DNA from: Fimbriosthenelais zetlandica
Taxonomy: Eukaryota
Length of the DNA: 64,000 nt
Assembly: GCA_977030845.1 (NCBI GenBank)
Contig: OZ365118.1
Coordinates: 20,646,001-20,710,000, forward strand
Direction of reading: 5' to 3'
Position 1 is the first letter of the stretch. Each line of letters starts with the position of its first letter. This document shows positions 1 to 64,000 of this stretch, one piece after another. The translations under genes were made by a program, and so were the position numbers. The notes under the pieces were generated by a model, which saw only the letters and a list, made by a program, of their open reading frames with translations, was not told the DNA's origin and did not search any database.

Positions 1-3000
1 TGTCCTTAAAATCTATTCACAAAACTTATAATTTGAGATGATGGAGGATAAGGATGGAGAAGCATGCCTGAAACAAAGTACAAATACCATATACTACTTA
101 CTTCCTATACTACTACGGTCCTTGGTGTCAGGCGAGATGGAGCAATCTGTAAGAGAAATAATGTCAGTTAGAGATCATTTCCTACTAATAAACTCCATCT
201 ATTGAAACAGAGAACTTCCAAGAAATTAGGCTGCTTCGAAAACTTTTAAAGCGGAAAAGAAAGACATGGGTTTTGTTTTAGGTCGGGTGGTCGGGGAGGT
301 GTCTTGTGTTGACACAGCCAGTATAAGTTTCCTCATTGACTCACATCACGGCTTTGTGTTGGTGAAGCTGGCAGTCAAGGCCACACACCTAAGAGGGACG
401 ATCATAACTCAGCGATCAATACAATTAGAGCGAGTGCATTTGGACTTTTGTCAGATCTTGGCTTGGCGATAATGGCAGGAAAGAAAGGGGATGGCTAGGC
501 CAGGCCAAGGGGACGAACCAGCGTGGTTTCTGGTCACAGGTTTATAACCAAACACCCATCTATCAGATGGCTCAGAGTCAGATTTTAAAATATGAAGGCC
601 GTCCTTTTGGATCATTCAAGAGTTCTTTTATATTAACTTTTGCCCATAAATTTTGAGATGAATGGAGATTCTGAGGGACACAGACTAAAGGTGACCTAGA
701 GAGAGATCAATGATAAGCACTGGTCTCGCCTCATCACAGGAGTGTCACTCCATGTTACCGGAAGTCCGCAGCTTCCGGTCTGCGCGCCCTGGGGTTCTGG
801 TAGAGGGCGTTGAGATCGGAAGGAGGGAGGAGAGGGAGGTGACAGGTGGATGGAGGGGGGGGGGGGGAGGGTAGAGGGGATGGACTCTGGTAATATGAAC
901 AGCCAATGATAATTCCTGTCACATAATAGCCGCGGTAAAGCCACCGCAGAGCAATTATTGTACCTGCCGCGAGATGACACGAGGAGACTGTGAAGGAAGA
1001 CAATCACCCAGTGGATAATAAGGTCGTCTAGTGCAGGGCCAATTTTTATAGACTTTACTAATGTTCTTGATTGAGAGGTTAGTGCACTTTGTGAAGATTG
1101 GCATCAGTTCGAGAGGCTGAAATCGGTTAAAGGCAATTGGAAATAAAGGGGAAGATTAGCATCAAAAAGAAATTGAAATTGGTGGCAAAGCAATTGAAAA
1201 ATTCGTGAAAAATGAAGCAATATGTAAATGCCATAATCTATAGGAACTTGATGCAATTAGTGAATAAAAGCAATGGTTGAAGTATGAGGAGGTAGGGAGT
1301 ATTATGTATAGAGGTATATATGGGTGTTGGCAGGGTTGCTGGTGTGGATACCAGCTCCGCCTGGCTTGGCTTCCAGGCAGCAGTGGCTGGCTTCCCAGTC
1401 AAGGCTTCTATACATGTAAGGATCAGGGAAGCAAGGCCCCAGATCCCAGCAGTGATCCATGTTCCATAATCACGATATCAACAACCAGCGATGGGTGCGT
1501 CCTTAAAGCAAGGTTTGACTGTAACAGGCAGGATGCAACCCACTCCAGTGAGATTTCACATTTCTGAGATTTCAAGATCTTTTAAGATTATGTTAATATA
1601 TCTTAAGATATGCTAACGTATACCAAGATATGTTAAGGTATTTCAAATCGTAAAACAACAGGGGAAACAGTCCATTGTGAAGAGAGATTGATCAAAATTC
1701 AATACATTTCTTTTGATGTGAGAAGTGGCAATGATACATTGGACTTCTCTCTTTGACTTTAAGACGTATTACTGTGTAGTGATAGAGATGGCTGAGGATT
1801 GATAGAGATGGCTGTTGATTGCTTCTGCCTTCTTCACCATTTAAAGCCTCATCAGGGAAGACATAAGAAACGAATATTAAAGACAAAGTGTTCTTGTTAA
1901 GAAGGGAAATAAAGATAACTTGTTTTTCCCAGCACACCATAATTCACGGCATCCCATATAATGCAATAAAAAAGTCTTTTACGGCAGCAATTGCTTTTTC
2001 TGTATTGGCAAGTCTAGAGGAGGAATGCAATCATATTAAAGGGTGTGAAAACGTAGCAATCAAATGGTCATATTTCTCCTCTTTTTACCAGGGCATGAAT
2101 TGAATGAGGAATGACTGTTGAGGAATAGAGAGGGAGGAGGGAGAATGCTTTAATGGTAGCAGATCAAGTAGGAAGCCTTTCAACTTGTGCAGCAAGCCAA
2201 TTGAGGCAGCAATAGCGGAGACATTGGTAATTAATGTATCGAGCATGCGCAGTAGAGACATCATTAAGTGGGGGGCATTCTGGCAAGTGGGAAAATGTTG
2301 CCTCTCAGTGGCAAGGAGAATGCAAATTCCCTCCCCTCGCCCCTGATTGTTGGGGAATATACGAGCCATTTTTATACTTAAAAAAGATAAATGGGAATGG
2401 CCTCAGCCGAATCACATCTTATTATTGAGATCCTAATCTTGGGGGTGTATTTATCATGTAGGATTAAATCGCCTGCCGGGGCATCATTTTCTACGCTAAA
2501 TGATCATTTTCATCTGTGGCATTGTACGGGGGAGATTCCGCGGAATAAAAGCGGGCCGATTCAAGTGGGTGCCTGATGAAAACGAATGTCCCAGCTCCCC
2601 GAGGAGAAATCACGGCCACGACGAGCAAAAGATCGAGATTTACATCAGCAAGTAACTTCTTTAGTCCGCTCTATTCATCATATATGCATTAATTCTATTT
2701 AACGATCAAGTGTCATATCGGGCAGCAGCGCACCATATGCACGAGTGGCGTTATTGATGATACATTTAGAAGGAATTACTGGGATAAGCGTAATAGCTTT
2801 CTTCAGACCCGTACCGCTGGCGATTACTCCGCAATGCCAGTTCTGAAAGGCATTCATATATAGTCCATATCATTGCTTACCCCGCCCGCGCCGTACAATG
2901 GCATTTCTTATTTATGCCATTATCGTGTCAGTTGTAATTCATAGACACAGCCCATAATGGCAGTCCGATTAATTGTGAGAAACATAAAGAGGAATTACCG

Positions 3001-6000
3001 ACTGGGCCTGTCTGCAGAGAAATATTAAAAACTTCATCATTAATTTACATCAGTGGCAAAACACGATTTGTTCCACGGCATCCGCCAACTATAAATTCCT
3101 CGCGCCCATTTCTTTCCTGGTCGAGCAATTTCAATTAATGCCGATGGCAAAAAGGAATGATCAAAAGTGTGTGGGGGGCGCTGGGGTATTTTTGTTGAAT
3201 TATGAACATTAATCTAGAGAGAGTGTGTCGGTGAGCGTGTTACATAGAAGCTATTGGCTGGTTTAGTTTTTGCATGCAAGGCTCCCCCGAGTCCATTTGC
3301 GAAGTAAGAAAATGAGGCGGTCTGGCACCGGAGGGACCCATCGAAATGCTGTAACCGCCATAAGAAGCACCCAAATACCTCCCATCAATATGAATTTTGC
3401 ACAATGTGTGATATCACCAGGAGATTTGGTGAGTGTAATTGCAATAAGTTTAATTGGGGGGAGTTTTATCATGTAAAGTAGCCATTGCGTGAGTTTGTCG
3501 CTTGAGCTGCGTCTTGGCTTGCGATGGCGCGAAGCTTCGCCATGTCAGGCGAGCTGCTACTTGATTAGCCCGTCCCCGCGCCTTCCCGCCTCGCCACCGC
3601 TATCTCTGATTGGCTCGCTATTCTTTCTGATATATTGCTCATTTAATCATGTGAGCAGTTCATAAACAACTCTTTCCATGGCCAGATCAGTGACAGATGT
3701 GCTCACTCCAGATACGATAAACTCCATGGCTAGAATTCATCATCCTCCCCGAACACAATTAAAGCGCCGGCGTGTTGCCGCTACAGTCAAGCGGCCAATT
3801 TAATGTGCGTTTTGAATTATTGTCCGTTTTAAAAGGCTCCCGTTATGTCCTGCTCTGTCCCATCAGTTTGTCCTTGCCTCAAAGCTTTAATATGCATAAC
3901 GATTAGCCATATGATCTGAATGCTAGTCCACGCCATATACCTTAACATCCAATCCCTCGTGGAGAGTTGTACAATACAAGTCATGCCATGAAGCATTGGC
4001 CTCTTCTATCACCAGTGAATAATGTCGCGGCAGCTTTTTGATAAAATCAGTGAGGTTTTTTAATGGGGTGGACGGCAGACAATTCCTGGTCTATAGTGGG
4101 CGGGGTGGGGGGTGGGGGTGGGGGGGGGGGAGTTTTGTTTGATGATCAGATTACATTCTGGCCGGTCATGGACTGGTGAAGAACTACTTTGACCCACTTT
4201 TCAACGCGGATGAATCTGGAGTGAGATTAGGCGTGTGTTGATAGACTGATTAGCATTGATACATGGGTCTGCAATGTCATCTCAACAATAGACGTGGTGT
4301 TTACCTCAAAATAACAAAGACTAAAGGTATTCAGGCTTCAGAGGGGGTCTAAAATAAAATTAGAACTGACCAAATTAAACCCAATGAAGACATGGAGACA
4401 GTCATTTTGGACTGGCCATAACATTCATAAGTAGAGGCAAGAATATAAATTGCCACATTGATTTTAAAGCAGCAGAACATCTATATTTTCCTAACCCAAC
4501 CTGTGGGTTAGCTAATCTAAGTACGGTAGAGAGCCACTTTGCCTAGTATAGAGTCCATCAATAGCTATATCATGGCTTAATATAGTGCCTCCTCCATTTT
4601 TGATCCCCTTGATCTAATTGAATCTACCCCTACCCCCCCCCCACCTCAGGACCTCACCCACCACTAATAAAGCCTTGAACATCTCTCCCCCCCCCCCCCC
4701 CCACCCCCACCCACCCTCCCACCGCCGCCTATATTTACTATAGCATTTCCTGGTAATTGATGGGGTCCGTTTCGTTTCCCACCATATTGATGCCGGGCCT
4801 TGCTGGCCAGTCGGTGATGAATAGCATTTGTCAGGCCGCTTAATGCTGTTTTAATCTGCCATAAAACAGGATCGGATTCCAAGCAGAAGCATTGTAATGT
4901 ACCCCCGGCCCCTCTCTACCCACTCCCCACTCTATTGTTCTGCTCAGGCCCTGGCCACCGCATTATAACACTGAGCCACTCCGAGCCACTCCTCTCCTGC
5001 TCCTTCCTTTTGGTGTTTCCCTTTCCTCTCCATCTTCCCCTATCTTTTCCTATGGTTTCCTGGTGAAATGTGGAGCTTTTTTGTGCGTGGTGTGGTTGTA
5101 CAATGTGAAACATGAGTGGAATTCAAATGGCAAGAGTGAACAGTGCTTGGATATCGTACGACACATGTAGGCTATTTTAAACACTGGCATGGCTTGGAAA
5201 GAATGAAAGTGGAAAGCAATATTTGAGGATAGTCGTGACTCCCTATGTAAAATTCAATATGCTTGGAGACATAAGGGAGAAAGCTTACTCATTGGGGCTT
5301 ATTTTAAATTATAAATCCTCTCATTTCTTTGCCTTTCATGTTAAATGGGTGTATGACAAGTGGGAGAATGAGAGCTTTTTCTTTCAGTATAAATGCGACC
5401 AGCTCAAGTCAATGGCAATGAGTGTAATAGGAGGGAGGGAGATTAGGCTAGAGACTCGTGTCGCCCCCTGTAGCTTTTATCTACCATCTTTGTTGATCTC
5501 CAGGCGTGCCAGCTACCTTACGGCCATACGGCCTTGTGAAATACCACAAAAGAAAATCCCATCACCCTACACCCGCCCCTCCACAAAACGCCAGTGTGAG
5601 AAAGCGCTTTTGGCATGTTAAAATATCATATGTTATCCCCGGGAGTGTTGAAAAAGCACATGCCTTGTATCTGTCTTAATTACCAGTGCATCGCCACTCA
5701 AAAAAAGAGCATGTGATCTTAATGGATAAAAAGATCATACAAGTCTTCTACCCTCCTCCCCCGACTCTCTCCCTGCCGCCATCTCTCACTGTGTTATATG
5801 AAATACTGAAGGTATTTTGGAATTTCACAACATATCATCTTCCATCAACTCGATCAGCAACTACATCCCCCAAAAAACATCACAATCATTTCAAGAGATT
5901 TTCTTCTGCCACCAGAAAGTGGAAAGTAGGGGGGAGGGTGGGGAAAAAAGGGCGCAGCGTCCCAACCCTGAGAGAGACGCGCGCCATCCCGACTCCCTCC

Positions 6001-9000
6001 TTGCCACAATTAAGTTTGCATTTTAATCTCTGAAATGTACACGGCGAGGCTTTTTTATGATTCCCTCCTTTGATGGGCATCAATAAAAGAGGTAGAAAAC
6101 ACGCGAGGTTGGTGAAAGCAGTGTAGCATTTCATAATGAAGGTTTTTTCGCCCCGAGCGTTGATCAATGGTGCGTTCCAAAGAGGCAGTGTCGATATGAA
6201 ATGTAAGTCGTTGATTGGCAGACCAGCACTCAGCCATTAGGTTCTAGAGTAGTTGACAGTTACATGGGCTTCTCACGCCAAAGTGATCATTCAGATCATA
6301 AATTGTGAGTCAACAACACTTGCAATACAGATATAGGACTTAATATGACTAGTGCACCCTCCCACCTTAACTACGATAGCGACTATAGAGACAGGCTAAA
6401 GTTTACTGCGTCTCACAAAGTCAATCCACGCCACCAGTCATTGAGCTAGACGAGGCTTTACATTACCTCACTCATTACCATTGCCATTTCATATTCCACA
6501 CAGAACATCTTTTAATTAGGAAAATGTTTAGAGATGTGAGTATATTATGTGGTGATACTTTTTGTCCAATATTACCAATGATGTAGCATTGTATGTAATG
6601 ACTTACACATGCTTTGTCTTATAAATACTTTCTCTATATACTTTCAATTATTTTTTATTTTTAAACTCAAGTTGTGCTTTACAAAGAGATGTATAAGTAG
6701 ACTGTATAGGACCAGGTGCACCTGTCAATTCCCTTACAATCCGCCCCTTCCCGCTCACAGTGCAGCTTTATCGGCATTTTTGTTTTTGCTCAAAACAAAA
6801 GCGGGTTACCTTTAAATGATTTTACCTGACTATGTTTTTTGTTATTCATAATCCGCTTCAATATGTCGGGCCATGGTTTTTGCGACTCTCTGGGATGAAT
6901 AAAAGAAAAAGATGAGGGAGGTGGGGGAGGGGGGTTTCAGTCGGAATTCAATGTCGTTCCCATGGGGGGGGGGGGGAAGTGAGAGGGTGGCTTCCTTTGG
7001 CTCTGTGAATACAAGTAAAAGCGGGTCTAGTACTACTCTATAGAATAATCATTCTCACCCTCAGCCATTGTTCAGCTTTAATAAATAATGGTAGTTGAAT
7101 AATAGATGAAGGCAATAAAATGTAGCGCTGACAATTTGTCATCAAAAATAAAAGTGCTCCATATGTGGAGGATATGGCGGGGTGGGGATGATTTACATAG
7201 GGTGAGTGAAGGGGAGGTATTGAGGGGCGAAAACTGACTGAATGCGATCCGATGAAATAAGCTTATTAATGATGCAAGAAAACATCAGTCGCCAACAAAA
7301 GGCTCTCAACAAAGAAAACTTAAGTAACGGAAATAATGCCCGGGATATGGTGCACTCGATAACACTGAATGTCAAAAGAAAGCCCCCGACTTCACAGCCA
7401 AGTGAAAGATAGAAAATAATAAATCCTGTTCCCTTAAAAACTGGAACGAGGTAAGGTGAGTATGAGGGGCGAGTGGGTATTGTAGGGTATTAATGTGGGG
7501 AGGGTGCTGCCGTGCTGGGCAAGACAGGAGCATTTTTGATGAAGACATCCTCGTTTCCAGTAAGAGACTACACAATAGCTTTATAGCGCTGTCATCGAGG
7601 AAATGGCAGGAAAAAAGAAAGAGACAAGCCTCGTTGTATAGCCAGATGACCCGTCATGAAGCCTGTATAGTTCGGGATACTATAAAGTATCCACGAGAGG
7701 TGGACAAGAGATCCCAGTCTTGGACAGGAGGCGGCGGGTTGAGAGGAGGGCGCGGGAAGCCAGTGAAAGGCAGATGAGAGAATTGGTGCTTTAGTTGGCG
7801 CGGGAAATGGGCCTATTTGGTGTGGGAAATGAGCTTGTCCACACTGCTGTCAGAGCGTCAATGACGCGTGATCCCCCTGTACCACGTGACAACCACTACC
7901 GCTCCCTCTGTCACAAGACCCGATACAACGCGCGCCCAATCTTACACTTCCGGTTCAAGATGTCGTCTGCCATGTACAAGACGTCACTCACGCTCCCCCT
8001 ACTCATATACAAACACTTTGAGAATTCAATTATCTCAGCACAACAAGTAGAAAAACAAACAGTTTGATTTCTAACGCAAATGACAATGCGCGTTGTTTTA
8101 CAAGACGCTGTGACACAGTTGTGTTGGCGGGTAACATTCTTGTACATTTGCCTAACGTCGCTACTCAACTCTGATATGACAGTCGAGCTTTTTCCGCCCT
8201 TTTTCATCGCTCGTTTAAGAGCCTAAGTGCCCGTCGTAATCATCACTTTATTGCATTCCATAAAGGATGATTGCATTTTGAGTTTTGAATCGAGGGAAGA
8301 AAAAATATGAGTCATGAGGTTCACATACGAGCTAGTTCAGATGGTTATTTCCACAGACTGATTTCCCAGCGGAACTTCATCTGCAAGCCTCACAAAGCCA
8401 GTTACGGCAAGCAAACTGATGCTTACAACTTAAAAATAATTTAATCACTCTGGATCGAGCTGGACCCACAACATGGGAAAAGCAATGATTAGACAGTAAT
8501 TAGTCTACAAGACAAAAATGGAGTCAATGAGGTGGGAGTTAGGGATGGGCCGTAAATATGTTTGCATGTGTTTTGGTTAATAACATTCAGGATACTGCAG
8601 TGGTGTATCTTTTAAAACGAATGTATTATGGTTCACCTGCAGTGTCCGATTACTTCAGAGCTCTATGATTTTTGTTCTCACATATGATGCCACAAGTTAA
8701 CAATTATTGTACATGTACATTTTCCTTCACAATAACTTGGCGTGTATCGAATGTCCAAATGAGACCTGGTGGGTAATTGGTCAAATACAGTGAATAGTAA
8801 ACACATACATTTCCCGGGATATTTTCAATTCATATCATAAGTAGCTTCTCATCTTTCCTGCATATGAACACTTTTAGCAAATTGAATTATGCTACGAGGA
8901 GATGAAATGGCAAGATTTTGTAAAACCAACTTCTAATGGCTTAAATTTCATTTGCTTTTCACTAGTAACATATGGTTTAAATCCCTCACTGTATATACAT

Positions 9001-12000
9001 CTTACTCTTGCCCTGAATATATAGAGATCTCCGCTGACCTGACCAGATCGCCCTTGATTTCCATACAACAATGGAATTCTATTAACTCTTGCCGCTACTC
9101 ACGTGGCCTCACGAGCGGAAGGGCCACTGACGCCGCCGCCCTAGAAGCCACTCTCTCCCTAATACCCTAATGGACATTAAAATCCATCAGCTGGCCTTGT
9201 TCTACCCAGTCTCCCCCTTTGTCATTTGCATATTTGCTGTGCCATACTCTCCCCTGCCCGTATTGATTCGGGAGATGTAGCTGCATGTACGTAAGCAATT
9301 GCAGCGCGACCATAAAAATGGCGGTGGGCGTCGTCAGAGGGACAAGAAACACGCACAATCTGTGGATAATCCTTATCTCCCCACCTCCAGTGGCAATTAA
9401 TACTATTTACATACAAATGTAATTGGCGTTTCGGTCCTGATGGCTTTCCTGTGGCTGTGCAATTGATTATTTTGGAGTAATTGTGGGGGAGTTAGCGGCG
9501 GTTGCTCCGTCACCTCGCTGGCTTCTTGCCTTGCTTCATCAGTGGATTAGGAAGCCATGGATGTGCCTGGGAAAAAACAATTGCCCTCGCCCTGCACATG
9601 CAATCTGGCATCGTGCAATGATTAATATCAAACATGGAAATCTTATGTCTCCAATTATAAATGGGCCTTGATCATAATCCTTCTTTGGATGATCTACGAT
9701 CAAAGATGCCCTTTATATCGTCTATATTTTTCTGAGTCACCATCATTTCTCAACAGAAAAAACTTTTACATTTGGCCTTTTAACACCTAGGTGTAATTAG
9801 TAGTGACGGGGGCGTGTGACATGTTTTCTGGGCGTTAAAAACTAATCAAATGTATCAGTTACAGAGAGTTTCTACAGCTTCAAAAAGATGGCAGTTTTTC
9901 AGATTGCTGAAGGCAATTGTATAAAGGCAGTCTGGGTGATACCTGTGAGAGGGCATAACTAGCATGAGCTTCTCTCACAGAAGAACATTGAGGATCATTT
10001 TTCACCTGTCAGTCTGATGATGAGCTTTTCTCAGTCATGTGTAGCAGGGGGTGTATTTTTTATCACACCCCTTCTCTCTAGCAGCTCTAGTGTTGATGAT
10101 CATCCGGCCTGGCTGAATCCCTCTGATGTAGCCATCATGACAGCACCAGCGGCAAATGAAAACTATGTATGGTTATGATCCAGCTAAGATTTGCCAAGGC
10201 GATAACTGAACATCCAAGCCCCTGCAGGTCAACGCAGTGAAAAAAAGTCGGCTGGCTCCCAGCTATGACAGCGGCTTAGTCTGTTTGATCAAGCCGATTT
10301 CCTAGCTTAAGGACATGGGCTGTGGAATTGAAGCCCGGGGTACTTTTGATTGACACTACTACTTGTGTTTCTGTCAATGCCTCCAAGCCCCCTCGTTTGG
10401 GCTGTCAACAAGCAATTTGGCCTGGGAAAGATAGGGACGGAGTGCCCAAGGGGCCAGTTGGGTTGCCCTTGGGTTCACACCCTTGCTGTCAGGAAGCCCC
10501 CCAGGACTTGTTCGATGATCCCTCAGATTTTCAATGTCCGGGAAGGGATGAGGAGGGGTATGGGATGGGGGATGGGGGATGAGGCGGCATGGTGACGGTG
10601 GGATGAGCTGCTCGCTAGCCCCGCGAGTCATACAAGCCATATAGCGAGTAGCTCGATGGTCGGCGGGATAACGGGAAGCGATGAGACAAGCTGAGCTCAC
10701 GGGCGATTTTTATCAGATGTCACAGGCTGGATGGTTTCACTAACAGCTTCCTCAGCTCTTATATAGCATACTGATAATCACTGACTATTCAACACTACCA
10801 TTATCTACTAGAATAATATACAATTGATTAAAAAAGGAACAATATTCATTACTTAAATGGTATTAGGATCAAATACTTGTTTCTCTGATCACGACCTAAC
10901 AATCTCAGGAATTATTCAGATGAATTATCCTCTCAGAGTATCACTATGGTGTCCTGGGCTTGTAAAAACTCATCTCCAGCCCTAACTTATTTCTACCACG
11001 GGGTAAAAGAGGAGCGTGAATGTATAATCTATGATCCTTAATGCATTGCTCATTGACCTAGATCTCAGCCTCAAATCTCCTTTGGTGACGCCTATAATGA
11101 AATCAGTGGGTGCGCCGCTTAATATGGTGAGAATGAGCTTATAGTGAAGCGGGGTGTGAGGTGGGTGTGATGCGGGTGTGATGGGGGTGTGAGGCTGGTT
11201 TAGGAGGAACACAGCTGGCCGCTCGTCTACCACTGGTCATGGGAGCAGTGGGAGCAGCAGAGAGAAGGAGAGTTGAGAACTGATGCTGTAATCGCCCTCT
11301 GATCAGGGTCTCATCCACAGCGCGGTTAGCAGCATGATATCACATAGATCCCATACATAAAGGCTTCACAAGACAAGAGATCTGACAATCTGTCAAAGAT
11401 ATTAGGTCACAAATCCCCGACTCTTATCAGCGGTCATTGACCTCTGACATGCTACACACATTAAAGTGTTGTGTATACATGTGAGCTACTAACTTATATG
11501 CAATCATTCCAATATATAGCTCTGTAAATTAAGTATGAAGAATTTCAATTAGCTAAGTTTCTCATGAGTAGTCTATAGAAATGGGGGGAGATTGCAGGCA
11601 CCCCTCAAACCCTCAACAAGTCTTTCAAAATTTCTCAAGAGGTTCCAGTAAAATAAGTTGAGAATCCCTGCAAGTTTTCTACATCTTGAGCTTCGGATGA
11701 GATGCAGAGTTGTCCAAGACATGTTGAACTAAGTTACAGTGAGAAAGCACTGAAGGAACCTCAGTGTTGGTAACAATACGCCTACCTCTGCCACCACTGA
11801 TCACAAACTAAGTGAGAGACAGTGGACACACGCTTTCTTTCATCTGCCATCGCTTCGTGATGCGATTGTTGTAATTGCGGAGGGAGAAAGAAACGTGATC
11901 TGGCCTTGTGTGGCTGTGGTAGGGGGCGCTGCGGGGCATGCGAGGCGCTGGTTGATGGTGGATAAAGTTACAGGATGAGGTAGAGAAACAATGGGTTAAT

Positions 12001-15000
12001 ACTGTACATACAGACATGATCATTATATACAGGCTTGATCATACACCAGCATGGACAAAGCCAGCTCACATGGCATGCTCATATTTCTATTGATTGTAAA
12101 AAATTTAAATTATTTTTCACAAGTTTTTCAGAAAGGGCAATCGGTAAATTAAGGTCACCCAAATACATGTTCAGTATTTAAATTTGTGAAGATATTATGG
12201 TCCAAAATCTAATTAATGATCAGTAAAAGGAAAAGGTGAAAATAACCATAACCAATAACCATATACATTGCTTACAGATCTATTCAAAATTTAATATTGA
12301 AAATATTCCAAAGTATTACATGGGGGGAGATATCAGGGGAAGGGGGATGACATACTATAGTGGTTGGTCCATCAGTTAAGGTTGAAAGCCGAGGATCAGC
12401 AATCCACTCACAGGTAGAAGCTATACCTTGTAATCTCCACCCTTCCTCTACGGTATTAACCCATTCTAGCCACTCCTCCAGTAGGCTACTGGAGGCCTGC
12501 TCCACGCTCCCCAGGCCCTCATTATCACTAAGCCAGCAGATGGGTCTGGTTGGCCGCAGTAATTACTCCTATAAACCCGCCTCTCCCTCCACACTTCTTT
12601 CATTTCCCGCTCACCGTAAAGGATCGGTGTGAATTTTCGCCTGCAGGGGTGTAGGCCCCACCCCACCCCCGGATTCATTCACCTATTTACATGGACTTCT
12701 TCATTCAGAATAAATTGAAGGAGCCGGATGAAAAAGACCATTATGTAGTGAATAAAAATGGGCCTCGGGTGGGTCGCACTCGGGGGCAAAGCGGGCAAAT
12801 TGGTTCTCCTATTTTTTCTCCCCTCCCCTGTGATTTTTGTTTGTGTGCAGTCGCCTACTGAAGGACATCTTGAAAGGATTTTCTTAGATGCAGGCTACTA
12901 GGAGGGAACAGTGGGGATGGCCGGAACCTTTTTGCTCCCAATTTAGCCGGCATGTACCACAACAAATTGACTCAATTTGTTCAATAACTTTATAGGGCAT
13001 TTAATAGTCTGGGCTCCATTATCTGATAACAGTGGTGGCTTGCCTAGCCAGCCCCTCCCCATTATTGGATTAGAACTCCAAACTCAAGTCACCAATCCGG
13101 ACAAAGTCCCCACCCCCTTCACAGTAAACCCAACTGATATCATTTGGCCTGTGGAAATGGGGGAAAGCCATTGCAGCGAGCAGCGAGGGGGAGATTTGGT
13201 CTCTGGCTTCTTATGTGGGATTCCACAGGGGATGAAGTGAAACAAGCAAAATGTCACTTGAGTCGCATGCATTATTCAATTGCTGCACATCGTCTGCACC
13301 GAGAGATCTTGGCAACAGGGGGAGGCACGGTTAAGAAGCCTTTCTAGAAACGGTGGGCTATCCCTCCAGGCAAAAAGCAATAGGACTTTTGACGTACTCA
13401 GACCAAAAGCACTCCTTAATAGGGCCCCACTCAAAGAGTTGGCCCAAAAAGAAGAAAAGGGGGTGCAAGTAATCGTGTAAATGGGAATCACCCTGAATTA
13501 GCCTTGTCGGAGCTGAGTTAAGACCAGTGGGCCTGGAGGCAAAAACTAGATGATAATGGTGGGTGATGAGAGGATGAAATGGTGGCTTAAACAACAGGTG
13601 ATTAAATCATTAGATATGACCAGTACCAAACTGAGGGAAAATCAATGTGAGAAATATTCAAATAATGCGGTATAATTCGGGGGTCAATTTGTGATGAATG
13701 ATATATCATGAATTGATAGCATTACTGAGAAGAAAGAAATGAGATAAATGAAGAAAAACAGAGAGTGCCAACGTTAAAGCCATGCAAACTGGCAGCCATT
13801 GCCAAGGCAACCAAACAGCCAAGGCGATGAAAGGCAGTCCCACTTTGATTTGTGTGGATAAAAGACAAACAAATAGGATCAAAACGCCTGGCTTGTTTTC
13901 TGCGTGCAGGGCTAATAGAGGAAAGACCTTATGTTCTTGGAAAGGTGACTCCCAAATGAGAGAGCGCGGGGGGTGGGGGGAGGGGGGAGGGTTGTGCTCT
14001 TGGAATGGATTCTATCTGTTTCTTTTGGCGGTTGCGCGTGCGCGGCGGTTGTTCTTTGAAGGCTGGATGATGTGTTTGGGGAGAGGGACTTGTGAGCTGG
14101 GTTTGAAGCCAGGTAATGGTGTAGGAAAAGGGTCAGAAGTTTCTAGATCAGAGGCCGTGGTCACTTAGAGAATGACCAATCTTCTGGACAACAATGGCTC
14201 AGCGGGCAGGAGATTGTGTGGGCTCGTCAATAAGGGGTGTAGGAGAGAGGCCCTGCAGATCATATTGGGTGGAAATGGGCGGCGGCCTATAATATGCCAG
14301 TTAAAGGTGGCCGTCAGAAGAAAGCATCTTCTTGATTTTACTTTGAGGGTGATCGCCGGGCCGATATTTGGCGGGCTACAACAAAAGCTGAAGACATTCT
14401 TCAAGGTGAAGGGTCGTAGTGGAGGCGGTGGAGGGGGTGAGATCGAAAGCTGGCTCTTCATGCATCATGCAAAGATCCAGCGATCGTTACTAATGCTTTG
14501 TGCACCCAACACTTCGCACCAACATCGTCAAGTGGCTTCATTTGTTTGCATCAAAAAGCCGCTCCCTGCTGGGACTATTGACTGGCGTATCAAAATGATC
14601 CTGCATAATTAGCACTCCCTTCTCCCTTCACACAGCACATATTTTAACCAGAGTGTCCAGTGTGAATAAGCATTAAGTCCTGTCCATCCCTGAGGTTGCC
14701 TCTCAATAATTAAGCATTGATGACTTGTATATGGGATCTCGGCTTGTCATCTTATCTCAAAGGAAGGACGGCGGGAATAGGTGATGTACCAGAGGGGGAA
14801 AACCAGCTTAATGCTGCTTTAGTGAGGAGATATACTGGGACCATCTTAAAGTATCCCCTTAATGCGCCTTCCTTGACCATTGTTCTAATGAAGGGATCTT
14901 GGCTGAATAAGGAAGAATATTTTATTCAACCCACACAATATAGTCAAGCTGCAATAGTCGAAGCCATATCTTGAAATATTAAAGACTACTTACATTTTCT

Positions 15001-17542
15001 CACTAACACTTTTGTTGTTTTTAATACATGAAATATAAAATATTTTCCATTTAAAAAAGACTCCAATCAACCCCCAGTTGTTTTCAAAGCATGCTGAAGC
15101 AGGCCATACATACCCCGAAGCTAAACCATTGAAAAGCTTGCAGGTGATTTGTTTTATGCATGGGGAATGTAGCAGACAATCATAAAGAAAGTAGTAGGGA
15201 GACTGCCTTGCCCATTAGAGACGAGCCTTCTCAGGGCCGAGCCATCTGTAGCAGCCATTTAATGATCCCACCAACGGGTGCACTTCTCTTAATGTTTAAA
15301 TAAGGAACAACTAATATAATGGATCGACTTTTCTTCCTCCCTCTCCTCCTCCATTCTTGTATCCTGCAGCTCTTACCAAATATGCTCCATCTCAATCGGC
15401 GATCTTAGCATTCATTGCTTTCTACATTCTTTCCATTTTCCATGACCTTTCTTTTGGGTGTGAAATTACAAAACAATTCTTAGATTATGATTGTCCAATC
15501 ACACCTTGGAACCCTTCCTTCCTCCTTTCCTTCATGTGTTAAATAAGATTCGCTTTTCTTTCATTCTCCCCCAGCTTCCATTCTTGGTGATCTTTGTTTC
15601 TCTTCCCCTGTTCCCTTGTCTCCCCTTATTCCCGTTCAATCCGCCCAGTCAGTCTATATCCCAGGCTGATGTCTCGCGTGTGGTCCTCACTATTTGACGT
15701 GGAAATTAGAAGTAATATCTTGTGAGGTTGGACGAAACTGACACTGACAACAAACAGATGGCATCTGAAATTGTACATGTGCCTGACAGATATGAAATAA
15801 AACTTGATAGATGGGGCGGGCGTGTGTGTGCACGTCGGAGAGACGCCTATTTGTAAACGGAGCCCTCCCTTCTCCCCTGGCCGGCCTATCTTTACTCTCC
15901 CTGCTGCTGGAGAGAGAGAGAGAGCAAACCAGCAATGGAAATACATTTCATTTATATGATCATTGGGATTTATTGGCTTCAGGTGTTAAGGGTTGGGATG
16001 GAGGAAGCTTTGGTATAGATATAGACCGGGATGGGTTATTAGGGTGAGGGTGCTTTACTGCCTGTCTGCATGGTAGGAGCTAATCTTGTGGGCTTGGATT
16101 AATACTTGTAAGCCTGTCTTCTTTTGACAGCCTTAGCACTGGGTATTGTCCGAGCAGCTATCGAAGGGAAGGCATCAAGATATGCATCCCAGGACCACTC
16201 CCCCCCGCACCACACCACCACCATACCACCAGAGCCTGGCCTACACCACATCCACTTGCCTGGCTCAGAATCAAATACATTATTAATTCGAATAGGCCGT
16301 TATTGTCTCAATGCTCCGAAATAATGTTATGATTTATGACTGGGATCGGGGATAATTCCCTCTGCTGGCAGACCTCGGGGCGGCGCGCTCAAGCCAAAAG
16401 CAGGGGCTGGAAAATGGAAACGAAAATGGTTCTGCCAGACAGACCCAAAGGCAATTGACGCCCCAGACTCGGGCCATTCTGAAAATGGGATTGAGTAAGC
16501 GCCAGCTAAAAGGAGCATTGGCGGGCATTTGTAGGATTAGCTGGTGGTCTATGAGTGCAATTTCAGTCCAAGCAATGAATGATAGATCACTGTTTGAGTC
16601 CCCAAACTTTTCCTCCCTCAATCCCTCCTCCTTCTGCAACCTATAACTGCCGCCCCCACCCCCCACCCCCGCGCCTATTTTTTTCTAATACCACCAAGGG
16701 CCTCACCCCAATAAATAAGCTAGGAATCTTTCATCGCTTATTTCCCTTTACCTCGGTCGATGCTATGCTGGCTGCTTTATACTGCTCCAAACTGTCTGCT
16801 CATTTCTAAGTAATTCCAAGGGGAAGTATCTATCTTTTATTCAGGCAATGGGCGACTTGCAAGACTAGATCGTTATTGGTTTTTGTTATACACCAATACA
16901 CAAGCGATATACAGTGTAGCAACCATAGCATTCATGTGAATAAGTCATGGCTGGGAAAAATTGCTTGATTTTTTTTAACAATTACTGCTCAGTAGGCAAG
17001 TAAGTTGTAAAGAATTCATGGATTTACCTTATTGTTGTAGGGACGATATATGCGTCTTAAATGCCATGTTCTGTTGATAGTCGATCCGTATCATCATCTA
17101 AAATAAATGAAAAATGAAACATTAGTCGCACTAGATGAATTATCGACATGCTATGTTGACCTTAAATAAGGCCATGTCGGCCTAACCGATACAAGAGTGC
17201 GCTTTAATATTGATCTGAGTGATGACAAATACATATAGCGTCATGTTAATTGTTCTGCCGTCAGGGATTTGATATGCTTCATCTGCAGACAGTCACTGGT
17301 CCATGGCACGCTGAAATATTCATATCAGATATGTTTGTTCTACATTGTAACCTTGATCCGTACTTTCTACATGCTTTCATGGAAACATAAATAATGAGCT
17401 TTAATTGGTAGTGTTGATTAAATATGCCAGTTTGAGTACATGTATTCTGTTCTTTTCTACTTAAGTTAATTAATCTACTTAATAGGATATTAAGGAATTG
17501 GTGTTTGTATACATTTTAATGTGTTTTATTTTATTTTTACAG
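1..17542 (+). other. Long intron of dachshund (at least 17.5 kb) splitting the DD2 domain; no protein-coding gene recognised inside
   Basis: The first dac exon seen has a strong acceptor (ttttatttttacag at 17529-17542) and starts mid-DD2. I could not find the preceding DD2 exon (SSIETLLxNIQGLL-type) in 1-17542. ORF-track hits here are short and low-complexity. Confidence 0.75.
7748..8200. promoter_or_regulatory. CpG-rich promoter-like element inside the dachshund intron
   Basis: GGCGCGGGAA twice (7749, 7797), E-box CACGTGAC 7883, CCAAT 7936, ETS CACTTCCGGT 7945 followed by YY1-like CAAGATGTCG 7956, and further E2F-like TTGGCGGG and TTTTCCGCCC near 8124-8198. Confidence 0.45.
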
Positions 17543-20500
17543 CCGAATTGAAGGTGGAGTTGATGAGAGAAAGAGAGTTGAGAGAAACAATGGAGAAGCA
17601 GTTGATGGAGGAGCAACGCACCAGAGGTAAGTTAATATGATTTAGAGAATATTTTTTTTATCTATTTTCACTCATTCATTCATTTATTCATTCAAGTGTA
17701 AAACTGAGGTATTAGAAGATATCATACAACTTGAGGGTGCCTACCCAACCCAAGATCCATCCAGAAAGACATAAATATAATTAGATTAGCATGAAGGTAA
17801 TGGTGAGGCCTGTGGTCCCTGTATTAGAGTATAGGCAGCCCCAGTAGCTATGAATCAGGGGTAGTTCCTATTGAAACCAACCCACCATTAATCACAAGGT
17901 GGCACAGGTTTCCACTCGCCACACTCGCTAGTACGGTTGGCCAATAGATGGCCTGTGAATGGGTGCTTTTGTTAGGAGGTGCTTCTCCAGAATTACTCCG
18001 AGTTACTCAGAATTGCTCAGAGACTGTCACAGTGTACATTCATCAATGTAGGGGTCGGCCATGTGCGTGTTGGACAAGTACCATACTAAAAACTACTCAA
18101 GCGAAGCTCCAGAAAGTGCTCATAAAATGCTCCCGTCAAAGTGTTTAAGCTCAGGGATGCATGCTTTATGGGGTATTTCTCAGCTCAATTCTTATGGATT
18201 GGGGTGATATTTTTTATAATTAGGTCAAGGGAATATGAAACTGTTTTTTTTGTCTTGGCCTGGTTGGGAGGTGGGGAGTGGAGGCATGTCGCAGGGCGAG
18301 CAGCTCACAGCCATTGTGTCCACAGCCCCAACTAAGCTTAATTTGCTGGCATCCTGATTTATAGGTCTCCAGCTGTTTCCCCAGCCTACAACTGGCTGAA
18401 TCTCTACTCCGCACATAATTACAGACAGTAGCCAGGAATATGATGCCCGGCAATTGCAGGAAGGCAGTCCCATAAGTCATGATAGTGAGCAAATGATGGC
18501 AGAGCTGGGGCTACTCCTTAAAATAATCCCTTCCTCTCTCTGCCCACTACTTCACTCCACCTTTTTCTTATCGTGACATCTTGAATCATGTCTCGACTAC
18601 TCACGAGTCTACGACTCTGTCTTTACACCCATGTTCCATTCACTCTGATTCCGGGACGCAGACTTTGATAAAAGCCCCCGGGGCTTTCTCACAGATTTAT
18701 TCCCTACAAAGATGCCAATCTTTCACCGATTGATTGATAACAAAATATGAGGGTTTCCAACTTCATTAAGTCCAGCCTTGTGCTGATTAAAGCTTTAGTC
18801 AAAATTAATTAACACACTGCCTCTTGAAACATGCATAATGCATCAAGGATTCTGAAATAATTTTGATGAATGCAGTGATCGCCGTTTGGAATATCCATAT
18901 CGTCGGGTGCTCCTCATTCCATTGCCTTGAATCAATGAGTGAAGGAACAATTAGATATTGATTTTCTCAATCGAGATGGCAATCAAGATGACAGGCATTT
19001 TTACACCAGTATAATACATTTGAGCTCCAGAGGTTATCTCCTTCAAATTTCCATTTGAAAGTGGAAGATATCAAGCAGAGACATCCAACTGAACAAATGA
19101 CATTCTTTTGTTCTGTTTTCCTTCAAAAATTGATAAGAAATTGAACAGAAGTCAAATCCAATATACTTTTTAAGCATACTCATAATCCCAAATACTGGAG
19201 TTCTAAATAAGTAAATCAGTTTAAAGTAAATATTGTAAATATTTTGCTTGTTTTTAAGAGCAATACAAGATTGAACGGTCGCATTGAGGTGGGACCTTGG
19301 CTTGCACTTTACCAATTTTTTCATATTTGTACTTTGACTTTTAGCTGCCCTCCAGAAAAGGCTGAAGAAGGAGAAGAAGGCGAGGAGGAGGCTTCAGGAA
19401 CACATGGACCAGCTGGAACCCCAGAGGAAGCTGTCTACACCTCCAGGTGACGAGTCCATGGTTCACAAACAGTCCACTCCACAACAGGAGAGTCTCCGTT
19501 TGCTCACAGGTGAGAATCAATTCATTATTATATGAATCTACCTTACAATCACTCAGAGAAGTGACCATTTCATTTTACAGGAATGAGTTTCCCTCTTATC
19601 ACAGGCAATGAGAGACATGGCTGACCTCAGTTAGCAGTACTGGGTGCAGAACAATTTTCCAGAAATCATTCATGAGTATCAGAGAACTACAAATGAAAAT
19701 GCAATGAGAATGACCCTATAAAACCACTACATAACAGGGAACTTTCCCTATACTACTCACAGTTGGAGCAGGAATGACTCACTATAAACTTGTACTCAGT
19801 TTAGCAACTGAAGAAGTGATGATTGAAGAGACTAAGCAAAGATGAGCGGGCAGTTCACACCTGTATCATATCCACCCCCATGAGTCAGCGACTTAATTGT
19901 GGTGAAAGCCTAGCGGGGTTATAGACTGACCACTGACCACTACACAGGATCTTCATCCTCCTCCCCCCAAGGTTCAGCTGACCTTTGATGACCAGGTGGA
20001 CTGACCTTTTGTCTCAGGTAACCACTAGTACACCGCCCCCCCCCCCTCCTCCCCAACTCCCCGAGTTTAATTAAAATGGTGGCCAGAGATTTCCTGATAT
20101 TTCAGAACCTTCAGGTGCTTTTTATGCAAGATGAATTCCTTGAAAAAGTCCTAAAGCCAGGCCAGGTAACCAGAAAAGCACCTCCTCCCAAAACTCCAAT
20201 TTGATTAAATTCTAAATTAAAATTTCATTTTACATGGAAGGAACATTAGCCTACTTCCCTGACTCAACCCAGTTTCATTCACCAAATTCTAAATTATTCT
20301 TTTTTTAAAGAACGGATTTCTTTGAATAAGTCATAAAGCAAATGCCTATTACAGTTTGCCACATAAAAGCCATCTCCACGATTGAATGTTATCCCTGCAT
20401 TTGTCCAGCGATTCTACTGGTTTGTTTTATTTTGTCATCCATTCTAAAGGTAATCAAACTGTCAGAAAATGACACGGGAGAGAATCTAACTAAACAGTGG

Positions 20501-23500
20501 ACCAGCAGGCTTAGTGGAAAGGTTCTATTTGCTTAAGGAGCTGGTGCAGCGAATGGCAACCAGAATGGAATAGGGGAGACGGGAGCATGACATGCCATGC
20601 TAATTGAACTGTTCCTCTGTGTGTGTGTCTACTCATTCAATTCAATCATTGGCTGGGAACACTGTCCTAAGGTAGGCGGGCTGGGCTGTCCAGGTAGATA
20701 TTCATCAATCAGACTACCTGGCCAGAATGGTAACAAAGCAGGAATACAAGCAAGCCCGCCGGAACATCCAACAAATGCCTCCATATCCAATGACACCAGA
20801 TCAATTTGCTATATTTGTTGTTATTATTTGACCAATGAATCATTCAATATGCCTGGCTCCAACTGTCTGTGGGGCAGCCGTTTCCAATCGCTTGGCCGCC
20901 TGATGGAGTATGTGTGTGGGGTGTCAGGGGGGGGGGGGTATACCCGGGTAGCGAATGATCACTCCGTCTGAGTTAGGATTTCTCTGTGCTATACTGCTGG
21001 TGTTGGTAGACTTTTGGTGATATTATTATGCAGGATGTGGAATTTTCTGACCAATTCTGATAAAGACTGAAATGTATGCTAATTTTTAATCATTTTAAAA
21101 AGAAAATGTTATTTCCACAATTTCTGACAATTTCACTCATTTCGGATAATTTCCTGATCATTTCTTGGTCAGTAGGAATCCTGTATGGTGGCTTTATGGT
21201 GTGTGAAGGAGGAGATGGTAGGTGTGTATAAGAGGGTGATTGGTTACCTGGGAGGATAACAGGAGGAGGTGGTGGTGGTGTGCTCAGCGAGTTTCTCATT
21301 AGATTTATGTGAGTTGCTCGTGTAGATGGATAAAGAGCCGTGTGTGTTTGTGCCTGTCACAGCGGACCATGAATCATGACCAAACGTGCTGTCTGCAATT
21401 GGACCGCCTCCACATTTATCAGCTCCCACACCAGGGCTTCTGGATCAGGGGAGGTGAGAGGGGCAGGGGTCCCTTGAAAATCCCCTGAAAATTATTACAA
21501 ATATTCATATTCAAAGGCTTAAAAATCAAGCAAGGGTTTGAGGGGACCAAACCTACTTGGGCCAAAATTTGAAAAGCAACCTTCGTCTCGGAAGGGGAGA
21601 ATCTTGTCGGGGTAGGGGGGTATCGGGATAGAAACATTGGTCACATAGCCTTATTATTGATGGTCCTATGCTCGCCACTATTTGAGCAGGACACAAGCCT
21701 TTCCAATGAGGCCCTGGTTGAGGAGATGGATGTGCTGAGAGCTGCTCATGACGAGGCCCCTGTTAAAGATGGATGGAGTCTGTGGTGGTTCAGGCTGCTC
21801 TAGTTTCACAGTCTCACCTGCTCTCATCAGCTTTCACGTATTATTTATCCTGAGAAAGGTCTAATCTGGAGATGTATTAGGGTCCTCTCTCTCCCCACCT
21901 TAACCCTACTCCAGGGCAGATGAGTATCCGCCCTCATTCACAAAGGAAATCTTACCATAACAATTAAAACCGTCAAAAATATCTGTAAAGAAATAACTTG
22001 GAGGAAGAAAGTTACTGACCTTTAGGATTCAGGAGTTGAGACTCAAGATGGTCGCCAAGTCGAGGATGGTTGATGGACGTCCCAGTTGTGGAGTCATGCT
22101 TGCAACAGCTGTGACAAAAAGAATCAAATTTATTTAATGAATTCATTAAATGAAATCATTGAGAAAATGCAAAATAATAATATAAGAAATGAAATTGAAC
22201 TTAGGTAAAATGTACTCACCCATAAGATTGAAAAGTCCTGATCTACGATAATCGACAAGATTCTAGATGGTTGATGGACGTTACAGTTTTGGAGTTAAGC
22301 ACACGTTGCATGTAACAGCTGCAAGAAAACAAAATCAAAATTAATTGAATTCATTGCATTGGGGGCATTCAAGTCATTAATATGATTCAATACAGGTGTT
22401 CAAATGTCCAGGACTAGCTTTTATATTAGACTGATCAATACAATGGTCCTTCACCTGTGAGATCATAATGAAAAGAAATTTATAATTGGTAATGCAATAC
22501 CACAGTATCATGACATGGATATTGGAAAATGCCCCTATTTTTATGATTTTCATGCTCAATGGTGCTATTCTTTTTGAGAGCACTGAATGGATTTTTTTTC
22601 ATCATATTAACCACATGTGCTGCGTGCCGCATTATTGCCAGCCCGTCTCTCCCTCGTTTGCACAGGCAGAGAACCCATCGCCTTGCAATATGAATTATTA
22701 CTCAATATCAGAGGGCTTATTCTTTTCGGGAGAAGAACCCATTCCTGGAATTGATAATGAAATATTACAGGGCGACAAAAGCTGGCAGGTTTGAGTTCAT
22801 TAAAACCAAACGACACGCTCTGCACTGTGGATATCATCAAAATTTATGATCTCTCACAATGGGAATGACACATCATTATCCCGCGTATTGCAGCCCGCAC
22901 CCGACCCAACTTTTATTACCTTTCTCCAATGCAGCGAACCATAGCGATCCCGATGGCTGCACCATTCTGCACGCCGTCACGCAATGTGCCCTCCAAAAAA
23001 CACTCGTGTACCGATCGGACTCTGCCAAAGGAATCAATAACAAATTAGTAATTAATCAGAAAGCCGTTGAACATGTAATACGACACGATATTTGAAACCT
23101 CGCATCTCAATTCTGATTGCTTAAAGTGAAAGTATTTCCTTTCTCTTTGATATTTCCAAATGCTGCCAATGCAGCGATGCAGTCATCCCTGTTCTTTTGT
23201 AATATAATAAAGATTGCATGCATCTTGTGGATCAGATTGAGATGGCCTTTTATTGGGAGGAGGCAGTGGCAGGGAGGCATCCAATTGTGATATAAAATAA
23301 GAATATTGACTTCATCGCCGCAAGCAAATCCAATACATTCTCCGGCAATCATCTCGTCGTTTTTGTCGTCTCTATTACACTTGGCATGTCGTGTTGATAC
23401 AGTTGTCGTGCTGGTCGTATAAAAACCGCCAGCCAGTCACATGAGCTTTATTGTTTTAGCCAAATGAGGATTCTTACTGCCACGACTTGACATTCGCCGC

Positions 23501-25511
23501 TGTTAATTGTTTTCTTGGCTCTGCCATCGAGTCGGAATACAAAGAGGGAAATTGACTCGTTCATCATTGGTGCTGGAAGTGAGAAAAAGCCAGCCAGTCG
23601 ATTTCATGCGACTCGAGCAGTAAGAGACAAGTGGATTAATATGAAAAAGACATCGTTTATTCCATTCCTCACATCTCTAAGCCCCTGAGGCAAAACGAGC
23701 CGCAAAAACCAGATGTTTATACATTTACAAAAACCGGGACAAGTGGGGAAGATATGCTTTCTGGTTTTTGTGATAGAAATGCCACATCTGTGGCGCTGGC
23801 GGGATTCTTTTTTCCTCGGCAGCCTGCCTCGCAGCATTGCTACCACCATCTATTATAACAATGGGTCTAATGACTAAAAGAGTCATAAATTCTCATTCCT
23901 CGCCCTAATCCTCTCATGTCAGCTAAAATACTCGAGTATTGAATCAGAATCCATCATTTTTAAATCCCTGTTATCTTTAATTGTGGAGGGATGAATGTGG
24001 CATGCTTCTGGGCCTCCTTTGTTTTCTGCGCTAGCCCTGAAGCAAACGTAAGACTATCCCACACCCAGAGGCTTAATCTTACCCCTCCTGCATCAAATTA
24101 CAAGAGATGCCTTATTAAATCAAAACAAAATATGATAACCACGCAACACTGTAGGTACTAGGAAAATCACCCCAACAGCAACACGAAAAGAAACTAATTC
24201 CTCTTGTTTATCATTGTCTCGTTTGGAAATTTAATTCAATCTCCCTTCGCCCAGCCAGGGCTTCTTTTTCCCGGACCATAAGCCAGGGGGACTAAGAAAG
24301 AAAACATTATATTCATATCCATATCGAAAGATGACAGCCGCAGGGCTAGAGGTAATATTCATTTAAATGAGCAATAATGAAGGCCGACGACTTTTTACAT
24401 ATGCATCAGAAATGCGGGGGAATAATTATTGGAGGCAGTGGTCGGAGGACGGTGCAATTCTTAGATCAACTTCAAAGCTTGGCCCGATACCTAGAGCATC
24501 TCATCAATTAGAGGGTTGTCAGAAAACGATTACCGCATCTGACTTAGTCTCAAGCTCTTGGATGGAGCTAAATGAGAATTGATTATTGCCTGCAATAATT
24601 CGTCTTTGTTGGAATCTGATTTGCATGTTAAATGTGTGTAACGCCATCTTGTGAGTGATGTGGAGAGATGGTGTCACTCGGTCTGAGGGTTTGGTTTAAA
24701 GCGAGCTGCTCGCCATGAATACTAGTCCATGTATAGAGGGAGGAGTGACACTCAAGGGTTATGTTAAATGTAAGAGACGCACGCACATACACTGCTCCCC
24801 GCCATCTCCAGCCCTTATAACCTATATTAATGAGTATAGAATACAGATCATGTCTCTTGGCATGTCACCATGGATCACTCTGCCTATTAAAATAGTTCAA
24901 TTCCTCCGTCTCCCAGATTTTTACTCTTGAAACAAGTCAAATAAGCCCCATCAACATATATATACATGCCTCCAAGCACAATTTAATCATGATTTATACT
25001 TATCCACATTTAATGTTGTGTTTTTCAGAGTCGCTTTCCATGCAGGAGCGTGAGAGAGAGCGTGAAAGAGAACGTGAGCGCGAGCGTGAAAGAGAACGAG
25101 AGAGAGAGCGTGAGCGTGAGCGAGCCACCCAGCACAGCCCAGAAGATGACCCGCGAGGCATACCATCAGCATACGGTAAGCTTTATACACAGCTAGATTG
25201 TAAAACCTCAATTTAAATGGTAAAAATCCAGAAATGTGGGTAATGATTATATGAAAATCACACCAAAAAGAGAGATAGTAAAATCACCTCAAAATGTTTC
25301 ATTCCCTATAAGATATAATGGGTAATTCTGAGGGTAGTTTAATACCGTTAACCGTGTTTTTAATAAACTGTTCATTTTTTTATTTTTAGATGCCCGTAGT
25401 GGTCTACAGAACCTGATGGAGAGTTTCCTATCATCTCAGAAACCCTCGTGTAATGGGGCTGCGAATGGCTACGTGCACTCTCCCGTCATCAAGCAAACGG
25501 AGAGTGTCTAA
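17543..25511 (+). CDS. dac: Dachshund (DACH) homolog, 3' coding exons only: C-terminal half of the DD2/DACHbox-C coiled coil plus tail. 5' exons lie upstream of the window
   Basis: Exons 17543-17626, 19345-19509, 25029-25175 and 25390-25511 are all AG/GT-bounded with phase-1 junctions. They splice in frame to (A)ELKVELMRERELRETMEKQLMEEQRTR-AALQKRLKKEKKARRRLQEHMDQLE...ESLRLLT-ESLSMQ(ER)13ATQHSPEDDPRGIPSAY-DARSGLQNLMESFLSSQKPSCNGAANGYVHSPVIKQTESV*. ELKxxxxRERELRETxEKQL and QKRLKKEKKAxRxLQE match DACH1/dac DD2 as I recall it. Confidence 0.95.
22066..22360. repeat. Diverged tandem duplication (about 200-bp period) of an intron-end plus exon unit
   Basis: gatggttgatggacgt(cc/ta)cagtt(g/t)tggagt...aacagctg...aatcaaa...aattcatt occurs at about 22066-22147 and 22267-22355. 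Confidence 0.85.
25046..25123 (+). repeat. Coding (Glu-Arg)13 dipeptide repeat in a dachshund exon
   Basis: 13 ER pairs encoded by mixed codons (GAG/GAA; CGT/AGA/CGC/CGA) inside exon 25029-25175. Confidence 0.9.
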
Positions 25512-25554
25512 CCTTCCACTTCCTCCTCCCAGAGAAAGTGTCATCACAACGAGG

Positions 25555-25822
25555 TTACGTCATACTGACGTCACAGACGCTGACGTCGGTCACCATGACG
25601 TCACTAACACAAAAATGAAGCATTCAATGTCATGAATGATACCAAAGCTGACTCTATGTGCTATAATATAACAGACAGCTGATTGGTGGAGCCCCCTTGT
25701 TGCATAAATGGCGCATTATGGGGGGCAACCTAGCTGTTTATGCAACGAGATGCGGGCTTTACCCTATAGCAGCAAGTCATCGATACCTCTCTGTGTGTCA
25801 CGTGTCGTCATATATGACGTCA
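25555..25822. promoter_or_regulatory. Cluster of CRE (TGACGTCA) palindromes at the start of the dachshund 3' UTR
   Basis: Perfect TGACGTCA at 25566, 25596 and 25815; near-perfect TTACGTCA at 25555 and TGACGTCG at 25581. Confidence 0.4.
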
Positions 25823-28017
25823 CATGACCACTCTCAGTGTCACCTCATTATTGGACAGATTATAAGAAGGTACAGAGGAACGCCCTGTAGCCATTCCTTC
25901 AAAGAAAGACAAAACATGAGAATAACCAGTTCATGTTATGTTCAAATCATTACTACAGCATCGCGAATTATATATTATATGTTATATATGTATACCGACT
26001 TTCATTTGAGGTCCTCGGTTGACCTAGCCTAGCAGTGACAGGTGGAAACAATGGAAATAAGTACTTTTTGTTGTGGTATGCGTGTCATTTATCAATTATG
26101 TCATGGACGGTTCTTGAGGTACAAATTCTAGTGTTGGACATATCATATTGTGCTTGTGCTATATAATATATTATATTATACAGATAGTCGATCATATCAT
26201 GTTTTGTAAATGTAGGAAACTCTGTCTCCGTATCGGCAAGCATTTTATTATCTGTGTATAGAAAGTTAAAGATTAGGGCAACAGGGCAAAGCAATGGTAA
26301 TATGATTTTCTCTCCTTTGCAATTCCTATTAAATATTTCCTTTTCAAAACAGGAAAACAAGGGATTTGTAAAATTTATATGGATTTTCCCAAGGAAATAA
26401 ATTCATTTAATACTACTTAAGTCAGGCTGAAGGAAACTGAGAAACTAGCTGTCACTTTGCAATGGTTGTTTAAGGAACTCATGGTGGTTCCTGAGTTTGC
26501 CACAGGGTGTCAGTAGGGTGCTGGACTTAGTTCTAGAAACGCCCACTAGATGTCCTGTGGGTGGAGGATGGGTTGGCAGAGTGTGAAAGTCAAAGATTCA
26601 CTTCAGCTTGTTGATTTGATAAAATGTAATTACAAACCAAGAAATATACCAATCCAGATGATTAATATAAATGAGGGGAAATATATTTCTGTGCTGTTCC
26701 ATGGCATATATTGTCATTGTAAGATTTATACCCGCCCTTGTCATGTGAATAGCAATGTATTAGGCGTCTGTATATACATTAAATGCATGGGTTCCATGAG
26801 GAAATATTAATGTGTAAATTATCTACACATTCTGCATATTCCTTCTCAAAGAGATTATATAATATTTGCTTGGGAGGAATAGGAACAATGGTATATATGT
26901 GTGGACATCGTATAGAGTGGAGTCAGATGAACATAGATTCAGTGATAATTGGAGTTTTCTCTTCTTAATTTAGAGAACCTCCCCCTATTAAAAAAACCAC
27001 CGATGTTTGTACTGTTGTCACACAGCAACTTCTTGGCATATTGCCAATTTACTAGTTATATATATAGGAGGTGTAAAGTTATGATTCAAAGCAAAGACCA
27101 TATAGGCTCTTTGTTCAAAGAGATGGTAACTTGTTATAAAAAGACTTTTTCTCCGGAAAAAAATCGGAGATATCTATCGACCATAAAAGGCGATACATAT
27201 TATAATATGGCTTATGACACAGTGTATTATAAAACAGAGGAATGGTTTATAAAAAAAAGTACTTTGATTAGATGTACTGAAACAAGTTGTACTATGTGGA
27301 AACAAGCATTAGAATGTGAAGAGCTGTACAGACGTTTGATAAGTACACGTGGTCACACAGGTTAAGGCCATCATGTATAAAGACAATGTTTTGTATTTAT
27401 TGTCTACCGTTCTTTTCAGTTGGAATCTGGCAGCAATTATGATACTGTATACTTAGGTGAAACTATGTAGTGCGTTATATTATGATCGCTTTGGTTAGTT
27501 GTTAACTTTTACATCCAGGATGGAGGCGCACGAGCAGCGGGGACAATGATCCCTGGCTGCTTAAACCAATGCATGGACAAGTGTGAGAGATGGATATATA
27601 CATGCATTATAATTATATAATGCATTACATCTGGACATATCATCCTTGGAGTAATACATACTATCAATATGTTGAACCATATTGACATTTTTAAACACAT
27701 TTCTGTTAGAGATACACAGAGATGTGTAAATATACAAGGATGGTCATTTGCATTATATAACACTTATTTCTATCTATTAATTTAATAGAAATAGTGTGTA
27801 TATATGTGTACAATATCTATATATACATCTCTAATATACATCTAGGCAGCCATGGTTTTGGAGGTTTGGGTATCAGTCGGTATATGTGACTACAGTACTG
27901 GCCAGATGCCTACACACACTGGTTACATCAGAAAACGACTGTTAAGATTTATCTTTATTGTTGTGCAATTGTCAATGATTCTTAGCCATACATTAATGTA
28001 TTCATGTCAAATGTAAA

Positions 28018-28023
28018 AATAAA
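28018..28023 (+). terminator. Candidate dachshund polyadenylation signal (implies a 3' UTR of about 2.5 kb)
   Basis: AATAAA after a long AU-rich stretch, followed by a U/GU-rich tract (cttctcttttatcttcgtg). Other AATAAA hexamers exist, so the assignment is tentative. Confidence 0.4.
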
Positions 28024-28565
28024 TCATTAAAAGCTTCTCTTTTATCTTCGTGCACGGCGGTCTTTCTCTATACTAGTTACTACCACTGTATGGACCTCAA
28101 TCTTAGAGTATACAAATATGTAACAGATGAATGAGTACACAAAAATAGAAAATATCACAAACTTGAAAGATCTCGTCAAAATGTTCTAGTTTCAGCGGTC
28201 AAAACATGTTGTGGACATGCTATTAATTATAGTCAAGTAATGAAATTTTGTATGTATTTTCATATGACCCGGAAAAAAGGACTTGTGCTGATAACTACTG
28301 CGTTTCTCTTTTGATTTCTGTATAATACAATGACTTGTAATTTATTATTACAAAAAAATAACATGATGGTATAAAATACGTTGAAAGTATTGAATGAAAG
28401 GTAGATATTCTGTTCTCGTGTATGAAGTGTCTGTGTGTCATGGACCCTTTTAGTCCCGTATATATTGGTATATGAGCGCGCTGTAACTATACTATAAGAA
28501 GGCATCGCTTCGTGTCGTGTTCAACATTATATAGTAACACGCATACCCTCGTTAATAGTTCAATA

Positions 28566-28748
28566 AATAATAAACCAGCATTACGACTCCTGTCTTCTCT
28601 CTCACACACAGGGCTTTATAATAAATAATAAACCTGGAGCCTGTTTCAAAACGAATATTAGCCATAGACTTAGCATTGCTAATTTTCCTTTTGAAACGGG
28701 CCCCAGCATTACAACTCCTGTCTTCTCTCTCACACACAGGGCTTTATA
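28566..28748. repeat. Local direct duplication of a ~46-55-bp unit
   Basis: ccagcattac(g/a)actcctgtcttctctctcacacacagggctttata at 28575-28620 and 28703-28748. Confidence 0.9.
28634..28706. mobile_element. Short MITE-like element (about 73 bp) with 18-bp terminal inverted repeats
   Basis: Left end ctggagcctgtttcaaaa versus reverse complement of the right end, ctggggcccgtttcaaaa (16/18 identical). It sits in the second copy of a local direct duplication. Confidence 0.55.
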
Positions 28749-31700
28749 GGCTTTATAATAATTGAATTAAATTCTTAGTTTTAAGCCTAAAAAGTTTTGA
28801 GAACAGTAAAGAAATAAACTAAAAGGTATATTGACAAATTTACACCAGTCATTTCAGACATAAATCCCCCCTAAAATATGCAATAGACTTCAAATTTTCT
28901 TCATTCAATAAGCTTCTCTGGATAAAAGTAAATTAATGCATAAATTAAAAAAATGATAATAGATCTATATAGCCTTAAGTCGCCAAAGGAATTTCCTGAA
29001 TTAAAAGTAATTGAATACGCCCATCTATGAATATGAGTGGCTATAGATTTAATAAGGAATCCTCAGATTCAGTGATTATCAATCAAGGTGGGTGGGGGTT
29101 TAGGGTATAGCGTTAGGGGAACCCCCATCAGCCCCCATACATGCACCCCTAACCTCCCATAAGAGATGATAGAGTCACTGGGCTACTTTCTCATCGTTTC
29201 AACACGCAGAGAACATCAATCCAACTTTTCATCTGTAGGGTATCAATTATTTCACATCATTCACTCGGTCAGAGCGGGCAAAGGAGAAGAGGTTGAGTCC
29301 ATCAGTAGGATGCTAAATCCCAAGAGAAACTTTCTCTATCTCCCTAGGCAGCCATTGGCACCCAGAGTGCTTCCAAATTACCTGCACATTATGTTCATAA
29401 CTTTTGCCCCCGGTTGCCTATCTGGTCGGCCCCACACTCGGGTAAGTTAGGACGGTTAGGGTAGTTAGAGACTGGGGGGGGGGGGGGAGAGAGGAGGGGG
29501 GAAGTGTGAGAGCGGGTCACTCATGATGGGCGTCCGACTGGAGTTGTGAACGATCATCGTTAGCTTATCTGTCTCAATTAGGGCCGCAGCCAGATATGGA
29601 ACTCTATGGTAGGGGGCGGGGTTAGAGGGGCAAGGGTGGGGATCTGAATGAATGGGATCTTAAGCACTTAAACCCGTGGGAAAAGTTAATAATTTCCTCC
29701 TCACATGCTCTGGTATGAGTTGATAATATTCTACATGAAAGAACTGAAACAAAAGCTCTTTATGTACAAAAAATATACCTGTATATTAGGTAGGTTTGCC
29801 TGGGTATAGTTATTACATGTAGGCTTTATTTTGTACTGGTCGGGGGGCTTTGAGGGTTATATAACAAATGAATGATACTCTAGCATAGATTTTGGCATGA
29901 ACAGTTACCATGATATCTATTCCCTTGGCAATAAGTTCGACTTATGATCATATAATAATTGCATACATAATCATAGAAGATTGCCAGTGAAGAAAAGTCT
30001 TTAAATCAAGGCATTCATTCAATGAGATTTTATGACCACTTTGAAATGTTCTTGTCCTTTCGTAACTTATATAATTAAAAGACTTAATTGATTAGTTTAT
30101 TAATTGTTAAGTTTCCTATTAATTGGACATTTTCAATCATTTCCCTGGGTTGCCAGATTAAGAGGTTACCATCTTATCTAAGGGCTTCTAGATCTCATCT
30201 CTTCATCATCCTAGATACCTCCAACCCACTCCCCCAAATCCCCAATTCATAAAGATTTTTACAAGTGCAATCCATCATATGAAGTATAAAAAAGATGGAA
30301 GCCCTGCATGTATATATATGGAATCTAAGCCATAGATCTTCCCACCTCGCCGGCATTAGTCCATCCAAGTCTTGTGGGGGTGCCTCCCAATGCCCTCTAC
30401 CCCGCTCGTAAATATAAAATGTATGCAATAACCATCAGAAGCAATATGAATGATGTCTATCAAGACTTATTTCATATACACGATCAGGGCACTTGGCTGC
30501 CCGCTCCAGTCCATCTTGCTATCACATATTCGACTATAACTCAATTACTCTGGATGACATTTAAGGCAAGGGCATATGAGAGATTAGGCAAATTGCTTTC
30601 AGATAGCGTTTTAAATAGGGCCAACTTAATACAGGCCTACCCCTCGTGGTCCACGCTGCCAGGAAGATCCATAAAAGCGAAATTAATAGTTCTATCTGCG
30701 AGAACTTTGCCTCGTGAGGAGGAGAGGAGGCAAGTGGCCCACAATAATGATTCGGCACACACTGATTAAGCGAATATTGAGGGAGGCCTGGGGTCGAGGT
30801 AAATGACAATGAGGCAGCGCGGGACGGAGTGATGGCGGACCTGAGTTCACATGAAATATTCAGCTCTTTTATACTTGATGATAAGACCGGCCCATTAAGG
30901 AGGTAGAGGAGGGAAGGGGCCAGCGATCTGCTTTTGTTATAACTGGACAGAAAATAAAAGGCAGGAAGGAGATGGGAGGCACTTAGGGGGCTGAGAGGGT
31001 TGATGAGAGGGGGAGATAGCAAAGGTTGCATGGAATTACGCCGGACTCCCCCAACGCCCCCCCCTCCCCCCCCCCCCCCCCGCCCCCAGGGGAAGTTTGC
31101 ATGGTATGTGAGCCTTCAAGAACATTCATTTACATATTGTTTCCATTAAAAATATCATGGTACAGAACAAAGATGCAATACCTTGCCATATCAAGAATCT
31201 AACCATTCTCACAGACATTATAGATATATGATTAATCATAACCTTAAATCTAAGTAACCTTAAAGTAAGAGCAAGATAGACATGATTGCCAAGAGCTTGT
31301 TACTTACCAGAATGCGGCTGATGGTGAGAAAATTCATGATGAGATGACCGCCCAGCCCCAGTCCCCTCCTGCTGCCGAGGCCGCAACCTGGTAAATAAAT
31401 TAACATGATTTATTACATGTAAAACTATATGTAAACAAATATGATTAAACAAAGAACCTAGCAGAATTAAAATGGGATTAAAACTATGATACATTTCTGC
31501 ACCACTATTGTGTGGCATAGACATCTTGAGAATACACAAAATTATGAGTCAATTAGGCCTGCCGGGTAGCCTATGGCTGAGTAAACAAACCGAGTGACAA
31601 TGCGATATGTCGGGCCGAGAAAGTGGGCGAAAATGCAACTTTCAGTTTCACAAAAACACCTTTATTGTGAATTTTTGGATGGTTGAATTCTGTGGGAGGA

Positions 31701-32559
31701 AGATTGAAAGCCAAAATTCAACTTTTAAAACTTGTTTTTGAATGGGAAATTGCTGTCAACGGTGGAGTCAAGTTTAGAATAGAAGATTTTGTGCGCTCAT
31801 GTTGACGTGTTATCCCACAAAAACAAACATAGTCGGTGACATCCCAAACAACCTAAACCCAAGTATAATATTTAATAAGGACAAAATGTAATCAGAGATG
31901 ACTTATAAGTAAATTAATCTAGTTTAGTTTAGCGTGAAAGTTAATTACCTGGACCTGAACATATCCACGAGTCGGTCACAGCTGAACAAGTCAGAAATAG
32001 GCTTATGTAATGTTTACTCCGATGTTTCTGGCATTCGTACATTTCAAACATAGGTGTCATTCTCGGGAAATCACTCTAAATAGATTCTACATCATATTGG
32101 TGACGAATATTACAAGGACTTGCCCTCATGGATCGGACGTGGATCGGGTAGGTTCTATATATAGAATCAATCAATCATGTTTTTTGAGGAGGTGTTGACA
32201 CCGCGTGTGCCACTTCAATCAACAAACCAAATCCCCCATTTTTCGATATAAACTCGGGATAAACCCCACTAAAACACACTTAAAACAATAGCGGAACACC
32301 TTATGAACAAAATGTCTAACGCTTACCCTCATGTCATTGGTATAAGTTGACTAACTAATCGAAAGTTTCTCTTCTCTTCAGTTCGTACCTCCATGCAAGC
32401 TATGTTAGTTCCCACTTTCACCGGTGGTGGGGTAGTCGCATTGACCTCGTCTTCGTTTGCCGTACATAGGTCCGGTGGCGCCACTGAATGGCCAACTCTG
32501 GAACTATAGTCTCTGAGTTCTCACCGCCACCGCTTCAATGCGGGGGCGCTGAAGTGGAG

Positions 32560-32790
32560 GGGGTCGTGGTTGTAGTTCATGAATCGTCCGCTTAGGCCTA
32601 CTTATTTGGCAGCACCTTCCGGTGGTGCTCTTCAGTGGAGGTGGTGCTCTTCAGTGGAGGTAGGAAACCAATCTTTCCCTTGTCGCTTCCGGCTGGTTGG
32701 ATTTCAGTTTGTTTTGGATTTCTATTGCGATTTTCTCCCTTCTCTGTGCACGGATTATCAATCTGAAGGTTTCATGCAACTGAAAGGTAA
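32560..32790. promoter_or_regulatory. Probable bidirectional promoter and non-coding first exon of UNC50
   Basis: CpG-richer patch with ETS-type CTTCCGG at 32616 and 32686 and CCAAT at 32668. A plus-strand donor AAG|gtaacg after 32786 pairs with the acceptor tttcag| before 33168. A minus-strand donor lies at 32327. Confidence 0.6.
32622..32659. repeat. 19-bp perfect tandem duplication (gtggtgctcttcagtggag x2) in the UNC50 promoter
   Basis: Read directly from the sequence. Confidence 0.9.
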
Positions 32791-33241
32791 CGTATATAAT
32801 TGGTGTACTGTTTTTTTCCTGATCACTTCTGTTAATGGCATTGAAAATTCATTTATTTTTAAGTTGGCCTACGTGGACTAGTGTCAAATGCACTGATTAT
32901 CGCTCATGTATATTGTTTATAATTGACTCATTGCCACATTGATTGGTAGGTAGACATTCCGTGTTGAAACAAGTAGGTCTCACCCACACATTGAAAATAT
33001 CCCTTGCGCAAAGCCTAAGCCATTTAGATATAGACACAAAATGATTGTCAAATGATCTATCTTTTATTTCAGCCACACCCCTCCTGATTCGACCTGAATG
33101 TCTGACTTAGGCTAAGCCTAGGCCTAAATTAATGCATACCGGTAATAATTTTTTTCTTTTATTTCAGGGATAGGATGTTATATTGAAGATCAATAGGCCT
33201 ACATCCCTCAGACAGTTACCCCCTAATCAGGCGAATTAACG

Positions 33242-34882
33242 ATGTACAGTTACACCAAATACTCGCCCCCGGGGACACCCTCTCCCCCGTCCAGCCCCCG
33301 GTTTGACAGTATGACTCAGACTCAGACCCTGACATCAGGCAATCTGACGAACCGCCAACACTCCCATCAAAGTCAGAGGATGACCGCCAGCAGTAAAAGA
33401 TACAAGTACCTCCGACGCATCCTCAAATTCAGACAGATGGACTTTGAATATGCCTTTTGGCAGATGTTGTATTTATTCGTAGCCCCTCAGAAAGTGTAAG
33501 TTGATTAAAGTTTCCTGTATAATATGTAATGTAGAACTGAACTTTGAAGATTATTCTAAGATTCTTTCTTGGACTTTTTAATGAATTTCTTTAATTTCTC
33601 TCCTTACAGATACAGAAACTTTGCATATCGCAAACGTAAGTTCTTTTAGATAAAACTGTTCACAAAATTAATCCCAAAATAAGACCTATGAGATCAGAGT
33701 TGATCAGCTTCAGTAATTTCCCTAAATATCTCTTGGCATATATATGGTTTAAAGGAATAATTCTCAACCTAAATAATTTCAACAGAGGCCGAATCCCCAA
33801 AAGAATTATTTTTCTTTCCAGAGACAAAAGATCAATGGGCGCGGGATGATCCAGCTTTCTTGGTGCTTCTCAGCTTCTGGTTATGTGGTTAGTGATCATC
33901 AATATTGTTTTACCTTCACTTCATTTCATGACAATTCACTGGTCATTAAAACATAGAAATAAAATATTTACTATATGATCCTGTGGGGCATTTGTCATTC
34001 CATGTAAAAATATAACTTTGTAATTCCAGTATCCTCTATTGGGTTTGCCTTTGTGCTCGGGCTGTCCATCTTTGGCTTCATCAAGTTCCTGCTGTGGGTG
34101 ATATTTGTGGATTGTGTAGGAGTAGGTCTCCTTGTTGCCACTTGCTTCTGGTAAGTTTTTTCGTGAACACTCATCTATAGTTTCACAGCTGTTCCTCATT
34201 CAATAGTCCACTGTACAATTCCTAATTATGTTTCAGGTTTGTGTCTAATAAGTATCTCATCATGATGCCGCCTCACGGACAGGACGTGGAGTGGGGCTAC
34301 GCTTTTGATGTTCACCTCAACGCCTTCTTTCCACTTCTCATGATCCTCCACTTCTTCCAGCTGCCCATTCTAAATGGTAGGATATTTCACTAATCATACA
34401 ACAGTCTGCACCCACTTGTACTCATAAAAATCTTGTTAATAAATCGTGTTTTTTTTCAGCGGTTATAATCCAGGACTGGTTCGTATCCACCGTGCTGGGG
34501 AACACACTGTGGCTGTTCGCTATTGGTTACTACATATACATTACATTCCTGGGATATAGTGGTGAGTACAATATATATCAACCTATCACTTATAATCTAT
34601 TACCTTATAAAAAATTTACAGCAAAAAATAAGCCTGAAGGAAACGCTGACCATTCCTTCTAGTTCAGAAATTTCATTATTTTTTCAAGAGTTTAGTAAAC
34701 TTTTGTTCAATACAAAAAAATAATCTTAATATTTTCTTCCAACAGCCCTGCCTTTCTTAAAAAGGACGGAGGTACTTCTCTACCCAATGACTGGCATCTT
34801 CCTCTTCTACCTCCTCTCTATCGGACTCGGGTGGAACATGAGCAAAGCTCTCTGTTATTTCTACGAGTACAGAGTTCTCTAA
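33242..34882 (+). CDS. UNC50: Protein unc-50 homolog (UNC50/GMH1 family Golgi membrane protein), 281 aa, 7 coding exons
   Basis: Exons 33242-33495, 33610-33635, 33822-33887, 34030-34150, 34237-34376, 34460-34561 and 34746-34882 total 846 nt, all GT-AG and in frame. Family motifs: KRYKYLRRILKFRQMDFEYAFWQMLYLF, QTKDQWARDDPAFLVLL, DVEWGYAFDVHLNAFFP, GYYIYITFLGYSALPFLK. Confidence 0.97.
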
Positions 34883-35816
34883 ATGAATGGAAAAAAAGAT
34901 CTACAGGAATGTAAACTTAAACTACAGTAAAACTGCGCGTAGTGATCACTTGGTGGAGTGATCAAGCGTTGACTAATGGAAGTGTTCACTAATGATCACT
35001 GGGAGTCGTATACGATGGAAGTAGGTGGCACTATTAACAGGTGTCCGTTAAATCAGACGTATACTATTGGAGGTTTGACTGTATCTCTGGGGAGACAGAC
35101 TGTCAATAGTGTTTACCCATAATTAGGGTAATTAAAACTGTTTATCATGTCTATTAATACAGTGATATATTCATTTTTTAAGAATTCATGTTGTCTCGGA
35201 ATGTACATAATTATATGATGGTATATAGCACTATTGCAGTGTTCACTTTATGCAGTAGACTATTGGGAACAAACTCGAGGTTTAAATATATATCAAATGA
35301 TGTAAAGTGGCATTCATAATTAAATAATATACCAGTTGCATATTTATCAAAATCTGAATATTTTTTAAGGGTTGGAACCAAGAGATTTGAAATTTATAGC
35401 GCATTCAATTTGATAATAGTAATGACTTATTCAAATATCTTAGTTCCAAACCGTCAAAAGGTCCAGATAACAAGGCTTCGTTCGAGTTCTATGACATAAT
35501 ACGCATAGAATATTTGCTTTCAGTTTCACCCATTATTACTTGTACGCGGGATATAGGCGTATTTTTTTAATTCAGAAGATTCATGTACAATAAGAATTTT
35601 GTCAGGGTTCAGGTTGGTTTCCCACATCTCAAGTTTAACAAAGAACAAATAACGTTATGGGAATTGCATTATGATTGGAAAATTGCAGCATATAAAATAG
35701 TGGGTTTGCTCCCATAAACATGTTATTGAATTAAGAATTAGTTGGCAGGATTACAGACTAACTTCTAATATATTGGCTTCTCGTATATATAGTAATTTAC
35801 GTGTATATACTTTGTA

Positions 35817-35822
35817 AATAAA
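35817..35822 (+). terminator. Candidate UNC50 polyadenylation signal
   Basis: AATAAA in ttgtaaataaactgt, about 930 nt after the stop codon, at the end of an AT-rich UTR-like stretch. Confidence 0.55.
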
Positions 35823-36236
35823 CTGTAAAATATAATTTCACCAATTACTTCAAGTTCATTTAATATCTAATACAACTTTGCTCCGGACCATGATTTTCTC
35901 TTCACACACACAACTACAATCATTTATATTTACAAACGATTTACAATAGTAAAATTATCAGAAGAACGATACAGAGAAAAGTACATCCTATACACACAAT
36001 TTTGATACCTTTAAGAGCCCTTTCGCTAACTCTGGCCAGACTTTGCATTGCTGAAATCATTTGATAAAACGTTTCAATTTCAATTTTCTAATGCCACAAC
36101 TTTTTACAGATGCAATATCATACATTTGGTGAAGGAAAACATGAATTTTAAGTCTGATACAAAATAGTAGAGAAAATATACCATATCGCATTTATACATT
36201 TCTGATTGTCCCTGTAATATGAAACATGACTGTATT

Positions 36237-39200
36237 CTAGTTTACATGGCATCTGAAGCAGAATGCCTTCCTGCATATCCCAGGCCCGGGACATGGGGAG
36301 GACGTCAGGGACGAATCATTAATGCTCTTCATCAACTTAACTTTAGGTGTGTACACCGAGGAAAAGTCTGAAACTTTGTGTTTAAGGGTCCTAGCAAAAG
36401 GTGATTTGGACCCTACATTTCCTAAACCATCACTAGGAAAGATGTTATTGTCTGAATCGTCGTCATCACTGCTGGAGACCACCTTTCTCTTTGCATGTTT
36501 TGTTAGGAGCATCTGCCTACCTCTAGACAGATTTATTCCCGGGTCCTTTTGGCAGCTCTTTAACTTTCTATGAGCATAAAGTTCAAAGTCAGAGCTCTGG
36601 GTATGGGTGGATGTTCCGTCCATACTAAGTGTTGCTCCACTGATATAAGCAGAATCTACACTCATACTTCTGCTCGGGCTATTTTTAAATATTTTCGCAT
36701 CAATGGATGTCGCCAATGTGGGAAATGTGCTCTTTTCTTGCTTAGTTTCCATGGGCATGACTTTGGCCGTTGGGATTTCGTTTCTGTTTTTAGAAAAAGA
36801 TTTCTGGATTGAAGTGAATGACTCGTTTTCACTGTATTCTTCTGATTCAGATTCTGAAGAATCTAAATCAGATTCTGAGTCGCTTTTCTCTCTAAATAAT
36901 TCCCTGCTTTTATCTGGAGGTGGGTTTTTCTTCTCGTATGCTGTTAGTCTGTTATTCTGTTCTGTTTTTCTCTCCGTTTCCTCTTCTATCTGATCATTAG
37001 ACTCATTTAAAAAGTCTATCCCGTCCAAGTCCTCTTCCCCCGCCTTCTTCGGTCCTCTCCCCTGTTTCTCAGTGCTGCCCTTGTTATCTAATGACCAAAG
37101 TTGACATTTCAAAGATTTCCTCCTCTCCTTTCCCTCGTCATTTTTGTTATTACTATCCTTTCTCTCCCTGTTCCCCAAACCAGATTGTCGTGTAGGTTTT
37201 TGGGTTACTGAGGCTTCTTTGGGCAAACTTTTAGGTTCTCTCAGAGATCCAAAGCAATTTTTCACTTTTAGTTTTTCCTTGGATGTCCTCAGTGACTGTT
37301 CCTTTCTTGCCAGAGCCAGTCTTCTCATGATCATTGAGTTGTCTTTGACATGGATGCTTCTTGGGGAGATACTTTTCCCATGATTCCCTGCTGAGAAATC
37401 CCCAGTGGAAAGTTTCAGTTTGGCAGGGACAGAGGAACAAGATCTATCTACTAACTCTATTCTCCCAAACCTTGGCGTCAGATTGGTGGCCGCGGCTTCT
37501 TTGCCCCTGGGAGTTGACTCCTTCCTCACTGACTGTAAGCCTTTCACTTCAGTTTGCCTGGCTGCCTTGTTTTTGGGTTCCACTTCCTTGATTTCCTTAT
37601 TTGGAGGGCATTTGTCCACTGAATATGAATCACTTGTCAAATGTGTATCAGAGTTTGAAATGTTGGTAATGCCTCTGGGCCTTAGTGACATTTCATCAAG
37701 ATGTTTTGAAATCAATGGTGTTTTAGGCGACTGTCCACTTAAACCACTTGTTCTGATTTTCAATTTTCTTGACGGATTTTGCAGAAGGTTTCTCGAGTCT
37801 CCCACTATAAAGGTTTCTTCTGTCACTGGGTTAACTTGCGTTTGTTTCAGCACATTCCCATTCCCTGCATTTACTTGAGGTTGAACCCTTGCCACTGGTA
37901 AATCTATGGTAAATTTCATGTTTTCCTCGGATATTTCTCTTAATGCCCGATTCTCTTCGTTGTTTTTAGCTGACTTAGGAACATTTTGTGACTTGGGAAC
38001 ATTTGTCAGTGATGTCTTGGCAGGTGCAGGCTGGGTACTCTGAATACAACTAATATCCAGGTCCATGTTCGTCCTGGCTCCAGGCTTGGTGGGCGTGCTG
38101 GCTGACATATGGTACTCATCTCTCTCAGGGCTGTTCTCTTTATCACATCTCTCCTTCTCCTTTTCAGGGGCTGAGCCTGGCACAGAGGGAGCTATACACA
38201 GCTTTGTCTCACCCGCTCTCTGACCCTCTCTCATCTTTTTCCATTCACTTGGGTTATTCTTATCATTTCGCAACTCATATTCTCGTTTCTCCCTTAAACC
38301 GACATCATTGGGCAATTCTTTAGGTTTTTTCGTTTCTTTCGCCGTCCTTTTCCATGGAGGAGGACTGTCACTTTTCCTTTTCCAATCCACCTGAGTTTCC
38401 ATAGGGTGACCGTTTCCATTGGGCATCATTTTGCAAGGTTGGCCATTGGTATTACCAGCTCTACTTGCAAGTTCGTTCCTCTTTCTTTCCCTTAATAATT
38501 TTGCCATGGGTGAAAGTCCTACTTCCGTCAACAAAGGTTGGTTATTATAATTCCACATTATCATTTTGTCATTCAGTTTCTTTTGAGTGTCAATGGCTGA
38601 AACAGGAATATGTTGAGATATGAAATCATGGGTTGCATGATAAGGGGAGGGGGACATTGGTCGGGGGTTCTTCGTGGGAGCATTGTGCTTTTCATGACAT
38701 GTTAAATCCCTTTTCCTACGTGCTTCAGCCATGGGAGAGTGAGGGAGTTTGAAGATTGGTTGGGAGGCGGCTTGTGCTCCTCTGTGGACATCGCCCCTGT
38801 TTTTATTTAATTCTCCATCCATCCGCTCTCCCAATTCTTTGTCTGATCCTACTTTTTTCTCATCTCTGGAAAGTCTGTTCTCTGTTATTTTTCTCAGAGA
38901 TCCCAAGCTGTTAGGTTTAGTTGGTACGCCCTGCCTTTGGGAATTGCTGGAAGTTTTCCCCGGTTCTCCGAGGGGTCGTAGACTGCCAAGTTTAAAGGGA
39001 GCATTGGTCGTGGAGGAGGAGGGTGTTTCTGCTTGTAGTACATGAGGTGGTGAGTTAGCTTGGAGGATCCGTGTGTGATTGAGGACAGGAGAAGGTTCTA
39101 CGTCATGATATGACATGGGTTCATGTACAGGCCGGATATCTCCCTTCTTCATGTACAGATCTCTATTCACTTCATGCCTCATGTCCCTCTGTTCCATCCT

Positions 39201-41950
39201 ACCAAAGTTCTCACCATCCAAAGCTTCCCTTTCCCCACGATCACAATTCCTCTTTTCCTCAAGATTCACTCTCCTTTTGCCATGCTCTAAATCCCATTTC
39301 TCTTCTTGGCCGACTTTATTCTTCTCACAGTCAAATTTCCTTCTTTTTTCAAACTCAAAATCTTTCTTTCTCGCCCAGTTCAGATCTGTTTTCTTCTCGT
39401 AGGTAAACTGTCTTCCCAATAGTTCCCGTTTCCTGGGATATGGCCCATCTGTGAGTTGGTTTCTGTCGTTCGGCTTCGGTGGAGTCTCCACTATTTCATG
39501 TACTCCGCTCTCAATGCTGAGTGCATCTTCTTCATCTGTGAAATCAGATTCAGAACTTACTAAATCTTCCTCCTCCTCTGTTTCCGATTCTTCCTCCTCT
39601 GAAAAATCATTTGATAGAAGATTCGATGTAAAATCTCTACGTCTTCCACTGACAGTCCTTGCCTGAGAATGTTCATTCCCTCTTGCCTGAAAATGTACAT
39701 TTTTCCCAGGCTGAGAATGTTCATTTTTTCCAGGCAAACCCTCGACATTCTCGCTCGGCTTGGGTTGTTCTTTTTTCCTTGGTAAAACCCAGTTATTACT
39801 GGCAAAGTGCTTGTCAGTGACACCTTCATCATCAGCTATGAGGGTGGTTTGTATTCTCCTGTGCCTTCTCTCTGACCTGCCATCTTGGTCCCCAACAGAT
39901 TTAGGTGACACCTTGAAATTAAATTTCTCCCGAGTGTCGATTAATTTATCCCTTACTGGACGTTCTGCCCTGGCACCCCAATTATCTAAATGAGCAGGTA
40001 TCCTTTGGTTGGGTGGTTTCAAGCTAGCTAGGGACAATTTTGTCAGTATGCCTTTTTCTGACAGCTCACGATCTTGCAAGTTCCTGGGCTTCACTGGAAA
40101 GCCGGTAGTATGTATGCCTTTGTAACCAGTAGGAGAACTAACTTGTGTTCGATTTGAAGTAACAAATGTGGCATGGTTGTGTGGGACGAGAGGGGAGGAT
40201 CGTGGAGAGGTATTATACTCCTCACCAGAGGTGTCGCTGGTACCACGGCTATCATCGTCCCACGCTTCCTCCCCCACGTACTCCTCACTCTCCTGCTCCT
40301 GCTCAGATGAAAACGTCAGAGTAGTTTCTGCAGCTTCCGAGTTAGAGGTGGTCACCTCATACACACACCCTCGACGAATAACTGAAATGAAGTTATATCC
40401 AGTTATAATTCATAGTTAGACGAAAATGGCACCAGTATCAATATATTAATAAATCCAAAATATTAAGTCACCGTGAAAGTTATACTGACTTTCATCATCA
40501 CACACGAAATATTTTTAGTATAAACATTTACTTGGGTTATTTGTTGGTCAGTAAATGTCGCATTGAATAAGGGTATATTGTACTTTTGTATATGGAACTA
40601 ATATATTTTAAAAAGGTCTGTGATTCCTTTAATTCTCACCTCCTTGGAAAGTCTTGTAACTCTTGACATCTGATTCTGAGTACATTTGACCATTGACGAT
40701 GTAGGTCTTATTGAACTTGGTGTCCACTGTCACGTCCTCCTCCTGCCAATAATAAATTGGTAGTCCACATTTTATCACTTTTATAATATATTCTAGCAAT
40801 TTCATGAATTTGGCTACGCGTCTAACGGTCTAACTACTTCCACCATTATAATAGAACGTGTATAAATAACCAAATTTGAATATTAGATTCGATTGTTAAG
40901 GGAGTTGATTCGAACCTCAACTCTTGCCACATCTCCACCATCCGGCTCTTCTTCTTTTAGGGCTTTCTGCCAAAATTTCTTCTCTGTAATACAAAAAAAA
41001 GTTAAGTCAGTCATTTTGTAAAAATAACTTCAAAAGTAGCGTTTAGATTAAAAAGACTAAAGTTACATCCCAATCTTGAAGAAAATTACATTTCTACGTT
41101 GATACTCTCACCTAGCTCTCTAAGACCATTTTTTAAACTAATTTTTCTAACTGCATTTAATTATTTAATTAATATTATTTTTTAATTATTGATAATTATA
41201 GAGGAGGGGTTCACTTACCATCTGGCAATGGAAGAGCTTCCTGCAAGGGGCAACGACCACATGGACGTTCGTCAGCAGATTCCAAATGGCCTGGAAAATT
41301 CAGCATTCATTATGATTTTGAACTTTAATATGAACTAGATCTATTTATTATTATGGTGGTTAGAGGGGAACATTCAGTATGTTCTGATGCAATATTTCGG
41401 TACCGTATCATAAGAAAGGAATGAATATTTTGAACAAAACGTAGATCTACACATAAATTACCGGTACTTAATAATAAAAATTAAATTATTGAAATATTCT
41501 TACCATTATCAACGACCACTACTAAATTTTCAAGGTCTACAACATCGGATTTCAAATTGGGGTTCGAGTACTGCAAATGAGAGAAAAATACGCTACATCA
41601 GTAAGCCAGTCACTCAGCTGGGATACATTAAAATCTCGGTAAGATTGCAATTTGTCTAGTTCAAACTTCCTATACTAGCCAGTATATGCAGCCTAGGCCC
41701 TACGCCTTGCTTGTTTTGAACTTGAACTTGTTAGCAGTTTGTTATTGTGTGGATAGCTAGAGTTCAGAATGGGCTAAGTACACACCTTCTCAATAATATG
41801 CCTCCATCTTCGAGCTAAAGTATCTGTAGACCTCTTCCGTGCTTCTATAAAGTTTTCAAACTCGTCAAGATCGAGATCTTCATCGCTAACCACCACAAAA
41901 TCCCCAGAATCTTCCCAGGACACATCCATGTTTGCCGCCATGGCGGCCAT
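36237..41950 (-). CDS. Scm3/HJURP-like CENP-A (CenH3) chaperone candidate, about 1539 aa, 6 coding exons: N-terminal Scm3-type domain, long disordered region, C-terminal Cys4 cluster
   Basis: Exons (-) 41950-41786, 41570-41504, 41290-41219, 40983-40916, 40742-40640 and 40381-36237 total 4620 nt, with consistent phases 0,1,1,0,1. Exons 1-3 give RKRSTDTLARRWRHIIEKY-SNPNLKSDVVDLENLVVVVDN-GHLESA. This matches the Scm3 signature W-x2-II-x-KY-x7-D-x-(V/I)DL-x6-(V/E)DNGH. The protein ends CPGPGICRKAFCFRCHVN*. Gene structure is well supported; family identity rests on motif recognition from memory. Confidence 0.8.
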
Positions 41951-42789
41951 GACAGGTCGGGAGTGGGCACTGTTGTTTGGTTTTGCGACATCCAATTTAG
42001 TTCCTCTCTTAACCGCCGCCAGTTTAGAGCGCCACTGGAGGTCAATTTTGGCTTTGATTGAACCAAAGATACTAATATAATGATCAACAAACCTCCCTGT
42101 TTTTTTCTCTCTCTATGTTCTCTTAGTCAATATGGACCCCTAGATATGTAGGCTAATTTAAATAGGCCTAATGTAGGCCTATGTAGGGCTTATGAATATA
42201 GATGAGTCCGCAATAAAGTTCATTTATTCCTTCATTCATATAGGCTACTCATATAGGCCTACTACTCACAGTTCTAGCTAGCACAATTTTGAAATAAATT
42301 CTGAAATGTTGATAAGAATTTAACACATTTAAAACTGACAATGACATGCATGGTCAGTGCTATAGACTCCTTATAGGACTAATATTAGCTCAGCTTAGGC
42401 CCTATCGTTTGTTGGTTTTGTTTCTTTGTCAATCTTTTGTTTCTTTCAGCAAGTTCAAGAGGCTCAACATGAGCATTAGGTTCTGCTTGATTAATCAAAA
42501 TAGATCTTTTTCCATTTCATATTGAAAATAGAAACACAGAAGATGATTGGCAGGATGGATGAAGGCAATTTGAACATTTCAAAGAAACATTTTTGACAAT
42601 TAATCTTCGATGTAGACATGCCAAAGTCATAGGGCCTAGTCATGGGAGGAATGACAAGTCAGGGGGCAGGGATCAGGGACAGGGATGGGTGTGTTGGAGG
42701 GAGAGTGGGGTCAGTCCTGTCAGAAAGTAGGCTATGTTTAACCAAACTTAGGGAATAGATCCCTAAATACATTCCCCCAAATGGAATTC

Positions 42790-42851
42790 CATGGCCCGTT
42801 TAACGATCTAAAGTCATTTTTATTTACAGTCTATTGTGAAACGGGTCCCAG
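42790..42851. mobile_element. Second, more degenerate MITE-like element with related termini
   Basis: Left tggcccgtttaa and right tgaaacgggtcccag resemble the 28634 element termini; the internal sequence differs. Confidence 0.3.
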
Positions 42852-45139
42852 TAGGCTATGCATGTTGCCCATTTCATCATATGGATTCCCTACTATACTA
42901 TACATGCACCCTATATAGGGTCCTGTAGATATCGTCAGATGGATTAGACTGTCTCTTAGAAGTCTCTATCTTTGTGGATCAGTTTCACAATACTTCCTTT
43001 ACATATCTCACCACCACTATCCCTCAACTCCAATAGATACTCATTAACCTAGCCCAATGAATCTATCCATTATTAAAGCCTTCATTCACACCTATAGACC
43101 ATATTACACCTTCTATCCCCTCCCTTCCTATAGAGGTTAACCGACGACTTTTCCTAGCTATTCCTAATCGTCTCCGATGTCTGTGGAATGAGATTTTTAT
43201 TTATTTATCATAAAGTCATGATAGAAGAATGATTATCCCCTGTCAAAAAGGGACTTTATAATATCTACTCTCAAATAACCCAGGGGTAGGCCTATTGATC
43301 ATCATTTTATTAATATATACGACCCATGCCCTCATTGATCATCACTATATAAATATACCAGTGCCCTCTCTGTCCCCCAACGCTAACGATGTATGGTTTG
43401 AATATTCAGATTTAGTTTAAAATTTGTAATATATTGGATCCTTTACACAGCCTCATAAAAAACATTTCTCCTCCTCGTGATAGCACGAGGTGGATTTTCC
43501 CTTCTTCGCCCGCAAGATGGCACTAAGAATTCAATTTCCGCCATGCAGTTTAAGAGGTTTAAAATATCCCAATTTTCACATTGTGATGAGCGGTCTCCAT
43601 CAACTGGCTTGTACGTGTCACGCGCGAACATCCTCATATTGGATGTCTAGTTTATACGAGCACGCCGTCTGCTGTCAGAGAACATTAAATCAATAGCAAG
43701 AAAAAAAATATGGCAGCAAAGATCCTCCCCAATTGTGAGGACATCATCTGTCTCCCGTATTCTGAATCACTACAATTAACATCTCACTGTGCGGCTAAAC
43801 GTATAGACCAGTTGACGCGGATGTCTCCATTGAGCTCTCGGGAACGTTCACATTCTCAGTTTTGACCTTTTCAGACTTTATAATATTCATTCAGTCAAGA
43901 TATGTATATACACCAGGGGCCAATTTTATGTCTTCGTGCAAAGGAGGAAAGCTATATAGCCCATATATTTCTGAACGCGAGTAAATTTTGTGGTTTTAAT
44001 AGTGAAACCTTTCACATTCGTTACTTATAAACTTAAAGGATATATATTCACACTTTGGTCTTATATTATTATGGCCTTCACTTCACAAAATTATTTCCAT
44101 TACAGAATTCATGGCAATCTGTTTTTGTTGTATCGCCAACAAGAATTAGTCTGTATCAATGATAAACACTTCCCATCAGTATCAGTTATTTTTTAAACTT
44201 CATGTCCATTCATCAATCCATATCACAATACTTTCCTGTCACTTACTAATAGTGTAAATCGATCCTCACGATAAACAAGGAAAACACGAGTCCATTATGT
44301 GAACAATCAGAGTTATACAACGCTTCAATCCATTTCTTAATATTTAGTACCTCTTCACCAAATGAGAATTGGACAGTACATGTAGGCCTATATGAAACAC
44401 TCGATTCAATCACCTACTCTTACATACTACTCACGACTGAGAGGACGGATGATATGTTGTCTGGGGAACCTATGAGGTATGAAGGTTTGGTCTACTTGTG
44501 ATCAGGTTACACTGTCAAGGAGCTATACGAGCTTCTCCCAGAAGCAGCTCAGTAAGTACAGGTGTGTGCAACACCTACTAGGCATTGGGTCTAAATTATT
44601 CATCTTCTTCACTGCATGACTTATACTCCAATGTTTGAACTATCCCAAGATATCGTAAAACATTTCTCTATCTCTATCACTGATTAGTATCAACGATTAG
44701 CAGGGATTGATTGACAAAAAGAGTTTAAAACGACCATTAAAAATTCATTTTAGCATTTTGCTTTATTGACTGCGTATACACAAAGCAGGCGATCAGAAAA
44801 TCCAATAATATAGACATGTTTTTTTGATACAAATTTACATAAATTTTATATTACAAGTCATACGTTTTAATATTGGTCATTTTATGGAAAGATGGAGTGG
44901 ATTTCTGAGTCTTCTTGATTTTGGAGTTTATTTTAGCTGTGGCCATTTCGTGGAAGAGGTATTTTTTATAATCAAAGGGAGCTGAATGTGGTCAGGTTTG
45001 AATCACATTTTTGGATTACAATGTCCCCGGCATTTGCTGACCCATGCATTAAATTTATTCAACTCTTTTTCAAATCCTGAATAGTTGATTTGTTTGGGCG
45101 ATATTTTAGGAAATAAAGGGAACAGTTTGTAAAAGCGCA

Positions 45140-46732
45140 TCAGCCCAGAGAGAGCAATCGGTCGTGCTGGTTTTGCTCTTTGTTGAGAATGTCAGAGAGA
45201 GCTGATAGGGCACTGTTGACAGAGAGGGGCACCCTCTTGCCCAGAGCCAGAAGGGGGTTGTCACGGCTTTCCCCTTGTCCTCCATGGACCATGTCAGACA
45301 GAACCTGAAGTGGCTGGTTCACTGATAATCCCCTTTTACCGAGCCTCAACAGTGGGTTGTTCACTGGTTTTCGTGAGCCTTTCAGGATGTCACTCAAAAT
45401 ACTCATGGGTTGGTTGACAGATAGTGGACCGCGCTTGCCCAGGGCTAGGAGAGGGTTATGCTGTTTCTGTGCACTATACATGCCAGATAAGACTTCTAAA
45501 GGTTGATTGACAGAAAGGGGCGCCCGCTTGCCCAGGGCTAGGAGAGGGTTATGCTGTTTCTGGGCACCACCATACATGCCAGATAATACTTCTAAAGGTT
45601 GATTGATAGAAAGGGGCGCCCGCTTGCCCAGGGCTAGGAGAGGGTTATGCTGTTTGTGGGCAGAATACATGCCGGATAATACTTCTAAAGGTTGATTGAC
45701 AGAAAGGGGCGCCCGCTTGCCCAGGGCTAGGAGAGGGTTATGCTGTTTGTGGGCAGAATACATGCCGGATAAGACTTCTAAAGGTTGATTGACAGAAAGG
45801 GGCGCCCGCTTGCCCAGGGCTAGGAGAGGGTTATGCTGTTTGTGGGCAGAATACATGCCGGATAAGACTTCTAAAGGTTGATTGACAGAAAGGGGCGCCC
45901 GCTTGCCCAGGGCTAGGAGAGGGTTATGCTGTTTCTGTGCACCATACATGCCAGATAACACTTCTAATGGTTGATTGATTGACAAGGGTGCTCGCTTAGA
46001 ATATTCACTATCTTCGTCGTCGAGTGGGTTGGCAGAACGCTTTCCCAGTCGTTGGAGAGGATCCGGGGGAGAGGCTCGTCTCCTCTGGACCATATCAGAG
46101 AGAACACTCAAAGGTTGTGTTACGGACAACCTACCTCGTTTACCCAGAGCTAATAACCTGTTTCTAGCTTGATTATGACCTGAGTTATACATGTCAGAGA
46201 GAACATCGAGGGCACTGTTAACGGACAGTGATGCTCTTTTCATCATTTCATCATGTTCATCGTCATTGTCATATCTTTTCCCTAGGGCTAAGAGCGGGTT
46301 TTTCTGGCCTTTAGTACTATACATGTCAGAGAGTAGATTTAATGGCTGGTTGATAGACAGAGATGCTCTCTTTTCCTCACTTTCCTCATAATCACGCTTG
46401 CCTAATGCCAAGAGAGGGTTCCGAGCTTCAGATTTATCGCCGTAGAAATCAGACAGAACAGACAAGGGCTGATTGACTGAGAGGGAAGCTCTTTTATCTT
46501 CGTCGTAGTCCTTCCTCTGTCGTGGATTCTGTTGGTTGTCTTCAGGTTGCCGTTTGCCGAGCGCTAACAGAGGGTTGTGCTGATCTTTCTGGTGGTGGAC
46601 CATGTCTGTGAGCACGCTGATTGGCTGGTTGACGGAGAGGGGCGCCCTCTTGTCACCGTCATGTGACCAGCAGGCACGGAAGGTGAAGGAAGAGAAGATG
46701 AAGGAGGCCAGCAGCAGGGGCACAGTGGACAT
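45140..46732 (-). CDS. DH44/egg-laying hormone/CRF-family neuropeptide precursor, 530 aa, single coding exon, 14 predicted amidated peptides
   Basis: Signal peptide MSTVPLLLASFIFSSFTFRACWS, then 14 units of consensus xxLS(V/I)NQPLxVLS(D/G)M...NPLLALG. Each is flanked by KR, and the last ends G-stop. Acidic spacers occur in the N-terminal half. The S(I/V)NxxLxxLxDM...LL-amide pattern is that of the ELH/DH44/CRF family. Acceptor ttacag| lies 17 nt upstream of the ATG (exon starts 46749); minus-strand AATAAA at 44762-44767. Confidence 0.9.
   Translation of the reverse strand: MSTVPLLLASFIFSSFTFRACWSHDGDKRAPLSVNQPISVLTDMVHHQKDQHNPLLALGKRQPEDNQQNPRQRKDYDEDKRASLSVNQPLSVLSDFYGDKSEARNPLLALGKRDYEESEEKRASLSINQPLNLLSDMYSTKGQKNPLLALGKRYDNDDEHDEMMKRASLSVNSALDVLSDMYNSGHNQARNRLLALGKRGRLSVTQPLSVLSDMVQRRRASPPDPLQRLGKRSANPLDDEDSEYSKRAPLSINQPLEVLSGMYGAQKQHNPLLALGKRAPLSVNQPLEVLSGMYSAHKQHNPLLALGKRAPLSVNQPLEVLSGMYSAHKQHNPLLALGKRAPLSVNQPLEVLSGMYSAHKQHNPLLALGKRAPLSINQPLEVLSGMYGGAQKQHNPLLALGKRAPLSVNQPLEVLSGMYSAQKQHNPLLALGKRGPLSVNQPMSILSDILKGSRKPVNNPLLRLGKRGLSVNQPLQVLSDMVHGGQGESRDNPLLALGKRVPLSVNSALSALSDILNKEQNQHDRLLSLG
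45433..45995 (-). repeat. Coding tandem array of six near-identical 93-bp units (one is 96 bp) encoding peptides 6-11 of the precursor
   Basis: The anchor cgcttgcccagggctaggagagggttatgctgttt recurs at 45433, 45526, 45622, 45715, 45808 and 45901. Confidence 0.95.
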
Positions 46733-49700
46733 GGTGTCTCACGCAGGATCTGTAAAGACGAAATATGAGATTTTAATTAGTAATCTGAGATTCCCTCCCA
46801 ACCAAAACAGTGATCAAACGAGGCTGATGTCAAGGATCAAGGGGTTTGCATTGCAATCCTCAATCATCTGAAAATGAAACCATCCCTTTTCCTTTCTATG
46901 GACCCATGAAGCAGGCATTCAATTCCAACACTTGCAGCTGTTGCTTCATTGATGTCTTTGGCCAAATCTAAGGAGCAGTCTGCTTTGTACATTTCAAAGG
47001 GATATAAGATACTCCGTAGAACTGTATGCATGGGAATTGGCAGATCTTTACATATCTATATATTTATAGATCTTCACTGATTCATTGTATGTTTGAATAA
47101 AGTGCATTGGTATTATGTTAACCTTGTATGTCTAAAACTTCAATCAATGAGTATCGGGACGGTTATCAGATCCATAGTGGACATCTCTGCTATATATATC
47201 ATAGAGGACACTGCCATAGGATATCCAATCAGGCAAGTGATCCAACGAGCCCCCAATCCAAATATTAGTCCACCCATTCACAGCAGTAGAGAGGGTGAGG
47301 AGGGGCAGGTAGCCTCAGGGTAACATTTACTGACATAATTCTATCCCTTACCCAAGATAATATACAGACAAGACAGACTGTGTACAGGCTGGTAATGTTT
47401 AATGATAGGCTGAAACCGGGGCAAATTAGTGATAGATGGAAGAGATCATTTCTTAACTCATCCTCCACTCTAAGACAATGTAAAATGTTGGACATTACTC
47501 TAAACATCTACATAAATAATGACCTATCTCTGAGTATAAACAACGGTTGGTCATCTTTGACTGTTCTTGAGGAATGAGAATTTCCCAAAGATTTACTATT
47601 AGGAAATCCAGCTGGAAGAACTGTGGCTTCACTTCAATTTTGAGGCGTTCTTAAAGAAATACCTATGAAGATACATGGATATAAGAAGATTGTTAAAGAT
47701 AAAACCAGGCTCAATGTCTTACATGTATTGCCATGTGAACCTTACAGTCACGTAAATGCAATAAGTCACCATCTGCATGCATGTATACCATATTGTGCCT
47801 TCAAGTGACTAATAGAGTCATTACATTATTTTAACAATCGGGATAAATCTTCTAATTGCATAGGAGAACATGAATGACGCCCTATTAACGGTTTTGTATT
47901 TAATGTGAGATGTTAAAAGAGCCCCAGCTTGGAATGAGTCTGTGGGAATATTTATGTATGCTTGATGTATGTATTATTGACAGGAGATGTGTCACAGCGC
48001 TATGATGTATGGCGATTGTTAGTGTCAGTAGAGAGGGTCTTACTGACAGCTAAGGAAGTGAGAGTCGTTGACAAGCTTTGACTCGGGGAGAATGGCTGAA
48101 AGCCTGCTGTCTACGGATGTCCACTGCTGGGACATTTATTATATACTGCAAATCCTCTTTTGTTCACTTCCCATAACTCCAAGGGAATGTCTCACTTCAA
48201 AAGCCGGGATATACAGGGATAAGCTTTTGAAGACATAATGATGGGCCCTTGCTAATAGTATAGTCAATCATTTATCAAATGGTTCATTTTTTCAGTATGC
48301 ATTTCCTGTAATGGGGATTTTGAAACTTCTATTTAAACGGAGCCTTATTTATAACAAATATAGACTAATGACCAGCATTACGTTCTTTCAAATCTCTTTC
48401 AAATGTTCAGTTGAATCCAAATAAATTAAGATCCATGTGCAAGATGATGTGTTTTAATGCTTTGTGGATATGGACGGCGGCAAATGGGGACAGAAAAAAT
48501 CAATACTTTTGTCTTTAACCCACTTTAATGGTTAGTTGGTTCTCTGTATCTGTCTAAAGACGAAAAATGTGCTGCTTAAGAACAAAGGTGTTTCTGACCT
48601 TTAAGCGCCATTTGAGTTTGACTTTTGCGACATTCGTCAGTATGTAAATAATGCAAGATTAGGCTATAGCGCAAATGGCTTAGCTAGTCGCTGTGTGTGT
48701 ATTAGGGAAGCTGTATGAAAACAGGGAGCTATTTTATGTACTCCATTGAACAGATTGAAACTGATTGTTGCACAGTAACTTTCAGTCAGCCTGCAATGTC
48801 AAATATCAAAAACGAACTGAGAATTTCCATTCAGACAGATAACTTTCAAGTTTGACTTCAATTGTTTGGGCCAATCAATCGGTCTATATTATACTACCAT
48901 CCCAATCACTAATGCACATATATTACATAAGTAGAAGGATCACAAGGGCCCTCCACATCTGGGGGAAATGAGAACTGATACCCTTTTGAGATCCTCCTGA
49001 ATCCACATAAATATTAGAAACAAAAACTGGAGGCAGATCATGAAGATCATGGGTTTAGAACCTCAGCTTTCCACTGTCCTACTCATCAAAATAAGACATC
49101 ACTCATTAGGATGGCAGAGAAGAATTTTAAGAATATTTATCTCCCTTGGGCACCAAAGAGGGCATTGAAGTAACAGCGGCGTTAAACAACAATGACAGCT
49201 ATATGGGGACGGGCACATAGGGCGGACATTAAAGGGAAGGTTTAATGTGTAAAACCTTGAGATTAGGAGTGCACCTTTACACTTTACATTCACAGAACCT
49301 GTAGTATATATCCTGGTCAGCAAGCCTTGAGGCAAGGCTTTAATGCTTGCTGTGCCATTTCAGACAAAAGAAAGGTCGTGGCACAAGTCACAAGATTTAG
49401 GGTATAGAGGGTACGACAATCTGACAACGTAAATAAACCAGGAATATTTCAACTAAGGGATTATTATTCCCATCACATTAGGATAATATTCAATTTCTTC
49501 CAACCAAGTCAAGTCTAATATTCAAGTTTCATTCTGTTGCTTCAATCACATTTCATCAATCAGATAAGCCCGATCCAAGAAAACAAATTAAAGTCACTGG
49601 TAAATCCGTAAAAACCAAGACCTGTAGGGGAAAATAATGGAATTTTAATACTTCTGAACCTCCCTACTTCTGCCAGGTGATTGCCTTCTAAAATCTGAAC

Positions 49701-52700
49701 CAGGGATTTTGGAATACAACTGGGGGCATTTTTGCCAATGGAAATTTTCAATCACGGTTAAGAGTTGAACTGAATTTCACATAGAATGGGTGAAAAATTG
49801 CAGCCTGATTCCCATCTTTACCCAGTTGCACTCTCATGGGCGATCACTTCAAGTAATTGTTGCCTAATTCAAACATTGCTTTGCACTAAGGGAACGTGTT
49901 ATAGCTATGAGTTGCCTTCAATTATCCATTCTTGCATTTGATGAAATTGCTCTGCATGAGATTGCCAGGGCACGTTTCACAGAGGCTGCAGCAGCTATGC
50001 TGTAATCAAGAGCAAGCATTGGCACCCTGAATAGTTGAACAACAATAATGGCAAAGATCATGTTAAAGGGGTCATACATGGAATTATATATATGGGGTCG
50101 TCCTAGACATAAGTTTTCATTGGAAGGATAAATATAATCAGCTCTGATGAGGCTAAAAAGTTAGACAAAGAATGGAGAAGTTAGCTTTAGGTGGCATGTG
50201 GCATGTGGTCACATCCAAATGACAATCCCCATAGTGGAACATTCCCAAGTGGGGGACTGTACTTCTAAGCAGGGAAAAAGAGAGACCACATAATTGACTT
50301 AATTGGCCTGACATGTCTTGGATATCAGAGCATTGTGTCCCCCTGTGAGGCACCACTTATATCAGTCGGCATTCCTCGTTAAAATGAATTTAATGAAGAA
50401 TTAATGTGCCAACGAGATAACGAGGACGAGACGAATGGTGTATGTAGACCCTGGTCGTTCTTTTGCCTCTAGAGAAATATAAGCTGAAATTTAATTAGAT
50501 TTCTTCATTTGGTCTGTATACGTCTTACTTTATTATGCATATAACAGACGTCGGCTACTTTATCCTTGCGCTCATAGCGCCATGAGAATATGGGACCAGC
50601 CAGTTTATATACTGAAAGAATTAAATATGAACCGTCTGCAATAGTTTTTAAGAGACTAAAGCTTCATTTACTAATTGACTAAATGTCATTGTAAAACTAT
50701 TCCGGTTCATATATTCAAAATAATAGATGAATTGGAGCACATTAGAAGTATAAAAACTGTCTCTTCATAACTTCCATTTTAAAAGTGCACATAACTTTCC
50801 ACATAACACAATAGAGGCCTACATGGACATAATTCTTATGATGTATAATAAAACAGAGACAAATATTTGTTTTAAACATCCCGATGTGTTGAAGTACGAA
50901 TACGACAGACTAATTTCCAACTTCAGACCAAATGGAGGTGAAAATTGTGCCAATATGGAACCTTAGTGAGGGGGAAGAAATGTTGGGCAGTAAGGCAGAT
51001 ACATGTTGAATTAGTATGGGACCTGGGCGTGTTTTAAGTACACAACAATGGCCCCTCCATTACTGTGAGAAAGTGCAAGGTGCTGGCCCAATGTACCTTA
51101 CACAGAGGTAGGCCCAATTCTCCAAAGGCAGGACAAGCACTATTCACATACATTGTATTTTGGTTTTCCTTCATGTACAGGCATAAACTTTGTTATTTTC
51201 TTGTTCAAGGGGCAGATATTTTGTATATATAAATCCAATGTGTATTTATTACATCCATTGATATATAGGATAGAGAAAATGCTGAGGTGGTTCAGGACTT
51301 TCCCACCAAACTGAAAGGACCGGTTCTTAACAAATAAGTTATTTTGGATGTATATTATTATATCATTGCATTCATTTAGTAGAACTATAGCCTCACCAGA
51401 TGGTCAACTATGCCAATAAGATATAAAGGGTGACGAGTCAGGAAGTTCAGCCACTCGAGGAGCGTGTGAATGGTTCATATGACTATTAACTCTCTATTTA
51501 ATTATCAATCAGAACCTAGTGTTAATTGGTTTCCACATTCCTCTCACTTCTCAGACTGCATGGATGTTGGTACTTGACCATTATTAACATGGTTGCCATG
51601 GTGTCACGGTACAGAACTTGAATGTAATGAATGTCTAATGAATGTCTAGCTATAATCTGCCAAGTTCATTATTTCTATTAGCCAAATATGCCCACCTATG
51701 GACGTTTTAACTAGATCTTTGTAGGCAATGTATTTTGGGAACAAAAACAAGCAACAAGCTGAAAATACTTGTAAGGAGGTTACTTCTATACTATCGCCTT
51801 AGATTTTGTATATACCTGATAAGCATGAAGGCCAACATAATTTAACAAAAGGAAAGGCATAGGTTTAGTGTCTTCTTAGCATAGGTCTCATTTTTTACTG
51901 TATATCAAGCTAGATAAAACCATTTCACAGAATGTAAGCTTTCTGGAAAATGCTCTGTAAAGCATTAACACCAATAGCCTAAGTCAAAGACATTAGTTCT
52001 GTGAGCTATGAAAGGGAAAAGCCCATGATCCCATGCATTTCCTCGTCACTCGCCTTCCCCTACTCTGTCTATCTTACTTAAGTCAAGACGCCATCTTTGA
52101 CTTCTACCTCAAGAACCCTATGTGCCAGCTTCTGAAGCAAACCGATTGGATTATTAGGTCGTAACCGCTAGGAGGCGATGTAAATGCTGAGACTGCAGAG
52201 GTGAGGGCAGGGTGTGGGAGGGTGTGGGGGAAAGGGAGGCAGGGGGCGGGGAGGGGAGGGATGGGAGGACTGGGGAGGAGAAAATGAACGAGAATGAAGG
52301 GAGGAAAGAGATGCAATATCATTGTGCAAGGTAAGAAGTGAGGGACTTGCAAGGGTGGGAAGGGAGGAATCAATGGATCCCAATAAGTTCAAAATATTTT
52401 AAACAGTGTCTATGGTATAATGATGGTAGATATCCAGGACATCTGTGTCCTAGAAGCAGGGCCTATATAAAAATAAAAGATACTTTAAATGCCCATTTAC
52501 ATATGTATCCAAACTCATGCATAGCACAGACCCATCAACAAAGGGCTCTCTATGCTGTATATCAGGCATAGATTACTATTGGATTGGTTGGACGACAGAG
52601 ACTCCAGTCCAACTATAGTTCCCATTAATATGTTATATTTCCAACCCTTGTACTTCAAAGTGGTTTCCTTTGAAAGTGTGGGAGGAGTGGGTGGTGTCAC

Positions 52701-54661
52701 TGTGTGGGTGGGATCCTCTATATGACATCATGGTTGTTTGATGACAAAAAGTCAAACCAGAACACGAATCAAAAATATTGCCTAAATAAACAGATCTTTT
52801 TCCAAGCGTAGTTATCAAGGACGCCTATAATAAACAGGCGAATAAAGTCATTTTCCAAAGGCTGAATTTCTATAGGAAATATACATGGATAGCATAAGGG
52901 CAAGGCGTAATGCCCTTATCAACCACTCACTTGAAACGAGTGTTTCAACAACATAGATGTATTATAGCAATTGGATCCATTTTGTGATGAAGGACTTTGA
53001 TGTTATAAAATGGTTTACTTTAAGCAAGAGTGAGAATGTGACCTATAAGATCAAAAAGTTCAGAATTCCCATCCATGCCCTGAGGTGCCTGTTCCCATAT
53101 GCCATTTCCATGTAGTACTATGCTATCCACTCACTACTTCCCAGACGCCATCTCACCCATCCATACCCTCTCAGTCTTCTTGCATATAATTAAAGTAAAA
53201 ATACCATCTCTTGAATATTTGGGGGTCAGAGGAAAAGTGGTGAGTGAAATAAGATAATTTGGTGCTGCATAAATGACAGTACTTGCGGAAAAGTGTATAA
53301 AAAGAAAGAAGAATGAAAAAGCGAAAAGCGCACGGAAAGGAGCAATAAAAGAATGAAATGGGGGAGTAATGGCAGAGATGCGTGTATTTATGAATAATTG
53401 TGCTTAAAACTGGTACAAAATGTAATCTTAGTGCCGATAAATTCCCCTAGAGCTCCTAAACAACACACTTCCTGTCCTATTCTCTCCTAATGCATAGAGG
53501 TGCATTTCAACAATAAAATCCTTCCTGAATCTGTCCAGAATCCATAGATGTCATATAGACATAATGAAGAAATACCGAAACAGATGCAACCATCTTAATA
53601 AAATTACCCACGGGGAGACACTGTCCCCAGCAATATAATAGATGGAATGGGAAGTAGATCGTCTTGGTCAAATGCAAAAAGCACAATTATTTCTCATCTC
53701 TCATCCTAATGGTTTTATATGTTGGACACATTCAGGAAATGTTTCCGCTATAGTGTTGGCACAAATTACCAACGGGGGAAAGATGCAATTCCTAGATATG
53801 CGTTCCATCAGGCATGCTCCCTGTTAGGGAGCGTCCATAATTATCAACATTTTTTAGATCGTCCAGAGCGTAGGAAGGCAGGGAGGGGGTCCAGGGCAGC
53901 TGGTCCAGGGCCATGTACATAGAAAAAACAAGGTTCTGTTGCCTTCTATGTGGTAAAGTCATAGTCACAGCTACTGATTGTACTATTAAAGATGTTTTGG
54001 GGAAAGGGTTAAGGAAAAACGTACGCTCTGTACAATAAAGTTGAGAATTAAGGATAGTCCCAAAGTCAATGGCAGAAGCCAGTTTCTATTTATTGCTCGG
54101 ATTTCATTTGTCAAGTTTAAATATAGTAATGACATTTAATGGCAAGTATAATGGCAGTAACGAATGAACAGAAAAAAATGGAAAGACAAATAAACAGCTC
54201 AAGAAACTTCAATTTCAATTTGTGAGCCAAAGAAAATGACAGTTATGGTCTGTGGCATATTGTAAGGATGGAGGGAAATGGGCTTAGTTTTAACCAGAGT
54301 ATTGTTTCCTTCTTTTCGTTCTTTTCAGGGCATATATAAAGAGAACACGTGCAACAGTTCCGGGATGACCAATTACAACTTCCTGCCTTTCTTAATTGAA
54401 CAGAAAAAAGTTTCTGTAATACATAGCAGTGCATAGATATGCTTCCCCCTTGAGCGCAATTATAAAGGCATTCGAACGGCATAAGAATAAGGAATGCTAT
54501 AGCTATCATATATAAAAATGGAAAATAATATGAAGGGCAGAATACACCAAACACACTTTCCATCGTTTGGCCATTGTTTTATCCAAAAATACTTAAAGAT
54601 ATTTATATATGGCAAGAAGTAAGAATTACCTTAAAGGTTATTAGATGAAATATGATCTTAC

Positions 54662-54900
54662 CTTACAAAATAAGAAGCGTTCCTCTGTCGATGATCTGTT
54701 AGTTGGTAGGTCTGTCTCTAATATATTCCCTCAGTTGTCAAATCATATCCGCGGATTGAGACAAGCCTATGTCGAAACGAAAAACTCAGATAGTTCCTCT
54801 TTTTCTCTCGGAAACCTCAGAATGTCCGATGCAATACTTGGTGAAAAGCAGACTTTGTTAAAGAGTTCTCTTCTCTCCCGCCTCCAGACTGATTCTCTTT
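54662..54900 (-). other. Probable non-coding first exon of the DH44/ELH-like gene (intron of about 7.9 kb to the acceptor at 46750)
   Basis: Strong donor AAG|gtaaga at 54662/54661. It is preceded on the minus strand by a TATA-like ATATAAG (54924-54930), an Inr-like TCAGT (54892-54888) and a CCAAT-rich block. The link to the neuropeptide exon is inferred from position only. Confidence 0.45.
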
Positions 54901-54986
54901 CTCCAAGCGACAAACCTCATCGGCTTATATCATTCTGGCTTCATAGGCGGTGCTGCCAACCTGTCCAGCGATTCTCAGGGCATAGT

Positions 54987-55080
54987 TAATGAACATGCGC
55001 GTTAGAAGCGACCAATGAGGGACGGGCATTGGTTGGAAGGGCATGGCTAATGAGCATGCGCGTCAGAAGCGACCAATGAG
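54987..55080. promoter_or_regulatory. Duplicated promoter module (61-bp period): NRF1-like CATGCGCG plus CCAAT box
   Basis: taatgaacatgcgcgttagaagcgaccaatgagg at 54987 and taatgagcatgcgcgtcagaagcgaccaatgagg at 55048, with an extra ATTGG between them. Confidence 0.6.
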
Positions 55081-57000
55081 GGGATTGCGTAGGTTTGAAG
55101 GAGGTGAGGCATGGACTGGCAGTAGGGGGCGCGTCAAAACGCAACCAGAGGGCACTCAGGAACAGGGCGGGTATCCATCTTGTCCCTGAGCATAATAATC
55201 AGAAATATTTCTATGTTTTGCCCTGGTAAAAAGGACACTTTTCGGGATTTTCTGATGTACACACTTACCTTATCTCCATGGCATATCACATCCTTAGTAC
55301 TGGAACGTATCCCATTGGCTATAAATTAATCCCTTTCGGGTAACTGTCTCATTGGTTGCGGGTGCCCCCTCCTGGGCGTGTTAAGGCTTGTGTCAGCGAC
55401 TGTTCCTGAATAATTTCCACCTTGGTCATGCCTGTTCACTTGACGTAGCACACACATTAGCCCCCAATCACTGCGCATCTTTTACAATTAAGTGGAGAAT
55501 GATAATGCTGAGAGCGACACTTGATCCTGTTCTGCTTGGATCATCGAATAATTTCTGATCATTCTTGACAGGATTGCCTTTGCGTCATTGCCACTGGTTG
55601 CCAGCTTCTTTTCACACCTTGTGAAGTGGCAAGATGTGAAGTGGCCCAGGAGGAAATGTCTTCTCACACCCAGACATGCTTGTCATGCATGGCATCTTCC
55701 TTTCATTATCGCCCATGTGGATCAGATCAGTATAATGCTGCCATTGGGATCTGGAAATAACCGTGGTTGATCATGGCGACAATTCTGAACACAATACACA
55801 ATTTGTATGGAAGTAAAGGCCAGAAAAAATAGACCTAATACATTGCGATGAAAATTAATGACATACATTGTATTTCCTTATCAATCAAAATGAAAAAAAT
55901 CAAGGGCCTTTTAGTGTCAATTCTGCATTCAAATATTTGGTTATTGAGATTAAAAATCATGCTGAATATGAACACAAATAGTCTTAAGTGATTAAGATTT
56001 AAAGCTATAAATGAGAGGTACATGCAATAGAGTATCTTAATGAAGTCGTATCTACGTACTTAAGATGGTTCTTGGAAAGGGACATTCAAGCGCGTCCATC
56101 ATTCAATATCCACCATTGAATTTCCTACGTCCATCATTCTAATTGGCTTCTTATCACGGATTTATGTCAAACCGGTTCAAAAATCAATTCAGTTAAGGAA
56201 GATGTGAGGAGGAATGATAGCAGATTAGCGAGTCCTTTTTGGCTCTCTAAGCTGAGTTGTCTATAGCTGTAGCGATGTACACGTAATTACATTGGATATT
56301 TATGACGGACGGCTTTCAATTCCTTTCTGCGTAAAAAAATTTGAGATGTCTTGATACGTTAAACGTCTAGACGTGAGACGTTAAACTTACACTGAAATAC
56401 TGGACTCAAATGTAGAGAAGGACAAAGGAGAAGGAGCGTTCTTGCTGGCACAAAGATCCCACATTAAATTTGTAAGATGTTTCTGCTCAAAATGGGCAGC
56501 AGTAAGGCAAAACTTGGGGATATTCAAGTCTGTGACTGACATTCAAAAGTCTCTTTCTAGAATTCTCACATTCCATCTTCTGCCTCCTCTTACACTCTCC
56601 ATATGTGACTGGACTGTTTTTCCATACCCTGTGTCACTTTCTTTTAAAGAGGATCCTACATATACCTATAGTTGCTTTGAATCCTTGCGGCATATAGGAT
56701 AGGCCCTAGGTGTCGAGATACTGCAGTTATTTCCTAATAAACTGGAAATGTTTACCAATATAATAATGAGAACCAAACCGTTATAGTTCAACCAATAGTT
56801 CTGTCTCTTATATATAGCCATTTAATAATGTCATATTTCAGTACATTTTGTCTATATTTTCCTGTCATGCAAACAATAAATGTGACAGACGTTGTAGGTT
56901 TAATGTTTGAATCTATCAAATATACAACATACTTATCAACATGCATATGAGTACAATTAGTAGGTGTCAATGACTTATATGAAGCTTAAAGGAGAGATGT

Positions 57001-60000
57001 TCAGACGATTTTGTTGAGGTTCTTGCTAGCTCTGAGAGCATCAAGGAATTCGCCAACTGTGTCTTTCCTGAACAAGTCCCAGTTGACTTCTATCTGTAGG
57101 TTGTGCTGGAGCGTCTCTTCTGATGGGAAGGGGCGAACCTGGCGGGGGAAAATGAACTTAACTAACTATTTTTGGCCCATGCATGCCAATATAACAATAT
57201 CAATTACAGCAACTTAAATAGTCATAGGACATGAGAACAGCCTTATCACAGATTAACATATTAACTTACCTTTTCTCTGATATGTTTTTTCGTTTCTTCA
57301 GTGGCATATCTCTCAACTAAGCGTCTTGACAACATTATCAATTCACAACCATTGCTAACCTAGAAATATATTTAATAAAATATCAATTATTAAGGTATTA
57401 ATTTAACAAGGTGTCAATGAAAGTATTTAAAAAAAGCATTTGATTGATAAAATCAGGAGGAATCACTTACCAAGGTGACAGACGTTGTGGGTGTGTCATG
57501 ACTGTAGGCTTTATCATCAGAAAACTTGATCATCTCCAAGCCCTGAACATTTTAAAATTATTGAAAAATTAATTAAATCAATTAATTAAAATAAATATAG
57601 AATGAATTCTTGATATAAAGTGCAATGATATTCTCATGTGTCTAAATGAACTTAGTACCCTGATAACACAAGTATAGGCCTATTTAATTAATGAATTAAT
57701 TAAAAATTACGAAAGCATCTCTGGGCCGTAGGATCCTTAGTTGGACGAAGCAGGTAGGGACAGTGCTGTGGGAGGGCGCCTGTGTCTTAGCTGACTTGGT
57801 GGAGCGGCCTTCTATGGTCATGGCCTCAGCCAGAGTAATATTGTCATCTTCCTGACCAAAATCCTCCCATGAAGACGGCATACCAGGCGTCTGTACAAAT
57901 AATCATTACATGTCATTATGTAACCAACATCTCAATCATCTCTAGCAATCCTAAAGGAAATGTCCATCAATTTCCATACTTTTCTTTTCTGATGGGTCAT
58001 GGAAGGATAAATATTTTGCATGATGCGGTAGGTGGGCATATAGTTAGTATAAAGGTACCTTACTTACAGAATAATTTTCCTTTATCTCAGGTAGGAAAAA
58101 GAGTTTGCTTTTTGAATACCCGGCTTCTTTCCCCATCTTTTCCTGCACATGTGGAGACTTGGCAGGAGCTGGAGCTGATTTAGGAGTTTTTTTCTTCCTT
58201 TTATAACTTTCTCTCGACACTTCCACCACCTCACCCCCCGTCAGGGTGACTATTTGAGGGGCACTGCATGTGTCCGGAAGCTCAAAACGCGTGACGCGAG
58301 CACGTGATACAGTGACGTCATCACATTTGGGAAGCGTCTCAGTTTGAGCTTCAGCCAGGACAGGGCTGGCCTCTGGTTCTTCGAAATCCTACAAACGAAC
58401 AAGCAATGAACCAAATGTGATATTGTTTCAATACAACCTCTTTTCTTTGCATGGATGAAAAATGAATTTTCATGCAATTTAAAACTATTAAAACAGATTT
58501 AAGATAACTCACATCAGAGGCATATGATGAGAGGTCATCGTCAGAATGCTGATACTGATTACAAATGTCGTCTCTTGAGCATCTCGTACGGAGACGTGTG
58601 TCAATCCTGGGCTCTGAAATACACAGCAACATGTCAATATAGGCCTATGTTCTGTGTGTAGAATATATAGCATAATGTGACAACACTATTGAATCTTGGA
58701 ACGTAATATAACAAGTATATATAGTCTTATAGACCATACTTGGCTCAGCGGTGCCCTCTCTCGGTATTTTCACTCGTAAATCCAGCTTCCTCTCACTCCA
58801 GGGTCGTGTTGGACTGACAGCATCCAACTTTTTGAGAACCTTGCATGAACCCTTAACAGAGAATAAAAGTTAATTACGATTAATTATATTCACTTTAAAT
58901 GTGATGAATAACGTCTTTTACTGATGTATAACATATCTATAAATAGATTAAATATAAAAACATGATAACTTACAGATCGCACGATGTAGATCCAATCGTT
59001 TTCCTTACTGTCAGAAACTACTACTGCCCCAGGCCTGTCAGATACAAACAAAAATACTTTATAATTAAGCTATAAACGAAAGCTCCTCTTTATACCATGT
59101 TGAATCCCCAAGGTTAAAGATAATTAAAGGTTAATATGTGTAAAGTTACCTGAAGTAGTGAATGACCAAGGTTAAAGATGATTAACGGTTAATATGTGTA
59201 AAGTTACCTGAAGTAGTGAATCACCAAGGTTAAAGATAATTAAAGGTTAATATGTGTAAAGTTACCTGAAGTAGTGAATCACCAATGTTAAAGATAATTA
59301 AAGGTTAATGTGTAAAGTTACCTGAAGTAGTGAATCACCAAGTTTAAAGATAATTAATGGTTAATATGTGTAAAGTTACCTGAAGTAGTGGAAGAGACAA
59401 GTCCCTGGAATCTCCATAAAGTGCTGCACGGGGAAGCCCTGGAGGAAGGGCACGTGGTGGCGGCAGAAACTAATGTGGTCTGGATCCTTACCATCCGGGG
59501 TGTTAAAAAAGATCCGCTGAAAGTCCGCCCGAGTGATGATGAGGATGTCCATGTGGCTGGCACTCTCCACAGTGGCTGTACGTACGGTGTGGTGTAACAA
59601 GGCCACCTCCTACAAGACGTGTGTAAAAAGAAGTTTATAAAGTGTAAGAAGGTGGGGTTCTACGTTAAAGTTAATAGCCTAACCATTCCCAGCTATGAAA
59701 GAAACCATTCGGGCGATCCAAAATTGACTCAGTGAAGATTGTTACCAAAGTGGAATTCATACCAAAAGATTATAGGCAAAGATAAAGAAACATATATATT
59801 ATATCTTACCCCGAAACTTTGGCCATTTTGCATCCTGGCTACAGCACGCATGACGAGGTTGCCAGTAATACTGTCCTTTGATAGTTGCTTTACTATGGCT
59901 GCAAAAATAAATAATCTTTATTTTAGAGTTCCTCTTACTCAGCTGTATGCCGAGTTTCAGACAAGCATTTTTGAACTGTACAGAATAACGGGCTTAAATA

Positions 60001-62995
60001 AAGACTGCCCATTACTGATCTATAATATAAAGACTGCCCATTACTGATCTATAAGGTAAATCGCACAGACCTGAGCCCCGGATGATGAAGTAGAAATTCT
60101 CAGCATAATGTCCTTGTTTCAAGATGACTCTTTTGGCTGGCACCCTGATAAAAGATAATAAGTAATGAAATATCCAACAAGCGAGTTTTCAATGTCAATA
60201 TCAGAAAAATATGTTTTAAAGAATAAGCCTAAATGTGTATGGTAGAAGAAAAATAAGACTCACTCTTGGAACCAGGCCACCCTGGCAAACTTTTGCTGCA
60301 TGTGTAGAGGGTAGTCAGAAAAGGAATTCAAATTCTGCAGCACAGTCAGCACCTGAGTACAACAGAAACATTGTGTTACTTTTTGTCATTATTTGCTCCC
60401 GAGGCTGTTTCAGATTCGTCTGATTTGTCTTTTGGATGTCATAACTTACCTTCTGTATCATTTCAGGTGTACGTCCTCGCGAGGGCGTGGTGAGAATGGT
60501 CTTATGTTCATCGCTCAGACGAATCTGTATGAGCAAATGAAAGAATCTGAATATATATTTTTTGGTACATCCTTAATTTTTACTGAAGTGCATCACATAA
60601 AACATTATAAATGTAATGACTAAACAAGTAGCGACCTGACCACTTTTATGTTACTGTATTGCTTATACAAGTTACTATAGTCACTATTAGTCAATCAATA
60701 GTGGGGTTACCTCTTTGTTGGCACTAAATTGACTAGGGTCAAACGTAAGACCTTTCCTCTTCTGGATCTCCAGCTGGTAAGCGTAGTCCTCCAGCTCTCT
60801 CGCCAAGTCCAGGAAACTCTTTAATGTTTGCTCTGTGGTGTCCTGCTTCCTGAACAATAATTAAATACCTCATTATATATAATACGAGTGTTTATATATA
60901 CAGTCTGGTATTGCATACCTCGTACAATGTACAAATAGGTATTGAAATAGGCAAGCCATGAATAGGTCACTTGAATAGGTAATAGAGAGCCATTCAGGCT
61001 TCCTTCAAGATCTTATCAAAAGCATAATGCGTAATAACATTCACATCTATATTTACTACATAATGGATCCTGCTAATGGCACTGAACCCATGACCCCTCA
61101 ACTAGCCTGCTTTTGTCATGGGTAATGCTAATTCACCAACTCAATAATTTATAGGGTATTATCAATTTCCTACATAGATAAATACAAATGGAAGTGAGTG
61201 ATAATATGAAATTAACTTATTTACATACTTTGAAAGACTTTTGAACCAGCAGAGAATGAGATAGACCTTTCTGCCCGACCTTCTGAACAGGTTAAAGGCC
61301 TGAAAAAAGAGACAATAATTTAATAAATGAAATAAATTTATATAGATCTTAAAATCATTGACATTCACTTTAATTCAAACCAGGAAATCTGTGTAAAGAT
61401 TTGATTTGTGCAAGATTTTACAATCCAGAATCTCGTAGTGGTCTACTATTCTAGTATACAGTATTTTAGAATTAATATATTTAGCAAGATCTCCTTATGG
61501 TCTTAGCGTGGAGTCATGATAGGAACACCCGGGGATCAAGAAATAAGCAGTTAAAACATCAAATCAGATTAAAAGGATTGATACCATAAAACATAGCGCC
61601 AACTATGGTGAACTGGCAGAGAACTATAAACATTGCATAGCACAAGCAGGCAATATTGGCAAAGGATCGACAAAAGTAGTTTAGAAGTCAAAGGCACAAT
61701 CAAATGATATGAAACATTTGACTAAGAAACTTGGAGGTTTGACAGGATCTTAGTGTGACTCAGGACTGGTCACAATTAAAGCAATATAACCATTTAATCT
61801 TCTCCTTCCGTATATATGTATATATTGCCTTTTCAGTACTACGATCCGGTGAATTGATCCTCTAGGGTAAATGAAATTGGAAAGCATATATGGACAGTAG
61901 GTCTATCCTCTAAGCCCAACCCTCCCCCAGCAAACACCATAATAAATATCTGAAATTTTAAAAAACAACAGCTAAACTGAAGATACTAACCTGACCAGGC
62001 TTGGTGAATCGAGACCGTTGAGAGTCGAGTGTCTGGGTGGAGGCTGAGGGCGTGACACTTCTTCGTAGAGATGAGTGTCGACCACCAGGATCAGGAGTGG
62101 TACTCCTCTTACCCAATGATATCTTACGCTGTGTTGTTTTGTGCCTCACCTGCGGATCGGTAGCACCTCCTGATTCACCAGGCACAAGAGATAGTGAACT
62201 AATCGATCTTGTTTTTCCCTCAGTTTGACTGGTTTTCCTTTGCTTAGTCTGGTCAGTTTTCTGGTATGATTTTTGTTTTCTCCGGGAACTAATTACGACC
62301 TGTCCATCCTCACCCAATCCCACATTATCCACACATTCAATTTTTACTTTAATTATGGGAGTAGAGTGAATTAAAGTCTTTTGGCGCCCACTACGGGCAT
62401 CTCTCTCCCTTCTCAGAGAATCATGGCTCTTGGAATAGTCCAGGGCCTTAAAACCCCCAAAATGTGGTAAACCTTTTTGAGGCCCCTCCCCTCTAACTTC
62501 TTTTAACTTCACATGACCTCGAGTCGTCAATGAAGAGGGCGGAAGTGACGTCATGTCACTGTCTCGAAGCGTCATGCTGGGCATGCTGGTAGAGGGGAAC
62601 CCTTTCTGTCTTTTAAACCTTACATCCATGGCGGTCCTTTTGTTAGATATCTTCAAATTGGGGAACTTCCGACCCAGCAAAGACACTTCACGATTATTTC
62701 CAAGTCTCTCTGGGCAGGAGACGGAAGTGAGTGCAAATTTGAATCCTCTAGATGGTGTCAAAGTGTCAACGACCTTCAACCTTCTGACGTCATTGTCATA
62801 CGTGACGTGGTAGACGTCATTAAGACGCGCCATTTTGAGGTCGTTTTCATGTTTTTGTAACCTGGGTAGAGCGTCCCTGGAGTTGAATCTCCTGGTGATT
62901 GTTTTTCCAAGCACGTGATGAAGTCGGTTCTCACGACTTGTTGAACCGACATTGTGTGGCAGGTCCAGCCGTAAACTCAGATCTAGAGCACTCAT
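57001..62995 (-). CDS. CNBD2: Cyclic nucleotide-binding domain-containing protein 2-like, about 948 aa, 16 coding exons (N-terminus uncertain)
   Basis: Exons (-) 62995-61991, 61299-61229, 60849-60711, 60524-60450, 60352-60264, 60144-60071, 59898-59810, 59609-59380, 59034-58974, 58851-58740, 58613-58513, 58388-58068, 57890-57711, 57542-57471, 57359-57270 and 57138-57001 total 2847 nt in frame. Motifs: KRVILKQGHYAENFYFII, phosphate-binding cassette GQSFGEVALLHHTVRTATV, WIYIVRSGSCKVL, LVSNGCELIML, PFPSEETLQHNLQIEVNWDLFRK. These match the CNBD2 layout as recalled. Confidence 0.85.
59108..59390. repeat. Minisatellite of about five 58-bp units, each containing a copy of the CNBD2 exon-8 end and its 5' splice site
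   Basis: Unit ccaaggttaaagataattaaaggttaatatgtgtaaagttacctgaagtagtgaatca starts at about 59108, 59166, 59224, 59282 and 59338. On the minus strand each unit contains cactacttcag|gtaact. Confidence 0.95.
59998..60054. repeat. 29-bp-period tandem duplication in a CNBD2 intron
   Basis: ataaagactgcccattactgatctataa occurs twice (59998 and 60027). Confidence 0.9.
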
Positions 62996-64000
62996 CTTCA
63001 CTGGTAGATGAAGAATGACTGTTAAATCCTCTACTTCACATATGTATGGCTATATAGGCCTTAATTCCGTTACATTTAACGTCTTTCCTTCTCTCCATTT
63101 AGCTATAGGTCTAGGTTAATATCTCCAAGTGTGAGGAAGGCAAAATATCGTCAAATGGCAGATATGTATGTGGCATAGGCCTATTATGGACTGCCCACTA
63201 AATAATACAAATTCCCTTAGAAATACAATAACAGTCATAGCCTACACAAAATATGTCCTATTTTCCAATAGTGAGGTAGACCTATGTGAGTAGGCGCAGC
63301 CTGTTCTTCTTCATTGACTTGGACTCAGCCAATGAACCATACCGGTTTTCCACTGAAAAAGGGCGTCCTTTCCTCCTTCAAGATATCCCTCACAATGCAC
63401 AGAATAGTTACACATTCTTATAATCCAAAATGATACCACTGCTTTAGCAGATGCAAATCCGTTGAACATTTAGGAATACTCCATGCATGGTAAAGATCTC
63501 CTTCCATATAAGTGTTAAAAAGTGATTATCAGGTACATGTACAAAGGTGCTTGTACAGTGAATGGCTGGCTAGTCGCTAACAACTAAACGTATATCAAAG
63601 GTAGGCCTATGGGATAAGTAGGCCAGTGTGATCGCCTGCCCATTTTCACAGCTAAACCTTGGCTCACCTGGTAAGTCCTTGCTTGATCAGGGGAAGGCTA
63701 GACATTATATACAGCTGAGGTATGGTCAGGCTTTTCTTAGCCTAACTTTTGAGTAATATATCGACGCGCGCACATTTTGTTGAAGTTCTGCAAAAATATT
63801 CACTCAAATAACACCAAAAATCTTTGAATATAACTTATATTAGAAATGATGTCATTTATAAGTGCCCTCCCAGCCATAAGTAATAGTCAGTCCTTGAATG
63901 CCAATGGGACCCAATGTTATGCGGGGATCCACGCTCCAAGTGGTCATCTTAAGATCTTACAACTTTAAAAGATGATTGCTCATTTGTCGTGATTACATAT

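What the first reader, a model, noticed from the sequence alone, without database searches (positions are those of the whole stretch)
36237..36293. C-terminal four-cysteine cluster (C-x5-C-x4-C-x2-C) closing the Scm3-like protein
Seen: after about 1400 low-complexity residues the protein ends CPGPGICRKAFCFRCHVN*. Recalled knowledge: large fungal Scm3 proteins (up to about 1300 aa) carry variable C-terminal extensions, including a cysteine-rich metal-chelating cluster, which human HJURP lacks. Inference: the layout N-terminal Scm3 domain + long linker + terminal Cys4 may be ancestral to fungi and animals. It would be a second, independent line of support for orthology and a candidate centromere-targeting module.
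Basis: partly seen in the sequence, partly recalled or inferred. Interest (0 to 1): 0.7.

Follow-up and report, generated by a model that had tools for sequence, protein, structure and literature searches.

The report
Cysteine-rich tail of a worm HJURP
The animal's centromere-histone chaperone gene (HJURP/Scm3) really does end in four closely spaced cysteines that could hold a zinc ion, but I found no relative of this tail, so its link to the known fungal cysteine-rich domain is untested.

Summary
The 4.1-kb minus-strand terminal exon (36237-40381) ends ...SSPCPGPGICRKAFCFRCHVN*, that is C-x5-C-x4-C-x2-C-H, followed by TAG at 36237-36239. A six-exon model gives one open 1539-aa frame. Exons 1 and 2 hit Pfam Scm3 colinearly (14.1 + 13.4 bits), so the gene is an HJURP/Scm3 orthologue. 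The cluster is unlikely by chance: p about 3e-5 from this protein's composition, about 2e-3 for random DNA. The other two frames are closed. A convergent UNC-50 gene 1.4 kb downstream leaves no room for further exons.

The interpretation could not be tested. These searches found no relative of the tail or the exon:
- Pfam and PDB sequence searches
- three word-indexed searches of 5.8 billion proteins
- one exhaustive phmmer search of 1.84 billion representatives, last 200 aa
- two metagenome scans
- the animal's own genome

No sequencing run was listed. No fungal Scm3 sequence could be fetched for alignment. AlphaFold gives only a low-confidence beta-hairpin.

My best reading is a lineage-restricted mini zinc knuckle that serves as a C-terminal anchoring module, by analogy with the fungal Scm3 CYS domain. 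Common ancestry with that domain remains speculation.

The parts
36240..36293 (-). C-terminal 18 residues CPGPGICRKAFCFRCHVN. Cys codons are at 36291-93, 36273-75, 36258-60 and 36249-51, with His at 36246-48. This is a candidate Zn(Cys)4 or Cys3His mini-knuckle, and the last four residues C-H-V-N also outline a CaaX-like box.
   Evidence: AlphaFold2 single-sequence model places two short strands (ICR / FCF) as a hairpin, pLDDT about 57-61
36237..36239 (-). Stop codon TAG.
36237..40381 (-). Terminal exon 6 (4145 nt), about 1380 codons of disordered, S/K/E/R-rich sequence ending in the Cys cluster. The acceptor is ...TTCATTTCAG.
   Evidence: no Pfam family
40640..40743 (-). Exon 5 (inferred; the boundary may shift by 1 nt together with exon 4).
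   Evidence: splice-site reading and an intact spliced frame
40917..40983 (-). Exon 4 (inferred; the donor GTTCGA is weak, and this is the least certain exon).
41219..41290 (-). Exon 3, encoding GHLESADERPCGRCPLQEALPLPD, which contains a CxxC.
41504..41570 (-). Exon 2, encoding YSNPNLKSDVVDLENLVVVVDN, the second half of the Scm3 domain including the Y of the KY motif.
   Evidence: Pfam PF10384 positions 23-45, 13.4 bits
41786..41950 (-). Exon 1 with the start ATG, encoding the first half of the Scm3 domain (...RRWRHIIEK).
   Evidence: Pfam PF10384 positions 2-22, 14.1 bits
35859..35864 (-). Only poly(A)-signal-like hexamer (ATTAAA) within 540 nt downstream of the stop.
   Evidence: function not shown

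Best explanation
The 18-residue tail is the true C-terminus of this (probably annelid) animal's HJURP/Scm3 CENP-A chaperone. Its four cysteines, possibly with the adjacent histidine, most likely chelate one zinc ion and form a very small knuckle or hairpin at the end of about 1350 disordered residues. By analogy with the C-terminal targeting modules of other Scm3/HJURP proteins, this knuckle would serve as an anchoring surface that helps bring the N-terminal CENP-A/H4-binding Scm3 domain to centromeres. The anchor could be DNA, a Mis18-complex or CENP-C-type receptor, or a second HJURP molecule. Shown here: the sequence, the gene model, the Scm3 domain, the non-random Cys density, and the terminal position. 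Inferred: zinc binding, folding, and any role in targeting. Its origin is best treated as lineage-restricted, because homology with the fungal CYS domain is not demonstrated.
For: The tail and spacing are confirmed. The six-exon model gives a single open 1539-aa frame. Exons 1 and 2 each have Scm3 (PF10384) as their only Pfam hit, on adjacent profile positions 2-22 and 23-45 (14.1 + 13.4 bits against a 24.3-bit cut-off). Four Cys in the last 18 residues has p about 3e-5 from the protein's own composition and about 2e-3 from random DNA. Composition switches in the tail, from 20% to 44% hydrophobic and from 4.5% to 11% aromatic residues, with basic residues interleaved (R, K, R, H), as is typical of nucleic-acid-binding knuckles. 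AlphaFold2 places a beta-hairpin exactly on ICR/FCF, with Cys on both strands. A convergent UNC-50 gene ends 1.37 kb downstream, so this exon is terminal. Other frames are closed. There is a precedent: fungal Scm3 carries a cysteine-rich domain needed for centromere targeting (title cited; zinc binding is from my own memory of the abstract).
Against: There is no conservation evidence at all, because no orthologue or paralogue of the tail was found. No Pfam or PDB sequence match was found for the tail. The AlphaFold confidence is low (mean pLDDT 56). Only one CxxC pair is present, and the 4- and 5-residue spacers are unusual for classical zinc fingers. No RNA evidence shows that the tail is in the mature mRNA. 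HJURP is a fast-evolving protein whose ends may drift neutrally.
Confidence: 0.4

Rival explanations
1. The tail is a neutral, fortuitous ending. The last residues before the stop of a rapidly evolving disordered protein happen to be Cys-rich and have no specific function.
For: No homologue of the tail was found anywhere. [quoted passage not shown] Under a random-DNA model p is about 2e-3, so dozens of such tails are expected genome-wide. The structure model has low confidence.
Against: Given this protein's own composition the cluster has p about 3e-5. The clear switch to hydrophobic, aromatic and basic residues in exactly these 18 positions looks like a structured element. The coincidence with the known C-terminal Cys-rich domain of fungal orthologues also argues against pure chance.
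Confidence: 0.3
2. The tail is a true homologue of the fungal Scm3 CYS domain. The architecture Scm3 domain + linker + terminal zinc-binding Cys cluster would then be ancestral to fungi and animals and lost in vertebrates, insects and nematodes.
For: It sits on the same protein family, at the C-terminal end, and shares the same residue type. The fungal CYS domain is implicated in centromere targeting (title cited).
Against: The exhaustive phmmer search with the last 200 aa gave no hit at E <= 0.001 in 1.84 billion representatives, which presumably include fungal Scm3. The metazoan survey reports no such motif and little homology outside scm3. It would require many independent losses. A 15-residue four-Cys motif arises easily by convergence. 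No alignment could be made because no fungal sequence was obtainable.
Confidence: 0.1
3. The tail is a lipidation signal. The last four residues C-H-V-N act as a CaaX-type prenylation box, as in the farnesylated kinetochore proteins CENP-E, CENP-F and Spindly and the histone chaperone Nap1. The upstream cysteines would be accessory, for example acylation sites.
For: The sequence shows Cys exactly at -4 and Val at the a2 position. Multiple Cys just upstream of a CaaX box is a known layout in Ras/Rho proteins (my own knowledge). An earlier scan note reports a CKVQ box on this genome's CENP-F (untested).
Against: X = Asn is not a canonical farnesyl- or geranylgeranyl-transferase specificity residue (my own knowledge). 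Membrane anchoring makes little sense for a CENP-A chaperone. No conservation data are available.
Confidence: 0.08
4. The tail is a gene-model artefact. The mature mRNA does not contain it, because of an unrecognised intron or an earlier polyadenylation site inside the 4.1-kb exon.
For: No RNA run was listed for this locus. Exons 4 and 5 are inferred only from splice-site reading.
Against: A 1375-codon uninterrupted frame runs straight into the tail, while the other frames are closed. The convergent UNC-50 gene leaves no room for alternative downstream coding exons.
Confidence: 0.07

Closest known systems
Cysteine-rich (CYS) domain of fungal Scm3 (Schizosaccharomyces pombe and filamentous fungi; Aravind et al. 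2007, Folco et al. 2024)
   Same: It occurs in the same protein family (Scm3/HJURP), lies C-terminal to the CENP-A-binding domain, and is cysteine-rich. In fission yeast it is required for centromere targeting.
   Different: No alignment could be made here. The annelid element is only 15-18 residues with four Cys and one His, at the extreme end of a 1539-aa protein. No significant sequence similarity was found to anything in 1.84 billion proteins. Zinc binding and function are untested.
C-terminal recruitment modules of animal HJURPs: human HCTD/R1-R2 repeats (Mis18 binding, dimerisation), Drosophila CAL1 C-terminal CENP-C-binding domain, conserved C-terminal motif of Caenorhabditis NEFR-1
   Same: The architecture is the same: an N-terminal scm3 domain, a long divergent linker and a short conserved C-terminal element thought to recruit the chaperone to centromeres.
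   Different: Those modules are not cysteine clusters, and none matches this tail. Here conservation across species has not been shown.
CCHC zinc knuckle (C-x2-C-x4-H-x4-C, retroviral nucleocapsid type)
   Same: It has a similar size (14-15 residues) and four ligands, with aromatic and basic residues between them. It holds a single zinc ion and often binds nucleic acid.
   Different: The order and spacing differ (C-x5-C-x4-C-x2-C, roughly the reverse). There is no Pfam hit even at E <= 10.
CaaX boxes of farnesylated kinetochore and chromatin proteins (CENP-E CKTQ, CENP-F CKVQ, Spindly CPQQ, Nap1)
   Same: There is a Cys four residues from the C-terminus with an aliphatic a2 residue, on a centromere-related protein.
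   Different: The terminal Asn is non-canonical. Three further Cys lie immediately upstream, which suits metal binding better.

Membership tests
Scm3/HJURP CENP-A chaperones | N-terminal Scm3 domain (Pfam PF10384) with the KY motif followed by alternating acidic and short hydrophobic residues | tested here: met
   Exon 1 matches profile positions 2-22 (14.1 bits) and exon 2 matches positions 23-45 (13.4 bits). Each has Scm3 as its only Pfam hit, and they are colinear across the splice junction (...IIEK|YSNPNLKSDVVDLENLVVVVDN). The sum of 27.5 bits exceeds the 24.3-bit cut-off, though each piece alone is below it. A six-frame genome search misses the domain because an intron splits it.
Scm3/HJURP CENP-A chaperones | Selective binding of CENP-A/H4 and centromere localisation | not testable with these tools
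   This needs biochemistry or cytology.
Fungal Scm3 CYS domain | Sequence alignable to the conserved Cys/His pattern of the fungal CYS domain | not testable with these tools
   No fungal Scm3 sequence could be obtained, and the papers describing the motif are not held. Pfam has no hit on the tail. The exhaustive phmmer search with the last 200 aa returned 0 proteins, which is a weak negative because the motif is short.
Fungal Scm3 CYS domain | Binds zinc; Cys mutations abolish centromere targeting | not testable with these tools
   Experimental.
Fungal Scm3 CYS domain | Conserved among orthologues of the clade | tested here: inconclusive
   No orthologue of this gene's C-terminal exon was retrievable from any other species.
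CCHC zinc knuckle (PF00098) and other catalogued zinc fingers | Match to the family profile or spacing C-x2-C-x4-H-x4-C | tested here: not met
   There was no Pfam family at E <= 10 on the last 60 or 200 aa and no PDB chain at E <= 10 on the last 50 aa. The observed spacing is C-x5-C-x4-C-x2-C.
CaaX prenylation motif | Cys at -4, aliphatic a2, and X from the set S/M/Q/A/C (farnesyl) or L/F (geranylgeranyl) | tested here: inconclusive
   The tail ends C-H-V-N. Cys at -4 and Val at a2 are met, but X = Asn is outside the canonical set.

The most novel reading that the evidence does not exclude
An animal HJURP retains, or has convergently evolved, a terminal zinc-binding cysteine module equivalent to the fungal Scm3 CYS domain. 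That would be the first animal example. It would suggest that a metal-stabilised C-terminal centromere anchor belongs to the ancestral opisthokont toolkit for CENP-A deposition and was later replaced by Mis18- or CENP-C-binding modules in vertebrates and flies.
Probability: 0.1. Interest if true: 0.6.

Novelty: new variant of a known kind. Interest (0 to 1): 0.27.

Why it matters
How HJURP/Scm3 chaperones find centromeres differs strikingly between lineages: Mis18 binding in vertebrates, CENP-C binding in flies, and Mis16-BD plus a zinc-binding CYS domain in fission yeast. The recently found invertebrate orthologues have no known targeting module. A conserved terminal zinc knuckle in annelid HJURP would give a concrete, mutable handle for that question and might connect animal and fungal mechanisms. 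At present it is one 18-residue tail in one genome with no comparative or expression support, so it is a lead and not a result.

Tried and rejected
- Pfam found nothing on the whole exon or on the last 60 and 200 aa at E <= 10.
- A PDB sequence search with the last 50 aa found nothing at E <= 10.
- Three searches with the search for homologous proteins all returned no hits: region 1150-1375, region 1-1375 and region 1316-1375 (only 3 word-sharing candidates). Only proteins of 756-2406 aa were candidates.
- The exhaustive phmmer search with the last 200 aa against 1.84 billion representatives gave 0 hits at E <= 0.001.
- The ESM Atlas search by features on residues 1290-1375 gave a best score of 0.78 to a RAD51AP1 cluster. 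That is below the level reached by shuffled sequences a third of the time, so I rejected it.
- The own genome has no paralogue of the tail. The one weak hit (E 4.1, L002) lacks the Cys pattern and is noise. The tail DNA is single-copy.
- A metagenome scan with the exon found nothing.
- A metagenome scan for DNA encoding CRKAFCFRC found one contig (L004). The match lies antisense to a 366-aa ORF and not at a protein end, so it is a chance hit at the expected rate of about one.
- For sequencing runs, none was listed for RNA or any other kind (one search failed as busy). As a result read laying was not used, and expression, splicing and polymorphism are all unknown.
- The AlphaFold2 single-sequence model of the last 100 aa has mean pLDDT 56 and only a short hairpin on the Cys cluster. 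It is too weak for a fold search, so I ran none.
- The papers giving the fungal motif (Folco 2024, Aravind 2007) are not held. Other papers only cite them. No held paper reports a Cys cluster in an animal HJURP.
- I did not search with the spliced N-terminal Scm3 domain to collect orthologues.
- I did not run complex prediction, because I make no specific binding claim.

Full report
**What is there**

On the minus strand a 1375-codon open frame runs from 40364 to a TAG at 36237-36239. Its last residues are SSPCPGPGICRKAFCFRCHVN*. Cys codons lie at 36291-93, 36273-75, 36258-60 and 36249-51, and a His codon at 36246-48. The spacing is C-x5-C-x4-C-x2-C(-H), and the coordinates in the finding are exact.

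**The gene**

- Reading the minus strand upstream shows five small exons with GT-AG borders: 41786-41950, 41504-41570, 41219-41290, about 40917-40983 and about 40640-40743.
- Joined to the large exon from its acceptor at 40381, they give one uninterrupted 1539-codon frame. Exons 4 and 5 are the least certain.
- Exon 1 alone hits Pfam Scm3 (PF10384) on profile positions 2-22 (14.1 bits). Exon 2 alone hits positions 23-45 (13.4 bits). Each has Scm3 as its only Pfam hit, and the two are colinear across the junction ...RHIIEK|YSNPNLKSDVVDLENLVVVVDN.
- The summed score exceeds the 24.3-bit cut-off, and the KY motif followed by acidic and short hydrophobic residues is present.
- A six-frame search with the family finds nothing because an intron splits the domain.
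- Other scan notes call the genome probably annelid. I did not test that.

**Is the tail the real end of the protein?**

- The other two minus-strand frames are full of stops around the tail, so a frameshift artefact is unlikely.
- On the plus strand a UNC-50 family gene has six exon matches from 33407 to 34864. It converges on the HJURP gene.
- Only about 1.37 kb separates the two last coding exons, so there is no room for further HJURP coding exons downstream.
- No sequencing run, RNA or DNA, was listed for this locus. Splicing, polyadenylation and expression therefore remain unverified.

**Is it more than chance?**

- The model protein has 19 Cys in 1539 residues.
- Random placement gives four Cys within 15 residues somewhere in 0.8% of trials, and four or more in the last 18 residues in 3e-5 of trials.
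- With the Cys-codon frequency of random DNA of this composition, the latter is 2.1e-3.
- The tail also switches composition compared with the rest of the exon: 44% hydrophobic against 20%, and 11% aromatic against 4.5%, with R, K, R and H interleaved.
- For a pre-specified gene this is unusual. Genome-wide, some such tails are expected by chance, and the feature was picked after reading.

**What is it related to?**

Nothing I could find:
- Pfam has no hit on the exon or on the last 60 or 200 aa, even at E <= 10.
- The PDB sequence search is blank.
- Three word-indexed searches of 5.8 billion proteins returned nothing. They covered the C-terminal 226 aa, the whole exon and the last 60 aa.
- An exhaustive phmmer search with the last 200 aa against 1.84 billion representatives returned zero proteins at E <= 0.001, not even the protein itself.
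- The ESM Atlas look-alike scored 0.78, which is noise level.
- The animal's own genome holds no paralogue and no second copy of the DNA.
- Metagenome scans gave nothing except one chance match antisense to an unrelated ORF.

The species and its close relatives are evidently absent from these protein collections, and the exon diverges too fast for remote detection. This fits the 2026 survey of metazoan HJURPs. [quoted passage not shown] Consequently the key test, conservation of the tail in orthologues, could not be done.

**The fungal comparison**

A cysteine-rich domain in fungal Scm3 that ensures centromere targeting is established in the literature. Folco et al. 2024 is cited. That it binds zinc is from my memory of the abstract, and the 2026 paper lists it among DNA-binding references. 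Neither that paper nor Aravind et al. 2007 is held, and no fungal Scm3 sequence could be fetched. I could not align the tail with the fungal motif. The blank exhaustive search is a weak negative, because 15 residues cannot reach significance against 1.8 billion proteins. No held paper reports a Cys cluster in an animal HJURP.

**Structure**

A single-sequence AlphaFold2 model of the last 100 residues is poor (mean pLDDT 56). It places two three-residue strands on ICR and FCF, forming a hairpin with Cys on both strands and at both ends, with pLDDT about 57-61. That is compatible with a small zinc knuckle but is not evidence for one. The spacing resembles a reversed CCHC knuckle in size. It matches no catalogued family.

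**Most likely mechanism (confidence about 0.4)**

The tail is a lineage-restricted mini zinc knuckle at the end of a long disordered linker. It would act as an anchoring surface for DNA, a centromere receptor or a second HJURP molecule. That parallels the C-terminal targeting modules of fungal Scm3 (CYS), fly CAL1, worm NEFR-1 and human HJURP. The sequence facts are shown. Metal binding and function are inferred.

**Rivals**

- A neutral, fortuitous ending: 0.3.
- A CaaX-like prenylation signal. The end C-H-V-N has Cys at -4 and Val at a2, but a non-canonical Asn: 0.08.
- A gene-model artefact: 0.07.

**Verdict**

The tail is not, at present, an independent line of support for orthology. The Scm3 domain already carries that. 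Interest is modest. The decisive step is simple: collect HJURP orthologues from other annelids and spiralians, via the Scm3 domain or UNC-50 synteny, and look at how they end.

Noticed in passing
window 33407-34864 (+): A UNC-50 family gene has six exon matches to PF05216 covering profile positions 1-220. It is convergent with the HJURP-like gene, and about 1.37 kb separates the last coding exons. It could serve as a synteny anchor for finding the fast-evolving HJURP in related genomes.
   Followed up: partly
window 41219-41290 (-): Exon 3 of the HJURP-like gene encodes a CxxC (ERPCGRCPLQ) directly after the Scm3 domain. It is the only other closely spaced Cys pair in the protein. Whether it cooperates with the C-terminal cluster is unknown.
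   Followed up: no
window 36240-36251 (-): The last four residues C-H-V-N have the outline of a CaaX prenylation box (Cys at -4, Val at a2), but the terminal Asn is non-canonical.
   Followed up: partly
window 45140-46732 (-): A 530-aa ORF consists of many repeats ending ...NPLLALGKR, that is dibasic cleavage plus an amidation signal, so it looks like a multi-copy neuropeptide precursor. It was already noted by the scan (s1-217106). Its Pfam hits (TPP_enzyme_N, YebO) have no passing stretch and look spurious.
   Followed up: no
window 59379-59606 and 60015-60143 (-): Two short ORFs give weak hits to the cyclic-nucleotide-binding domain (PF00027, profile positions 54-87 and 5-27). They are probably exons of a cNMP-binding protein gene on the minus strand.
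   Followed up: no
window 61958-63001 (-): A 347-aa basic, Ser/Thr-rich ORF has no convincing Pfam family. It may be a large exon of the neighbouring gene.
   Followed up: no
L004 1964-1990 (-), metagenome contig ERZ1740072 NODE-18397: This is the only exact match to DNA encoding CRKAFCFRC in the metagenome collection. It lies antisense to a 366-aa ORF and is internal to its own frame, so it is a chance match.
   Followed up: yes

What the first reader, a model, noticed from the sequence alone, without database searches (positions are those of the whole stretch)
41219..41950. Hidden Scm3/HJURP-type CENP-A-binding domain in an invertebrate gene, visible only after splicing three small exons
Seen: exons 41950-41786, 41570-41504 and 41290-41219 splice in frame to ...EARKRSTDTLARRWRHIIEKYSNPNLKSDVVDLENLVVVVDNGHLESA.... 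Recalled knowledge: budding-yeast Scm3 has HKLADENMRKVWSNIISKYESIEEQGDLVDLKTGEIVEDNGHIKTL. The two align without gaps at W, II, KY, D-x-VDL and V-x-DNGH. Scm3 (fungi) and HJURP (vertebrates) are the homologous CENP-A deposition chaperones, and orthologues are hard to detect in most invertebrates because of rapid divergence. Inference: this is the CENP-A chaperone of this animal, and its domain looks closer to fungal Scm3 than to human HJURP. Remote-homology work may already cover some metazoan orthologues, so novelty for this lineage needs checking.
Basis: partly seen in the sequence, partly recalled or inferred. Interest (0 to 1): 0.9.

Follow-up and report, generated by a model that had tools for sequence, protein, structure and literature searches.

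The report
Invertebrate centromere-histone chaperone gene (HJURP/Scm3)
This is a real, intact gene for the animal's version of the protein that loads the special centromere histone onto chromosomes; a 2026 paper already showed that most animal groups have such genes, so it is a new example and not a new kind of thing.

Summary
Three minus-strand exons (41950-41786, 41570-41504, 41290-41219) have canonical splice sites and join in frame into a 101-aa N-terminus. That N-terminus matches Pfam Scm3 (PF10384) at E 4.5e-14, 52.3 bits against a cut-off of 24.3. Each exon alone is sub-threshold (14.1 and 13.4 bits). The exons hit consecutive profile positions (2-22, 23-45), which supports the junctions independently.

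The family's diagnostic features are all present:
- a KY motif, split by intron 1;
- an acidic/hydrophobic strand (DVVDL...VVVVD);
- a DNGHL motif, which fits D-x-G-x-L and is split by intron 2;
- a predicted 30-residue helix followed by a beta hairpin.

The gene continues through two small inferred exons into a 4.1-kb terminal exon, giving about 1,539 aa. The remainder is polar and low in hydropathy, with no other recognisable domain. This is the architecture described for non-vertebrate HJURPs.

Novelty is limited. Hollis et al. (Sci Adv 2026, PMC13322267) already report Scm3/HJURP orthologues across Metazoa, including an annelid and a mollusc.

No RNA-seq run was listed, and no CENP-A was available for co-folding. 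Splicing of exons 4-6 and the chaperone function therefore remain inferred.

The parts
41786..41950 (-). Coding exon 1 (165 nt, 55 aa). It holds the ATG, an acidic leader and most of the scm3 alpha-helix, and ends on the K of the KY motif.
   Evidence: Alone it matches Scm3 profile positions 2-22 at 14.1 bits. The helix spans residues 28-57 with pLDDT above 90.
41504..41570 (-). Coding exon 2 (67 nt). It starts on the Y of KY, encodes the acidic/hydrophobic beta region (SDVVDLENLVVVVDN), and ends with the first base of the Gly codon of DNGH.
   Evidence: Alone it matches Scm3 profile positions 23-45 at 13.4 bits. Strands are predicted at residues 65-67 and 72-75.
41219..41290 (-). Coding exon 3 (72 nt). 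It completes the DNGHL (D-x-G-x-L) motif and the end of the scm3 domain.
   Evidence: The spliced protein matches Scm3 profile positions 2-51 of 53 over residues 35-83.
41274..41848 (-). Genomic span of the scm3 (CENP-A/H4-binding) domain, residues 35-83, interrupted by introns 1 and 2.
   Evidence: Pfam PF10384 at E 4.5e-14, 52.3 bits, cut-off 24.3. A PDB profile search gives 2l5a 1.6e-14 and 2yfv 2.9e-14.
40916..40983 (-). Inferred coding exon 4 (68 nt), with acceptor TATTACAG| and a weak donor GAG|GTTCGA.
   Evidence: Frame bookkeeping only. There is no RNA support. If this donor is not used, the frame stops 11 codons later.
40640..40742 (-). Inferred coding exon 5 (103 nt), with acceptor TTGGCAG| and donor GAG|GTGAGA.
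   Evidence: It is open in the required phase. There is no Pfam hit and no RNA support.
36237..40381 (-). Large terminal exon (4,145 nt, about 1,381 aa, stop TAG at 36239-36237). It encodes a polar tail of low hydropathy that ends in a C-x5-C-x4-C-x2-C cluster.
   Evidence: The stop-free run is 1,390 codons, against at most 250 in 20 shuffles. The frame opens 31 nt upstream of the acceptor, and the first in-frame ATG is codon 395. The phase matches exon 5. There is no Pfam family and no homologue.
35859..35864 (-). Possible polyadenylation signal ATTAAA, 372 nt after the stop.
   Evidence: Pattern only. A convergent UNC-50 gene on the + strand (exons at 34241-34390 and 34492-34560) limits the room for further 3' exons.

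Best explanation
This is the Scm3/HJURP orthologue of this invertebrate. Other agents of the scan judged the genome to be probably annelid. The gene has about six exons on the minus strand (41950 to 36237) and encodes about 1,539 aa.

The N-terminal scm3 domain (residues about 28-83) most likely binds one pre-nucleosomal CENP-A/H4 dimer, by analogy with the solved Scm3 and HJURP complexes:
- The long helix lies antiparallel along the CENP-A alpha-2 helix (CATD), with K55-Y56 contacting a conserved CENP-A glutamate.
- The following acidic/hydrophobic strand and the DNGHL turn pair with the CENP-A L1/beta region.
- Together these shield the histone's DNA-binding and tetramerisation surfaces until deposition.

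The roughly 1,450-aa polar tail has acidic blocks, KR-rich patches and 24 S/T-P sites. It would carry the lineage-specific functions: recruitment to centromeres (Mis18 complex and/or CENP-C), DNA binding and cell-cycle control.

Shown here: the exons, the frame, domain membership and the predicted secondary structure. Inferred: splicing of exons 4-6, CENP-A binding, centromere targeting and everything about the tail.
For: - Canonical splice sites and an uninterrupted frame.
- Pfam Scm3 at E 4.5e-14, 52.3 bits against a 24.3 cut-off.
- The exons hit consecutive profile segments (2-22 then 23-45), and only the spliced product passes the threshold.
- PDB sequence hits are Scm3 chains 2l5a and 2yfv: single sequence 5.8e-4 and 2.5e-3; profile 1.6e-14 and 2.9e-14.
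- An exhaustive phmmer scan of 1.84 billion representatives gives three real hits, all Scm3-domain proteins, plus one repeat artefact.
- AlphaFold2 predicts helix 28-57 (pLDDT 91-94) and then strands 65-67 and 72-75. Hollis et al. describe the scm3 fold as a helix of about 25 aa followed by a strand of about 10 aa.
- The KY motif, the acidic/short-hydrophobic patch and the DXGXL motif named as family signatures are all present.
- The tail is polar, has no other domain and has no detectable homologue. Hollis et al. describe non-vertebrate HJURPs the same way.
- The big exon is open for 394 codons before its first ATG, so it cannot stand alone as a gene.
- Only one copy is present in the window.
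Against: - There is no transcript evidence: no sequencing run was listed for this DNA.
- The exon 4 donor (GTTCGA) is weak, so exons 4-5 could be skipped (exon 3 and exon 6 share phase 1) or a short isoform could exist.
- No relative from the same lineage could be retrieved to show conservation.
- Structure searches with the monomer model were uninformative. Foldseek's best hit is K. lactis Scm3 (2yfv_C) but only at E 4.1. VIA-align found only generic long helices at Z 3.6 or less.
- No CENP-A gene of this genome was available, so the interface could not be modelled.
- Whether the genome has a second scm3-domain gene is unknown.
Confidence: 0.87

Rival explanations
1. The scm3 domain is real but the gene model is different. 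One version makes only a short Scm3-like protein of about 135-160 aa from exons 1-4 or 1-5, as in fungi. Another has the 4.1-kb open frame belonging to a separate transcript.
For: The exon 4 donor GTTCGA is weak, and read-through stops after 11 codons. The nearest sequence relatives are short proteins of 127-139 aa. No RNA data are available.
Against: The large exon has a good acceptor (CATTTCAG|). Its frame opens only 31 nt upstream of that acceptor. It has no ATG for 394 codons and is in the phase left by exon 5, which is also the phase left by exon 3. A 1,390-codon open frame cannot be chance, since shuffles give at most 250. No other upstream exons are apparent between it and the scm3 exons.
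Confidence: 0.08
2. It is an scm3-domain paralogue or a decaying copy, not the functional CENP-A chaperone. The true chaperone would be encoded elsewhere in the genome.
For: Only this 64-kb window could be searched for copies. Expression is untested.
Against: The frame is intact over 1,539 codons. All signature motifs are kept. Hollis et al. report a single strong hit in most deuterostome genomes they searched.
Confidence: 0.04
3. The match is a chance resemblance produced by picking exon combinations.
Against: E 4.5e-14 would survive even a million alternative splice combinations. Two exons independently hit adjacent halves of the profile in the correct order. The splice sites are canonical.
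Confidence: 0.01

Closest known systems
Metazoan HJURP candidates of Hollis et al. 2026 (Sci Adv, PMC13322267), e.g. Capitella teleta ELT94853.1 (annelid) and Biomphalaria glabrata KAI8798300.1 (mollusc)
   Same: An N-terminal scm3 domain is the only conserved module. The rest is long, polar and highly divergent with no homology outside the domain. The lineage context is the same (protostome, probably annelid).
   Different: I could not fetch those sequences, so direct identity is unknown. The Capitella candidate was found only at PSI-BLAST E 4e-3. This gene passes the plain Pfam model at 4.5e-14 and keeps the full DXGXL motif, which that paper says is relaxed in metazoans.
Fungal Scm3 (S. cerevisiae, PDB 2L5A; K. 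lactis, PDB 2YFV)
   Same: They give the best pairwise sequence matches. The alignment is gap-free with 16 of 48 identities, including W, II, KY, D-x-VDL and V-x-DNGH. The helix-then-strand layout is the same.
   Different: Fungal Scm3 proteins are about 130-260 aa. This protein is about 1,539 aa, is encoded by an intron-split gene, and carries a long tail.
Human HJURP (PDB 3R45 chain C)
   Same: The domain sits at the N-terminus of a long, mostly polar protein. Both share the I-E-K-Y-x-x-P core.
   Different: The pairwise match is only marginal (E 0.92, 13 bits). The human protein has no DNGH-type motif in the aligned stretch. No Pfam family beyond Scm3 is detectable in this protein's tail at E up to 1. 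By my own recollection, not checked here, that library includes the vertebrate HJURP mid and C-terminal families.
Drosophila CAL1 (PDB 6XWV/6XWS)
   Same: It has the same proposed role and is now argued to be a diverged scm3 orthologue.
   Different: No CAL1 chain was hit at E up to 10 with either the sequence or the profile. A subset of Diptera has lost constraint on the KY motif, with DF at that position in D. melanogaster. This protein keeps KY.

Membership tests
Scm3/HJURP (scm3 domain, Pfam PF10384) | Significant match to the curated scm3 profile above its gathering score | tested here: met
   52.3 bits against a cut-off of 24.3, E 4.5e-14, covering profile positions 2-51 of 53.
Scm3/HJURP (scm3 domain, Pfam PF10384) | An alpha-helix of about 25 aa followed by a beta strand of about 10 aa | tested here: met
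   The AlphaFold2 monomer model has helix 28-57 (pLDDT 91-94) and strands 65-67 and 72-75 (pLDDT about 78). This is a prediction only.
Scm3/HJURP (scm3 domain, Pfam PF10384) | A KY motif at the end of the helix, which contacts a conserved CENP-A glutamate | tested here: met
   K55-Y56 is present and aligns to the KY of Scm3 and HJURP. The motif is split by intron 1.
Scm3/HJURP (scm3 domain, Pfam PF10384) | A patch of acidic and short hydrophobic residues after KY, plus the ancestral DXGXL motif | tested here: met
   S63-D76 reads SDVVDLENLVVVVD, followed by D76-N-G-H-L80. D64, D67 and L68 are invariant, and W49, D76, N77 and G78 are at least 90% conserved, in the 25-sequence alignment.
Scm3/HJURP (scm3 domain, Pfam PF10384) | Reverse search returns Scm3/HJURP proteins | tested here: met
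   The phmmer scan of 1.84 billion representatives returned a yeast Scm3, a Neocallimastix Scm3-domain protein and a metagenomic Scm3-domain protein. The only other hit was a repeat artefact.
Scm3/HJURP (scm3 domain, Pfam PF10384) | Specific binding of the CENP-A/H4 dimer (heterotrimer structure or prediction) | not testable with these tools
   This genome's CENP-A is not in the window, and the structure tool folds single chains of window sequence only.
Scm3/HJURP (scm3 domain, Pfam PF10384) | Centromere localisation and requirement for CENP-A deposition | not testable with these tools
   This needs an experiment.
Scm3/HJURP (scm3 domain, Pfam PF10384) | Expressed and spliced as modelled | not testable with these tools
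   No sequencing run was listed for this DNA.
Scm3/HJURP (scm3 domain, Pfam PF10384) | Single orthologue per genome | tested here: inconclusive
   Only one copy is found within the 64-kb window. The rest of the genome could not be searched.
Vertebrate-type HJURP architecture | Conserved central and C-terminal HJURP domains after the scm3 domain | tested here: not met
   No Pfam family is found at E up to 1 in the 1,375-aa tail, and self-BLAST finds no internal repeat. The protein is therefore filed under the broad Scm3/HJURP family, not the vertebrate subtype.
Dipteran CAL1 | Sequence similarity to CAL1 chains | tested here: not met
   No CAL1 chain is hit at E up to 10.

The most novel reading that the evidence does not exclude
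This lineage may have kept an unusually slow-evolving scm3 domain that is almost fungal in sequence, with full KY, DVVDL and DNGHL motifs. That would make it a 'stepping-stone' sequence for linking the very divergent animal HJURPs. Its unmatched tail, ending in a C-x5-C-x4-C-x2-C cluster, could be a lineage-specific centromere-targeting or zinc-binding module that has not been described for any HJURP.
Probability: 0.2. Interest if true: 0.45.

Novelty: new member of a known kind. Interest (0 to 1): 0.3.

Why it matters
The finding gives a clean HJURP/Scm3 gene model, supported by the Pfam profile, for an apparently unannotated invertebrate genome. The large exon has no counterpart among 5.8 billion catalogued proteins. 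It adds a second, much better-scoring data point for the annelid-type lineages, where the published candidate was found only at a marginal E-value. It also shows concretely why such genes are missed: the 50-residue domain is cut by two introns exactly inside its two signature motifs, so no single exon passes a profile threshold. The near-fungal sequence of the domain could help bridge remote-homology searches. It does not change the current picture that scm3-domain chaperones are broadly retained in animals.

Tried and rejected
- **RNA evidence.** Two searches for sequencing runs (RNA, then any kind) listed none, so no reads could be laid on the locus.
- **Relatives of the tail.** A word-index search with the 1,375-aa exon and a second search on its last 120 residues found nothing. 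Pfam found nothing. ESM Atlas feature hits were below 0.8 and looked like generic disordered nuclear proteins.
- **Exon 1 alone in the Atlas.** Nothing relevant was found.
- **Profile search for short relatives.** It returned essentially only fungal Scm3, because candidates are limited to 0.55-1.75 times the query length. Long metazoan HJURPs were therefore out of reach, and a spliced full-length protein has no reference to hand in.
- **Structure comparison of the monomer model.** Foldseek's top hit was K. lactis Scm3 but was not significant, at E 4.1. VIA-align wide gave only generic single helices at Z 3.6 or less. A helix plus hairpin that folds only on its partner is a poor search object, so I give this no weight either way.
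- **Rfam scan of the window.** No match was found.
- **Nearest hit P0002.** It lies on short, gene-dense, intron-less metagenomic contigs. It is probably a microbial eukaryote, not a relative of this animal.
- **P0001.** It is a tandem-repeat artefact matching only 'ARRW...'.
- **Possible C-terminal extension.** I considered a read-on through the GTAAAC just before the stop into a 14-codon open stretch at 36053-36012. I dropped it as unsupported, and the convergent UNC-50 gene leaves little room.

The 101-aa spliced sequence had to be typed into the tools, because a spliced product has no reference.

Full report
**1. The observation**

- Exon 1 (41950-41786) begins at an ATG in good context and ends AAG|GTGTGT.
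- Exon 2 (41570-41504) follows TTTGCAG| and ends ATG|GTAAGA.
- Exon 3 (41290-41219) follows TTTCCAG| and ends ATG|GTAAGT.

Joined, they read without a stop as 101 residues containing exactly the quoted stretch. HMMER aligns residues 35-82 to the Scm3 part of PDB chain 2l5a_A without a gap, with 16 of 48 identities.

**2. Is it more than chance?**

Yes. The spliced N-terminus hits Pfam Scm3 (PF10384) at E 4.5e-14. The score is 52.3 bits against a curated cut-off of 24.3, covering profile positions 2-51 of 53.

The exons taken singly score 14.1 bits (profile 2-22) and 13.4 bits (profile 23-45), both below threshold. It also supports the junctions independently of splice-site consensus, because two separate pieces of DNA hit adjacent halves of one profile in the right order and phase.

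Intron 1 falls exactly between the K and the Y of the KY motif. Intron 2 splits the Gly codon of DNGH.

**3. The whole gene**

Following the frame downstream I infer:
- exon 4 at 40983-40916, with a weak donor GAG|GTTCGA;
- exon 5 at 40742-40640;
- a terminal exon at 40381-36237.

The model is 4,620 nt, or 1,539 codons, with a single terminal stop.

The terminal exon is certainly coding. Its stop-free run is 1,390 codons, against at most 250 in shuffled windows. The frame opens 31 nt upstream of the acceptor CATTTCAG|, and there is no in-frame ATG for 394 codons, so it must be joined to upstream exons.

Exons 3 and 5 both leave phase 1, which is the phase exon 6 needs. Skipping exons 4-5 would therefore also stay in frame, and only RNA data can settle this.

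An ATTAAA lies 372 nt after the stop. A convergent UNC-50 gene on the plus strand (34241-34560) bounds the locus. No second copy of the N-terminal exons exists in the window.

**4. What the protein looks like**

AlphaFold2, run with a 25-sequence alignment, predicts a 30-residue helix (28-57, pLDDT 91-94). It is followed by a beta hairpin (65-67 and 72-75, pLDDT about 78). Hollis et al. describe the scm3 fold as a helix of about 25 aa followed by a strand of about 10 aa.

The family signatures named in that paper are all present:
- KY (K55-Y56);
- a patch of acidic and short hydrophobic residues after it (SDVVDLENLVVVVD);
- DXGXL (D76-N-G-H-L80).

The remaining 1,450 or so residues are rich in S, E, K, R, P, D and N, with mean hydropathy below zero in every 50-residue window. 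Two strongly acidic blocks, KR-rich patches and 24 S/T-P sites are present. There is no Pfam family, no internal repeat and no detectable homologue. The protein ends in a C-x5-C-x4-C-x2-C cluster.

**5. Relatives**

An exhaustive phmmer scan of 1.84 billion representative proteins gave only four hits at E up to 1e-3:
- a tandem-repeat artefact;
- a 127-aa metagenomic Scm3-domain protein on intron-less, gene-dense contigs, probably from a microbial eukaryote;
- the Scm3 of the yeast Huiozyma (Kazachstania) naganishii;
- a Neocallimastix Scm3-domain protein.

A profile built from these hits the two solved Scm3 chains at about 1e-14. Human HJURP is matched only marginally (E 0.92), and CAL1 is not matched at all.

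The large exon finds nothing at all in the 5.8-billion-protein collection, so neither this genome's proteins nor any close relative's appear to be catalogued there.

**6. Mechanism (inferred from family membership)**

The helix would lie antiparallel on the CENP-A alpha-2 helix (CATD), with KY contacting a conserved glutamate. The strand region would pair with the CENP-A L1/beta segment. This would hold a CENP-A/H4 dimer in pre-nucleosomal form. The tail would mediate recruitment, DNA binding and cell-cycle control. None of this could be tested here, because the window holds no CENP-A and no expression data were available.

**7. Comparison with what is known, and novelty**

Hollis et al. (Sci Adv 2026, PMC13322267) used PSI-BLAST and HMM searches, HHpred and AlphaFold-Multimer to show that Scm3/HJURP orthologues exist in most metazoan clades. 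Their candidates include:
- Capitella teleta (annelid, ELT94853.1, PSI-BLAST E 4e-3);
- Biomphalaria glabrata (mollusc);
- Schistosoma, Priapulus, Trichoplax, a cnidarian and a sponge.

They note that these proteins vary greatly in length and share almost nothing outside the scm3 domain. Other agents of this scan judged this genome to be probably annelid. I did not verify that.

The present gene is therefore a new member of a known kind. Its modest points of interest are:
- a strong, almost fungal-like domain that keeps the DXGXL motif, which that paper describes as relaxed in animals;
- the placement of introns inside both signature motifs;
- the unmatched Cys-ended tail.

**8. What led nowhere**

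Structure-library searches with the monomer model were uninformative. Foldseek's best hit was K. lactis Scm3 at E 4.1, and VIA-align returned only generic helices. Atlas look-ups and the Rfam scan also gave nothing. The length filter of the word-index search kept long metazoan HJURPs out of reach.

Noticed in passing
window 36237-36293 (minus strand): The protein ends ...C-x5-C-x4-C-x2-C-H-V-N (Cys 1522, 1528, 1533, 1536). The last four residues, CHVN, have a Cys at -4 like a CaaX box, though H and N are atypical for one. A GTAAAC sits just before the stop codon. No homologue or family was found for this end.
   Followed up: partly
window 34241-34390 and 34492-34560 (plus strand): Two exons of a UNC-50 family gene (Pfam PF05216, E 1.9e-13 and 1.2e-6) lie convergent with the HJURP-like gene. 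They limit its 3' UTR to roughly 1 kb or less.
   Followed up: partly
window 45140-46732 (minus strand): A 530-aa single-exon ORF sits upstream of the HJURP-like gene; another note calls it a multi-copy ELH/DH44-type peptide precursor. Pfam gave only whole-sequence matches to TPP_enzyme_N, YebO and SelB-wing_1 with no single stretch passing on its own. These are probably artefacts of summing over a repetitive sequence.
   Followed up: no
L001:1027-1410 (JGI 3300062774), also L002 and L003: The nearest sequence relative of the scm3 domain (41-43% identity) is a 127-aa intron-less Scm3-domain protein on short, gene-dense metagenomic contigs. It is presumably the Scm3 of an uncharacterised microbial eukaryote.
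   Followed up: partly
window 41951-42060 (minus strand, upstream of the ATG): The putative 5' region holds an inverted CCAAT box (AAATTGG, about 50 nt upstream of the ATG), two GGCG-rich elements (TGGCGC, TGGCGGCGG) and an out-of-frame upstream ATG at about 41990. This would fit a cell-cycle promoter, but it is pattern-spotting only.
   Followed up: no
window 61958-63001 (minus strand): A 347-aa ORF with no Pfam match.
   Followed up: no
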